IMG/VR virus record: IMGVR_UViG_3300019378_000003
From: a virus
Taxonomy: Duplodnaviria; Heunggongvirae; Uroviricota; Caudoviricetes
Length of the DNA stretch: 64,000 nucleotides
Reading direction: 5' to 3' (one strand)
Shown here: piece by piece, positions 1-64,000 of the stretch
How the letters are laid out: every line of letters starts with the position of its first letter
Position numbering within the stretch: position 1 is the stretch's first letter
Translations under genes and position numbers: made by a program
The notes under the pieces: generated by a model
What the model was told of the DNA's origin: nothing
Database searches by the model: none
The model's input: the letters and a program-made list of their open reading frames with translations, nothing else

Positions 1-414
1 GCACATAATTGGACTGGTTTAAGTCTTTCTCGTCCTAGTAATGCATATTTTGCAGGTAATCACTATGGGACTGGATGGTTTTATGCTATTGGTTCAAAAG
101 CTGCTTATGAAGGTGGTATACCTGCACACATTACGGCAACTGCTTGTACTTTGTATGTCAGAAAAGATAATGCGGTATTAGCAAATTTAGAAAATGGTGG
201 TTATGAGTATGGTGAAGAGCAACATCTTTTGACAGTAGATGAAATGGCTTATCACGATCATCGTTTATATTATACAAAAACTGGTAATTTTACTAATTCG
301 GCATCTGATAATGGGTAGCATTAGGCTCCTGATAATTATTATACTGGTCCTCGTGGTGGTTCACAAGCTCATAATAATATGTAGCCTTCAATTTATGTAA
401 ATTTATGGGAAAGA
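1..414 (+). CDS. Phage tail-collar/tail-fibre domain protein, 5' partial; 3 in-frame TAG read as Gln
   Basis: Frame 1 translation gives ...EQHLLTVDEMAYHDH...GGSQAHNNM(TAG)PSIYVNLWERIS* ending at TAA 412-414. The tail-collar (PF07484-like) motifs 'HTLTVDE.PSH.H' and 'GGSQAHNNMQPY' are present. TAG sits at the conserved Q position. Confidence 0.6.
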
Positions 415-437
415 ATATCATAAAGGGGGTATATTAA

Positions 438-950
438 ATGGAGTATGTACCAGTAGTAGAATTAGAACAAACTGATTTAACAGTTTTACCAGATAGTATT
501 AGCTATTATGAAAATTATATTTTAAAATAGTTAGATGATGTATTATTACAATATACAAACTCATCTAATTTATTAAATTATCATTATCCAGTAGGCTCTA
601 TTATTGAAGTGCTTAAAGCAGATTATGATCCTAATGGACAATTGCCAGGAGTATGGACAAGATTTGGAGAAGGCCGTACTATGATTAGCACTGGTGGAGA
701 TAATTCATTATTAGAAACTTCTATTGGAACTTTTAAGCATTTATTAACTATAGATCAAATACCTTCTCATACTCATAGATTAGGATGGAATAATGAAGAA
801 TCTCGTTAGCGTCGTGCTTCTTCTTGGACTGAAATTTGCTAGGGTTCAGGCTATAATGAAAGTTATATTACTATGTCTACTGGTGGAGGCGCAGCGCATA
901 ATAATGTTTAGCCGTACATTGTAACATTTAGTTGGAAGAGGGTGTCTTAA
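438..950 (+). CDS. Phage tail-collar domain protein (paralog 2), 4 in-frame TAG
   Basis: ATG 438, same frame as track ORF 609..809. Translation gives 'TFKHLLTIDQIPSHTHRLGW' and 'GGGAAHNNV(TAG)PYIVTF', with TAA at 948-950. TAG at 909-911 sits on the conserved Gln of the HNNxQPY motif. Confidence 0.6.
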
Positions 951-1519
951 TGGCCACCGTAAAAAATTATATTTTAAATGTTAATGATCAAAAAGTATAT
1001 CCTAAAATTAAAGCGTCTCAAGTTTATATTCCTAGTTTAAATATGTCTTTAGAAGAGTATTATGGCAATGAGACTTTAACATTTTAGGACTATATTGATT
1101 TAATTTTGCCTATTGGTTTTATTTATAAAACTACTCGAGAAATTGATTTAAATAATTTTAATTTTGATAATTAGTCAGTGCATTGGTTTTGGGAACAATT
1201 GGAAGCAGGACATATTTTAGTTGGAGAGGGTTCTTATACTGATAGTAACAGCGAAACAGCGACTTTTTATCCTCTTGGTACTGAAACTGAAAATGCACTA
1301 ACAGGTGAATGGCGTCATACATTAACCGTAGATGAAATTCCTTCTCATAATCATGGTTTGCCTAAAGATGGTTCTGATGATGGAGAAAATTATTATGACG
1401 TAGGAGATTCTCGGACTTCAGCAGTATCAGCTTTTTATACAGGAGGTACTGGTGGTTCCACCCCTCATAATAATATGATGCCAGCAAAAACAGTTTATAT
1501 GTATCGAAGGGTGGTATAA
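950..1519 (+). CDS. Phage tail-collar domain protein (paralog 3)
   Basis: ATG at 950 overlaps the preceding TAA (taATGg). It is in frame with track ORF 1178..1519, which reads 'EWRHTLTVDEIPSHNHGL...GGSTPHNNMMPAKTVYMY'. Upstream in-frame TAG codons are read through. Confidence 0.55.
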
Positions 1520-1522
1520 CAT

Positions 1523-1708
1523 ATGGCAGCAAGTACAATCACACAAGATGAATTGCAAAAATTTTGGAATGCTTTTAAATTAGAATTGGAAGCTTCTGCC
1601 CTAAAACCTTATGATACAATTTTATTTAAAGATTAGGGTAATAATGCAATTCATAGTATGTAGTTTATTGATGGAGTAGTTACTTCTCAAGAGCAAACTA
1701 CAAATTAA
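1523..1708 (+). CDS. Small hypothetical protein (about 61 aa, 2 TAG codons)
   Basis: ATG 1523 follows the previous stop. Translation MAASTITQDELQKFWNAFKLE...TN* holds only if TAG is sense. No recognisable homology. Confidence 0.3.
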
Positions 1709-1734
1709 AATAATGGTAGAAAAGAGGCTTCAAT

Positions 1735-2265
1735 ATGGTTTTAAATCAAGATGGTTTAAGATTATTGTGGCAAATAATTTAGGCTGAAATTGATAAATCT
1801 AAAAATTCTTCTATTGTAGACGGAATTTATTTTAGAGATCAAGAAAATGGATATACATATTTATTAGAATTTATCAATGGAAATTTAGTATCTAGTGGTA
1901 AAGCAGTTTCTATTTATGTGACTTTAACCATACCTAGCGATGTTTTATTTATCAAGGGAGAAATAGTGGATCCATCTTATTATTAGATTATTGCTCGTTG
2001 TGAAGATGGAAGTGAAAAAATTCTTAAAGGATGTGATATAAGTACAATTCAAAGTAATGGTACTGTTTCAGTCTCTTATGAAGAAATGGGTACAATTTAT
2101 ACTGATACCATTAATCTTTCATCTTATAATTTTGTGGATAGTATTACTACCGCTTTAAAAGATTTTACTTATAATACTAATGCAGATGGTACATATACAT
2201 TAAAAGATTACATAGGAACAAGTACGACCTTGACAATTCCAAATAATTATGCTATAATTTTATAA
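1735..2265 (+). CDS. Hypothetical virion protein whose C-terminus begins a BspA-type LRR (possible N-terminal module of the fibre/LRR protein)
   Basis: ATG 1735 to TAA 2263-2265 with 2 in-frame TAG. The C-terminus 'TYTLKDYIGTSTTLTIPNNYAIIL' looks like the first LRR_5 unit. Confidence 0.4.
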
Positions 2266-2278
2266 AGGAGGGTAAAAA

Positions 2279-4885
2279 GTGGCTAGACTATTAAATTTTA
2301 GAAATGAACCATAGGTTACAGCGATTACTATTCCTAATCGTATTTAGTTATCAGATACAAATTTTGCTCAAGCTTTTCGAAATATGGCTAATTTACAATC
2401 AGTTACTATTACTCATCCTAATATTACAATTTTAGATTAGGCATTTGAAAATGACAAAGCATTACAAACATGTACATTTCCAGAACATAATAAAATTACA
2501 TCTATGTATCGTGCATTTAATGGGTGTTCTAATATGACTAGTGCTCCTTAGAGTGGAGCAGAAGTTATTAATATGGCTTATGCATATTATAATTGCTATT
2601 CTATGACTGGTAATGCTCAATGTGGTCCTAAAGTTTTTAGTATGTCTCATGCATATACTAATTGTAGTAATATTTCAGGCCCAGCAGCTTGTTCTAATAG
2701 TGTTCGCAATTTTGATTATGCTTATCATAATTGTACTAAATTAACTGCTGCGGCATGTGGCGCAAATGTTACTAATATGGATTATGCTTATTATAATTGT
2801 ACTAATTTAACTACTGCGGTGTGTGGATTAAATGTACCAACTATGAATTATACATATTATAAATGTTCTAAATTAACTGATGCTGTATGTGATCGTAATG
2901 TTGTAAGTATGAATTATACATATGCTTATTGCACTAATCTTACTACAGCTAACGTAGGACGTAATGTTACAGAATTAAAATCAACATATAGAAATTGTAT
3001 TAAATTAACTGATGCTGTTTGCGGTCCTAATGTTATAGAGATGGTTAATACATATGAAAACTGCACTAATTTAACTACAGCCGCATGTGGAAATTAGGTT
3101 ACTTATATGAATGGTACATATGCTAATTGTCATAAATTAGTTACTCCTATATGTGGACCAATGGTAACTTTAATGGATCACACTTATAGTAGTATGAGTT
3201 AGAGCTCATTATAGACGAATAGTGGTTCATATATATATATAAATAAGCGTTATTATCATGGTACAGGTTGTAAAAATTTAACTACTGCAGTATGTGGTGA
3301 ACGAGTAACAAATATGTATTATACATATGCTAGTTGTGCAAATATTACAACAGCAATTTGTGGAGACCAAGTTACTGAAATGATTGGTACTTATGGTAAT
3401 TGTGTTAATTTAACAACTGCTGCTTGTGGACCATCTGTAACCTTGATGGATTCTACATATTCTATTCCTTATGGTTTTTATGCTAGTGGCCGTTATAAAA
3501 ATAATAATGGCATTCCAGGAATTTTATATTCAGAAGAAACTGGTACAATCGGTGATACCTGGTATGGATGTTCAAGTTTAACCGAAGCAGTTTGTGGAGA
3601 TTCAGTAGTAATGATGGTTAATACATATCGTGAATGTACTAATTTAACCACTGCAGCAAGTGGTCCTGTTGTTACTTTAATGGATAACACTTATACTAAT
3701 TGTTTTGTTCCCGCAGTTGTTCCTGATAATAGTCTAACAGCGTATAATCTTTACTCTGATGGATTAGGTTTAGTAACACCTATTTGTGGACCATTAGTTC
3801 AAGAAATGAGATATACTTATGCTAATTGTCAATCTTTAACATCATTTGTTTGTGGAGCAGAAGTAAAAATAATGGATCATACTTATGCTTTGGCCGAATC
3901 AGACTACTCTGATTGGTTCCTTGGCGATGAAACATATACCATAACTGAAAATAGAACTGCAAAATGGAGACAATCGGTTAGTGCAAAACGTGGGCCAACT
4001 ACTCCAGTATGTGGCGCAAATGTTACAGATATGATAGGTACATATAAAGGCCGACATAGTTTAACTTCTGCGGTATGTGGTGCTAATGTAGTAAATATGA
4101 TTGAAACTTATGCTGGATGCGCATATTATATTTCTAAAATGATAGAATATTATAATGCAACTTGGGCTTCAGGCGAAGATCCAGATTATGACACATATAA
4201 TTATTCAATGGATTATCTGAATTATTCTTCTGGCATTACTACTGCAGTATGTGGAGCAAATGTAATAAATATGCATGGTGCATATATGTATTGTAGCGGT
4301 ATTACAAATAAAGCAGCTTGTGGAGCAAACGTAGTGGATATGTCTTATGCTTATGCTTATTGCGGAAGAGAAAATTATTTCTTTAACGGCAAATCTGGCG
4401 TAGATACATATGGTTATGGTGGTTTGAACACTCCAGTTGTTGGTGCGAATGTAGTTAATATGCAAGGTGCATATATGGATTGTTATCCTATTGGTACCGC
4501 AAAATGTGGTGCAAATGTTGAAGATATGTCTTGGGCCTATTATAATTGTAGAAGTTTAACGACTGGTGTATCAGGCGCAAATGTTACTAATATGAGTTAT
4601 ACTTATGGTTATTGTCTAAGCTTGAAGGGTAATTTAAATATTGCATCTGAATATGTATATGATGCTTATGGTATTTTTGAAGGTCGAGGATATAATATTG
4701 CTGGAGATGAAATTACTCCAACCTTATTAAACATTCGAGTGCCTTATGGTTCTACTACTTTTGATTCTTTTTATAATGAAGATTTATGCGGAGAAGGTAG
4801 AATTGTTTGGGACACAGAAGATGATACAGGAACAACTTGGACCTGTACAAATACTCGTTATAATTTAAAATTAATCGGAGCTTAA
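2279..4885 (+). CDS. Large BspA-like leucine-rich-repeat (LRR_5) protein of about 868 aa, with many 22-aa repeats ('M.YTY.NCTNLTTAVCG.NVT.'), TAG-recoded
   Basis: GTG 2279 follows RBS AAAGGAGGG. It shares frame 2 with track ORFs 2573..3097 and 3314..4885. The gaps between them translate without TAA/TGA when TAG is Gln. The N-terminus reads 'VTAITIPNRIQLSDTNFAQAFRNMANLQSVTI', a classic LRR_5 pattern. Confidence 0.6.
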
Positions 4886-4911
4886 GACAATAGAGAAAAA
4901 GGAGATTTTTT

Positions 4912-5844
4912 ATGAAAAAATATAATCGTAATATTGATATTATTATTCCTGCTTATAATGTAGCAGATAATATTTTGTTTAGATGTCTGGCTAGTATCGC
5001 TTGCCAAGATATTATTTCTGAATTAGAGGTTACTATTGTTGATGATGCTTCTACAGAATAGAATTATCAAAATGTAATTAATTAGTTTTCTTCAATGTTA
5101 AAAATTAATATTTTACGCTACGAAACTAATGGTGGACCAGGAGTAGCTCGTCAATATGGTTTAGATCACACTTCTAATGGATATATTACTTTTATTGACG
5201 CTGATGATACTTTCAATGGTGCTTTTGCTCTTAAAGCTTTGCGCAATGCTATTGAAATGAATAATGGTTTATATCAAATGTCAGTTGGAGTTTTTGATGA
5301 AGTACATGAAACAGACATTCCTGAAGGAACTGGACCAATGTTAATGAGCCACGAAAAAGATTTAGTATGGATGTTCGGTAAAATGTATCGTCGTAGCTTT
5401 ATTGACAAATATGGTATTCATTTTCATGAGACTTCAAGAGCCAATGAAGATAATGGATTTAATACTTGGTGCCGCCTTTGCATGAATGATAAAGAGTAGA
5501 TTAACTTTATTGCTGCACATGTTTATTATTGGCATGAAAATTTAAATAGTATTACGAGAATTAATGATCATCAATATAGTTATGGTAGTTCAGATCGAGA
5601 TAGTTTTTACGGTTATGTTGAAAATATGATTTTTGCAATTCAAGAGGCAAAAAAGAAAAATCCTTACAATGGTTTTATTACTATGTGGGCTGTAACTTGT
5701 ATGATACATTTATATCAATATTATATTGAATGTGCTGCAAGAGCTCCGCAACATGCTCCAGGTAATTTAAAACAATGTAAAAAATATTATGATGCAATTT
5801 TTAAAGAACTTGAACCTACAATTTCAAAAGAAATTATGGCATAG
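4912..5844 (+). CDS. Family-2 (GT-A fold) glycosyltransferase
   Basis: ATG 4912 is in frame with track ORFs 5095..5499 and 5626..5844. Translation reads 'IDIIIPAYNVADNILFRCLASIACQD...VTIVDDAS...GGPGVARQYGLD...GYITFIDADDTF', which carries the GT2 DxD signature. 3 in-frame TAG. Confidence 0.6.
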
Positions 5845-5953
5845 CATTATAATGATATAATGAAAAATGCTTATATGGGAGATAAGTTAAATAATATTAT
5901 TCCTTGTATAGGTTTATATGAGTTTTTAGATAAATTAAAGGAGGAAAATACAG

Positions 5954-6634
5954 ATGGCTGACGCTTATAAAATTTATACTTCTAGCTTAGTTGGTATTCA
6001 AGATGGTGGTACTGACGGCAGTACTGCAGCAGAAGCTAGAGAAAATTTAAATGTAGTTGGTTATACTGTTGTTCCCGAACTCAGTGGAGGCTCAGATTTT
6101 GCCTCCACTGAATTTTTACCAATAGCTGGTGGAACGATGACAGGACCGCTTACTTTAGAAGCTGATTTAATTGGTATTGACGGTGACTTTTCTGGTACTT
6201 TAAGCGCTTCAAGTGTAAAAGGTGCGGTATGGAATGATTATGCCGAATATCGTATTTTAAATGGTAAAAATGAAGCTGGCAGATGCGTAATTGAAACAGG
6301 CAATGATGATTTAATTTGGTCTCATGAACGCATGTTACCAGGAGCTATGATTATTTCCGATACTTTTGGATTTTCTATAGGAGAGACAGAAAAAGCTACT
6401 GCTCCAATTGCTGTGGCTGGTAGAGTATTAGCATATCCTAATGAAGATCGTTCTACATATAAAGCGGGCGACGCAGTATGTTCTGGTCCTTATGGTACTG
6501 TTTCTAAAATGTCTAGAAAAGAAATTATGATGTATCCAGAACGTATTATTGGTATCGTTTCTTGCGTTCCTACTTATGAAATTTGGAATGATAAAATTCA
6601 AGTTAATGGTCGCATTTGGATAAAAATAAAATAA
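5954..6634 (+). CDS. Tail-fibre-like protein
   Basis: Intact 226-aa ORF after RBS AAGGAGG. It contains 'FLPIAGGTMTGPLTL', the N-terminal motif common to many phage tail fibres. Confidence 0.45.
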   Translation: MADAYKIYTSSLVGIQDGGTDGSTAAEARENLNVVGYTVVPELSGGSDFASTEFLPIAGGTMTGPLTLEADLIGIDGDFSGTLSASSVKGAVWNDYAEYRILNGKNEAGRCVIETGNDDLIWSHERMLPGAMIISDTFGFSIGETEKATAPIAVAGRVLAYPNEDRSTYKAGDAVCSGPYGTVSKMSRKEIMMYPERIIGIVSCVPTYEIWNDKIQVNGRIWIKIK

Positions 6635-6648
6635 AGGAGGTATTTATT

Positions 6649-6987
6649 ATGAAATTAATTATTCAAGGACAAGAGCAATATCCAATTAAAATTAATAAAT
6701 ATCATCGTAATTTTATGAAAGTACATACTTATGCAGGCGCAGTTAATTTTGAATTAGAAATAGATAATGAACTTGAAAAAAATATATAGTTTTTGCAAGC
6801 ATTATATGGTTAGAGTAAATAGATTGAGCAAATTCAGGTATTTAGTGATAAAGACATGTTAATTGCATTTTTAGTTTTTGAAAATGGTTATATTAGTAAT
6901 TTGACTGATTCAATTAACGAAAAAGGCAAGCGAACTGTTTTGTTTACTATTACTTTTGAAAGTCTTAATCCTATGATTTTTTCTTGA
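6649..6987 (+). CDS. Hypothetical protein (112 aa, 3 TAG)
   Basis: RBS AAGGAGG plus ATG 6649. The frame is continuous to TGA 6985-6987 only if the three TAG codons at about 6787, 6811 and 6820 are sense. Confidence 0.35.
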
Positions 6988-7033
6988 CTTTTAAAAAAAA
7001 ATATGGTATTATTTTAAAGAAAAGGAGGGTTAT

Positions 7034-7550
7034 AATGGCTCAAATACTTTTCGATGATTACCTTGCTGCAAAAACAGCGGTATATAATATGTGGGATGAA
7101 GTGTTTGGAATTAAAATTAATTGGAATTTATTTGCTACTGACACTTAGGCCAATAGTCGTAGATCAGAAAATACATATGATGAAGCAGATAAAGAAGAAC
7201 ATACAGTACCATCTGAAGTTGCTGTATTTCCAGACGAGCGTACCGAAACAAATATTAAGCCGCTAAATTAGGCATATCGTTTTAACGAAATTAATAGTGC
7301 AGAAAAAAATGGTAAAATTACTGCCGACGCAGTAAATGCTTTATATAATTTAATGCAGGTTGCAGAAGAAGAAGCTCATAGTGGCGCTGGTTATGGAGCA
7401 GATAAAACTACACACTGGTAGACTTATAATAGCTCTAAAAATACTTCAGTAAAAACATCTTAGTATAGTGGTTATGACTCATATAATAGTAATCGACATT
7501 CTGGTTGGTGTACCGGTCGTAATTCTAGTAATATGGGAACCAACTGGTAA
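7034..7550 (+). CDS. Hypothetical protein with Ser/Tyr/Asn-rich C-terminal tail (putative modified substrate/precursor A)
   Basis: RBS AAGGAGGG plus ATG. 171 aa with 4 TAG. The tail reads '...TYNSSKNTSVKTSQYSGYDSYNSNRHSGWCTGRNSSNMGTNW*'. Confidence 0.4.
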
Positions 7551-7564
7551 GGAGAGTATTAATA

Positions 7565-7864
7565 ATGGCGTATAATTGGAATAATATGTTTGGAACTATA
7601 GTTGAAAAAGATTAGTCAATAAAGCATGAAAATAGTTTAAACCATATTATAGAAACAGCTACAGAGTATCTAGAATACCATTGTTCAGCTCATAATACAG
7701 AAAAATTTGCTTCTTGGGATGTAACTTATAATGGTACATTGAAGTCTAGTCATGATTCAACTTATAAAAGTTATAATTCTTATAATAGCGGCAAGTTAAG
7801 TACAAATTATTCTGGATATAATAGTAGTCATAGGTATTCTTATTTTGGAGGAAATGTAGGATAA
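7565..7864 (+). CDS. Hypothetical protein with Ser/Tyr/Asn-rich C-terminal tail (putative precursor B, paralog of 7034..7550)
   Basis: 99 aa. The tail reads '...TYKSYNSYNSGKLSTNYSGYNSSHRYSYFGGNVG*' and shares the 'YSGY(N/D)S...YNS' motifs with the upstream gene. Its stop overlaps the rSAM start (TAATG). Confidence 0.4.
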
Positions 7865-9240
7865 TGGATTACGAGAAAAAGGCGTTAGAACATTGTGTAT
7901 CACTTTCATTGCATTGGTCTTCTGATTGTAATATGGCATGTTAGTATTGTTATATTGAAAAAGATAAAAAAGCAATGGCAACCTATAATAAAGCATTACG
8001 AGAAGCTTTAGAAAATGGTACATATGTTAATAATATAAAAAATAAATTTGAACATATTAAAGATAATATTGAAAATTTAAGTTTGTGGGGTGCAGAACCT
8101 ACAATTAATGGTATATATTTTAAAGATACTATTTATCAATGCTTAGATTTTTTTCCAAATGTACATTCTTTAATGTTTTCGACAAATGCATTGTTAGGTG
8201 CAGATATTATTTACGAACAATTTTATTTACCTTTATTAAGTTATGCAGAAACTAATTCACGTCCTCTTACTTTTGAATTACAGCTAAGTTTAGATGGTCC
8301 TCCTGAATTTAATGATAAATCACGTCATGAAGGAGCCACTAAAAATACTTTAAATACTTTATATACTTTACTTGAAAGAACTCCATTTAATTGTAAATAT
8401 TTTAAATTTAGCGTTTCTACTAAAGCCACTCTTGATATTAGTTATATGAGAGAAATGGTTGAAGGTGGAATAGAAAAATTTTAGTGGTATTATGATTTCA
8501 TGAATGAAATTCATGGAAAAGCACATGATATTATTAAAAATAATTCTACAGTTAGTGATTGTCATGTATTTGGAATACCTACATTAGTAGATCCAGGATA
8601 TTATACAGTTGAAGATGGTAAAATATTTGCAAAATGGATATCAATGTTAAAATATGTAGACCGTAGTAAATGGCATGAGGCAAGTCAACATGTACCATTG
8701 TTTTATTAGTGTTTAAATACTGTTCTCGAAGCAGAAAACATACACAATCCTATTGCTTAGGGATATAATTATTTTTCTTGTTCTTCCGGAAAATATAATT
8801 ATAGTGTTGATTATGATGGTACAATATATACTTGTAATCGTTTATGTCGAAATGCAGCTTTATCAGATAATTTAAAATATAAAGGATCTATGCTTTCTAA
8901 CTCTAATGTGGATCATCCTGCTGGCTCAAAATGGTTAAAACGTAATTATGCTAATTGGGTTTTTCATGAAGATATTGTAGCTCGAAAAAATTTTTTAGAT
9001 GCATTAATTTTTATGATGGCTAAAGCTGGCTAGATTGATAAATTATATATTGAAAATGATGAAGCTCGATTAATAATGTTTTATATGATGAGCGGTATTT
9101 ATTGTCATATAGGAGCAGAAGAAGATTATACAAGTAATCCTTTTATTCCTCCTGCTAGTTATTTGCGCTTATTGGGAAATGGAGCTCAATAGGAGTTGGA
9201 AAATTATTTTAAATTAGAAAGAGTAAGAGGAGTTTTGTAA
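7864..9240 (+). CDS. Radical SAM enzyme with C-terminal SPASM domain (anSME/peptide-maturase-like)
   Basis: Translation gives 'HWSSDCNMACQYCYI' (CxxxCxxC) and 'SLWGAEPTIN' (GGE-like), then a Cys-rich C-terminal 'YFSCSSGKYNYSVDYDGTIYTCNRLCRN'. Frame 1 is continuous through ORFs 7975..8484 and 8500..8709 and on to 9240 when TAG is sense. Confidence 0.65.
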
Positions 9241-10610
9241 TGGAAAATTGTATTATTAATACTACTGGTTTAGAAGCTTATCAATATGAAAATTAGAAAT
9301 TGGCAGACAATTTTTTAGAAACATATTTTTTCTCTAATTTTAAATATAGTCATACAGCTTCTAAAAAATCTTTAGAGTTAATTATTTCTCCCAAATGTAA
9401 TTTAGGATGTAAATATTGCTATATTCATAAACATAAAAAACATATTTTTAATGAAGATATTTTTAATGAAGAATTAACATTAAAAAATTTAACTTTAATT
9501 TTAAAATGGCTTGAAAAAAATGAATTTAATCCAGATTTAGATATTTTTTCAGGAGAATTATTTGCTTAGGAAATTGGTCTAAAAATTTTACAAGTAATTT
9601 ATGATCATGAGTTACATTTGCCTGAACATTTAAGATGCAAAGTTATAACAATTCCTACAAATTTTACTTTTTTAAATTCTGATACATTGACAGAAAAAAT
9701 CACTAATTTTCAAAAATAGTTTGAACAAATTAATATCCATTTATTTTTAAGTGCGAGTTTTGATGGAGCTCATATGGAACAAAATCGTCCTTATACCAAG
9801 ACATTAGATTTTGATATTAATACCTCTCGCGATGATGAATATTATAATAAAGTTTTTCAATATTGTAGTGAACATCAATATGGATTACATCCAATGATTT
9901 ACAGTAAAAATATTGCTAAATGGAAAGAAAATTTCTTATGGTTCCAAGAAAAAATGGAACAATTTAATATTCCTTGGGAAAATTTATATTTACTTAATGT
10001 TCGCAATGAAGAATGGGACGATGTCAGTTTAAAAGAATATTATAATTTTATTTTGTTCTTATATGATTGGGTATACCAAAAAGTTGGATGTAACACAGAA
10101 TATTTAGTAAATTTTATTCTAAAAGCACACGGTTTTAATATAATGGCTAGTCCTTTAACTCGAGTAGGAAGAGGCTTAACTTGTGGTTTATAGAATACTT
10201 TATGCGTTCGACTTAGTGATTTAATGGTTTATCCTTGCCACAGGACAGGATATGAACATTATTATTGTGGATAGTTCATAGAAGATGAGGATAAAATTTT
10301 AACATATAAAAATAAAAATGCTGAATTGCTAATTACAGTATATTCTGTTAACAAAGAAGGAATGCCCATGTGCTCTCAATGTCCTATTAATAAATTATGT
10401 GTAGGACAATGTTTAGGAGCTTGTCATGAAAGTAATAACAATTTATTTGTACCAATTCCTTCCGTTTGTGCTACCGTATATACATTATTAGCAGCAACTA
10501 TTGAAGGTCTAACTAAATATCAAGCTTATGATTTACTGTTATCTCAAGTTGATGCTTCAATAGCAAAGCAATTAGAGTTTGTGAAAAAGGAGTTAAATAA
10601 TGTTAAATAA
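9240..10610 (+). CDS. Second radical SAM/SPASM-domain enzyme (tandem paralog)
   Basis: Translation gives 'SPKCNLGCKYCYI' (CxxxCxxC), then the SPASM region 'GLTCGL(Q)NTLCVRLSDLMVYPCHRTGYEHYYCG...CSQCPINKLCVGQCLGACHE'. Frame 3 is continuous through ORFs 9300, 9774 and 10326 when TAG is sense. Confidence 0.65.
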
Positions 10611-11178
10611 TTTTGTAAAAATGACTTATGGCGAAGCTCGTCATGAAGTATTAAAAGAATTAGATAATAGAGGTCCAATTGGTAGTTTTTTATTATCTCG
10701 CCATCCAGACTTGACAAATATAATTGAATATGTTTGTCGTTATTTAGAAAAAGCAATGACTCCTGATAGTGATCCTAAAGATTTAGGAAATTTTCCGAGT
10801 AATATTAAAACTAGTTTGGAATTTTTAACTTTAAGATTTCCATCTTATTTAATTTTATATTCAGAACATGATTGGAATTGCTTTTGCAGCGCATTATTCT
10901 TATTGTTAGATAATTTTTTAAATGCTGGTGAAACTTTCATTAATTCTGTTGCCGAAGATGATTGGTCTAAAGAAGAAAAAAAATATATCAATCGTATTCG
11001 AGAATAGCTCAGTGCGATATTAAGAATTATCGATATCGGTGCTGGTTATAGTGAATTATGTAAAGCTTCTGCTTAGATTGTAGAAGAATTAAAAACTTGG
11101 TCTCAATCTCGTCCTGCGGCGTTTAAATTATCTGAAGCATATTTAAAATCTCTTGGAATCGGAGGAACAGAGGAATGA
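10600..11178 (+). CDS. Hypothetical protein
   Basis: Track ORF 10600..11007 extended through 2 TAG codons to TGA 11176-11178. No homology recognised. Confidence 0.35.
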
Positions 11179-11474
11179 CTTTATATTTTAATAATGAACG
11201 TGAACATCCTATTGAGGTTCAAAATGTATCTCGTGAATTAATTGCAGATGCTAACGGAAAATATTAGATTTTTGTACGCATTATTGTAAATGAAAGATTT
11301 AATGACGTTATTGCTTATTGTAATTCTTATGCATCACAAGATATTGTAAGTATGGAGCTATATAATGGAGAAGAATTAACTAATCATTATACACTAAATG
11401 CTGGTAGAGTAAATTCTATTCATGAAGTTGTAGAAAGTACTTCTCAAGAAGTCACAATGATTATTGAATATTAA
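11175..11474 (+). CDS. Hypothetical protein (about 100 aa)
   Basis: ATG follows RBS GGAGGAACAGAGGA and overlaps the upstream TGA. One TAG. Ends at TAA 11472-11474. Confidence 0.3.
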
Positions 11475-11477
11475 TAA

Positions 11478-11506
11478 TTAGGCGATGTTTTTTAACATCG
11501 CCTAAA
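11478..11506 (+). terminator. Stem-loop (GGCGATG...CATCGCC), possible weak terminator/attenuator upstream of gene 11532
   Basis: A perfect 7-bp GC-rich stem with an 8-nt loop, but the downstream U-tract is poor. Confidence 0.3.
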
Positions 11507-11531
11507 TTAATATTGAAAGGAGTTATTTAAT

Positions 11532-12323
11532 ATGGCTTTATTTAAACCAATGTCCGGTTTAAGCACATCACTTAATAATTAGTCTTTAAAAGAAGGTTAT
11601 GCATATTTTACTACAGATGATGCTAAATTTTATATTGATTATAAAGATGGCAGTACTTTAAAAAGAAAAGCAATTAATGCAGATTTATATGCTACTTGTG
11701 CAACTGCTGCAGCAACCGCAGCGAAAGTTGCAACATTAACAACAACTGGTAATTTTGGACTTTTCACTGGCGTACATGTTACAGTAAGATTTACTTATGC
11801 TAATAATGTAGAGAATGCTACTTTAAATGTAAATAGTACTGGCGCAAAAGCTATTAGATATAAAAATGCTGCAATTACAAAAAATTATCTTAAAGCCAAT
11901 GGTACTTATACTTTCGTTTATGATGGTTCTTATTGGCAGCTAGTGGGAGAAATTGATACTAATACTAATACTCAAATGAGAGTATATCGACAGACTTCAG
12001 GATATAATAGTGCAGATTATCCTATTCTAGTAAGTCGAACTGCAACAACTGATATCGGTACTGCTGGCACCAATAGTTCATATTCAGGAGTATATGCAGT
12101 TATAGGACAAAATGGTACATATACTCCAACCATTAATCCTCATACAGGATTGATAGTTGCTAAAGGTAATGTAAAATTTCCTGCTGGTGTAGGTTCAACT
12201 ACAAATCCAGTATATATTAATGCTTCTACTGGTTTAATTACTGCTACTGGATTAGACTTATCTCCAATTACTGATGCAATGATTTATGAAATTACTGGTT
12301 ATACTGCTGCCGATTTAGCATAA
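11532..12323 (+). CDS. Hypothetical structural protein (about 263 aa)
   Basis: RBS AAAGGAG plus ATG. Continuous with one TAG. Thr/Ala/Gly/Asn-rich beta-type composition typical of virion proteins. No specific family recognised. Confidence 0.4.
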
Positions 12324-12341
12324 TAAGGAGGTAATTATAAA

Positions 12342-12467
12342 TGTCTATCTTTAAAAAGAAAAAAATTGATGAAGAATTAGAATTTGAAACTGCTGATACA
12401 ACAGAAAATGATGAGCAGGTTTGGATTCGAAAGGATGGAAAATTAGTTTTAGTTGAGGAGGATTAAA
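12342..12467 (+). CDS. Small acidic protein (41 aa)
   Basis: RBS AAGGAGG plus ATG. Translation is MSIFKKKKIDEELEFETADTTENDEQVWIRKDGKLVLVEED*. Confidence 0.25.
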
Positions 12468-12468
12468 A

Positions 12469-13371
12469 ATGGTTACAATTAAATTGAATACTCAAGATAA
12501 AATGGTAACTATGTTACAATACACCTTCAATACTAAAGTAAGTGGAACCGCAGATGCAGAATTTGTATCTGCGGTTAAATCTTATCAAAAAACCAAGAAA
12601 CTTACTGCTGATGGTATTGTTGGTAAAAATACATATAAGGCTCTTCTTGATGATTTCCCAACTCTTAAAAAGGGTAAGAATAAAAAAAGTAATTGGAATA
12701 GAGCTTGGCAGTCATTTCTTGGAGTAAAAATTGATGGTATCTTTGGTTCTGATACCAAGAAAGCCACTAAAGATTGGCAAAAGGCTAATGGTCTTACCGT
12801 TGATGGCGTTGTAGGAGATGCCACTCTTTCTAAGGCTTTTGGCATTACCGTTTCCGTTTCCGCGCCGAGCACCTCTAACGGCACTTCTGTTGTAAATAAA
12901 CAGCCTGTAAATTATAAGCAGTATGATTCTCGCTGGGGTAAAATCGTTTACACCAAGAATAATACCTATGACAAGAAACAGACTATTAGTAATTCTGGAT
13001 GCGGTCCTACCGCCGCGGCAAATATTGTTGCTACTTGGTGGGATAGTTCCGTTACTCCTGCTACTCTTGCCGCTTTATCTGTAAAGCATGGCTATCGCAC
13101 TTCTAATAGTGGTACTGCTTGGGGATTCTTTAAATTTATTGCTGAAAAATATGGCGCCTCTAAATTCGTTCAGACTAGCTCATATGCTACTGCTGAAGCC
13201 GCAATTAAAGAAGGCGCTTATGTTGTATGTTCCGTTGGTCCTGGTGTTTGGACTAAAGGTGGTCACTTTATTACTTGGTGGAAAGTTGATAATACTTATG
13301 TATATATTAATGACCCAGCAAGTGCTAGCTCTTCTCGCGCTAAATCTAAGAAGAGTAATCTAAAAAATTAG
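12469..13371 (+). CDS. Endolysin: two peptidoglycan-binding (PG_binding_1-like) repeats plus a C-terminal papain-like Cys peptidase
   Basis: An intact 300-aa ORF. It carries duplicated 'LTADGIVGKNTYKAL' and 'LTVDGVVGDATLSKAF' repeats. A Cys-His segment follows: 'NSGCGPTAAANIVATWW...GGHFITWW'. It contains no TAG codons. A holin gene lies immediately downstream. Confidence 0.55.
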   Translation: MVTIKLNTQDKMVTMLQYTFNTKVSGTADAEFVSAVKSYQKTKKLTADGIVGKNTYKALLDDFPTLKKGKNKKSNWNRAWQSFLGVKIDGIFGSDTKKATKDWQKANGLTVDGVVGDATLSKAFGITVSVSAPSTSNGTSVVNKQPVNYKQYDSRWGKIVYTKNNTYDKKQTISNSGCGPTAAANIVATWWDSSVTPATLAALSVKHGYRTSNSGTAWGFFKFIAEKYGASKFVQTSSYATAEAAIKEGAYVVCSVGPGVWTKGGHFITWWKVDNTYVYINDPASASSSRAKSKKSNLKN

Positions 13372-13413
13372 AAAAAACAATTCTTTATTTTTTATAAGTA
13401 AGGAGAGAGTCAA

Positions 13414-13783
13414 ATGGATCCAAAATTAGAAAAAAGAACGCTTAATAAAATATATTCTTTATTAGGTGGAGTAGATAAAAAATGGTCTTTTTCAAAGATT
13501 ATGTTTTTATTAATCTTTCTTCTAAGTGTTGGTATCGCTGTCTACTCTTGTATTACTATGTGGATATTCCAAGATTTGTCAATGTTGGAATGGTTAATTC
13601 CCGCAGTTTTTGCCGAATGTGCTGTTGTGTCAGGCTTTTATTCATATAAAGCTAAAACAGAAAACCAATTAAAAATTCAAACACAACAAATGCTCATTCG
13701 GCATTTTTTGTCTGAATAGGGAGTAGATACAGAAGATGCCTATCCTTAGGAAGTAAATTATGAATCGGAGGAAGAAGAATAAT
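13414..13783 (+). CDS. Holin (two predicted TM helices)
   Basis: Two hydrophobic segments, 'IMFLLIFLLSVGIAVYSCITMWIF' and 'WLIPAVFAECAVVSGFYSY', with a charged C-terminus. Two TAG codons lie in the tail. Its position after the endolysin supports the call. Confidence 0.5.
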
Positions 13784-14183
13784 GGATTGGATTCAGGTTT
13801 TACAAGAAGTTTTTAATTTAGTTTTGATTCCTCTCTTGGGTATTGTGGCTAAGTATTTTATTCAATTTGTGTCAATTAAAATTGAAGAAATTAAAGCTAA
13901 ACAAACCAATGAAGAGGCTATTAAATATCTCGAATAGATTGATAAGGCTGTAACAAATTGTGTTATTGCTACCAATCAAACTTATGTAGAGTCAATGAAA
14001 AATAAGAATGCTTTTGATGGAGAAGCTCAGAAGGTAGCTTTCCAAATGACTTATGATGCACTTATGGCTACATTAACTGCTGAAGCTAAGAATTTCTTGG
14101 TTATGGCCTATGGCGATATAGAAGTTTATCTTCGTACGCTCATTGAGGCAAAAGTTAATACCAATAAAATTGTGCAATCTTAA
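13783..14183 (+). CDS. Holin-like protein (N-terminal TM plus long cytoplasmic domain, LL-H-type architecture)
   Basis: ATG overlaps the upstream TAA. The N-terminus 'VLIPLLGIVAKYFIQFV' is hydrophobic and is followed by a long soluble domain. One TAG. Confidence 0.35.
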
Positions 14184-14191
14184 CAAAAAAT

Positions 14192-14233
14192 CGGCGATTG
14201 TTTTGTGCAAACAGTACAATCGCCCTTTTTTTA
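14192..14233 (+). terminator. Rho-independent terminator
   Basis: Stem GGCGATTG...CAATCGCC followed by TTTTTTTTATTTT. Confidence 0.55.
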
Positions 14234-14348
14234 TTTTACAGAAAATTAAAGGACTTTGACTGTAAATTTTTTGTTAAGAAAAATCAATATATAATGAAAG
14301 GGCAGGGGACAAACCCAAAACGAAGTCCTTTTAGAAAAGAGGGGCGAA

Positions 14349-14714
14349 ATGCAATATCCTAATTATCCAAATTACTATTAGACCCAATAGCAATCGACTC
14401 CCCGTTATATTGGTTTAAAGGGGAGACCCGTAGCCTCACTTGATGAAGTGAGAGGAACCACAATTGATTTTGATGGTTCAGTATTTTTCTTTCCGGACTT
14501 GGCAAATAAACGAATTTACACTAAACAAATTAACATGGATGGCACAGCAAGTCTAAATGTTTACGAATTAAAAAATATGCCAATTGAAACATCTAATAAT
14601 TATGTGACAAGAGAAGAGTTCGAAATGGCATTAGGGCAAATATAGAGTCTATTGAATACGACCCCGACGGCAAATCCTGAAAAGAGTTCTCACTCTATTT
14701 CCGCTCAATTTTAA
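14349..14714 (+). CDS. Hypothetical protein (about 121 aa, 4 TAG)
   Basis: ATG follows AGAGGGG and is in frame with track ORF 14448..14645. It extends to TAA at about 14712. Confidence 0.3.
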
Positions 14715-14730
14715 GGAGGAATGAAGACAA

Positions 14731-14964
14731 ATGAATAGACAAATACAAGGTATAGTACAATAGATAAGAAGAGGTCAAAATCCATAGCAAGTAATGTTAA
14801 ATATGCTATCTCGGCAAACTTCACCAATGAGCGCTAATTTATATAATTTAATACAATAGGGCAGAACAGGAGAAATAGAACAAATCGCCCGAAATATTAT
14901 GAAACAGTAGGGCAAAGATTTCGATACGGAATTTAAAGCTTTTAGAGATTCTCTTGGGCTTTAA
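14731..14964 (+). CDS. Small Gln-rich protein (77 aa, 5 TAG codons)
   Basis: RBS AAGGAGG plus ATG. The sequence is MNRQIQGIVQ(Q)IRRGQNP(Q)QVMLN...NLIQ(Q)GRTGEIEQIARNIMKQ(Q)GKDF..., where each bracketed Q is a TAG codon. About 6.5% of its codons are TAG. Confidence 0.35.
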
Positions 14965-15006
14965 ATAAATAAATTTCAAAGGTCTAATTTAAGGAGGAAT
15001 TGTCTA

Positions 15007-15797
15007 ATGTTTAATCAAAGCAACGGATACTCTTTGGCCGATATTGCGGCCGCAACTACTGGCACAAATGGCAACGGTGGCTTCGGCAACTGGGGCGATG
15101 GCTGGTGGATTATTCTTTTGTTCCTATTCGCTAATGGAAATGGTGGATGGGGTGGAAATGGAACCCAAAGCGAAATATCTTATGGCTTTGACATGAACGG
15201 TTTAGAGAATGGCATCCGCGGCATTCAGAACGGCCTATGTGATGGCTTCTATGCTATGAATACTGGTATGTTAAATTCAACCGCTCAGCTACAAAGCACA
15301 ATGGCCCAGGGATTTGGCGGTATTAATACTGCTATCGCTGGACTCGACGCAAATTCACAGAGAAGCTTCTACGAAGGTACAATCGCAGATATGCAAAATC
15401 ACAATAGTCTTATGGCTCAGCTTACTAATATGCAGGCAGATTCTGCCGCATGTTGCTGCGAGACCCAGAGAACACTTGAAAGAAATTTTGCTGATTTGAG
15501 TTATCGTTTAGCGACTCAAGATTGTGCTACCCGACAGGTGATTAGTGATTCTACTAGAGACATTATTGATAATCAGAATGCTGGTGTTCGCTCTATCCTT
15601 GAATTCTTAACTTAGGATAAGATTGCCGCACTTCAGGCTGAAAATCAGACTCTCAAGTTTGCCGCATCACAGTCTAACCAGAATGCCTTCTTACTTAGTC
15701 AGTTGGCTCCAAAAGCAATTCCGGCATATTTGGCACCTAATCCATACACTGGAACTTGCTACTCTTTTGGATACAACGCCATGAATACTTGTGGATG
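15007..15797 (+). CDS. Hypothetical protein with Gly/Trp/Asn-rich N-terminus and CCC cluster (about 48% GC)
   Basis: RBS AAGGAGG. Track ORF 15007..15615 continues through one TAG to TGA at about 15795. The N-terminus reads 'GNGGFGNWGDGWWIILLFLFANGNGGWGGNG'. Confidence 0.4.
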
Positions 15798-15819
15798 ATA
15801 AATAAAGGAGGTCGCATAT

Positions 15820-16239
15820 ATGGAAATAACTGCTAATGCTTTACAAACTGTCTTAGAGGATCAAAATGTGCTATTCACTGAAACTCCTGTTTCGGGGAAT
15901 TGTTCCATAATGCATCGTGACGGTAGCGGCCTAACCGCATTGCGCGGAATGACTCAATAGTGTAGAGCCCGTTATAAAGTTACCTTTGGAGGCAACATTG
16001 CTCTACCTGCCGACGGTGCCGCAGGACCAATTAGTCTTGCTATTGCTCTCAATGGAGAGCCCGTCAATACAACTTTAATGACCGTAACGCCTACTGCTAC
16101 TGAAGCATTTTTTAATGTCTTCAGTGCCATTTTTGTAGATGTTCCTGCTGGTTGTTGCGCTTAGTTAAGTGTCAAAAATACTTCTGGCGTCACCATTGAA
16201 GTCCAAAATGCTAATTTAATTGTAGAAAGGGTGGCGTGA
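15820..16239 (+). CDS. Hypothetical protein (139 aa, 2 TAG, GC-rich)
   Basis: RBS AAAGGAGG plus ATG. The C-terminus 'TEAFFNVFSAIFVDVPAGCCAQLSVKNTSGVTIEVQNANLIV' hints at a beta-sandwich (C1q/BclA-C-like) fold. This is speculative. Confidence 0.35.
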
Positions 16240-16240
16240 T

Positions 16241-16880
16241 ATGAAATAGCTAAAAATGATTAAAGGCTGTCTTGAAAGTGCGGTTGCCGCACAAGCTACA
16301 GACTTGTCTAACGTAAATGCGCAGGAACTTGGCTTAGTAGTCGATATGATTAAAGATTTATCTGAAGCAATTTATTATTGTAAGAAAATCGAACATATGG
16401 ACGAAGAGGAAGAATTATTAGAAAAAATGGCTAAACAGGGTGGGGAAACTTATCAGCGAGATATGGACCGGCAGCAAAAGAGGATGTATTACACTGAGCC
16501 TGGAATGGTTCATGGTCATAATCCTTGGAATCGCCAAGAACCTCATTGGGAAGACCGTATGTATTATGATGGAGGCCGTTCGAGTGGCGGCAACACTAAT
16601 AATGGGAGTAATACTGGTTCTTCGAATGGAGGGAGTCGAAATTACACAGAGCCAATGATGAGAGACGATAGAGAAGGACGTAGCGGCTCTCAGCGCCGGA
16701 CCTATATGGAGTCTAAACAAGGACATCACGATAAAGCAATTACAATGTAGAAATTAGAGTTATACGCTCAAGATTTAGTAACGGATGTTCTTGAAATGCT
16801 TTAGGATGCGACTCCAGAAGAAAAGTCTTTGTTACATAAAAAATTAGTTGCTTTATCTGAGAAAGTGAAGACTTTATAAT
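16241..16880 (+). CDS. Hypothetical protein (Gly/Ser/Asn-rich with Met/Tyr-rich repeats)
   Basis: ATG 16241 plus one TAG, then track ORF 16256..16750. It plausibly continues through TAG 16748 to TAA at about 16878. Contains 'RMYYTEPGM' and 'DRMYYDGG' repeats. Confidence 0.3.
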
Positions 16881-17192
16881 GTTGATAAATGGGGAGGAAT
16901 GGCAAATTGAATTTGTTCCACCCGACCATTACATGCTTTATACAAGTGCAGGTAATTATACTCTAGGTGTTTGTGATGATAGATTAAAAACTATATATAT
17001 AAATAATAAATTATCACGACAAAAATTACGCAAAGTACTTTGCCACGAAATTACTCACGCGGCAATGTTTAGTTACAATGTAGAAATGTCCCTCGCATAG
17101 GAGGAATTGGTTGCAGACCTAATCGCTACCTTTGGCAGGGAGATTGTATCTCAAACAAATAAGGTGCTAAGAGATCTAATAATAGTTGAGTA
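16879..17192 (+). CDS. Small HExxH zinc-metallopeptidase-like protein
   Basis: Contains 'VLCHEITHAAMF'. One TAG. It is the last gene before the bidirectional terminator. Confidence 0.4.
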
Positions 17193-17202
17193 AAAAAAAA
17201 TA

Positions 17203-17240
17203 AGGGGAGACCAGAATATTCTGGTCTCCCCATTTTTTTT
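17203..17240. terminator. Bidirectional rho-independent terminator at the convergence of late (+) and early (-) modules
   Basis: AAAAAAAAA, then GGGGAGACCAGAATATTCTGGTCTCCCC, then TTTTTTTTATTT. Confidence 0.65.
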
Positions 17241-17242
17241 AT

Positions 17243-17734
17243 TTATTCATGATGTTCTTCATGCTCAAGTTCAGCTTGAGTCTTAATAGGTAACTCACGA
17301 ATCTTTACAATCCACGAGTCTACGTGCCCGTTACCGCCCAAATCTTTGTAAGTTACAAACCGTTCATTGTAATCGGCAAGTTGTTCAGGCGTTATATAAT
17401 GTTGTTTTAGGTAATTTTTACCATCAACAATTAATTCTCGCAGATGACTTGATAAAATAGCTTTGCGAATGCCGTGAGTATTTTCTTCAATTTTATTCAA
17501 AACGTTATCCTGTAAATAATCTATTTTCTTTTCAAGCTTGTCTTCTTTTGCTTGCATATTTTGGATAACTTTACTTTCTGCGAGGTGTGCATCCCACTCC
17601 TCTTGGTCTTGAACTTTTTTTCCTGATTTAAAAGTTTTTACAAGAGGGGTTACTAATAGAGAAAAGGCTCCCGCGCAACAAAATGGGACAGCCCATTTTA
17701 TTACATATTCTAAGATATTCAATTCCTCCATCAA
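17243..17734 (-). CDS. Hypothetical membrane-anchored coiled-coil protein
   Basis: An intact 163-aa ORF with an N-terminal hydrophobic helix (AVPFCCAGAFSLLVTPLV) and a charged helical remainder. Confidence 0.4.
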   Translation of the reverse strand: MMEELNILEYVIKWAVPFCCAGAFSLLVTPLVKTFKSGKKVQDQEEWDAHLAESKVIQNMQAKEDKLEKKIDYLQDNVLNKIEENTHGIRKAILSSHLRELIVDGKNYLKQHYITPEQLADYNERFVTYKDLGGNGHVDSWIVKIRELPIKTQAELEHEEHHE

Positions 17735-17797
17735 AAGTCATCTCCCCTTTCTATATATAAGAAAATAGGGGGAAGATGATGACCCTGAGTTGGCCTC

Positions 17798-18302
17798 TTA
17801 ATCCCATTCGATGGCATTATTTTGTTGAATTACCTCACTATATCCAATACAAATAGCATCTGCTTCATCCTAAATACATTTAACGCCATAAGTATCAAGC
17901 ACCCATTGCTAAGCAACTTTCTTTTGATTTTCTCTATGCTTGTCGTTGCCGGCGAGGAATTTACAATTTTTACGCCATTCACTTGGATATACTAATTTAT
18001 ATGGAACTTGCTTTTGAATACAAACTCTCATAATAGCACCTTGAACTTGTGCTAGTTTCTAAAAGGTTTGAACATTGCCTTCTCGGTTGCCGATTTGCTG
18101 TAGCTAAATATTTTCAATAAGGACGATGTCTGGCTCGTCATCATCTATTTTGTTCTCAATTTCCTAACAAAGGTTATTGATACGAATAGCTACGTCGTCA
18201 GCCGTGTGCGACCAATGCCCAAAAGATTTTAATTCTCCATTCTCAAAAAAAGACCAGCCACTCACACGAGTGGACTGGTCTAATGCTAAAATTTTATTTT
18301 TC
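17798..18302 (-). CDS. ruvC: RuvC-like Holliday-junction resolvase (about 6 in-frame TAG)
   Basis: Minus-strand translation gives 'KILALDQSTRVSGWSFFENGEL...' at the N-terminus and 'IQDEADAICIGY' near the C-terminus. These match the RuvC ILGIDPG and DAADALAIA motifs. It is invisible to a standard-code ORF finder. Confidence 0.55.
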
Positions 18303-18887
18303 TTATTCACTTGTCGAACCAAATCCGCCATCGCGTTCAGCAGTTACTTCTGCTTCATCGGCGCAGACTCCATACGGAAGGAGGATACCCTGACCGAAAC
18401 ATTCGCCTCGTTGGATTTTGATTGGGAATGGAGCCAGATTAATAATCTGGAAATAAATATGACCCTCATTATCGGGATTGTTATAATAATCAGCATCAAT
18501 GATGCCTACGCCATTGCCAAGAATAAGCCAGTGCTTCAACGGCAATGAGCTACGGACACTTAACTGAAGATAATGTCCGTTGGGAATTTTGCACTTAATG
18601 CCAGTCGGCACAAGATTTACCTTACAATTACCATACTTAAAAACCGCAGCCGCATCAGCAAGAGAAAGCGGCAAGGCTTCATCATAAGCTTCAAGACTAT
18701 CATAACAACGAGTAATTCCTCTTGCTACATTATCCTGCCATTCGTCCCCATTGTAAGGATAAATTACTACGTCTTCAGCGGCACAAAAGTCATAACCAGC
18801 AGATTCCTTAGTCTTACGAGTAGGAATTATAATAGTAGGATCTTCAGCATACTTGCTGATTTTCTCAAATTTAGCATTAATATTCAT
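18303..18887 (-). CDS. dut: dUTPase / dCTP-deaminase-family protein
   Basis: An intact 194-aa ORF with 'KESAGYDFCAAEDVVIYP', the dUTPase-fold motif. Confidence 0.55.
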   Translation of the reverse strand: MNINAKFEKISKYAEDPTIIIPTRKTKESAGYDFCAAEDVVIYPYNGDEWQDNVARGITRCYDSLEAYDEALPLSLADAAAVFKYGNCKVNLVPTGIKCKIPNGHYLQLSVRSSLPLKHWLILGNGVGIIDADYYNNPDNEGHIYFQIINLAPFPIKIQRGECFGQGILLPYGVCADEAEVTAERDGGFGSTSE

Positions 18888-19107
18888 AAATCACTCTTAC
18901 CTGACTAGTAGGTTCCTTCTCTTGATTTACAATTTTCTTTACCTTAACAACCTGATATTCTTCTTCGGTTTTCTTGTTAAATTTAGTAGTATAAGAGAAA
19001 CTCTGAAGCTCATATTCCATAGCCTCGTTCATTTCGTCTCGCATTGCGAGAGCTTCTTCAACAGTGTCTACACGATAAGTTTCTACAACATTCAAAAGAC
19101 TCTTCAT
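18877..19107 (-). CDS. Hypothetical protein
   Basis: Track ORF, 76 aa, acidic and Lys-rich. Confidence 0.3.
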   Translation of the reverse strand: MKSLLNVVETYRVDTVEEALAMRDEMNEAMEYELQSFSYTTKFNKKTEEEYQVVKVKKIVNQEKEPTSQVRVIYEY

Positions 19108-19356
19108 TCGGCAAGTTCCATCCTTACTTCAGTACTATAATGTAAATTAGAGGTTAGGTAATTATTAAGAATATCGGCTAAACCAATACCCATTTCAGTA
19201 GTTTTAATACAGGTAATATTGTGTGCCATTACAATAGTGGCGAGTTCTCTAATCTATTCTTCGGCAGTTTCTCCTGTAAGAGTATAATAAGTCTCCTCTG
19301 GAATAAATACAGAAGAATGACGAGTAAACTAATTATTCATCCAAAATGCTGTCATC
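19104..19356 (-). CDS. Hypothetical protein (about 83 aa, 2 TAG)
   Basis: Reconstructed by reading TAG as sense. ATGA overlaps occur at both ends. Confidence 0.25.
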
Positions 19357-19855
19357 GCACCTCTACAACTCCTTCATCATATGGGAATAAGTAGAAGCAA
19401 TGATAAACACCTTTGTCTTGCCAATTAGCCCAAATGGAGAAAGCACCATTAGTATCTTCTTCCATCATTTTTACTGGGCCAACACATTCAAATACGTCAC
19501 ACAAATCCCGCCAGAAGAATTCGTCATATTCAGAACCATCCCAGTCCAAATGGAATAAAGTATAATAATTATTCTGATTACAAAGTAACATAAAATAATT
19601 AGCATATCTATAACCATCGCCATCTTTTCCATTGAACCAATTCAAGAAATTTTCTTTCATTTGTTCTAGAGGCATATCGGGCATCTGCGCGACCATCATC
19701 TAATTAAGTTCATACAAAGATACTTCTACTTTTGGAGCTTCTTCACCTTCCGGCACTTCAAATGCTTTTTCCATGTTTCCTCGCTCTTTTAGTAGCTCCA
19801 GTAAATTTTCGTACTCTTCGGGCTCAACATAGTAAGCGCCATTTTCTTCTCTCAT
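19352..19855 (-). CDS. Hypothetical protein (about 167 aa, 1 TAG)
   Basis: RBS AAAAGGAG plus ATG at about 19855. The frame is continuous through a TAG into track ORF 19352..19699 and ends at TGA. Confidence 0.35.
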
Positions 19856-19890
19856 AAAGAATACTCCTTTTTCTCATTTTCTACATTATA

Positions 19891-20379
19891 TCATAATTTT
19901 TTTTCTCTGTCAAATTTGTGGATGCGCTGATTAGAACTTCCACGAAGATATAATGTGACATCTCTTAACTCTTCTTCATATCGACCATCAATAAGATAAT
20001 CAATATTCTTCAAGATATAATCCATATGCGGATTACACATATCTTGTAATTCTTCTAAAGTATAACCACTCCAAATGTAAATTGGAGTATTTGGAGATTT
20101 TTCTGCTACTGTTTTTACCAAAAGAGTAGTAAGAAATAAATTCTCCTGACAAAGAGGTTCCCCGCCCAAGATACATAATGATCTATCAATATCTTGGGCG
20201 TGAAGCTTAACAATTAATTCATCTAGCAAAGTGGAGGGAAACTCCTTGCCTCCTTTAAAGTCCCAAGTTCCTGGATTATGACATCCAGGGCATCTATGAG
20301 GACATCCTTGTGTGTAGAATGATACGCATAAGCCATCACCGGCGGCAATATCATTCCATAATACATCAGCATATCTCAT
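19891..20379 (-). CDS. nrdG: Anaerobic ribonucleotide reductase activating protein (radical SAM)
   Basis: Contains 'GDGLCVSFYTQGCPHRCPGCHNP', the CxxxCxxC NrdG signature. It lies directly downstream of nrdD. Confidence 0.75.
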   Translation of the reverse strand: MRYADVLWNDIAAGDGLCVSFYTQGCPHRCPGCHNPGTWDFKGGKEFPSTLLDELIVKLHAQDIDRSLCILGGEPLCQENLFLTTLLVKTVAEKSPNTPIYIWSGYTLEELQDMCNPHMDYILKNIDYLIDGRYEEELRDVTLYLRGSSNQRIHKFDREKKL

Positions 20380-20410
20380 GTTTCTTTCTCCTTTAAAGAA
20401 GGCTAATTTC

Positions 20411-22621
20411 TTAATAACGTGAATGCTTTACTCTTTCTCTTGTTTCTGCTCTCTTGCCTTCATTGAATTTACGGTAATCAGTAGTCAAATATCCAGTAAC
20501 ACGACGCAACTGTTCAATATTGGTACTGCCGCACTCAGGGCAAGCATTATTAAATTCTGCAGTATATCCACATTCTAAGCAAGTATCAATTGGGAAATTG
20601 AAAGCAAGATATGGGATATCAAGTGTATCAAAAGCATATTCAATAATCTGCTTAATTGCTTTTGTATTCTTTACAAAAGTAGAATCAAGTTCAACATATG
20701 TAATACATCCACCAGTGGGATATTTACAGAAAGGTGCTTCGATTTCGAGTTTCTCGAAGATGCCAACTTCTTCCCAAACAGGAACATGATGGCTATTAGT
20801 AAGATATTCTCTATCAGTAATATTCTTAATTACTCCATGCTGTTTTCTAAGGGCTTTTAGAGCAGTAGAGCATAAGCCTTCAGCAGGAGTCGCATAGCAA
20901 GAGAAGTTCAAATCATTTCTCTCACTTGCTTCTTTAGCGAACTCATTGATTCGCTGAACGACAGAAAGAGCGAAAGCGTGTGCCTTCTTATTTCTGGCAT
21001 GATTTTCACCAAATAGTGCCTGACACATTTCGGCAATACCGATGTAACCAATAGCCAGTGTATTATGTCTTAAAGATTGATATACACTATCTTTACACTT
21101 TTGGCCTTCTAGGATAGTGCCGTTTTGATACATAAAGGGCGCTGCGATTGCGGTTTGATTTACCATTACGTCAAAACGTTCAAGAAGTGCCTGTTCGGCA
21201 AGCTTCAATAATTCTTCAAAGTCAGCCCAGAAACCTTCCAAATCAGCTTCGTCACGTTCACCAAGACAAATGCCGTGTTTAATGCCAAGCTGGGGAAGAA
21301 TCATAGTGACAGGAACATTGTTTCCTCTGCCGACCCTCTTGTAACCGTAGCCGTGCCGATCAAATCCTAGCATTGTGCGGCATCCCATTGTGCTGAAATA
21401 AGTATCAGGGTCATTTTCATCTTCATGAGCTTGAGACCAATCGCAATTACAGAAATTAGGATAAATACGCTTGCTCAAAGATTCAACTGCCAATTCACTT
21501 AAATCATAATTGGGGTCATTTAGTTTTGCATTACATCCCTTTTTGTATTGGAAAATACTGATTGGGAAGATAGAAGTTCTGTGGTGCTTACCGATTCCTG
21601 CGAGTGAAGCGTTGAGCATAGCTCGTGAAACCATTCTTCCTTCAGGGGAGGTATCTCGTCCGAAGTTAATAGAGGTAAACGGGACCTGAGACCCGGCACG
21701 GGATTCTAAAGTATTAAGATTGTGGTAAAGTGCTTCTGCACTTTGCTTCATCTCCTTCTCAAGCATATCCATAGCATAGCGATAAATATTGCGCTCGCCA
21801 AAATTATCTTTTGGATAATCTTCAATGGACATATCAGGAGCACCCTGGAATACATCTACATCATCAGGGATAGAAACCTGACCGATATATTTCACGCCAT
21901 CTTGCCAATGCTTGTAAAAACTCATTTTTACAAAAGGAGCAAGGTCATAGTCAATATGAACGGTGCCAACGCCACCAAACTGAACCTAAGACTGACACTG
22001 GAAAATTACTGCCATTTGCTGACAAGCAGTAGAGAAACTCGTCGGTGGGCGAATGTCACCATTACGAGTGGCAAAACCTTCTTCGAAGATTTTTCCAAAG
22101 TCAATATTCAAACAGTTATGTTCTCCAATAGGAGCTTTTTCAAGGTCATGCTGATAAATCCACATATTACGATGCGCATCAGATACTTCTTTACTGAGAA
22201 TATCTTCAAGAGCATAAACTTTTTGAATATCAGCAGATGCTTCTTTTTCACGACCAGAGAAACTACGTTCATCGACATTGGCATTAGCATTTTGAACTGA
22301 AACAGCGTTCAGCCTACGACGCATTGCTTCAATGATTTTACTTTTCTTTTCTCTTGCTTTAGTTCTCTAGTCTCTATATAAAATATACGCCTTAGCGACG
22401 TCAGGTTCGACTTTCATTAATTCTTTTTCTACAAGGTCTTGAATGCCTTCTACTGTCATATCCTTGTCGAGAGCCTGAATTTTTAATGCAATATCGGCGG
22501 CGACAGGGTGAATACCACTGTCTTCAGTATAATTGCCCTGATAGAATGCTCTTGTAATAGCAACTTCAATTTTGTTTAGGTCAAATGGGACTTTACGACC
22601 ATCACGTTTAGTAACTTGCAT
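20411..22621 (-). CDS. nrdD: Anaerobic (class III) ribonucleoside-triphosphate reductase, 2 in-frame TAG
   Basis: The N-terminal ATP-cone ORF (22367..22621, 'MQVTKRDGRKVPFDLNKIEVAI') is in frame with the middle ORF (21986..22324) and the 504-aa core. The core ends in the glycyl-radical motif 'RRVTGYL'. Confidence 0.75.
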
Positions 22622-22664
22622 GTATTTTACCTCCGATAATAAAAAGTGGATAATCCATAATATT

Positions 22665-23279
22665 TCAATTTACTGGCTTATGTTCTATCGAAAGTCGCCC
22701 ACGTGCTACTAGATGTTCGATATCATCCTCAATGGCCCACACAACATCTTGTTTATCGGATTCTTTTTCATTCCGATATTTACACATATTGCGATGTAAG
22801 ATAAAGTCTCGGATTATCTCTTCATTAAAATCTTCTTCGTCGGCGAAATACCGACGGCAGATTTCAGATACATTAGGTTTATTTTCTCTATTAAGCTAAC
22901 GAAGCATACGCTCTTTATCAGAACAGGCAATATAATAACCGTAAACAATAACATCTTCAAGAGGAGAACTAGTCAGACAATCAAATCCTTCTGGATTAAA
23001 TACTCCAATATTGACACCCTCTTTAAGACTTGATTCCATTGTACCGTAATGCCATTCATTGAAATAAGTTGCCTCAAGCATATCGCCATTTAAAACTTTT
23101 TCGGCAAACTATTCATTCGTTAAAAAGTAATAACTTTCACCTTCTACTTCATTATTTCGCATTGGGCGAGTGGTACAAGATACAATCATATTCCAATTTG
23201 GATTTCTGCGGGCAAGGTCGCGGGCAATTGTATCCTTACCCGCGCCAGCCTTTCCAATTAACGCGATAATTACCTTCAT
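22665..23279 (-). CDS. Guanylate/dNMP kinase-family P-loop kinase (2 TAG)
   Basis: The probable true start is ATG at about 23279 (MKVIIALIGKAGAGKDT...), after RBS AGGAG. It continues through TAGs into track ORF 22896..23081, which reads '...NEWHYGT...'. Confidence 0.55.
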
Positions 23280-23280
23280 A

Positions 23281-26200
23281 TTATTCCTCACTAGCTTCTC
23301 CTTTAGCACGCTCAAACTGAAGATTCAATGTTCCTCTTGGGCCAACACCATTGATTTTATACAACTGATGACCTGCGGTTGAAGCGTACTTTTTCGGCAC
23401 AAATTCATCTCCACGACGAATACCTGTTACCATAATCATACTACCTCTATTGAACCAAGATTTTTCAACTACGTGCTTAACTCCATCTTCTCCTCGTTCA
23501 GAAATCTGTTTATCAAACATACTGAAATATTCATTTCTAAACTTAACGGTTACTACACCACTAGGAGTTAGAAGAGAAACTGTGCCTTTCGTTTTATTTT
23601 TAGCGATACAAGTTCCGCAAATACGATTAAGTCTATAAATCGGAATATCTACTCCGCCACGTCGGAATGTTTTTTCCACGATTGGCTCTTCAGGAAGCTC
23701 AAAGAAATCACTAATACCATACTTTTTAGTATCAATATCTTTCAATTCGTGTTCATGGCTATAGAAACACAATACTTCCATTTCCCAAGCGGAATAATTT
23801 GCATCGCCAGCATATTTTTTCCATTCTTCGGAGAAAATCATTTTATTCATGGCATACAATGCTTCTTCTTGATTATCTTTCATCCAAGTTCGCACCGCAT
23901 CCATTTCTTGCTTATAGACTTTCTCCCACATTTTCTTATTTAGAGCATAAGTGTTATTATATACTTCCAAAGGAAGATTATAATGACTGTCAACAAATGC
24001 TAATGCTCTTTCATCGAGAATATAATAATCTCCATCAGATTTCAAAGCATTTTTCAGATAACGAGTAAATTCATATACCGCTCTCTGATGACTCAAATGC
24101 TTCGGCAATAAATCTCTCTGAATAAGACCATTCATATTCTGAAGTGTGATACGTTGTTTCTTATCGCAAGTCATCCAAAGATATTCTGCCATAATATCTT
24201 TTCTCTCGCCAAATGAATCAAATGCTCCACCCTTGATAAGAGATACAACTGCTTGCTTGCCACATTTTACGCGTCCAAGAAAGTCTCCAAAACTGCTGAA
24301 GGGTCGAGACTCAATAATAGATTGTACCACATCGTCGCCGACGTTGAGTAGTCCTTTGAGTCCGAAAATAATCCGTCCGGTCGCCGCGTCGGGGCGGAAG
24401 CCAAAGCTAGATAGGTTGATATCTGCTGGAGTGACTTCGATTCCGGCAGATTTAATGTCTCCAATTGCTTTTGCAATTTTTCCATAATCAGTAGTTCCTT
24501 TCAATTCTGGGTCAACTGCGCCACTATTTACAATCAAACAGGCAGTATTCCAATAAATTGGATTGAATTTAGATGCTAATAACAAAGTCTGCATTCCTAC
24601 AAAAGAATATGGAAGTGAATGGTTCATACTAAAAGCATAGCCTAACTGCGGCGCCACGGCGACCTTCCATACATAATCCGCACAAATGAATGGCATTGCT
24701 TCATATACTTTTCTCTTGAGTTCTGGAATACGAGACATCTGTTTTTTCGCAACAATCTTACGAGCATCATTTGCTTCTGCCAATGTAAAATGTGCGATAC
24801 GTTCATCCATGAGAATTTCCATCATTTGCTCTTGAATTGCGCAACAACCATAATATGTATCACAATATTGATGCATTGCTTCAATCATCGGCTCAGGAAG
24901 TTTTGATTTTTCCATTTCTCTCTGGAAAGTCTCAAGACCATTCGTTTTAATTCTCATATATCTATCTTGCTGAGACTCTTGACCTCTCTCTGTCATAAGT
25001 CTCATCATAGCATTCGCCGCAGTCATTTCCAACGGATTACTCGGCTGAAGTCTTTTTGCTATCGCAAGACCAACACCACTATTGAACTGGAATACATCCA
25101 ATACAGAACCTTCGGCAAGTTTCTGCCAAATTACTGGATCTTTTGTATCCATTATCTCAGGATGTAAATAAGTGTTATATGCTTGTCTTAAACTCATGGG
25201 TAAGATTACTTTATCTTCCATCATAAGATTCAGACAAATAATTTCCTTATCAGAAATTTCAGTTACAAGGAAGTCATACTTCGTATCTCCAGCGGCTTCA
25301 GCCATATGAAGGTCATAACAAGTAATTAAATCTCCAGAAGGAGTTCTCATAATTGCCGCGGTATCAAAAATATTTTCATCATACATAATGACACCAGAAG
25401 CATGACATCCACGTTGTTTTACTACACCTTCAAGAGTAAAGATAATATCCAACAAACCAGGATATTTATTTACTTCTCGAATGAATGCCGTTACAGGTCT
25501 TCGACCTTTCTCTTCACTACCATATACTACTTCATTCATAGACCACAAGAAACCACGTTCCTGAGGAATGAGAGAAGACATATACTGAGCAGCGTCAACA
25601 TCAATACCGTCTTTATATTCTTCCTCTTCACCTGTTGGGCCTCTATATCCACGACAAGCTGTAAGAATAGCAGATTTTGTACCTTCAGTACCAAAAGTCG
25701 CAACCTGAATTAAACCAAGCTCTCCACGCTCTTCTCTAATCTTTTCAAAAATCAAAGGTCGCTTAGAAGGAGCCAAGTCAATATCAATATCAGGCAACTC
25801 AGCACGTTCTTTATTTAGAAAACGCCACCACGGCAAATTCCATTTTATAGGATCCAACTGAGTAATACCAAGCAAATAATTGGAGAGGAAACCAGTAGCA
25901 GAACCGCGGCCAGGACCGACAATACTACCGCAATCCCAAAACAGATCAATATAATGCTTAAAGGTATTGAAATAAGCAAATAGACAAGTCCCAAGACGAT
26001 CTCCAATATATCGGATAACGTCTGCTTCAATTTCAAGTCTTTCAATATATTCATCTTTGACTAATTTCTTATTAAACAGTTCTTTTAAACAACAATCTAA
26101 CCAATATCGTTCTTGGTCAGTTCCTTGTTTATTAATGTAATCTAAAGTGGGATAATCTGTTTCAAAATCCCAACCTGTAATTGTAATCGTATGCTTTGGC

Positions 26201-27132
26201 ACTTCAACAACTGGAATTTGTTGAGGTCTTTCTAAAGAATACCATTCAATTTTTTGACGCATATCTTCAGATGCTCTTAAAACTGAATCAATATCTTTAG
26301 GCTCAAAAGAATAAGACAATAATTCTCTTACTTCATTTTCATCCATTAAACGAGCAAATTCATAGAAGCTATCAATTTCTCGTTCTCCGCCTTTTGAGTT
26401 CAAATATGCTTTATGAGCAAAACGAGTTTCTTTACTCAAATAATGAGAGTCTGTGGCAGGCAAAATTTTGAGTTGAAAATGTATTGCTGTATCCATCAAA
26501 TACTTATTGATTATAATTTGATCTTCAGTAGTTGATGGAGCACATTCAATATAAAAATCATCTTGTCCAAATACTCCAACACAGAAATTGATAAAATTCC
26601 AAGCTTCTTGTAAATAAACTTGAGCTTCATCATAATTCTGAGATTCTTTCGCTACATGATAAGCAGTTAACTTTTTAGAAAGTTCTCCACCCATACATGC
26701 TGTAGTTCCCATTACATGACCTTTATATTTACTCATAATATTCGCCAATTCTGTTTTTAGAAGTGGCACTCTTTCCATACCTCTATCAAAGTATGAATTA
26801 TACCATGCAATAGAACTCAACTCACGAAGTGCTTTATGACCGATTGCATCTTTTGCAACAAGAATAAAGTGATAATAAGGCTGACCCTTATCTCTGGTAT
26901 CAGTTAAATAAATTTCATTCCCAAAAGCGATCGTAAAATCAGGATGCTTTTCACGAATTTTCTTCGCATACATATTAATTTCCATATGACCGCTCAACGC
27001 TTCGTGGTCTGTAATAGCTACGCCAGAAAGACCTAGTTCAATCGCTTTATCAACTAGGTCTTTCGGTTTTATAATACAGTCGAGAAGTCGTAGATTGCTA
27101 TAATGAGTGTGATTATGACAATTAAAAAACAT
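23281..27132 (-). CDS. dnaE: DNA polymerase III alpha subunit (DnaE-type, N-terminal PHP domain), 1283 aa, no TAG codons
   Basis: The N-terminus 'CHNHTHYSNLRLLDCIIKPKDLVDKAIELGLSGVAITDHEAL' is a PHP domain. Size and architecture match a C-family replicative polymerase. Confidence 0.75.
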   Translation of the reverse strand: MFFNCHNHTHYSNLRLLDCIIKPKDLVDKAIELGLSGVAITDHEALSGHMEINMYAKKIREKHPDFTIAFGNEIYLTDTRDKGQPYYHFILVAKDAIGHKALRELSSIAWYNSYFDRGMERVPLLKTELANIMSKYKGHVMGTTACMGGELSKKLTAYHVAKESQNYDEAQVYLQEAWNFINFCVGVFGQDDFYIECAPSTTEDQIIINKYLMDTAIHFQLKILPATDSHYLSKETRFAHKAYLNSKGGEREIDSFYEFARLMDENEVRELLSYSFEPKDIDSVLRASEDMRQKIEWYSLERPQQIPVVEVPKHTITITGWDFETDYPTLDYINKQGTDQERYWLDCCLKELFNKKLVKDEYIERLEIEADVIRYIGDRLGTCLFAYFNTFKHYIDLFWDCGSIVGPGRGSATGFLSNYLLGITQLDPIKWNLPWWRFLNKERAELPDIDIDLAPSKRPLIFEKIREERGELGLIQVATFGTEGTKSAILTACRGYRGPTGEEEEYKDGIDVDAAQYMSSLIPQERGFLWSMNEVVYGSEEKGRRPVTAFIREVNKYPGLLDIIFTLEGVVKQRGCHASGVIMYDENIFDTAAIMRTPSGDLITCYDLHMAEAAGDTKYDFLVTEISDKEIICLNLMMEDKVILPMSLRQAYNTYLHPEIMDTKDPVIWQKLAEGSVLDVFQFNSGVGLAIAKRLQPSNPLEMTAANAMMRLMTERGQESQQDRYMRIKTNGLETFQREMEKSKLPEPMIEAMHQYCDTYYGCCAIQEQMMEILMDERIAHFTLAEANDARKIVAKKQMSRIPELKRKVYEAMPFICADYVWKVAVAPQLGYAFSMNHSLPYSFVGMQTLLLASKFNPIYWNTACLIVNSGAVDPELKGTTDYGKIAKAIGDIKSAGIEVTPADINLSSFGFRPDAATGRIIFGLKGLLNVGDDVVQSIIESRPFSSFGDFLGRVKCGKQAVVSLIKGGAFDSFGERKDIMAEYLWMTCDKKQRITLQNMNGLIQRDLLPKHLSHQRAVYEFTRYLKNALKSDGDYYILDERALAFVDSHYNLPLEVYNNTYALNKKMWEKVYKQEMDAVRTWMKDNQEEALYAMNKMIFSEEWKKYAGDANYSAWEMEVLCFYSHEHELKDIDTKKYGISDFFELPEEPIVEKTFRRGGVDIPIYRLNRICGTCIAKNKTKGTVSLLTPSGVVTVKFRNEYFSMFDKQISERGEDGVKHVVEKSWFNRGSMIMVTGIRRGDEFVPKKYASTAGHQLYKINGVGPRGTLNLQFERAKGEASEE

Positions 27133-27162
27133 CTACTCGTTCCTCTCTTTACATTTCCTGTA

Positions 27163-27200
27163 TATATTATATCATAAATTTTTAACTTTTTCAAGTTCAA
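27163..27200 (-). promoter_or_regulatory. Consensus sigma70-type promoter (TTGAAC-N17-TATAAT plus conserved ATATACAGG)
   Basis: Member of the repeated promoter family. It lies upstream of the DAHP-synthase-like gene. Confidence 0.5.
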
Positions 27201-27984
27201 GCGCCGTTTTTATAGCCAAACATTTTTCAATAAGGGCAGGCAATTTATCTAAAGGTAATGCTTGCGCTTTATCACAGCAAGCTCCATATGGAGTATTTTG
27301 AGTTTCAATCATTAATCCATCTGCACCCACAGCAACGGCAGCCAAAGCAAGAGGTTCTACATGAGGAGTATAGCCGGCGGCATGTGATGGATCAACAATT
27401 ACTGGAATCATATTTGCCTCTTGATGAATTTTAGGAATTGCCGCAAGATCAAGAGTAAATCGTGAAGAATCTGAGAAAGTACGAATACCACGCTCACAAC
27501 CATATACCATTGCTTTTGGCATATAATTACGAGCAGCGATAAATTCTTCAACAGTATTGCCAAATCCTCGTTTGAGAAGGATAAGATTATCACTTTCATT
27601 TAATGTGCGCAATAAGCTAAAATTTTGCATATTACGTGAACCAATTTGAAATATTACTTCCACTTTTTCCTCTTCACAACGCTCTTTCACATAATGATAT
27701 TGCTCTTCATCCATAACTTCTACGCAAATACCACTAATAATATTATCATCTGTAGAACAGTTATTTACACAGTTTTGATATTCTCTTAACATTTTTTCAA
27801 AGCCTAATTTTCCTGCTCCTTGATAAGAGAATGTGCTTGTGCGAGGTTTCCAACAGCCGCCTCTTAACCAAAATTCTTCATGAGGAAATCGATTTGCAAC
27901 TTTTTGGATTTCTTCAGTCACATATTTTATATCATTAAAACCTGGGTCTCGTGAAATTGCACAAGGGCCAAGAATAAAAATCAT
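27172..27984 (-). CDS. DAHP synthase (type I-beta) / KDO8P synthase family enzyme
   Basis: Contains 'LGPCAIS...WLRGGCWKPRTSTFSYQGAG...QIGSRNMQNF...LLKRG...GCERGIRTF...IPVIVDPSH..GADGLMIE'. Confidence 0.6.
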   Translation of the reverse strand: MIFILGPCAISRDPGFNDIKYVTEEIQKVANRFPHEEFWLRGGCWKPRTSTFSYQGAGKLGFEKMLREYQNCVNNCSTDDNIISGICVEVMDEEQYHYVKERCEEEKVEVIFQIGSRNMQNFSLLRTLNESDNLILLKRGFGNTVEEFIAARNYMPKAMVYGCERGIRTFSDSSRFTLDLAAIPKIHQEANMIPVIVDPSHAAGYTPHVEPLALAAVAVGADGLMIETQNTPYGACCDKAQALPLDKLPALIEKCLAIKTALELEKVKNL

Positions 27985-28625
27985 TGTAATGTTGCCTTTC
28001 CTGGATTTTCTACTAAAATGTTAAATAATGGACGATATTTTAATGGTACCCAATCATAAGAAGAACAAATAAAAATTAAATCATAATGATCATTAGTGTT
28101 CAAATCTTTTAAATCAGTTAATGTAATATATTCATGATTCTTAGGAAGCTCATGATATAACTACATTTCAGAATTTTTATTACGGACCCATATATATTTA
28201 TTTACCTAATAGTATTTAGTTAAATAATAAAGCCAATTAGTACAGTCATAAGGTCGTTCTTTAAATTCTTCTATGTCATTGTGATGATATCCTCGATCAT
28301 GATGATGATCAATATTTATAATCTCTAAAGAGCCACCAATTTCATGATGAACTTTTTTTATTGCTGGAACAATTTCATTATGATTTTGACCTATTAGTAT
28401 ATAAGATTTAGGATTATGCTTACAAACTTCCCTTAAGAAAAAATATAAATTAGCATATTTTTCATAATCCATTTCAAGGTTACAATTATATTTTAATGCA
28501 GGAATTTCTGTTTCTATTATTTTCCAAGTCTCATCAGGTCCAGATTTACTTACGCGACTATACTAATTATACGCCTAAATAAAAGGCTCCATAACCCAAT
28601 CAAAATCTATACTTAATACTTTCAT
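27981..28625 (-). CDS. Hypothetical protein (about 214 aa, 4 TAG) with His-rich 'IINIDHHHDRGYHH' segment
   Basis: Reconstructed from track ORF 28206..28472 extended through TAG codons on both sides. ATGA overlaps the neighbouring genes at both ends. Confidence 0.3.
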
Positions 28626-29793
28626 GGTCGATAATTCCTCACAATAATTAATTTCTTAGAGGCTCGTGTCGCAGCGGTATATAACCAACGCATATGGTCT
28701 TCCTTACTTTCGCCTCTTAAAAATTCTTCCAAGACAATAACTTTATCATACTCACTACCTTGTGCTTTATGACAAGTAATAGCATATCCATAATCAAACT
28801 GTTTAGGATGATACCATTTAGGGATATTTTTAAAAGTCAATTTATTTACAGTTGCTTCATTTTCTGTAAAGATTTTATAATCTGCTTCTAATTCAGGGAA
28901 TGCTCCAGCACCTTCAAAATCAGGTTGAAAAGTAATGATAGGAGTTTTTCTCATAAATGGATTTTCATCGGTCCAGTCCAATTCAGTAATTGTTCCACTT
29001 AATCCATTTACTAAAGCATCATTAGTATCATTAATACATTCCCATTCGTTATGAAGGCAAATAACTCGATCGCCAACTACAGGTTCCATATCGTCAATTC
29101 CAAGTAAAGTTTGACGAAGATTGGCATTAATAGCACGACGAGTATTATTTTTTCCAACCAAAATTTGATCGGCCCAAGCCAAAAAACCATCTTGAAATAA
29201 TTCATCTCTATCGACAATCCGCACTTCATTACCAGAAAATTTTTCTAAAGCCTTTCCGGCACGAATATCCATAGTGAGACGAATAATTTCACTTTCTTCC
29301 TCTTGTCTCATAATTTCATCTAAGAAAATATGAGGTTTATCCAATACTTCATGTTGTTCTGCAGCAACTGGAGGTAACTGTCCAGGATCGCCAAGAGCAA
29401 TTACATGAATACGATGACGCAGAAGGAGTTCCCACATTACTTTAGGCAGCATGGAAACTTCATCTACGACAATCAGTGAATAAGGGAATATATGGTCAAG
29501 AGGAATATGTACATATGAGCCATCATCTTTTTGGCGAGATTTATACAATAAACGGTGTGCGGTCATAGCATTAGGACAACCTTTTGTTCTTAATACTTGC
29601 GCCGCCTTACCAGTATAAGCCACATAACATACATCTTCAGGGTCAATTCTTAAGGCACTGATAATATACTGCACCAAAGTGCTCTTACCAGTTCCAGTTA
29701 GGCGTAGCCCGCGATACAAGTATAACTTTCTCGGTTCTTGTATCGGGCTACCGCAATTTTCAAGCCTTCTTCTTGTTTAGATGTAAGAATCAT
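28622..29793 (-). CDS. Dda/RecD-like SF1B DNA helicase with a frame disruption near 29698-29703
   Basis: Track ORF 28622..29719 carries Walker A 'TGTGKST', 'VVDEVSM', 'ALGDPGQLPPV', 'GYAITCHKAQGSEYD' and 'YTAATRA'. A 31-codon ATG-initiated ORF upstream in another frame (MILTSKQEEGLKIAVARYKNRESYTCIAGYA*) resembles the Dda N-terminus and ends at TAA where the main frame begins. Confidence 0.65.
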
Positions 29794-29825
29794 GCTCTAC
29801 TTCCTCCATTTCTTCTATTATACAA

Positions 29826-29858
29826 TAATTATATCATAAATTTCGTAAAAAGTCAATT
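29826..29858 (-). promoter_or_regulatory. Promoter TTGACT-N17-TATAAT
   Basis: Family member, upstream of the helicase. Confidence 0.5.
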
Positions 29859-31662
29859 AAAAATACCAACTATGAGTAGAAGAAATCTGGAAGTCTTCAA
29901 TCTCAATTTGTGGAGCAATGCCGTTAAAATTATTTTCAGCACAACGTCCAATAATATCCATTTTGATTACTGTATCAGCGGATTGAAAATATTGATTAGT
30001 TTGTTCATATAATTCTTCTCCATAACCAAACTTAATACAAGAAATCTTGGTTCTTGGAATAAGAATTTTTAAAGTTCCTTTTCCCATTAATAAAAATTCC
30101 TTAGAAGTCACAGGAACTCCTTTGATAACTACTAAAGGTTCTTTTACTCCTTGACCCCATAAGTCTTTATGTTTTGCGATTTCTAAAATATGAGAACCTA
30201 AATTAGGCTCTTTGTAATCCCAGATGAAATCTACATTATACATTACCTCTGGAGCAGTTGGAAAATGTTTGCGAACATATGCCTTAAATAATTCTAAGCC
30301 ATCGGGAGTAAAACCTACACCAAATGCCATTGGATGTCCTTCAGCATATAGACACAAGCCAGTATTCTCAATAAATTTTCGCCAATCATCAATACCAGAA
30401 GTGATATAGCCGCGAGCGGAACCCTCCCAAGTAATTTCAGTTTTTGGAGTGAAAGTAATAGATTGTCCAAAAATTCCCTATGCAAAACTTTCAGGGGCAA
30501 TTTCTTTTACTCTTTTGGTTAAAATTAAAGTGGGTTTTTGATATTCGCTCATAATTTGATTGGCAACAAGACCATTTAAATTACTTTCCATTTCACCATC
30601 AACTTTAACGATGATAATAGAGTTTTGGTCTAAGCCTTCTTCTTTAATCTATTTACGAATTGCTTCAAGAGCAGTCTATTTTTCTTTATCCTAATGGTTC
30701 TTTACATTGCCCGCCGTGCGAAGAGCCTGAGTAAGAACAGTTTCTTCCTGACCTTTCCCTCCACGTTTAGTAGAAGGAACTAATTTTCCAGCTTCATATT
30801 CCAACATTGAGCGGAATAAAATATCTTTTTCTGATGGATTACCAGAACGACACATTGCATTTACAAAAGGGGCAATATACCAAGATATTGTAAATGGAGT
30901 GAGTTGGCCTTGAATCTTAAATTCATTTTTCTCCATCATGCCAACAATAAAGGGATTACGAGGCTATTGCATACCAGCCCATGTAAGATAACGCGTTTCC
31001 AAAGAGCGCAAATCCATCATATCGGCAACCATACCAAGAGCCACCAAATCAAGATAATCATTGGCATATGATTGTTTTAAAAGCCTATCTAAAATCAGAC
31101 AAAATTTATATACTACGCCAACACCAGATAATGCCTTATTGGGATAAGAGCACATCTAATTATTTACAATAACCGCTGGGTCAAAAATATCAGGTTCGGC
31201 ATCATGGTGATCTAAAACAATAATATCAATACCTTTTTCTGCCAACTCTTTATGAATTTGATTTTCATTTGAAGAAGCATCAGGTACGATAATTAATTTT
31301 ACATCTTCTGGAATAGCTTCAACATTGATACCATGATGTTTATCGCTATGGAGATTATAAGAAATTAAATTCTATACAGATGCTGGGAAAACACGATATA
31401 GATAGTTAAGCAAAACGGCAGATGAAGTATATCCATCACAATCGCTATCTACCTAAATATGAATCCTCTCTTGATGAACAAGAGTTTTTATTAATAGTGA
31501 AGCAGCATTAAAAATATTTTCAAATGAGCCAGGAGTAAAGCATTCACTTACACTTGGAGTAATATATCTCTACATTTCTTCTTGGGTAAGACCTCGATTG
31601 TGGAGAATCTATTCTAGCAAGCCTCTCTCTTGCTCTGGTTCTTTTATTAAATTATAGCGCAT
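29857..31662 (-). CDS. recJ: RecJ-like DHH-family ssDNA exonuclease (about 600 aa, about 10 in-frame TAG)
   Basis: A single frame links four track ORFs when TAG is Gln. It contains 'VDSDCDGYTSSAVL' (DHH motif I/II) and 'VLDHHDAEP' (DHH motif III). RBS GAGGT plus ATG at about 31662. Confidence 0.6.
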
Positions 31663-31669
31663 ATTTACC

Positions 31670-32776
31670 TCATAATAATATTCTATTTTTATACATTTCT
31701 ACAAACATTTCTGCTCCACAATCAATAGGTGAAGCTTTATATGGTAACTTATCTTCTTTGTCAAATATAAAAGAAATTGTTGCCATAGATGAATACTTCT
31801 TATGAATATTTTTCAAATTTCTTACTAAGTGTTGAAATTCGGTGTCTCCCGATTGCTGAAACTGCTTATCAAAAGCAATGATGATTTCTTCTGTTCCAGC
31901 ATTTAAGAGAAGAGCCATCTGTACGGAAGATATAGAAGAGCCGCAACAGGCAACTGATATGTCTGAATCAGCACCGAAGTAAGATTGATACAATAAACAA
32001 GATTTTTCACCTTCAAATATCACTGCCTTTTTAATTCGTTCAATGTTCCTTTTACTATTATTAAAATTATATAAATTCAAACCAAGAGGATGATTATACA
32101 TAAGTTTTCCGATAGTTATAGGCCGATATTTTCCATATAATTCTGCTTCTTCATCGCCTAAAGCCCTACCGCGCAATCCTATAAAACGTCCTTCGGCATC
32201 AAAATGAGGAATTGTAATTTGTTCTCCTGTTGGATAATAACCAATTAAATTCCTTGTAAGAACTTCTCTGCTAATTCCCTCTTGTTCCCATTCTTCAATA
32301 ATGGGATATGAAAGATTTTTTAAAATAGATGGGTCAAATTCTTTTAAGATTGTAAATTTGGTTTCTCCTGCGAGATTTTCCAACTTCTCATATTTCTGAA
32401 AAATATCCCATCCAATTGCTTTTGGAGTATCATCATCAGATACGACAGAAGGGCCCCAGCCATATTTCGCTGCGACCCATCTAACAGAATCATAAAGACC
32501 CCAGCCACTATCAGGTTGTGCGAGCACTTTGATTTTCATCAGTAATTCAAAAATATCAAAATACTCGTCACAACCAGTATAACATTTAAACAGTTTTGTA
32601 TTATCGTAATAATACAATTTATGAGAGCCTTCTCCAGGTGGATTATGACAAATAGTAGCAGAAATAAAACCGAATGAAGTCATATGAGGATCTCCACCAA
32701 ATTCTTGCACTATCTCAAAAACCATTTCAAGAGTAAGTCGCTCTTTGATTTCATCCTTGTCATATTTCTGCGTCAT
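31670..32776 (-). CDS. dnaG: DnaG-type DNA primase (CHC2 zinc finger plus TOPRIM)
   Basis: Contains 'CHNPPGEGSHKLYYYDNTKLFKCYTGC', followed by TOPRIM-like 'VIFEGEKSCLL...DSDISVACCGSS...IIIAFDKQ'. Confidence 0.7.
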   Translation of the reverse strand: MTQKYDKDEIKERLTLEMVFEIVQEFGGDPHMTSFGFISATICHNPPGEGSHKLYYYDNTKLFKCYTGCDEYFDIFELLMKIKVLAQPDSGWGLYDSVRWVAAKYGWGPSVVSDDDTPKAIGWDIFQKYEKLENLAGETKFTILKEFDPSILKNLSYPIIEEWEQEGISREVLTRNLIGYYPTGEQITIPHFDAEGRFIGLRGRALGDEEAELYGKYRPITIGKLMYNHPLGLNLYNFNNSKRNIERIKKAVIFEGEKSCLLYQSYFGADSDISVACCGSSISSVQMALLLNAGTEEIIIAFDKQFQQSGDTEFQHLVRNLKNIHKKYSSMATISFIFDKEDKLPYKASPIDCGAEMFVEMYKNRILL

Positions 32777-32777
32777 A

Positions 32778-32978
32778 TTAATGCTCCTCTACGATAAGGG
32801 AAGTTACATATCCAAGTAGTCCATAGCAATCATTGATGTAGTTCATAACAAACTCATAAGGATTGCTCTTCTTGTCGCCACGCTTGGCGGCGATTTCATT
32901 GAAAGCGGTACGAGTCATAGTATATTCAAGAGTCTGTCCGTCAATACGCTTATTCTTAGGAACATAAGTATACTTCAT
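32778..32978 (-). CDS. Small hypothetical protein
   Basis: A 66-aa track ORF packed between the primase and helicase genes. Confidence 0.3.
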   Translation of the reverse strand: MKYTYVPKNKRIDGQTLEYTMTRTAFNEIAAKRGDKKSNPYEFVMNYINDCYGLLGYVTSLIVEEH

Positions 32979-32989
32979 AATATTCTCCT

Positions 32990-34525
32990 TTAAAATGCAG
33001 ATTCTTCATGTACATTGATTTTTATATTTTCAATTGACTGTAATTCATATGTGAAGTCAGTCAAAAATACCGGTTGAATGCGGCAGGTTCCAAGGTCTGC
33101 TTTACACCACAGAATTACACTCTTATATCTGCCACGACGATTCTTATAAATTGAGAGTTTAATGTTTGGAGTTCCAAAATTTGGATTCCTACTAAGGACA
33201 TTCTCAAGAGAAGCTAAGTCAACTTCTCTTACAGGAAGTAAAATAGAACCATAGTCAATTTTATCGGCAATCGCTTTCGCGCCACGAAGTAGATTCTGGT
33301 CTGGCGTTTTTGAATCTTGATAATCGCCATTTAGCTGAGTTGCTGACATCATAAAGACATTGTATTTTACACAAATATCTTTTAATCGAGCAGACAGCAT
33401 AAACAGAATATTATCTTCACGGAGTGCGATTTTACCTGCCGTTTTACTAATTTCTTCCAAAATTTTCAAACTGGTATGGATATAATCATGGAAGATATAC
33501 TGAACTTCTTTTTCGCGAATACGCTTCTTGATTGTATTTTCTACATCTTGAAGGTTAAATTCTGGAAGAACTTCAATATAAAGCGGAGACTCTTTGATAA
33601 TTCTCGCAGCCTCGAACACTCTGGCTCTTTCATCGCCTTCATACTGACCATTTAAAATATGTTCTTCATTTACATTTGACAAGAAAGATAACATCATAGT
33701 CTGGATTTCATCTTTATCCTGCTCAGTTCCAATAAATAAAGTAGGTTGTTTGACGCCATTTTTAATCCATCCAAGATAATCATCATAAATACGATCGCAG
33801 GCAATATTACATGCGTCAGCAATCATACTTCTTGTCTTACCAACACCAGTCGGAGCGGAACGAAGATAAAATTTACCCAATCTTGCTCCTCTTGTAATTG
33901 TATTGATATAATTACCATAAAGTGGAACGCCAACATCAGGAGTTTCTTCAAAACGACGAATCAATTCTTCAATACCATCGCCAGCATCATAAGATTGACC
34001 ATTATCATTCTGCTCGGCATAGGTCTGACGAATAGAATCAATTCTTTCATCAACCTTATCGGCAATTTCTTGAAGAGTGCTATTATTTAACCATTCCTCT
34101 TGGATCTCTTTCTTTTTGTTGTCAAAGATATTATCAGGATCATAGATAAAAGATACATCAATACCAAAGTTATCATACATACGAAGCAGAGTCATTTTCT
34201 TTACTCTGTCATAGTAATAATTGAAAGTTCCATTAGTGACCATCTGTGATGCTTTTAAAAGAAATTCATTTCCTCTATTAGCTTCATAAACTGCTTTTTG
34301 TTTCGGCCGAGTTTCTAAAAAGTCATTTATAACTTCCAAGGATACATGAGAAACTCCGGATTCATGAAGATGATACATTGTACCATACACAATTTTATGA
34401 AATTCTTCCTGAAAATCTTCTTCCTAAATCGGGAAAGTGTCATCGGCATCCAGCAGGCTTAAATTATTATATACTCCACCAATAACTTGCAGAATTGCTG
34501 TTGTATCAATATATTTAGACGCCAC
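32990..34525 (-). CDS. dnaB: DnaB-family replicative helicase (one TAG in N-terminal domain)
   Basis: The RecA-fold domain carries 'YLRSAPTGVGKTRSMIADACNIA', 'LFIGTEQD' and 'MSATQLNGD'. The N-terminal domain is recovered upstream through a TAG back to GTG at about 34525, after RBS GGAGGA. Confidence 0.7.
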
Positions 34526-35047
34526 TATCAGTTTCCTCCTGTTCCAAGAATGCGAACAATTTCTTTCGTTTATCGACTCGCTTTGGCGGAGGAATCGTAA
34601 TCACTCGCTCTTGCGGGACATATTGTTCAATCGGCTTTGCTTCATTTGTTTGCTTCGCCATCCATATATGATAATAATAATTGTAAGCATCTTGATATAC
34701 GTATGGAACAATACCAATACCACCATTAGCTTTTTCAGTACTGTTCTGTTTTACTTCATAGAAATATACTAATGCTTTATGAATACCGCTATATGAATAG
34801 CCTTTTTCATCATGAAAAGTATTGATTTGTTTTCTTACTCTTGCGTCAATATAATCTAATCCTAAAAGATTGATGATATATTCTTCAAGAACTTCTAAGT
34901 CTTTTTGTGATTGTGTTTTCTCTGCCTGAGCTCGCTCATGACATTCTGTATGAGCCCAACGACGAGAATTGACCTAACAACATTCTTTTAGTTTATCTCT
35001 ATCAAATGTAATGCCACAATAATAACACTTGACCTTGTGTGCCATGT
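34515..35047 (-). CDS. Zinc-finger protein (possible helicase-loader/accessory), 1 TAG
   Basis: The N-terminus reads 'MAHKVKCYYCGITFDRDKLKECC(Q)VNSRRWAHTECHE'. Its stop overlaps the dnaB start. Confidence 0.35.
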
Positions 35048-35059
35048 CAATCTCCTCTC

Positions 35060-35105
35060 TATATTTACTTCTATATATATTATATCATAAATTTTCAAAA
35101 AAATC
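35060..35105 (-). promoter_or_regulatory. Promoter TTGATT-N17-TGaTATAAT-ATATATAG
   Basis: Family member, fused to the terminator at 35107..35132. Confidence 0.55.
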
Positions 35106-35106
35106 A

Positions 35107-35132
35107 AGCCCCGGATTCTTCATCCGGGGCCT
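35107..35132 (-). terminator. Terminator hairpin (GCCCCGGAT...ATCCGGGGC) whose U-tract contains the -35 of the next promoter
   Basis: The minus strand reads GCCCCGGATgaagaATCCGGGGC, followed by TTGATTTTTTTGAAAATTTATGATATAAT. Confidence 0.55.
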
Positions 35133-35139
35133 AAAATTT

Positions 35140-36123
35140 TTATACCAACTTGCGCAATTCGCGGAGAATCAAATCAATTTCCGGAGCATCATATTCGGTG
35201 CATTCATTTACCTTGCGGCCTTCACCAAGATACTCATTTACGATAGCAGTAATCTTATTACGATTATTTTGGTCAGCCTCCATAAGAGTACCAACTACAT
35301 CACCAAACTCAGCCATTAGAGCGTCAAAATCATAGAATTTTTCTTCAATAGGCTGATAAAGATTACTCTTCGCAGCGGTGATATACTGATTACCAGTTTC
35401 AGCGGCTTCCTTATCAATAGCATCATTGATAGCCTTTACAAGATTGTCATATGACAAATCAATTTCATCTACCATATACTTGAAACGAGAACCTGCTACA
35501 TAGCGGGGAGTCTCACGTAGATACATCTTGGTGGAAACCTTGCCATTTTCGTCTCGAACAGGACGGGTCAAACCAATAATATCGCAAGCACGCTCGCAAA
35601 CTAAAGCGGCACGCTTATCAAGAGTAGGCATCATCTTGATATATTCGACATTATTTTCATCCGTTTCTGTGCGGTCCTGGCTATGAGAAATTAGAACGAG
35701 GCCGTAATCCATTTGAAGGATACTACGGATGGCCTTATCAAATTCCTTCTGGGCTTTATTGTAGCCCTGGCCATATTTGATGTCACCGATACTATCTTTA
35801 CCCTCTTGACGAGCAATGTAATCGCAACAATATTCATATGCGATATCGGCGGTATCAATTACGATAGTGCGATAAGCTTCTTTAACATCATCATCTTTCA
35901 AATCAACGAGGAAGCTACGGAAGTCACGCCAACTATTGATGGGCTATGCCATAATGCCGGGGATAGTATTATAGCCCTTTTCAAAGGCGAAAACTAGAGC
36001 CTTTGGGAACTTACTTGCGAGAGTAGTTTTACCACTCTTGGGAGTTCCATAAAGAAGAACGGAATATCCGCTGAGGTCGCGAGAGACCTCATGCGGTTTA
36101 ATAGAAAGAAGAGAACTTGCCAT
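35140..36123 (-). CDS. AAA_24 / Sak4-like RecA-fold ATPase (1 TAG)
   Basis: ATG at about 36123 gives 'LLYGTPKSGKTTLA' (Walker A), and the frame continues through a TAG into track ORF 35140..35901 ('VLISHSQD'). Confidence 0.5.
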
Positions 36124-36140
36124 AATTCAATGCCCTCCTA

Positions 36141-37073
36141 TTAGAAGTTGTAACCAGTCTTAGCAGTGGAAGCAATGGGAGCAGACTTCTTGGAATTCTG
36201 ATAATCTTCCTGACGCTGCTTGACAGTTGCGAGATAAACCTCACGATTTGCCATTGCTTCATTGAACTCGGTTGCCAGGATGCCATCTTCGTCATCCCAC
36301 AGATAAGGCTCACGAGCAGTACCAGTTACTACGAAATCCTTTACGGAAGAAGGAACACGACGGACTTTCTTATCACCAAAGGCAGATTCTTCAATTACTT
36401 CACGATAAGTAGTCTGAGAAATCTGAGTACCCCAAACCTTAGTGAATACAGGCTTACGCTCACTAACTTCCAGATTTGCGAAATACTTCATACCATTGGG
36501 GTTAATTACAGAGAACTCAACAGGCATAATAGCATTACGGAAATCGAAAATATAACCCTTCAGGATAAGCTTTGCGGGCAGATTACGCTCAGGATTCTCT
36601 TCCACATCGCGAGTGCCAGTAATCAACATATCAGCGGTGAAAGTAGAACGTTCCTTTTCATCTTCAGCCAATTCATCAGTTACGATATGAATGAAGCCAC
36701 CCTCATTGCGCTTTGCGCTAACAAGTTCGCTTTCACCATTACGGTCACTAAAGAACTCATTCAAACCAATTGCGGAATCAACACGAAGCTTAATAGCATT
36801 ATCAGCGCCATCCTTAGTTACACAAGGAGCACCTTCAATAATACGATTAAGAACGTTATAAGTGTTATTTGCGCCACCCTTAGAAGTGGTAGCAGTTACA
36901 TAAGTGAAATGAACCTAAACGGTATTCATACGAGCATCATCAGTTGCGATAGTGACAGTACCAGAGATAAATTCAGTGCCAGGATTCTTAGAATTTTCAC
37001 CAGATACTTTCTTCTCTAGCTTGTGCTCGTAGAGCAGACCCTCAATATGAGTGGTGTTAATCATCTTTTTCAT
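36141..37073 (-). CDS. Hypothetical protein, possible phage ssDNA-binding/annealing partner of the Sak4-like ATPase
   Basis: ATG at about 37073 continues through a TAG into track ORF 36141..36764. The protein ends in an aromatic Phe. The functional guess rests only on synteny. Confidence 0.3.
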
Positions 37074-37076
37074 AAA

Positions 37077-37439
37077 TCAATTTTCTCCTTCAAACTTTAC
37101 ATTCAAACCTTTTTCTGTAATTGTATAAACGACAGGGTCCTTACCGATTTTTTCAACATAGCCATCGGTTACAAGTTTTCGCATTGCTCCAGATACAGAC
37201 TTCGAAGCGATGAACATACCTTCAGCAATATCCCTTGCTTTATACATACCTACGGGAACTTCCTGCAGATACTGAAGAATGGCCTTACCATTGTCAGTAA
37301 ATTCAGGTTTTTCAGTGGTAGCAGAAGAATTCTTTAAAGCCTCAAAATATGCTTTCGCACCTTCTGATGCTTCGAGAGGTTCTACCTGACCTCTAATAAG
37401 ACCTTCTACCCATTCGATAAACTCTTGCTGTTTGGACAT
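37077..37439 (-). CDS. Hypothetical small protein (possible winged-helix DNA-binding)
   Basis: An intact 120-aa ORF directly downstream of a consensus promoter. Confidence 0.3.
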   Translation of the reverse strand: MSKQQEFIEWVEGLIRGQVEPLEASEGAKAYFEALKNSSATTEKPEFTDNGKAILQYLQEVPVGMYKARDIAEGMFIASKSVSGAMRKLVTDGYVEKIGKDPVVYTITEKGLNVKFEGEN

Positions 37440-37476
37440 AACACTTATTCCCTAACCTTTCTTAATCTTACATATA

Positions 37477-37510
37477 TATTATATCATAAATTTTTCAAAA
37501 AGTCAACTCT
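37477..37510 (-). promoter_or_regulatory. Promoter TTGACT-N17-TATAAT-ATATATGTAAG
   Basis: Family member. Confidence 0.55.
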
Positions 37511-38372
37511 TAAGCTCTTGTACCCAATTGCCAGCAAGAAGTGCAGCTACATCATTCATTACATCAGTAGTGGAACGATATTCTCCATCTTCCTTTACGG
37601 CAATACCAAAGCTCTTGAGCATCTTTTCGATTTTTTCAAAATCAGTTTCTAATTCATCAATAAAGATAAAATCTTGTGCATAAGGAATTTCATCACGAAC
37701 CCATTGAATGAAATTTTCAAGAGTATCATCATCCTTACCAGACCACTCATTCAACTTATGAAAACGACGCTGTCCTTTAGAACATATAGCGAACAAATTT
37801 TCATAAGTCATTGTTACTGTGCGAGTCTGAAGCCAGCTTTCTGGAGCCCAACGAATAAGTTCCTTCCAATAAACCTTATTTCCTGTCTCATTGAACTTCT
37901 GGCGCAGGTATTCAAGATAAGGAATAATTACCATCTGAACTACGTCAGGGTCAATAGGATGCTTCAAATCATCACGCTGAGCTTCATATGGGAAAGGAAT
38001 ATTTACATAATCATCGGTTTCAAAAGAATCAATGGTAATCGGCACATTTTGGATAGTATGCATCGTAGATGTACTATTTGCTACTGTACCAACCTTATAA
38101 GTATCAAATTCCTTCCACCAATAAAGAGGAGCGGTAATATCCACAGATACGAAAATCTAACGCAAGAACTTACGATGTTCAGGACCACCCTTAATAAGAG
38201 ATTTCGCCAGCTTCATATCTTTTGGACCAATCCAATAAAAACCATGGTCAGGACCGTCATCATCATCCCAAGACATATTCCAACTATCAGACTATGCCCA
38301 ACTATTTTTAGGATTTCTCATACCGCGCAGGGCATGTTCAAAGCCCCACACTTGTGTATTTTCAAACTTCAT
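37503..38372 (-). CDS. Hypothetical protein (about 290 aa, 2 TAG)
   Basis: RBS GGAGGAAG plus ATG at about 38372. The N-terminus reads 'MKFENTQVWGFEHALRGMRNPKNSWA(Q)SDSW...'. Confidence 0.35.
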
Positions 38373-38506
38373 CGTCTTCCTCCCAAGTGGGTATTTCTTC
38401 TTTTAATCTTTTCAAATCTTCTATTGCTTCTTCAATAGAGGAACAATAGCTATAATGCCAAGGCATATCGCCATTAATTCCTATGCTTATTTCAATACAT
38501 AATTCA

Positions 38507-38818
38507 TCAATCTTCATTGCTTAACGTATATGCCACAAGTGGGCCATTCATACCAAGAGCGCACTGAGCAAACTGTTCAAGTTCATCAATAACCATCGCT
38601 TTTCGGCGACTATCACGCACATGCCGAGAATCAGGATGGCGCATATGGTCAATAGCATCTTCATAGCTCATGAATTCAATGCCAACGATTCCATATGCTT
38701 TTGCTTTATTTTCCATGGCACGAGGATTACTACAAACAAAAGTCGCATTATTTTCCTTCGCTACCAGCATGAGGCTGCCGGTCTTACCCACACCACGACC
38801 GTCAATAATTCTAATCAT
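38507..38818 (-). CDS. Small P-loop protein
   Basis: Contains 'IIDGRGVGKTGSL', a Walker-A-like motif. RBS GAGGAAA. Confidence 0.3.
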   Translation of the reverse strand: MIRIIDGRGVGKTGSLMLVAKENNATFVCSNPRAMENKAKAYGIVGIEFMSYEDAIDHMRHPDSRHVRDSRRKAMVIDELEQFAQCALGMNGPLVAYTLSNED

Positions 38819-38827
38819 ATGATTTCC

Positions 38828-39784
38828 TCATTTCATACTATAACCAAATTCTTTTGCTTTATAAAAATCTTGCCAGTAATCTTCTCTTTCATTTAGTTTA
38901 GCACGAGGACAAACTTCTACAATTTCAAAAGTAAAATTCTCTGGCCCGAATTCTTTCATTGCCGGATAGAGTTTATTGTTAATAGGTGCTTCAGCACCAA
39001 TTCCTCTTTTGATGTGCTGTTTCCAGCGGTCAGCAATATTTACAGCCTAACCAATATAAGTCATTTCATTTTCAATATTGGTGATTTTATAAATACCACA
39101 AGTTACTGAATTAGCCAGTCCTAATCTTCCAATTAAATCAGTGTAAGGACGTTCATAATATGATTTCCAAATAACTTTATTGATTGTTTCAGGATTACTC
39201 AAAAGATTTTCAACTGAACGCAAAGCCTAAATGTCATTCACGCTTGTACTGGGCAATTGTAATCTATAAAACTCTATTTTATTTTCTTCCTCCATCTTAT
39301 GCTTTGCTAATTCAACAGCAGAAGCAACAGATGAACGTAACTAATTAATTTGTTCTTGTAATTCAGCTTGTTCATCTAATTTTTTAGTATTTTCAGAAAC
39401 AAACTAATTTACAAAATCTAAGGCAGCCTGCTACATCTCGGCAACCTATTCATCACAATACTATTCATACCATTCTTTACGTTCTTTTACCATCTTAGCG
39501 CGAATAGTTTCTTCCGCTTTCTCGACACCAATAGTAATCTGATTTAACTGCTGAGTTTTAGCTTGAATAGCATCATCCAAGAAATGGGCTTGCGCATTAT
39601 ATTCACTAGTTTGGATATATGCGCTTTGTGCTCGCTCTTCTAATGATTTGGTTTCTGTCTCAATCCGTTTTAATTCTGCTAATGCCGCAGCATGTTTTTC
39701 CCTATAGGCTGTACTACGGAGTAGAAAGAATGCTCCAATACCGATAACAATACCAGCGATATTTGCAATGATAATTTCAATCAT
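38828..39784 (-). CDS. Membrane-anchored coiled-coil protein with C-terminal GIY-YIG nuclease-like domain (about 8 TAG)
   Basis: The N-terminal TM helix is 'IIIANIAGIVIGIGAFFLL' and is followed by a coiled-coil. After recoding, the C-terminus 'TCGIYKITNIENEMTYIG(Q)AVNIADRWKQHIKRG' matches GIY-YIG. Confidence 0.45.
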
Positions 39785-39834
39785 AATTCAAAAAATAGGG
39801 CTTGATTTATGTCAAGCCCTATTCAATTACTTAA

Positions 39835-40110
39835 TTAAGCCTCTTCTACAGCATTTACGTCCAGAGCGCGACCAGCTTCAGTCAGCTTCAGGAACTTAAC
39901 GGGCTTATGAGTACCGTCTTCAAGCTCGATTTCAGCTTCAACACGAGTGCCCAGACCCTTGCGAACGATAGCGGAGGTAAAGATGCCATCAACAGAACGC
40001 TTTTCAATGCCAAGTGCACTAGCAACATCAGCGGCGGTAACATTGTCGGCCTCAGTCAGACCCTGCAGATAAACGATAACCTTTTTAGTATTTTCCTTCA
40101 TAGCAGCCAT
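39835..40110 (-). CDS. Hypothetical protein, GC-rich (about 52%)
   Basis: An intact 91-aa ORF immediately downstream of a perfect TTGACT-N17-TATAAT promoter and a 5'UTR hairpin. Confidence 0.35.
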   Translation of the reverse strand: MAAMKENTKKVIVYLQGLTEADNVTAADVASALGIEKRSVDGIFTSAIVRKGLGTRVEAEIELEDGTHKPVKFLKLTEAGRALDVNAVEEA

Positions 40111-40202
40111 AATTCAATTTCTCCTTTGTGCGCTTTCTGCGCATTCTATATTTAATATTATTTATAATAATCTGAAGGGGTAAGCCATCAGTTATTAACT
40201 GT

Positions 40203-40245
40203 GATTATTATAGCAAAAATTTTTATAAAAGTCAAATATTTTTAT
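40203..40245 (-). promoter_or_regulatory. Promoter TTGACT-N17-TATAAT
   Basis: Perfect sigma70 consensus. The 5'UTR hairpin GCGCAGAAAGCGCAC lies downstream. Confidence 0.55.
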
Positions 40246-40429
40246 CTTCTAAAATTTTTGCCACCATTTCATCGCAAGCAACAATATCATCCAAAGTTAA
40301 ATCTGCCTGTTCAGTCAGTTTTACAATTTTATCTTTTGCTTTGCGAACTTCTTCTTCACTGCCAGTCTGAACTGCAATTTCACACTTGGCAATTTCCATA
40401 GCAAGTTTTTTCAACTGCTTTCTTGTCAT
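40232..40429 (-). CDS. Small hypothetical protein
   Basis: A 65-aa helical protein with its own consensus promoter. Confidence 0.3.
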   Translation of the reverse strand: MTRKQLKKLAMEIAKCEIAVQTGSEEEVRKAKDKIVKLTEQADLTLDDIVACDEMVAKILEDKNI

Positions 40430-40447
40430 AAGAATTTATTTCCTTCC

Positions 40448-40490
40448 CTTATCGACATGTATATTATAACAAAAATTTTTATAAAAGTCA
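40448..40490 (-). promoter_or_regulatory. Promoter TTGACT-N17-TATAAT
   Basis: Perfect consensus. Paralogous to 40203..40245. Confidence 0.55.
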
Positions 40491-41606
40491 AAAAATTTCT
40501 GAAAGTAAACAATCACAAGGATTTTTATCTTCATGGAAACCTTTGAAATAGAAATGACGAAGAGTTTTAGCTTCTCTATCTTTTTCCATTCCAGCAAGTT
40601 TTACTACTTTACCATAATATTTAGTTGGATCTTTGCCAGCACTTTCTTGCAGTTCGTGAGTCATGCCAGAAGATACTGTACCGATTTCTCGGAGTTCACC
40701 TTCATCATCATAAGCTCCAACTCGCATTGAAGTAACCCAACCATAATAATAGGCTTGAGTAACAGGCATATAAAGATGAGGCGCACCTTTATACTGCTCA
40801 TATTTACATTCTTCTTTTAAACGGAACCAGCTTTTACCATCAAAAGTAGTAATCCAATACGGCCAAGTTTCAATTTCTTTACCAGTATATTCTTTAGTTG
40901 GTTCACAAAAACCCATACATACAGCATCGCATGTATCTGTTTTCTTAATTTTAATTGTATCCCAAGCAGGACGCTTACCAGGAGTGTAAGGAGCAGTTTT
41001 CTTTTTTAAAACAGCACCTTCTTCGCCACGCTCAAGAGCATCAGCAACGAATTCTTGAATATTTTCATCTACTCTTTCGGCGAGCTCAATAAAAGATTCA
41101 CCATCATTCATTGTATATGCTGAAAGCAAATACCTATCATAAATTCGTTTCAAAATTTCATAACGAATAGAAGCACCTTCATTAGTTAAATCTCTACCTT
41201 TATAGTAAAGAATATCATGTAAATAATAATGAAGATAACCGTATTCTTTCTCTTGCCGTTCAATGGCCTTTTCGGGCAGACTTCCCATAATAGGAGTTAC
41301 ATCTTTACTTCTCTTGCCGGGATAATAAATTTCACCAACCAGAATGGTTCCAGGCGGAAGGATTTTGAGAGTGGACATAATGTGCGGAACATTTGCTCCT
41401 TTTTCTGCCAATACTCCCTGTACAGTTTTATTACGGCTAAAAAGGTAACAATAGTTTTCAGTTCTTTCAAACTGATACCAATAACCGTCTTTCTTTATTT
41501 GAGCAAAATAATCTCCGCTTTCACAGAGAGAAGGGAACATATGTTCCTTCCCATCTGGAATGCGATTGATTTTCATAGGTTCAATAACTAATGCTTCTGG
41601 ATACAT
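40488..41606 (-). CDS. ATP-dependent DNA ligase
   Basis: Contains 'AQIKKDGYWYQF' (motif I KxDG), 'LVGEIYY' (motif III) and 'EGAVLKKK' (motif IV). Confidence 0.7.
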   Translation of the reverse strand: MYPEALVIEPMKINRIPDGKEHMFPSLCESGDYFAQIKKDGYWYQFERTENYCYLFSRNKTVQGVLAEKGANVPHIMSTLKILPPGTILVGEIYYPGKRSKDVTPIMGSLPEKAIERQEKEYGYLHYYLHDILYYKGRDLTNEGASIRYEILKRIYDRYLLSAYTMNDGESFIELAERVDENIQEFVADALERGEEGAVLKKKTAPYTPGKRPAWDTIKIKKTDTCDAVCMGFCEPTKEYTGKEIETWPYWITTFDGKSWFRLKEECKYEQYKGAPHLYMPVTQAYYYGWVTSMRVGAYDDEGELREIGTVSSGMTHELQESAGKDPTKYYGKVVKLAGMEKDREAKTLRHFYFKGFHEDKNPCDCLLSEIF

Positions 41607-43990
41607 TAATTTATCCTCACAGCTTTCAATACATTATTTCCTTTAATTACAATTACACCTTGACTTGCTCGACTGCCAGTAGAGATTTCATTGGCAGCGA
41701 TACAAATAGACGAAGTTTTATTAGTAACTAAAACAGTATCATTTTCGGCGATTAATAGACCATCAACAACTTTACCGCTCTTGCTCACTTTAAGTCCTTT
41801 TCCGCCACGTCCCTGAATAGTAAATTCCTTTAACGGCACTCGTTTAGCAGTACCATCTTCAAAGAAAATACCAACCATACTTTCTTTTGTAAGAATTGGA
41901 ATAGCGGTTACAACTTCGTCTCCTTCAGCAAGGTTAATTGCCTTTACTCCCATAGACGTTCTTGAAGTTGCTCCAACAACAGAACCATCAAAGTGTAAGC
42001 TCATACATTTAGAAGTAAGTACAACTACTTCACAATTAGGGGCAATGAATACTTTTGCCAAACTGTCGCCTTCTCGTAGATTCAAAGCCACAACGCCAGT
42101 CTTGCGTTTCATTCCAGCATATTCAGCCAGCCCAGTCTTTTTAATGAGACCGTTTTTAGTGAAGAACCACACATATTGATTAGTGGCTGTACTATGTTCA
42201 ACCGAAGCCAAAGTGACGAATTTTTCATTTTGTTCCATGGAAACAAGGGTTTCGATGGACGTTCCACGGGTTGCGTTGGTGCCTACAGGCACATCATTAA
42301 CAGGTAGCCGGTACACTTTTCCATAATTTGAGAACACCATTAGCGCATCAATGGTATTGGTTTTAATAACACTGTGCGTAATTTCGTCCTGATTTTTTAC
42401 ACCCTTTCCATTTCGTTTCTGCGTACGATAAGAACTTGTCGGAATACGTTTAATATTACCTGCTTCTGTAATTACAACTACACAAGGTTCAGGCATAATT
42501 TCGGCAATTTCTTTATCTTCATCTTTTACTTCCAACTGAGTAATTGTAGTTCTACGACCATCTTTTGCATATGATTTTTGGAAAGCTCTAAACTCTTCTA
42601 CCATTGCAGTAGTTCGTTTATCACTATCTTTAATCAAAGATGCGAGATATAAAGCCCTTGCTTCTTTTTCTGTTTTTTCTTCATTCAAAGCAATTTTTTC
42701 TACTCGGGCCAATTTACTCAATTTCATATCAAGAATTGCTTGAGCTTGTTCGGGACTAAATTTTAATTTACTTACAAGAGTTATTTTAGCATCCGCCGCA
42801 CTATCAGCACTTCTAATAAGATGAATAATATTGTCAATATCTTCGGAAGCACGAATCAAGCCCTCTAAAATATGAATACGAGTCTGAAGTTTATCATATT
42901 CATATTTACTCTTGCGAAGAAATATATCTTCTTGATGCTCGACATAGTAATGAACCATGTCTTTAAAAGTAACAAGTTTTGGAGTTTTATTTACAAGAGC
43001 AACCTGATTGATACTGTAAGTAGTTTCAAGTTCGGTCAATCTATATAATTTATTCGCAATGACATCAGCATTAATTCCTTTTGCTAATTCAATTACGAAA
43101 CGAACTCCATCTTTATTACTTTCATCTCGAATTTCAGTAATTCCTTCGAGTTTCTTCTCTTCACAAAGATTATCAATTTCTTCAATTAGATTTTCTTTTG
43201 AAACCTTATAAGGAATAGTTGTGAATACAAGCACGTCGCCTTTTCCTTTTTTGGTTTCAACTTTATATTCTCCACGAATGCGAGCTCGACCTTTACCAGT
43301 TCGATAAGCATCCTTTAGTTCCTTTTTATTAATTACAAGTCCACCAGTAGGAAAATCAGGACCTTCAATATGACTTAAAAGATCATCATCTGAAATGTTT
43401 GGATCAAGAGCATATGCACAAATTGCGTTCATAACCTCATTAAGATTATGAGGAGCAAAAGAACATGCCATTGCTACCGCGATACCAGTAGTTCCATTAC
43501 AAATCAGATTCGGGAATCTTCCAGGAAGATACAAGGGTTCTTTGCCGGTTTCACTGTAGTTTGGCAGCCAGTCGACTGTATTTTCTTTGATGTGTTCCAA
43601 CGTAGACTCTGCGATGGGAGATAGGCGGCATTCCGTGTATCTGTATGCCGCAGGACCGTCACCATCACGGGAACCATTGTTTCCGTGGAAATCGATAAGG
43701 GGATATCGCATTGTCCAAGGTTGTGAGGCGTGAACGAGTGCTCCATAGATTGAGGAGTCTCCATGGGGGTGATATTTGGCCATGGTGTTGCCAACTGGCG
43801 TGGCACACTTAACATACTGTTTTCCACTTGTAATACCATCTTCCTGCATTTCCCATAAAATGCGTCGCATTACGGGTTTTAAGCCATCCTCTACTGCGGG
43901 GATGGCTCTATCAGTAATTACTGAAAGAGAATAATCAAGGAATGATTGTTCTACTTCTTCAATAATTGGAGTAGTTACAATAGTATCCAT
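41606..43990 (-). CDS. Type IIA topoisomerase A subunit (GyrA/ParC-like; T4 gp52-like)
   Basis: Contains 'EDGLKPVMRRILW', 'YHPHGD' and 'AAYRYTEC'. 794 aa with no TAG. Confidence 0.8.
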   Translation of the reverse strand: MDTIVTTPIIEEVEQSFLDYSLSVITDRAIPAVEDGLKPVMRRILWEMQEDGITSGKQYVKCATPVGNTMAKYHPHGDSSIYGALVHASQPWTMRYPLIDFHGNNGSRDGDGPAAYRYTECRLSPIAESTLEHIKENTVDWLPNYSETGKEPLYLPGRFPNLICNGTTGIAVAMACSFAPHNLNEVMNAICAYALDPNISDDDLLSHIEGPDFPTGGLVINKKELKDAYRTGKGRARIRGEYKVETKKGKGDVLVFTTIPYKVSKENLIEEIDNLCEEKKLEGITEIRDESNKDGVRFVIELAKGINADVIANKLYRLTELETTYSINQVALVNKTPKLVTFKDMVHYYVEHQEDIFLRKSKYEYDKLQTRIHILEGLIRASEDIDNIIHLIRSADSAADAKITLVSKLKFSPEQAQAILDMKLSKLARVEKIALNEEKTEKEARALYLASLIKDSDKRTTAMVEEFRAFQKSYAKDGRRTTITQLEVKDEDKEIAEIMPEPCVVVITEAGNIKRIPTSSYRTQKRNGKGVKNQDEITHSVIKTNTIDALMVFSNYGKVYRLPVNDVPVGTNATRGTSIETLVSMEQNEKFVTLASVEHSTATNQYVWFFTKNGLIKKTGLAEYAGMKRKTGVVALNLREGDSLAKVFIAPNCEVVVLTSKCMSLHFDGSVVGATSRTSMGVKAINLAEGDEVVTAIPILTKESMVGIFFEDGTAKRVPLKEFTIQGRGGKGLKVSKSGKVVDGLLIAENDTVLVTNKTSSICIAANEISTGSRASQGVIVIKGNNVLKAVRIN

Positions 43991-43992
43991 AT

Positions 43993-44571
43993 TTAATTCC
44001 TTTCAAATAGTTCAATTATCTTATTTATAGAATCATTATAGTTATTATTGAGTTGAAATTCAATTAAAATCTCACTTAACTTTATTTTAATTGTATCATA
44101 ATTTTTTTCACTTGTCAAGTCGGCAGGTGTATCATTACCAATCATACCAGTCGCCAATTTATCCGCTTTTTCGTTAAAAGGGTTGCCAGCATGACCTTTA
44201 ACTTTAATAAAGTTAAAATTAGGATTATTAAAAAATGGAATCAATTGTACCCACAATTCTTTATTAGCGACAGGTTCTTTTTTACTATTTACCCATCCAT
44301 TATTTATCCAATTTTTATACCACTGGTCTTGATAACAATTAACAAGATAGGCACTATCAGAATAGATATTATAGGTTGCGAGAGGTTCGTTGTCAAAAAT
44401 GGCACGGCATGCTTGAATTGCGGCCATCAATTCACAGGCTTGATTAGTAGTCCCAGTGGGCATTTTTCCACTGGAACTATATAATTCAACATTATTTTCA
44501 GATGCGACAACAAAGCCCCATCCACTTCTACTCTTGGTACAGGAGCCATCTGTATATACATTATACGTCAT
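43993..44571 (-). CDS. rnhA: Ribonuclease H (RNase HI)
   Basis: The start is probably the internal Met ('MTYNVYTDGSC'). Also contains 'GWG', 'IYSDSAYLVNC' and 'KGHAGNPFNEKADKLA'. Confidence 0.7.
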   Translation of the reverse strand: MTYNVYTDGSCTKSRSGWGFVVASENNVELYSSSGKMPTGTTNQACELMAAIQACRAIFDNEPLATYNIYSDSAYLVNCYQDQWYKNWINNGWVNSKKEPVANKELWVQLIPFFNNPNFNFIKVKGHAGNPFNEKADKLATGMIGNDTPADLTSEKNYDTIKIKLSEILIEFQLNNNYNDSINKIIELFERN

Positions 44572-45166
44572 CTTCAGCTTTCCTCCCCGCATTATATGCG
44601 GTAGTTGCGGCATTCCACAAATTTTGAAGAGATTCAAAACCAATAATAATTGAAGAGCATTCATCTCGCTCCTGCTCCCAAAGATTCTCAAGGACATAAC
44701 TTACAAACCATTTAGTTTGAGGATGCATAGCGCAACATTTACGTTTATTATACCACCATTTTAATTCTTCCGCATAAGAAAATTTATCTCCCATATAAGC
44801 ACGGCCGGCTGCCAAATAATCACAAATTAATTCAATAGCATAGCGCTGTGGCATACGCAAAGGTTCTCCACCTTTATCGAAATTATCCTGCCAATATTCA
44901 TAATGATGTGGATTGCGACCTTTATGATGAAGCCACGCCATCGAATAACCTTTATCTTCTTTACATGCGTCAATAGGGGAACGATTTCCCTGATAATATT
45001 TTACAGATTCACGAAATTCAGTGGAACTATATTTAGACAAGTCATGAAGCCAAGCTTGCCGTTTCGACAAGCCCATCATTTTGCCATAATATCGCACCCA
45101 TTTTCTATGAGTACGAATTTTATTAAAGTGATTCTTAGCATTCGTTAGATTCATATTTTCCTCCAA
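44561..45166 (-). CDS. Hypothetical protein
   Basis: A 201-aa track ORF, His-rich ('HHKGRNPHHYEYW'). Function not recognised. Confidence 0.35.
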   Translation of the reverse strand: MEENMNLTNAKNHFNKIRTHRKWVRYYGKMMGLSKRQAWLHDLSKYSSTEFRESVKYYQGNRSPIDACKEDKGYSMAWLHHKGRNPHHYEYWQDNFDKGGEPLRMPQRYAIELICDYLAAGRAYMGDKFSYAEELKWWYNKRKCCAMHPQTKWFVSYVLENLWEQERDECSSIIIGFESLQNLWNAATTAYNAGRKAEDDV

Positions 45167-45320
45167 TTATGGTAACTAAATAAGTACTATTACAAGTTTT
45201 GCACTTAAGTTCAAATATATTATTATCCAATTTTGATGACAATAGCAAATCGCCATCGCAATCAGGACAACCAAAAGGAATTACCGTTGCTCCTGTATTT
45301 ACCATAATTACAGTCTCCAA
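45135..45320 (-). CDS. Small zinc-ribbon protein
   Basis: Contains 'CPDCDGD...CKTCNS'. Confidence 0.3.
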   Translation of the reverse strand: METVIMVNTGATVIPFGCPDCDGDLLLSSKLDNNIFELKCKTCNSTYLVTIIGGKYESNEC

Positions 45321-45394
45321 ATTCCTCTATACTTTTTCAACTGCTTGAGAGAAAGATAAATTTCCCTCAAGCATTTGATTCAATGGTTCAAAAA

Positions 45395-47293
45395 TCATAT
45401 ATCAAGATTTGCTCTCAAAGCATTCTCTTCGATAAACTTCTTACGAGGAGCTACTGCTTCACCCATAAGTGAAGTAAATACCATCGCTGCCTTTTGAGCA
45501 TCCTCCATAGTAATTTGTTTCAATACACGATCACTGGTTGCGGACATAGTAGATTCAGCGAGTTCATCTACAGACTGCTCACCAAGACCTTTAAATCGAC
45601 GAACTTCATAATTGCCAGTTGCGGTTTTACGGAACTCTTCAAGTGCCGCATCATCTTTTAAGTAGAAAGATTTCTTGCCCTGAATGATACGATACAACGG
45701 AGGCACCGCGGCATACACATATCCTTTTTCAATCAATTCAGGACAGAACTTCCAAATGAAAGTGAAGAACAGAATACGAATATGGCTACCATCGACGTCA
45801 GCATCGGCCATGATAATAATTTTACCATAACGAAGTTTATCTTCATTCATAATAACCTTATTATCTTTAATTTCCAATCCAAAAGCAGTAATCATACTCT
45901 GGATTTCCGCATTCGACATCGCTTTATGAAGGTCGCATTTAAGTGTGTTGAGAATTTTACCTCGCACAGGAAGGATAGCTTGATTGGTTCTGCTTCTTGC
46001 CTCTTTTGCCGTGCCTGCTGCAGAGTCTCCCTCAACAATAAATATTTCACATTCTTCCCTATTCTTAGAACTGCAATCCGCGAGTTTTCCTGGAAGGACA
46101 GTACGGGAAGTCCTGGCAGTATTACGGACAGCTTCTTTTGCTTTTCTCGCATTTTCTCTTGCCTTTCTTGCTAACAGTGCCTTATTGATGATAGCTTTCG
46201 CATCTTTTTCATGACTATTAAGCCAAGCATCCAGAGCACTTACGCACAATCTCTGAACAACCACACGACCTTCTGAAGAACTCAAAGTATCTTTAGTCTG
46301 GCCAGAGAATACAGGATCAGGCATAGTCAGAGAAAGAACAAGGACAAGTCCTTCTTTTAAATCATCGCCGGTTAAGTTAGCATCTTTTTCTTTCAAAATG
46401 CCTTTTGCTCTCGCATATACATTAATAGATTGAGTGAGAGCAGTTCTAAAGCCAGTCAAATGAGTGCCACCAGAGTTAGGAATACTATTAGTATATAACT
46501 TATATGTGTCATTATATACATTGATGTATTCAAATGCTACTCGGACACCAATTCTATCTTCAGAAGTCTCTGCATAAAACTGTGAGGTCAATTTGTCCTT
46601 ATCTTTTGAAAGGTAATTCAAGTAATCGACGAGTCCATTTTTGCTCGTGATTTGCTCTGTATTGCCATTGATAGTAAGAACAAAATTGAGACCAGGAGAC
46701 AAGAATGCGAGTTCTTGAAGTTGCTTCCGCAAAGTATTCTCATCGAGATTAATTCCCTCTTTAAAAATTTCCTTATCGGGAATAAACTCAACGATAGTTC
46801 CACTCGGAACATTAATACCTTTTACAATGCCTTCTTCATAAGTTTTCAATTGACCTTTCTCAAAGAAAGCATTTGCCATCTTACCATCACGAACAGACAT
46901 TACATGAAAATAAGATGAAAGAGCATTAGTTGCTTTTGCACCAACACCATTCATACCACCCGAAGTATTATAGCCAGTTTTACCATCGCTATCAAACTTC
47001 GCACCAGTATGAAGTTTAGTATATACATTAACTAAAGTTTCTGAGCCATCTTCAGCCTTTCCAAAAGGAACACCTCGACCATTATCAAAAACTTTAATCA
47101 TATCACCTTCAATAGTAACTCCTACTTCAGTACAAGCACCATTGAGATATTCATCAACCGCATTGGAGATAATTTCAAGAGTGATATGACGGACGCCTTC
47201 CGGTCCAATACTGCCGATATACATTCCGGGTCGAAGTCGAATTGCTTCAATACCTTCTAGCGTTTGTATATCTTTTACGCCATAATCAGTCAT
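45395..47293 (-). CDS. Type IIA topoisomerase B subunit (GyrB-like ATPase plus TOPRIM; T4 gp39-like)
   Basis: Contains 'LEGIEAIRLRPGMYIG', 'DNGRGVP' and 'GGMNGVG'. 632 aa with no TAG. Confidence 0.8.
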   Translation of the reverse strand: MTDYGVKDIQTLEGIEAIRLRPGMYIGSIGPEGVRHITLEIISNAVDEYLNGACTEVGVTIEGDMIKVFDNGRGVPFGKAEDGSETLVNVYTKLHTGAKFDSDGKTGYNTSGGMNGVGAKATNALSSYFHVMSVRDGKMANAFFEKGQLKTYEEGIVKGINVPSGTIVEFIPDKEIFKEGINLDENTLRKQLQELAFLSPGLNFVLTINGNTEQITSKNGLVDYLNYLSKDKDKLTSQFYAETSEDRIGVRVAFEYINVYNDTYKLYTNSIPNSGGTHLTGFRTALTQSINVYARAKGILKEKDANLTGDDLKEGLVLVLSLTMPDPVFSGQTKDTLSSSEGRVVVQRLCVSALDAWLNSHEKDAKAIINKALLARKARENARKAKEAVRNTARTSRTVLPGKLADCSSKNREECEIFIVEGDSAAGTAKEARSRTNQAILPVRGKILNTLKCDLHKAMSNAEIQSMITAFGLEIKDNKVIMNEDKLRYGKIIIMADADVDGSHIRILFFTFIWKFCPELIEKGYVYAAVPPLYRIIQGKKSFYLKDDAALEEFRKTATGNYEVRRFKGLGEQSVDELAESTMSATSDRVLKQITMEDAQKAAMVFTSLMGEAVAPRKKFIEENALRANLDI

Positions 47294-47309
47294 AAGTCCA
47301 AATTCTCCT

Positions 47310-47360
47310 TTTTACTTTTACATATATATTATATCATAATTTTTATAAAAAATCAATCAA
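47310..47360 (-). promoter_or_regulatory. Promoter TTGATT-N17-TATAAT-ATATATGTAAAAG
   Basis: Family member, upstream of the gyrB-like gene. Confidence 0.5.
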
Positions 47361-48240
47361 AAGAATGTTCATACGCGACATATAGAGCAGTCTATCGTAT
47401 CATATCTTTGTACTCTGGTTTAATTAAATAATACACTAACATTTCAACCAGCAAATGCGGATAAATTGTTCTGCCTGAAATTTTAAAATTTTCAATACCG
47501 TATGTATTATATAATTGATCTATATATTCATTAGTAATAGCATGCGGCTAAGTTTGAATTGCTTCATAAAAATTCATTGGTCTTTCTTTACGATATGGAC
47601 AATCAAATTGTTGAGGTCTATTAGAAAGCATTAATTGATGTGCACTAATATCTGCATAATGCAGCACTCTCATTGGACAGTCGGGAATACAATTTTCTCC
47701 ACATAAAATTTCGATATTTTTAGGATGCTGCAACTATGATAACATATTATCATCATGATTATATTTATAATCTAATACTAATAAATCTCGTTCTGATAAT
47801 TGATTGATGATATCTATATTTTGATCTCTACGAGTTGTACTCCAGATAATATCATATTTTGGATATTTTTCTCTTATATATTGCGCAAATTCTTCAGAGA
47901 AAACAATGATAGCATCTTGTTCTCTTTCACAATATGCTATATATTGATTACAAGTCCAATCATAAAAATGCCCACGCTATAAAAGCATATTAGTGCATGT
48001 ATGTCGTAATTTTATATCATATTGACGTAAAAAATCAATAACTCGATAAATTTCAGGGCCTTGAACTTTAGCACTAAAAAAAGCTCTGCCGCCATTCCAA
48101 ATCATATTACTAGGCATTCCATAAATTGAATCTAATTTACGATTTTCGATAAAATATTCTGGATGTTTTGTCTATAAATCAGCAAAATAAGCTGCCAGTA
48201 ATTCGTTTTCTATATAATTGGGCATTGAAAATTTAATCAT
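47353..48240 (-). CDS. Hypothetical protein (about 295 aa, 5 TAG)
   Basis: A single frame from ATG at about 48240 to TGA at about 47353 when TAG is sense. It contains 'CGENCIPDCPMR'. Its 3' end overlaps the -35 of the gyrB-like promoter. Confidence 0.35.
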
Positions 48241-48267
48241 AATGTCACCTCACGAAAGATAGGGTGC

Positions 48268-48672
48268 TTAGCCAAGCCAAGCACCCAGTTCTGATACATT
48301 TATAAGTTCATCTTGTCCATATACTCGATTTAGAAATGATAATTCGGCAAGATTAGAATAAACAATTTTAATATTATCAGGATATAACGTATCTAACTTA
48401 GCCAAAATTTTCAATTCTTCTCTTGATTCATCTAGTCCCCACGGAGGCGGACTTTCAAAATCTTGCCAGTGCTGAGAAATACATTTAACAGTCCAATCAT
48501 TACTAGTATCTACATTAAATGTTTCGGGGAGTTTTATTAAAGTATTTTCAACAATTAAAGGCTTTTCAATAGAAGTAAATATAATACTTCCATATTTTTT
48601 CACAGCGTAATAAAATGCTCGGGCAGTAAAAGCAAACTTAGGTTTCTCCATTTTTCTTCTTTCGCTCCTCAC
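48268..48672 (-). CDS. Hypothetical protein
   Basis: Track ORF. Confidence 0.3.
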   Translation of the reverse strand: MRSERRKMEKPKFAFTARAFYYAVKKYGSIIFTSIEKPLIVENTLIKLPETFNVDTSNDWTVKCISQHWQDFESPPPWGLDESREELKILAKLDTLYPDNIKIVYSNLAELSFLNRVYGQDELINVSELGAWLG

Positions 48673-49078
48673 GGACAGAATTATAAAATTTGTCTTTCAG
48701 AGCGATAGTGGCCCTAAGATTTGCCTTAGCAGTACGAATAATATCTCTCATATGAGAAATCTCTCGTTCCTTACTTTTGATTTGACGACGCAGTAAATAG
48801 CACTCATAAGATTTCTTGTTAATTTTAGTGCTATGATTATATAGGCTCTGCATATGATAGAGCATTTTTAATTCAGTTCTTAATTCATCTCTTTTGACAG
48901 ACATTTCATGAATCATAGAACGAACATAAGCATAGTGCTGTCCTACGAGTTTCGATTCAAAATCCCAATCAGAAGGATGACATTTCGCAATTCCAGTATA
49001 AGTTTTATTCTTTACTACTCTTGTACATACTGTAATGTGATTTTCATCATCATATGTAAATGTTGCGTTGTAGGGCAT
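48638..49078 (-). CDS. Hypothetical protein
   Basis: A 146-aa track ORF, basic and helical at the C-terminus. Confidence 0.3.
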   Translation of the reverse strand: MPYNATFTYDDENHITVCTRVVKNKTYTGIAKCHPSDWDFESKLVGQHYAYVRSMIHEMSVKRDELRTELKMLYHMQSLYNHSTKINKKSYECYLLRRQIKSKEREISHMRDIIRTAKANLRATIALKDKFYNSVREERKKKNGET

Positions 49079-49209
49079 ATAGCTTCTCCTTTTACTTTGC
49101 TACAATAAGTATATCAAAAAAAATATGAAAAGTCAAGTATAGGCAATTTGCTCTAAAATTTTCTATACGCGAAAATTTTCCCAGCAACGGCCGCTGACGC
49201 TAGCCACGT

Positions 49210-49551
49210 TTACTCTAATGGTTTAGGATAAACCCCTTTGCCATTACAACCATCACATTTTTCACTATGTCCGCGGTCATCATGCATATCAGTATATTCT
49301 GTTACAGTACCTTTTCCATTACACTTCGGACAAATAATATGAGTACTACACAAAAATTCTTTCAACCCACGAGCAGTAGCAATATATTCTGCAGAACGAG
49401 CAGCATATTCTTCTTCAATCTTTTTGACAGCATCTGTAATTGCTGTATCTTTTTCTCTATCATTACGATATGCTTTATTTTCATAAAGCTGAATAAGAGC
49501 AAGAATTTTCTTACCGCCAAGTTCTTCCACAGTAATATCAGGTAAATTCAT
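49210..49551 (-). CDS. Zinc-ribbon protein
   Basis: Contains 'CPKCNGKG...CDGCNGKG'. Confidence 0.35.
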   Translation of the reverse strand: MNLPDITVEELGGKKILALIQLYENKAYRNDREKDTAITDAVKKIEEEYAARSAEYIATARGLKEFLCSTHIICPKCNGKGTVTEYTDMHDDRGHSEKCDGCNGKGVYPKPLE

Positions 49552-49564
49552 AATTTCCTCCTAA

Positions 49565-49600
49565 AAAATAAAAGGGCGAGAGTTTTATCTCTCGCCCTTA
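49565..49600. terminator. Bidirectional-looking terminator hairpin (GGGCGAGAG...CTCTCGCCC) with flanking A/T runs
   Basis: Terminates the flotillin-like gene on the minus strand. Confidence 0.5.
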
Positions 49601-49603
49601 ATT

Positions 49604-51070
49604 TTATTCATCCTTTGCGGCAATCTTGCCACCGACGAAACCGGCGAGCAGGGTTGCGGGGTCAATGCCCGTAGCGTCCTTAACGCCAGCCATAATCTGG
49701 CTCATAGTAGTGGTAATGTCACTTACCATCTTTGCCTGATTGCCTTCGCCATACATGGTGATAGAATCAACATTGGACAGCGGAGAAGCAACAGCCTGAG
49801 CAATCAGAGGCATGGCCTGGAAGTACATTTCCAGCACAGAGGCTTCGCCCATCTTCTTCTGAGCTTCGGCCTTCTTGTCAATACCTTCAGCTTCGGCGAG
49901 GCCCTTAGCCTTGATACCTTCTGCCTCAGCGGCATACTTAGCAGCGATACCTTCGGCTTCCTTCTGAGCCTGAATGAGTTCAGCTTCAGCCATCATCTTA
50001 CGGGCTTCAGCTTCAAGAGCAGCAGTCTGCTTTACGGCTTCGGCCTTCTGAACTGCTTCATAGGCAGCGGCTTCAGCGGCTTTCTGACGACGAACGAGTT
50101 CTGCTTCAGCAGCCTTTTGGGTCTTATACAGCTGAGCATCAGCTTCCTTGCGGACGGTTGCGTCCAGTTCACGCTCACGCAGGTCAATCTTCTGCTTCTG
50201 AAGTTCAACTTCGCGCTCCATCTGAGCAATCTTTGCGTTAGTAGCGGTAACGTCCAGTTCTTTCTGCTGGTCGGCCTTCTGAATATCGTAGGCCATGTCA
50301 GCAGCAGCCTTTTTAACTTCAGACTGGCTCTTCAGTTCAGCAGCACGGATTTCCAGAGCATTATTCTGCTCGGCAATCTGAGTAGCCGCCTGAACCTTTG
50401 CCTCATTGGCAATACGCTCATTTTCGGCTTCCTTGACCGCGACGTCTTTCTTTGCATCGCTTTTGGCAATTGCGGCAGCCTTCTTAATGGATTCGATGTT
50501 ATCAATACCAAGGTCATTGATAACGCCATTTTCATCACGGAAATTCTGAACATTGAAGTTTACAATTTCCAGACCAAGTTCAGCCATATCAGGTGCTGCA
50601 TTTTCCAGAACCTTCTGAGCAAACTTCTGACGATCCTGTACCATATCAGTCAACTTCATCTGACCAATAATTTCACGCATATTACCTTCAAGAACTTCAC
50701 GAGCCTTATCACTAATCATCTTAGCAGGCTGATTCAGGAAGTTCTTCGCAGCAACACTCATTAACTCAGAATTAGTACCAATGCGGACATTAACATTGGC
50801 ATCGGTCCAAACATTGATATAATCTGCAGTTGGTACTGCGCTCTGAGTTTTCACATCAACGCCGATAGCGCCAAGATACAGCTTATCCAGTCGTTCAATG
50901 AACGGGATGCGCAAACCGGCTTTACCAACAATGATTCGCAGGTCCTTGCGAGGACCAGAAATCAAATAAGCTTGGTTCGGGGGCGCCTTAATATAGCTTA
51001 TACAGATGATAACTACGAGGGCGGCAAGTGCGAGAACAATACCAACGATAGAAGCAATAGTTCCGAACAT
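49604..51070 (-). CDS. Flotillin / SPFH (band-7) domain protein, GC-rich (about 50%)
   Basis: An N-terminal TM helix is followed by 'YIKAPPNQAYLISGPRKDLRIIVGKAGLRIPFIERLDKL...', then a long Ala/Glu/Lys-rich coiled-coil, typical of flotillin/YqiK. Confidence 0.7.
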   Translation of the reverse strand: MFGTIASIVGIVLALAALVVIICISYIKAPPNQAYLISGPRKDLRIIVGKAGLRIPFIERLDKLYLGAIGVDVKTQSAVPTADYINVWTDANVNVRIGTNSELMSVAAKNFLNQPAKMISDKAREVLEGNMREIIGQMKLTDMVQDRQKFAQKVLENAAPDMAELGLEIVNFNVQNFRDENGVINDLGIDNIESIKKAAAIAKSDAKKDVAVKEAENERIANEAKVQAATQIAEQNNALEIRAAELKSQSEVKKAAADMAYDIQKADQQKELDVTATNAKIAQMEREVELQKQKIDLRERELDATVRKEADAQLYKTQKAAEAELVRRQKAAEAAAYEAVQKAEAVKQTAALEAEARKMMAEAELIQAQKEAEGIAAKYAAEAEGIKAKGLAEAEGIDKKAEAQKKMGEASVLEMYFQAMPLIAQAVASPLSNVDSITMYGEGNQAKMVSDITTTMSQIMAGVKDATGIDPATLLAGFVGGKIAAKDE

Positions 51071-51117
51071 AAAATTCTCCTTTTTTCAGTTGTCAAGGTT
51101 CATTAAAGATATTTATC

Positions 51118-51390
51118 TCACAGAGCCATAATCTTATCGAGAATGGACATCTTGGGAGAGGTTGTGCGAGCAGTCGGGAAATAGGTATCAATAAACCAAT
51201 TTCGAATCTCGAAAAAGTTAGAACCGTTTCCACGAGCTTCGGTAATTTCCTTTGCCTTTGCCTGGAAGGCAAGAATCTCTTCTCTGGGACGAGCTTTCAT
51301 AAACTCAATAATAGTATCCATATTGAGTTTGGCAATATCGCTGCCATTTTTAATTTCCATAGCCATAATAAATTTTGTCCTTTCTGTCAA
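51118..51390 (-). CDS. Hypothetical protein
   Basis: Track ORF, 90 aa. Confidence 0.3.
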   Translation of the reverse strand: MTERTKFIMAMEIKNGSDIAKLNMDTIIEFMKARPREEILAFQAKAKEITEARGNGSNFFEIRNWFIDTYFPTARTTSPKMSILDKIMAL

Positions 51391-51980
51391 TTTACATCAT
51401 CCTTATGTGCATCATGATACTCTTTTACCGCTGGCTGAGCCATCTGTTCGGCAGGCCAGCACTGTTCCCACACTTCCTGAATGGAAATAGGAGCAAGGTC
51501 GTTAGTGTCGACACCAACATGGAAGGTGCCATTTACATAACCCTTTGGGGCATTGCCATGAACATGGCCGTAAAGATTTACAACTTCACTATTGTCCTGA
51601 ATCACCATTTTGATAAATTCTTCAGAAGCAATAGGGAAATGACACAGAATAAAGTATCGACCCTTGTACGGCAGATAAAAGATGTCATGCACTTCAATGC
51701 CGAGTTCTTCATACATCTTGATTCTCTTGGGCGAATCGTGATTGCCTCGAATCAAAATAATCTTGCCTTTCAGTCGTTCGATACAGGCTCGGGAAGCTTC
51801 TACAGTTCCCATTGCGAGATCGCCGAGAACATATACAGTATCTTCATCGGTAACTCGCTCGTTCCAGTTTTTAATAAGAACTTCATTCATTTCTTCCAGC
51901 GTCTCAAACGGTCGATTGACCGGTTCATATTTCAGAATATTGACGTGGTTGAAATGAAGGTCAGAGGTTAGATAAATCAA
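51387..51980 (-). CDS. Calcineurin-like metallophosphoesterase
   Basis: Contains 'YLTSDLHFNH', 'VLGDLAMG', 'IRGNHD' and 'GHVHG'. Confidence 0.6.
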   Translation of the reverse strand: MIYLTSDLHFNHVNILKYEPVNRPFETLEEMNEVLIKNWNERVTDEDTVYVLGDLAMGTVEASRACIERLKGKIILIRGNHDSPKRIKMYEELGIEVHDIFYLPYKGRYFILCHFPIASEEFIKMVIQDNSEVVNLYGHVHGNAPKGYVNGTFHVGVDTNDLAPISIQEVWEQCWPAEQMAQPAVKEYHDAHKDDVN

Positions 51981-52198
51981 AAGTCATCCTCCTCATCATC
52001 TTCGTCGTCATACTCAATGCAATTCTTGCCTTTCGCATAACGAACTACGCCGATGACAGCCTTAATGGCACCACAGAAAACCTTCCAGCCATAACCGCAA
52101 ACGGCAATAATCCATGCGATGCGCAGAAGCTTCAGAGCGTCAGTGCTTGTGGCGATATACTTTACGCCATCAAGAATTTCCATACAAATCTGTTCCAT
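51977..52198 (-). CDS. Small membrane protein with acidic C-terminus
   Basis: Track ORF, 73 aa. Confidence 0.25.
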   Translation of the reverse strand: MEQICMEILDGVKYIATSTDALKLLRIAWIIAVCGYGWKVFCGAIKAVIGVVRYAKGKNCIEYDDEDDEEDDF

Positions 52199-52693
52199 TT
52201 ATTCCTCCACAAACCAAATACCTTTGATAATGGGTTTTCCATACTCATTTTTATGCGGAACCTGCATTCGATTCCACATATTGGCAAGTGCTTCATCCGG
52301 TACACGAGCGCGCCCCTCACGAAGTATATTGCGCTCTTTACAAGTTGCCAAAAGCATATTCATCCAAATGAAATATACTTCAATATCTTCTCCACACTTG
52401 AAAGTAAGAGCATTCAGCAACTTGCGCCGAGAGCCTCGATTGATATGAGTAGCATCAATTACTACATCATGCTGAAGGCTCCATTCAGCAATTTCATTGA
52501 TAAACTGAATAAATACTTCATCTTCATGAGAGAAGTAATCTTCCTCTTCGCGAACCAGCTTAAAACGCACTTCGTCGCGAGACACGATAGGAAGCTTATC
52601 TGCGAAATGCTTACGAGCCCAGGTGGATTTTCCGGAGCTGGGCAAGCCGCACATTACATAAAACTTACGCTTCTCCATAATATCCTCCTTCAA
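52199..52693 (-). CDS. Polynucleotide 5'-kinase-like P-loop kinase (T4 Pnk kinase-domain-like)
   Basis: 'YVMCGLPSSGKSTWARKHF...VSRDEVR' closely parallels T4 PNK 'ILTIGCPGSGKSTWAREF...NRDDYR'. At 164 aa it is a kinase domain only. Confidence 0.55.
   Translation of the reverse strand: MKEDIMEKRKFYVMCGLPSSGKSTWARKHFADKLPIVSRDEVRFKLVREEEDYFSHEDEVFIQFINEIAEWSLQHDVVIDATHINRGSRRKLLNALTFKCGEDIEVYFIWMNMLLATCKERNILREGRARVPDEALANMWNRMQVPHKNEYGKPIIKGIWFVEE

Positions 52694-64000: not shown

Follow-up and report, generated by a model that had tools for sequence, protein, structure and literature searches.

Six consecutive plus-strand genes (gA, gB, rSAM1, rSAM2, g5 and g5b) lie in the window, the 64,000-nt stretch of Caudoviricetes DNA analysed here, and are bracketed by a promoter-like site and a hairpin (Table 1). 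The promoter-like site has the joint-best plus-strand score within positions 6400..12600 and is followed, on its 3' side, by the ribosome-binding site AAAGGAGGG and the gA start codon. No T-run accompanies the hairpin on the plus strand. Judged from its sequence, the hairpin is the probable 3' boundary of the six-gene unit and may act as a terminator. Start/stop overlaps couple the genes from gB through g5b: TAATG overlaps occur at 7862-7866 (gB/rSAM1) and 9238-9242 (rSAM1/rSAM2), rSAM2 and g5 share 11 nt at the rSAM2 stop, and the g5b start overlaps the g5 stop (ATGA).

Table 1. Features of the module and of its upstream neighbour in the window.
Feature	Position	Strand	Product	Description
GT2 glycosyltransferase	4912..5961	+		Pfam Glycos_transf_2, 68.9 bits; upstream, outside the bracketed unit
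Promoter-like site	6984..7012	+		TTGACT-17-TATTAT, TG before the -10; consensus match only
gA	7035..7550	+	171 aa, 4 TAG	Long paralogue of the repeat protein
gB	7565..7864	+	99 aa, 1 TAG	Short paralogue of the repeat protein
rSAM1	7864..9240	+	458 aa, 6 TAG	Radical-SAM enzyme, Twitch-like
rSAM2	9240..10610	+	456 aa, 5 TAG	Radical-SAM/SPASM enzyme
g5	10600..11178	+	192 aa, 2 TAG	Conserved all-helical accessory protein
g5b	11175..11477	+	99 aa, 1 TAG	Small conserved member
Hairpin	11478..11505			Perfect, 12-bp stem and 4-nt loop; directly 3' of the g5b stop codon

A sequence-only reading had delimited a cassette formed by the first four of these genes. With TAG read through, all four are indeed found as consecutive genes, the gA start being shifted by one base (7035, not 7034), and both TAATG starts and the presence of TAG codons in every gene are as described. 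The extent given was too short, since g5 and g5b are conserved members as well. In-frame TAG codons occur in all six genes and are absent from most of the replication genes on the opposite strand. At position 390 of rSAM1 Gln is found in 12 of 14 relatives and a TAG codon in a 13th; position 318 of rSAM2 is Gln in 8 of 11 relatives, and alignment A1 shows Q without exception at positions 110 and 318. Translation of TAG as Gln in this phage is supported at the level of such comparisons.

Gp10_C baseplate genes are present at 438..1519 in the window; in relatives, Baseplate_J and Gp5_trimer_C genes lie upstream of the module and endolysins downstream. The Gp10_C, Baseplate_J and Gp5_trimer_C genes place the module in a virion context. 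The cassette had been described as sitting between tail-fibre genes and a GT2 glycosyltransferase: the GT2 gene is real and lies upstream, but the flanking "tail-fibre" genes gave no family match. A neighbouring Peptidase_C39_2 protein carries two PG_binding_1 domains and is replaced in relatives by SpoIID, Amidase_3 or GH25-type lysins, which identifies it as an endolysin and not as a leader protease. Both NrdD and NrdG are encoded in the window and point to an anaerobic host. The host probably belongs to the Bacillota.

The order gA-gB-rSAM1-rSAM2-g5-g5b is conserved among relatives. Of the 34 loci with at least 600 nt of upstream sequence, 32 have rSAM1 immediately 5' of rSAM2; L008 and L009 are the exceptions, and there the repeat protein itself abuts rSAM2. 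A protein with the N-terminal domain and repeats of gA and gB is found in every locus with enough flanking sequence except L060, where a short 128-aa ORF of Cys/His/Ser repeats (HSSC) takes its place. In L006 and L012 the repeat proteins have moved downstream of g5 and are still in the module. Altogether, linkage is maintained in more than 30 diverged loci using TAG-sense, TGA-sense and standard codes. The proposal that the small proteins and the radical-SAM enzymes make up one conserved functional unit, with partners kept beside the enzymes in related phages, was thus borne out. Neither 50,697 GenBank phages nor bacterial genomes, those of cultured bacteria included, contain the family; the module is restricted to (uncultured) phages.

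Sequence comparison identifies gA and gB as true paralogues sharing an N-terminal domain of about 35 aa that is found family-wide. The two proteins align with E = 4e-4 and 36% identity over 69 aa, from the helix of the N-domain into the tails, contrary to the initial description of their N-terminal regions as unrelated-looking. The Ser/Tyr/Asn-rich character of the tails had been correctly recognised: gB and gA rank first and second in S+N+Y density among the 110 ORFs of the window. In gB, the N-domain (MAYNW...EYLEYHC; E = 3e-13 with the N-domain HMM) ends at a junction Cys (Cys40) and is followed by a 59-aa tail, SHDSTYKSYNSYNSGKLSTNYSGYNSSHRYSYFGG, made of units of about four residues, two small then two large. 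The square-wave autocorrelation of this tail is -0.72 at lag 2 and +0.59 at lag 4, and its periodicity was equalled or exceeded in 5 of 5000 shuffles. In gA, two helix motifs of the N-domain precede a 47-aa period-4 S/N/Y/T/G tail (lag-4 autocorrelation 0.38, equalled or exceeded in 20 of 5000 shuffles); Ser replaces the junction Cys, and a Cys lies near the C-terminus within GWCTGRNSS. An orthologue of gA in L001 (3946..4320) was detected with the N-domain HMM. Close homologues of gB show hardly any variation at Y38, H39, C40, H43 and N44 or across positions 59-83. In these homologues the tail is under purifying selection; its conservation had been put forward as a check, and it is in fact more conserved than the N-terminus.

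Members of the wider family combine the N-domain with a fast-evolving period-4 repeat, in which two small residues alternate with two large ones, and usually have a junction Cys; 14 of 14 short paralogues carry it within positions 31-41. Family members span 78-585 aa, the largest (566 and 585 aa) consisting of continuous tetra/octapeptide repeats, and usually carry one to a few Cys residues. The period-4 square wave, significant in the tails of the window and extreme in relatives, links the two. Repeat composition covers Y/S/N, H/T/D, G/E/D/N/V, pentapeptides of S/N/G/K and C/F-rich sequences; some members have no Tyr at all, and S/Y/N richness was rejected as a family trait on this ground. 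Many are strongly acidic. The partner protein of L058 matches Pfam Gp5_trimer_C at 55.7 bits (gathering score 30.9) and that of L039 does so with E = 1.6e-5, below the gathering score. No signal peptide and no peptidoglycan-binding domain were found in the repeat proteins.

An invariant CX3CX2C motif, the ligand of the [4Fe-4S] cluster at which SAM is cleaved, assigns both enzymes, by sequence, to the radical SAM superfamily: C22-x3-C26-x2-C29 in rSAM1 (13-15 sequences) and C53-x3-C57-x2-C60 in rSAM2 (35 sequences). Each scores 22.2 bits with PF04055, below the gathering score of 29.5, and several homologues bear a precomputed PF04055 label. Both had been described as SPASM enzymes, for which the pattern is CX9-15GX4C ... 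CX2CX5CX3C ... C with two auxiliary clusters. The full set is seen in rSAM2 alone (C315, C333, C378-x2-C381-x5-C387-x3-C391 and C410, invariant in the 35 sequences), where the motif is complete and the score with SPASM model TIGR04085 marginal (23.7 bits; cut-off 27). In the C-terminal half of rSAM1 only C306-x12-G-x4-C324 and C414 are conserved (13-15 sequences) and CX2CX5CX3C is missing, so that the seven-Cys pattern is incomplete; by its cysteines, rSAM1 is Twitch-like or a partial SPASM protein and not a full SPASM enzyme. rSAM2 is the invariant enzyme of the module, kept even in the branch without rSAM1, and its family comprises 208 clusters at 90% identity.

The solved structures nearest to rSAM1 are ChlB (9e-11), CteB (6e-10), anSME (4e-7) and SkfB (1e-3), through the radical-SAM core only; rSAM2 matches CteB at 3e-10. 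PapB, DynA, anSME, CteB, ChlB and SkfB are the best, though weak, relatives of both enzymes, which at the sequence level resemble peptide and protein maturases above anything else. The maturase-like identity assigned earlier stands to this extent; no subfamily cut-off was reached with the anSME, PapB, triceptide or Hxs models. Scores with the PapB ranthipeptide maturase model NF047865, whose test also demands a precursor with repeated Cys-x3-Asp/Glu motifs, were 42 bits for rSAM1 and 50 for rSAM2 (cut-off 340); the triceptide models (XyeB, FxsB, YhhB, AmcB and ChlB) gave 12-25 bits against cut-offs of 362-450. HxsC (TIGR03977) gave 13.7 bits for rSAM1 against 267.9, HxsB and HxsD had no match among the NCBIfam/TIGRFAM models, HxsA matched none of 22 repeat proteins at E <= 1, and PADLOC found nothing for the module. 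Radical-SAM/SPASM enzymes also include anSME, which makes the formylglycine of sulfatases, and QhpD, which makes thioethers in QhpC; both modify proteins that are folded or able to fold, either at Cys/Ser or by joining Cys to Asp/Glu. Matches to these two were weak (20-36 bits; cut-offs 349-453), and the window offers no amine dehydrogenase context. Neither enzyme classifies as an anSME: TIGR03942 scored 36.4 bits with rSAM1 and 27.6 with rSAM2 (cut-off 349.45), and the sulfatase signature C/S-x-P/A-x-R is absent from all six frames of the window.

An all-helical fold is predicted for the g5 protein (pLDDT 84.7), whose C-terminal part contains the conserved motif (R/N)PxxF(K/E)LS(E/K)xYLxxL. 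No match resembling a RiPP recognition element (RRE) was found in it; as modelled, g5 is an orphan helical protein and not an RRE. Proteins the size of g5b, for which no family match was obtained, occur at the same position in L001, L003, L040 and L041. An RRE (PqqD-like winged helix) is neither fused to the maturases nor adjoins them; the enzymes lack N-terminal extensions, about 20 residues preceding the cluster motif in rSAM1 and about 50 in rSAM2. No protease or transporter/exporter family is represented in the six genes.

A RiPP-like cassette with leader/core precursors, as originally envisaged, is not what these data describe: RRE, leader protease and exporter are all absent from the module, and the partners reach 585 aa of repeats, one of them scoring above the Gp5_trimer_C threshold. 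The 566- and 585-aa members, together with Gp5_trimer_C in L058 and L039, argue for a fibre protein rather than a small peptide. Of the two products previously considered, a modified virion component is favoured on the same grounds, and a secreted one disfavoured. In our best reading, to which we give a probability of about one half, the module carries out radical-SAM maturation of a fibrous virion protein, following a RiPP-like logic without being a classical RiPP system. A more specific version, in which the SPASM/Twitch pair and an orphan adaptor put radical modifications into a hypervariable beta-helical tail fibre or needle, a new class of virion proteins, is offered tentatively and falls short of even odds. 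We infer that gA and gB are the substrates, and likewise the site and chemistry of the modification and the incorporation of the products into the virion. The period 4/8 repeats with small residues in register recall the triple-stranded beta-helix of T4 gp5, and the genes lie among baseplate and tail genes, as do those of gp5-type needles and fibres. Radical-SAM enzymes are not needed for gp5; the repeat proteins also differ from it in having a separate N-domain plus junction Cys and a much higher content of Tyr, His, Ser, Asn and Asp.

Several observations count against fibre maturation. Repeat composition is so variable that no single repeat-directed chemistry fits all members, and a Cys-based crosslink cannot be universal, given that gA has no junction Cys and the L008 repeat protein no Cys at all. 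Tight translational coupling would yield enzyme in amounts similar to substrate, which is odd for catalysts. In L008 the module adjoins a portal gene, not tail genes. AlphaFold2 gave no confident fold for gB (pLDDT 49), neither gA nor gB matches the Pfam Gp5_trimer_C model (PF22178), and all subfamily assignments of the enzymes fail.

Alternatively, gA and gB could be leader-core precursors of a classical RiPP, the crosslinked core being released at lysis as a bacteriocin, a signal or an anti-competitor peptide. The layout is leader-like, with a conserved N-terminus and a variable C-terminus, and the hypervariable candidate substrate genes adjoin the enzyme genes as in RiPP maturase loci. RiPP maturases are the best matches of both enzymes, and rSAM2 has the full SPASM set found in PapB, CteB, ChlB, XyeB, FxsB and DynA. 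The module has its own promoter-like site and adjoining lysis genes that would free a soluble product, and the 128-aa ORF of L060 resembles a genuine precursor. Aromatic-x-Ser/Thr motifs, those of triceptide cyclophane synthases (PMC12912966), are enriched in the repeats (1.63-fold over shuffles), where aromatic/His-x-Ser units recall triceptide motifs. However, the reverse Ser/Thr-x-aromatic order is equally enriched (1.64-fold), which a period of 4 would produce by itself, and the motif is not universal, six members showing no enrichment. Unlike RiPP maturases, the enzymes score 5- to 30-fold below the cut-offs and are accompanied by no RRE, protease or exporter; unlike RiPP precursors, the repeat proteins are long and have too few Cys residues to form multiple thioethers. 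The "cores" of homologues extend to about 530-550 residues and show a match to a structural beta-helix domain, the "core" is better conserved than the "leader" among close homologues, and the family is absent from bacterial genomes, the usual home of RiPP clusters. We consider a classical RiPP unlikely. We are equally doubtful of a glycan pathway, in which the radical-SAM enzymes, instead of acting directly on gA or gB, would make or tailor an unusual sugar for glycosyltransferases to attach to the Ser/Thr/Asn/Tyr-rich fibre proteins or the host surface. In its favour, BtrN and other sugar dehydrogenases are Twitch-type radical-SAM enzymes, L059 has a GT1 domain (53.5 bits vs 26.4) fused to rSAM1, and homologues of that glycosyltransferase lie next to the module in five more loci (L006, L016, L061, L063 and L068). 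GT2 homologues adjoin it in L013 and L072 besides the window, and L041 carries MGAT4A_C; the window GT2 may be an optional partner. Nevertheless, glycosyltransferases are found in about 10 of roughly 35 loci (some flanks being too short), while the repeat proteins are near-universal; the nearest relatives of the enzymes are peptide and protein maturases, not sugar-modifying enzymes, and the module contains no nucleotide-sugar synthesis genes.

The closest analogue of the module, by architecture, is the bacterial HXS antiphage system (HxsD-HxsB-HxsC-HxsA); there, a protein effector with repeats undergoes maturation at a SHRSS motif through two radical-SAM enzymes and the adaptor HxsD (Li et al., Nat Commun 2026, PMC13128918). 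HXS is defensive, bacterial (99.7% Pseudomonadota), and its effector has a peptidoglycan-binding domain and undergoes N-terminal processing and export (PMC13128918). Both systems pair two neighbouring radical-SAM enzymes with a small accessory protein and a protein that bears repeats (PMC13128918). In HXS the accessory protein binds one of the enzymes, and a protein substrate with short His-x-Ser-type repeats is modified site-specifically; no RRE-type logic has been demonstrated there, and the phage module likewise lacks an RRE. One might envisage a phage counterpart whose repeat proteins, once matured, are not virion parts but function in the envelope or on nucleic acid; excluding superinfecting phages and serving as a counter-defence decoy are examples. 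The His/Tyr-x-Ser units, including SHDST and SHRYS in gB and the AHRGSHNTS repeats of L003, would fit such a role. We regard it as the most improbable of the alternatives: the module is phage-only, late and, by the Hxs and PADLOC searches above, outside the Hxs families, and its genes belong to the structural block, late and rich in TAG, of phages that appear to be lytic. Unlike the HXS effector, the repeat proteins have their own N-domain and variable period-4 repeats, reach 585 aa and lack an export signal as well as a peptidoglycan-binding domain; the strong acidity of many members is incompatible with DNA binding.

Under the fibre-maturation reading, 7035..11477 would be transcribed late as a unit complete in itself, within the structural region of a large, gut-type phage with recoded TAG. 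It would encode the repeat proteins, whose repeats in relatives run past 500 residues and can give a match to the triple-stranded beta-helix found in the needle of T4 gp5, and a maturation machinery made of rSAM2 (SPASM), rSAM1 (Twitch-like), the helical partner g5 and g5b. Late in infection, in an anoxic cytoplasm, the enzymes would recognise the conserved N-domain of gA and gB, with g5 perhaps serving as adaptor as HxsD does for HxsC. Hydrogen abstraction would then lead to a covalent modification, or a small number of them, at the junction between domain and repeats or close to it. Candidate links are a thioether joining the conserved Cys with a side chain located a few residues C-terminal to it and/or carbon-carbon links of the His/Tyr-x-Ser type within the initial repeats. 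In this way a tail or baseplate appendage, fibrous and probably trimeric, would be locked or functionalised ahead of assembly and, in a subset of phages, glycosyltransferases may further decorate its Ser/Thr/Asn/Tyr-rich surface.

No report of radical-SAM chemistry on phage structural or late proteins was found in literature searches or in 50,697 deposited phage genomes. If gA and gB are modified, this would be a case of such chemistry; if they are also part of the phage particle, virion proteins with radical modifications would form a class that had gone unrecognised and is limited to phages infecting anaerobes. The family is large (over 200 clusters at 90% identity for rSAM2 alone), occurs in uncultured phages only and spans three genetic codes, and its enzymes fall outside every curated radical-SAM subfamily. 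By combining conserved enzymes with extremely variable repeats, the module constitutes a natural system for studying protein recognition by radical enzymes and may supply new crosslinking chemistry for protein engineering. It also provides a phage-side architectural counterpart to the recently described bacterial HXS defence system, and suggests that some phages of the gut and of anaerobic digesters may need an anoxic host cytoplasm for the assembly of infectious particles.

The cassette proposed at 7034-10610 is genuine and not a chance arrangement, although its original description needs four corrections. Under the standard genetic code, TAG interrupts every gene between 7000 and 11500. Standard-code ORF calling was thus dropped, and calling with TAG as a sense codon yielded an unbroken series of plus-strand genes: the repeat proteins gA and gB, the radical-SAM enzymes rSAM1 and rSAM2, and two small downstream genes, g5 and g5b. 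The sequence-only reading had recognized the first four, with the gA start misplaced by one base, and overlooked the last two. gB joins rSAM1, and rSAM1 joins rSAM2, through TAATG overlaps; the overlap between rSAM2 and g5 is 11 nt long, and an ATGA is common to g5 and g5b.

Features of the cassette and its borders
Feature	Position	Strand	Remarks
Promoter-like site	6984..7012	+	5' of the unit; among the top-scoring plus-strand matches of the region
gA	7035..7550	+	171 aa
gB	7565..7864	+	99 aa
rSAM1	7864..9240	+	458 aa
rSAM2	9240..10610	+	456 aa
g5	10600..11178	+	192 aa
g5b	11175..11477	+	99 aa
Perfect 12-bp hairpin	11478..11505		Directly 3' of the g5b stop

Alignment with relatives supports the decoding of TAG as Gln. 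Residue 390 of rSAM1 is Gln in 12 of 14 relatives and a TAG codon in a 13th; residue 318 of rSAM2 is Gln in 8 of 11, and positions 110 and 318 are invariant Gln columns of the rSAM2 alignment. TAG occurs in nearly all genes of the plus-strand block, and few replication genes encoded on the opposite strand contain it. The codon pattern invoked for late expression is therefore present, and lateness is what this pattern suggests. An outlier to the confinement of TAG to late genes is a RecJ-like gene (DHH/RecJ_OB; 29857..31662, minus strand), which has 10 in-frame TAG codons against 0-2 in neighbouring replication genes.

The N-terminal regions of gA and gB, previously described as unrelated-looking, belong to paralogues with a common N-domain (compositionally adjusted E = 4e-4; 36% identity across 69 residues). 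This domain, of about 35 residues, is common to the partner proteins across loci (M-a-[FY]-x-W...G-d-x-I...E-[IL]-[RK]-x-N-[IV]-D-x-[IL]-x-D-N-x-x-C). Its copies or helix motifs number two or three in the long paralogue. All 14 short paralogues have a Cys at position 31-41 (the junction Cys, at the boundary with the repeat; Cys40 in gB); a Ser aligns at this position in gA. The repeat that follows is highly variable in composition between phages and constant in periodicity, two small residues preceding two larger ones. Autocorrelation of G/S/T/A in the repeat protein of L064 (one of the relatives' loci carrying the module) is close to 0 for odd lags, falls to -0.72 at lags 2, 6 and 10, and reaches +0.72 at lags 4, 8 and 12; values for the gB tail are -0.72 and +0.59. 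Shuffled sequences matched or exceeded the tail periodicity in 5 of 5000 trials for gB and 20 of 5000 for gA. Among close gB homologues the N-terminus is variable and the tail, on whose conservation the original proposal had been made to depend, is almost invariant. A gB-family profile found only 3 members among 1.84 billion representative proteins; since the family diverges too fast for sequence searches, it was traced by synteny.

The AlphaFold2 model of gB was too poor (pLDDT 49) and was set aside. N-glycosylation sequons and a collagen-like period of 3 were weighed by eye and dropped, the periodicity being 4/8 save in the unrelated (G-Y-S)n fibre of L006. At 3321..5602 in that locus, 5' of rSAM1, the usual repeat proteins are replaced by a (Gly-Tyr-Ser)n collagen-like tail-fibre protein and a Cys-rich 457-aa ORF with a glycoside-hydrolase-like GMGNEM motif (by eye). 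Universal Tyr-directed or cyclophane chemistry was ruled out because some members have no aromatic residues. Three repeat proteins at the distant loci L013 (5048..5643) and L041 (5990..6403) end in K-C-G-G-E and a short hydrophobic stretch, a second conserved Cys site.

Both enzymes carry CX3CX2C, and their homology to each other is confined to the radical-SAM core. All seven SPASM cysteines of rSAM2 are invariant in 35 homologues. Conserved C-terminal cysteines of rSAM1 are limited to C306-x12-G-x4-C324 and C414 (13-15 homologues), because of which rSAM1 is Twitch-like; the earlier assignment of both as full SPASM enzymes holds for rSAM2 alone. The best NCBIfam match is PapB (42 and 50 bits for rSAM1 and rSAM2, against a cut-off of 340). 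The anSME scores of 36 and 28 bits, against a cut-off of 349, speak against the anSME class that had been named as fatal to the proposal, and the window holds no sulfatase motif. DynA, triceptide enzymes, SCIFF and QhpD also matched, far under threshold. Profile searches of solved structures returned CteB, ChlB, anSME and SkfB (E = 1e-3 to 1e-10), in the core only. Judging from these matches, both enzymes fall in the peptide/protein-maturase part of the superfamily, outside every described subfamily. Membership in the anSME, PapB, DynA, triceptide, SCIFF, QhpD, Hxs and viperin groups was dropped, scores being too low, and no defence family matched the cassette. Two rSAM2 homologues are unusually long: that of L066 (56..2326) has an inserted stretch, about 350 aa long and just past the CX3CX2C region, which may be an intein or homing element, and that of L005 (6995..8842) extends about 150 aa beyond normal length.

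Homologues of rSAM2 fall into 208 clusters in the database, and many of these come from contigs of 140-275 kb. Locus contexts were drawn from six database look-ups, three collection scans and local HMMs. An rSAM1 homologue lies directly 5' of rSAM2 in 32 of the 34 loci whose upstream sequence is long enough; the exceptions are L008 and L009, where a repeat protein adjoins rSAM2 and g5 comes after it. In most loci g5 is found 3' of rSAM2. N-domain/repeat proteins accompany the enzymes in all adequately flanked loci save L060, as the predicted precursor-maturase pairing demanded; in L006 and L012 they are relocated to the opposite side of the enzymes. Thus, the invariant core consists of repeat protein, rSAM2 and g5, to which rSAM1 is added nearly always. 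Both enzymes are kept where there is only one repeat protein, and are therefore not one-per-paralogue. The minimal branch without rSAM1 (L008, 284..4526; L009, 184..2378) also lacks the junction Cys, the L008 repeat protein having no Cys at all, which hints that the junction Cys and rSAM1 go together. The gene after g5 in L008 encodes a portal (phrog_213).

The module is found under three codes (TAG-sense, TGA-sense and standard) and in only 2 of 185,579 species genomes, both times on short MAG contigs. Searches of GenBank phages with the cassette (tblastn and blastn) gave no match at E <= 1e-5 and noise only at E <= 0.1. A single-sequence scan of IMG/VR found no match where a profile scan recovered relatives. 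Literature searches yielded no description of this module.

Pol III alpha of the window best matches that of Phass-1, a TAG-recoded human-gut phage (39%); SPbeta-like and Enterococcus phages come next. Since the window also encodes NrdD and its activase NrdG, an anaerobic host from the Bacillota is probable. Preceding the cassette are two genes for Gp10_C baseplate proteins, genes for a BspA-type LRR protein and a GT2 glycosyltransferase, and two ORFs without family match; downstream are one such ORF, an endolysin and small membrane proteins. The structural setting is supported, but no model backs the "tail-fibre" labels given to the adjacent genes. The endolysin has two PG_binding_1 domains and a Peptidase_C39_2 domain, which ruled it out as a leader protease. 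The LRR protein (2384..4885, plus strand; 833 aa; LRR_5, 60 bits; Cys-rich repeats of about 23 aa), encoded between the baseplate genes and GT2, is a candidate receptor-binding protein. Elsewhere on the minus strand are an 822-aa Major-Vault-Protein-like protein, unusual for a phage (60110..62578; MVP_shoulder 72.7 bits, Vault_3 35.8 bits; long C-terminal coiled coil), and, among replication genes, a membrane-anchored SPFH/Band_7 protein of 488 aa that has a flotillin-like region (49604..51070).

The GT2 gene near the cassette, already noted from the sequence, is confirmed, and GT2 homologues also adjoin the module in L013 and L072. In L059 (399..2894), an rSAM1 homologue is fused C-terminally to a GT1 domain in one 831-aa standard-code ORF; homologues of this domain adjoin the module in L006, L016, L061, L063 and L068, and L041 has an MGAT4A_C protein. 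Glycosylation thereby emerges as a recurrent, non-universal companion of the module. The association supports a surface-exposed Ser/Thr/Asn/Tyr-rich protein product; it also feeds a rival explanation, that the radical-SAM enzymes serve glycan chemistry. A classical RiPP, with gA and gB as leader-core precursors and the two enzymes as maturases, is likewise kept alive: the partners' conserved N-terminus and variable C-terminus look leader-core-like, the nearest relatives of both enzymes are RiPP maturases, a short ORF with HSSC repeats occurs in L060, and His/Tyr-x-Ser units resemble triceptide motifs. However, this motif type is enriched 1.6-fold with the reverse motif equally so, and six members have no enrichment. 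The partners of L063 and L064 reach 585 and 566 aa and are almost wholly repeats (for example TVYT GQNT TVRS SYNA TVDS VDNV), and those of L058 (55.7 bits; gathering score 30.9) and L039 (E = 1.6e-5) match Gp5_trimer_C, the triple-stranded beta-helix of the T4 puncturing needle; both features point away from a classical RiPP. So do g5, confidently predicted as seven-helical and without significant structural relatives, RRE-like or otherwise, and the lack of protease and exporter among the module genes. The enzyme-substrate relation, the site and chemistry of modification, and virion incorporation are all inferred. The RiPP-like reading is half right: the substrate-plus-maturase unit is retained, but the description that suits gA and gB best is fibrous repeat proteins of the virion, not leader-core peptides. 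The family member that most resembles a RiPP or HxsA is L060 (1012..3700), a variant locus that has a TPR protein and a third rSAM-like ORF; directly 5' of rSAM1, it has an ORF of 128 aa whose hydrophobic N-terminal segment precedes HSSCHSSHSSCHSSHDSCHSS repeats.

In the bacterial defence system HXS (HxsD-HxsB-HxsC-HxsA), described in 2026, the protein HxsA, which has five His-x-Ser repeats, is matured by the radical-SAM enzymes HxsB and HxsC and the HxsC-binding HxsD; it is processed N-terminally and modified by +8 Da at SHRSS. The system is periplasmic, DNA-binding and found in Pseudomonadota (PMC13128918). The cassette has the same architecture, and gB contains SHDST and SHRYS. However, its proteins match none of the Hxs models, and its biology differs from that of HXS on those counts. 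Although apparently a member of none of them, the cassette would, by analogy, work like HXS and the protein-modifying SPASM systems.
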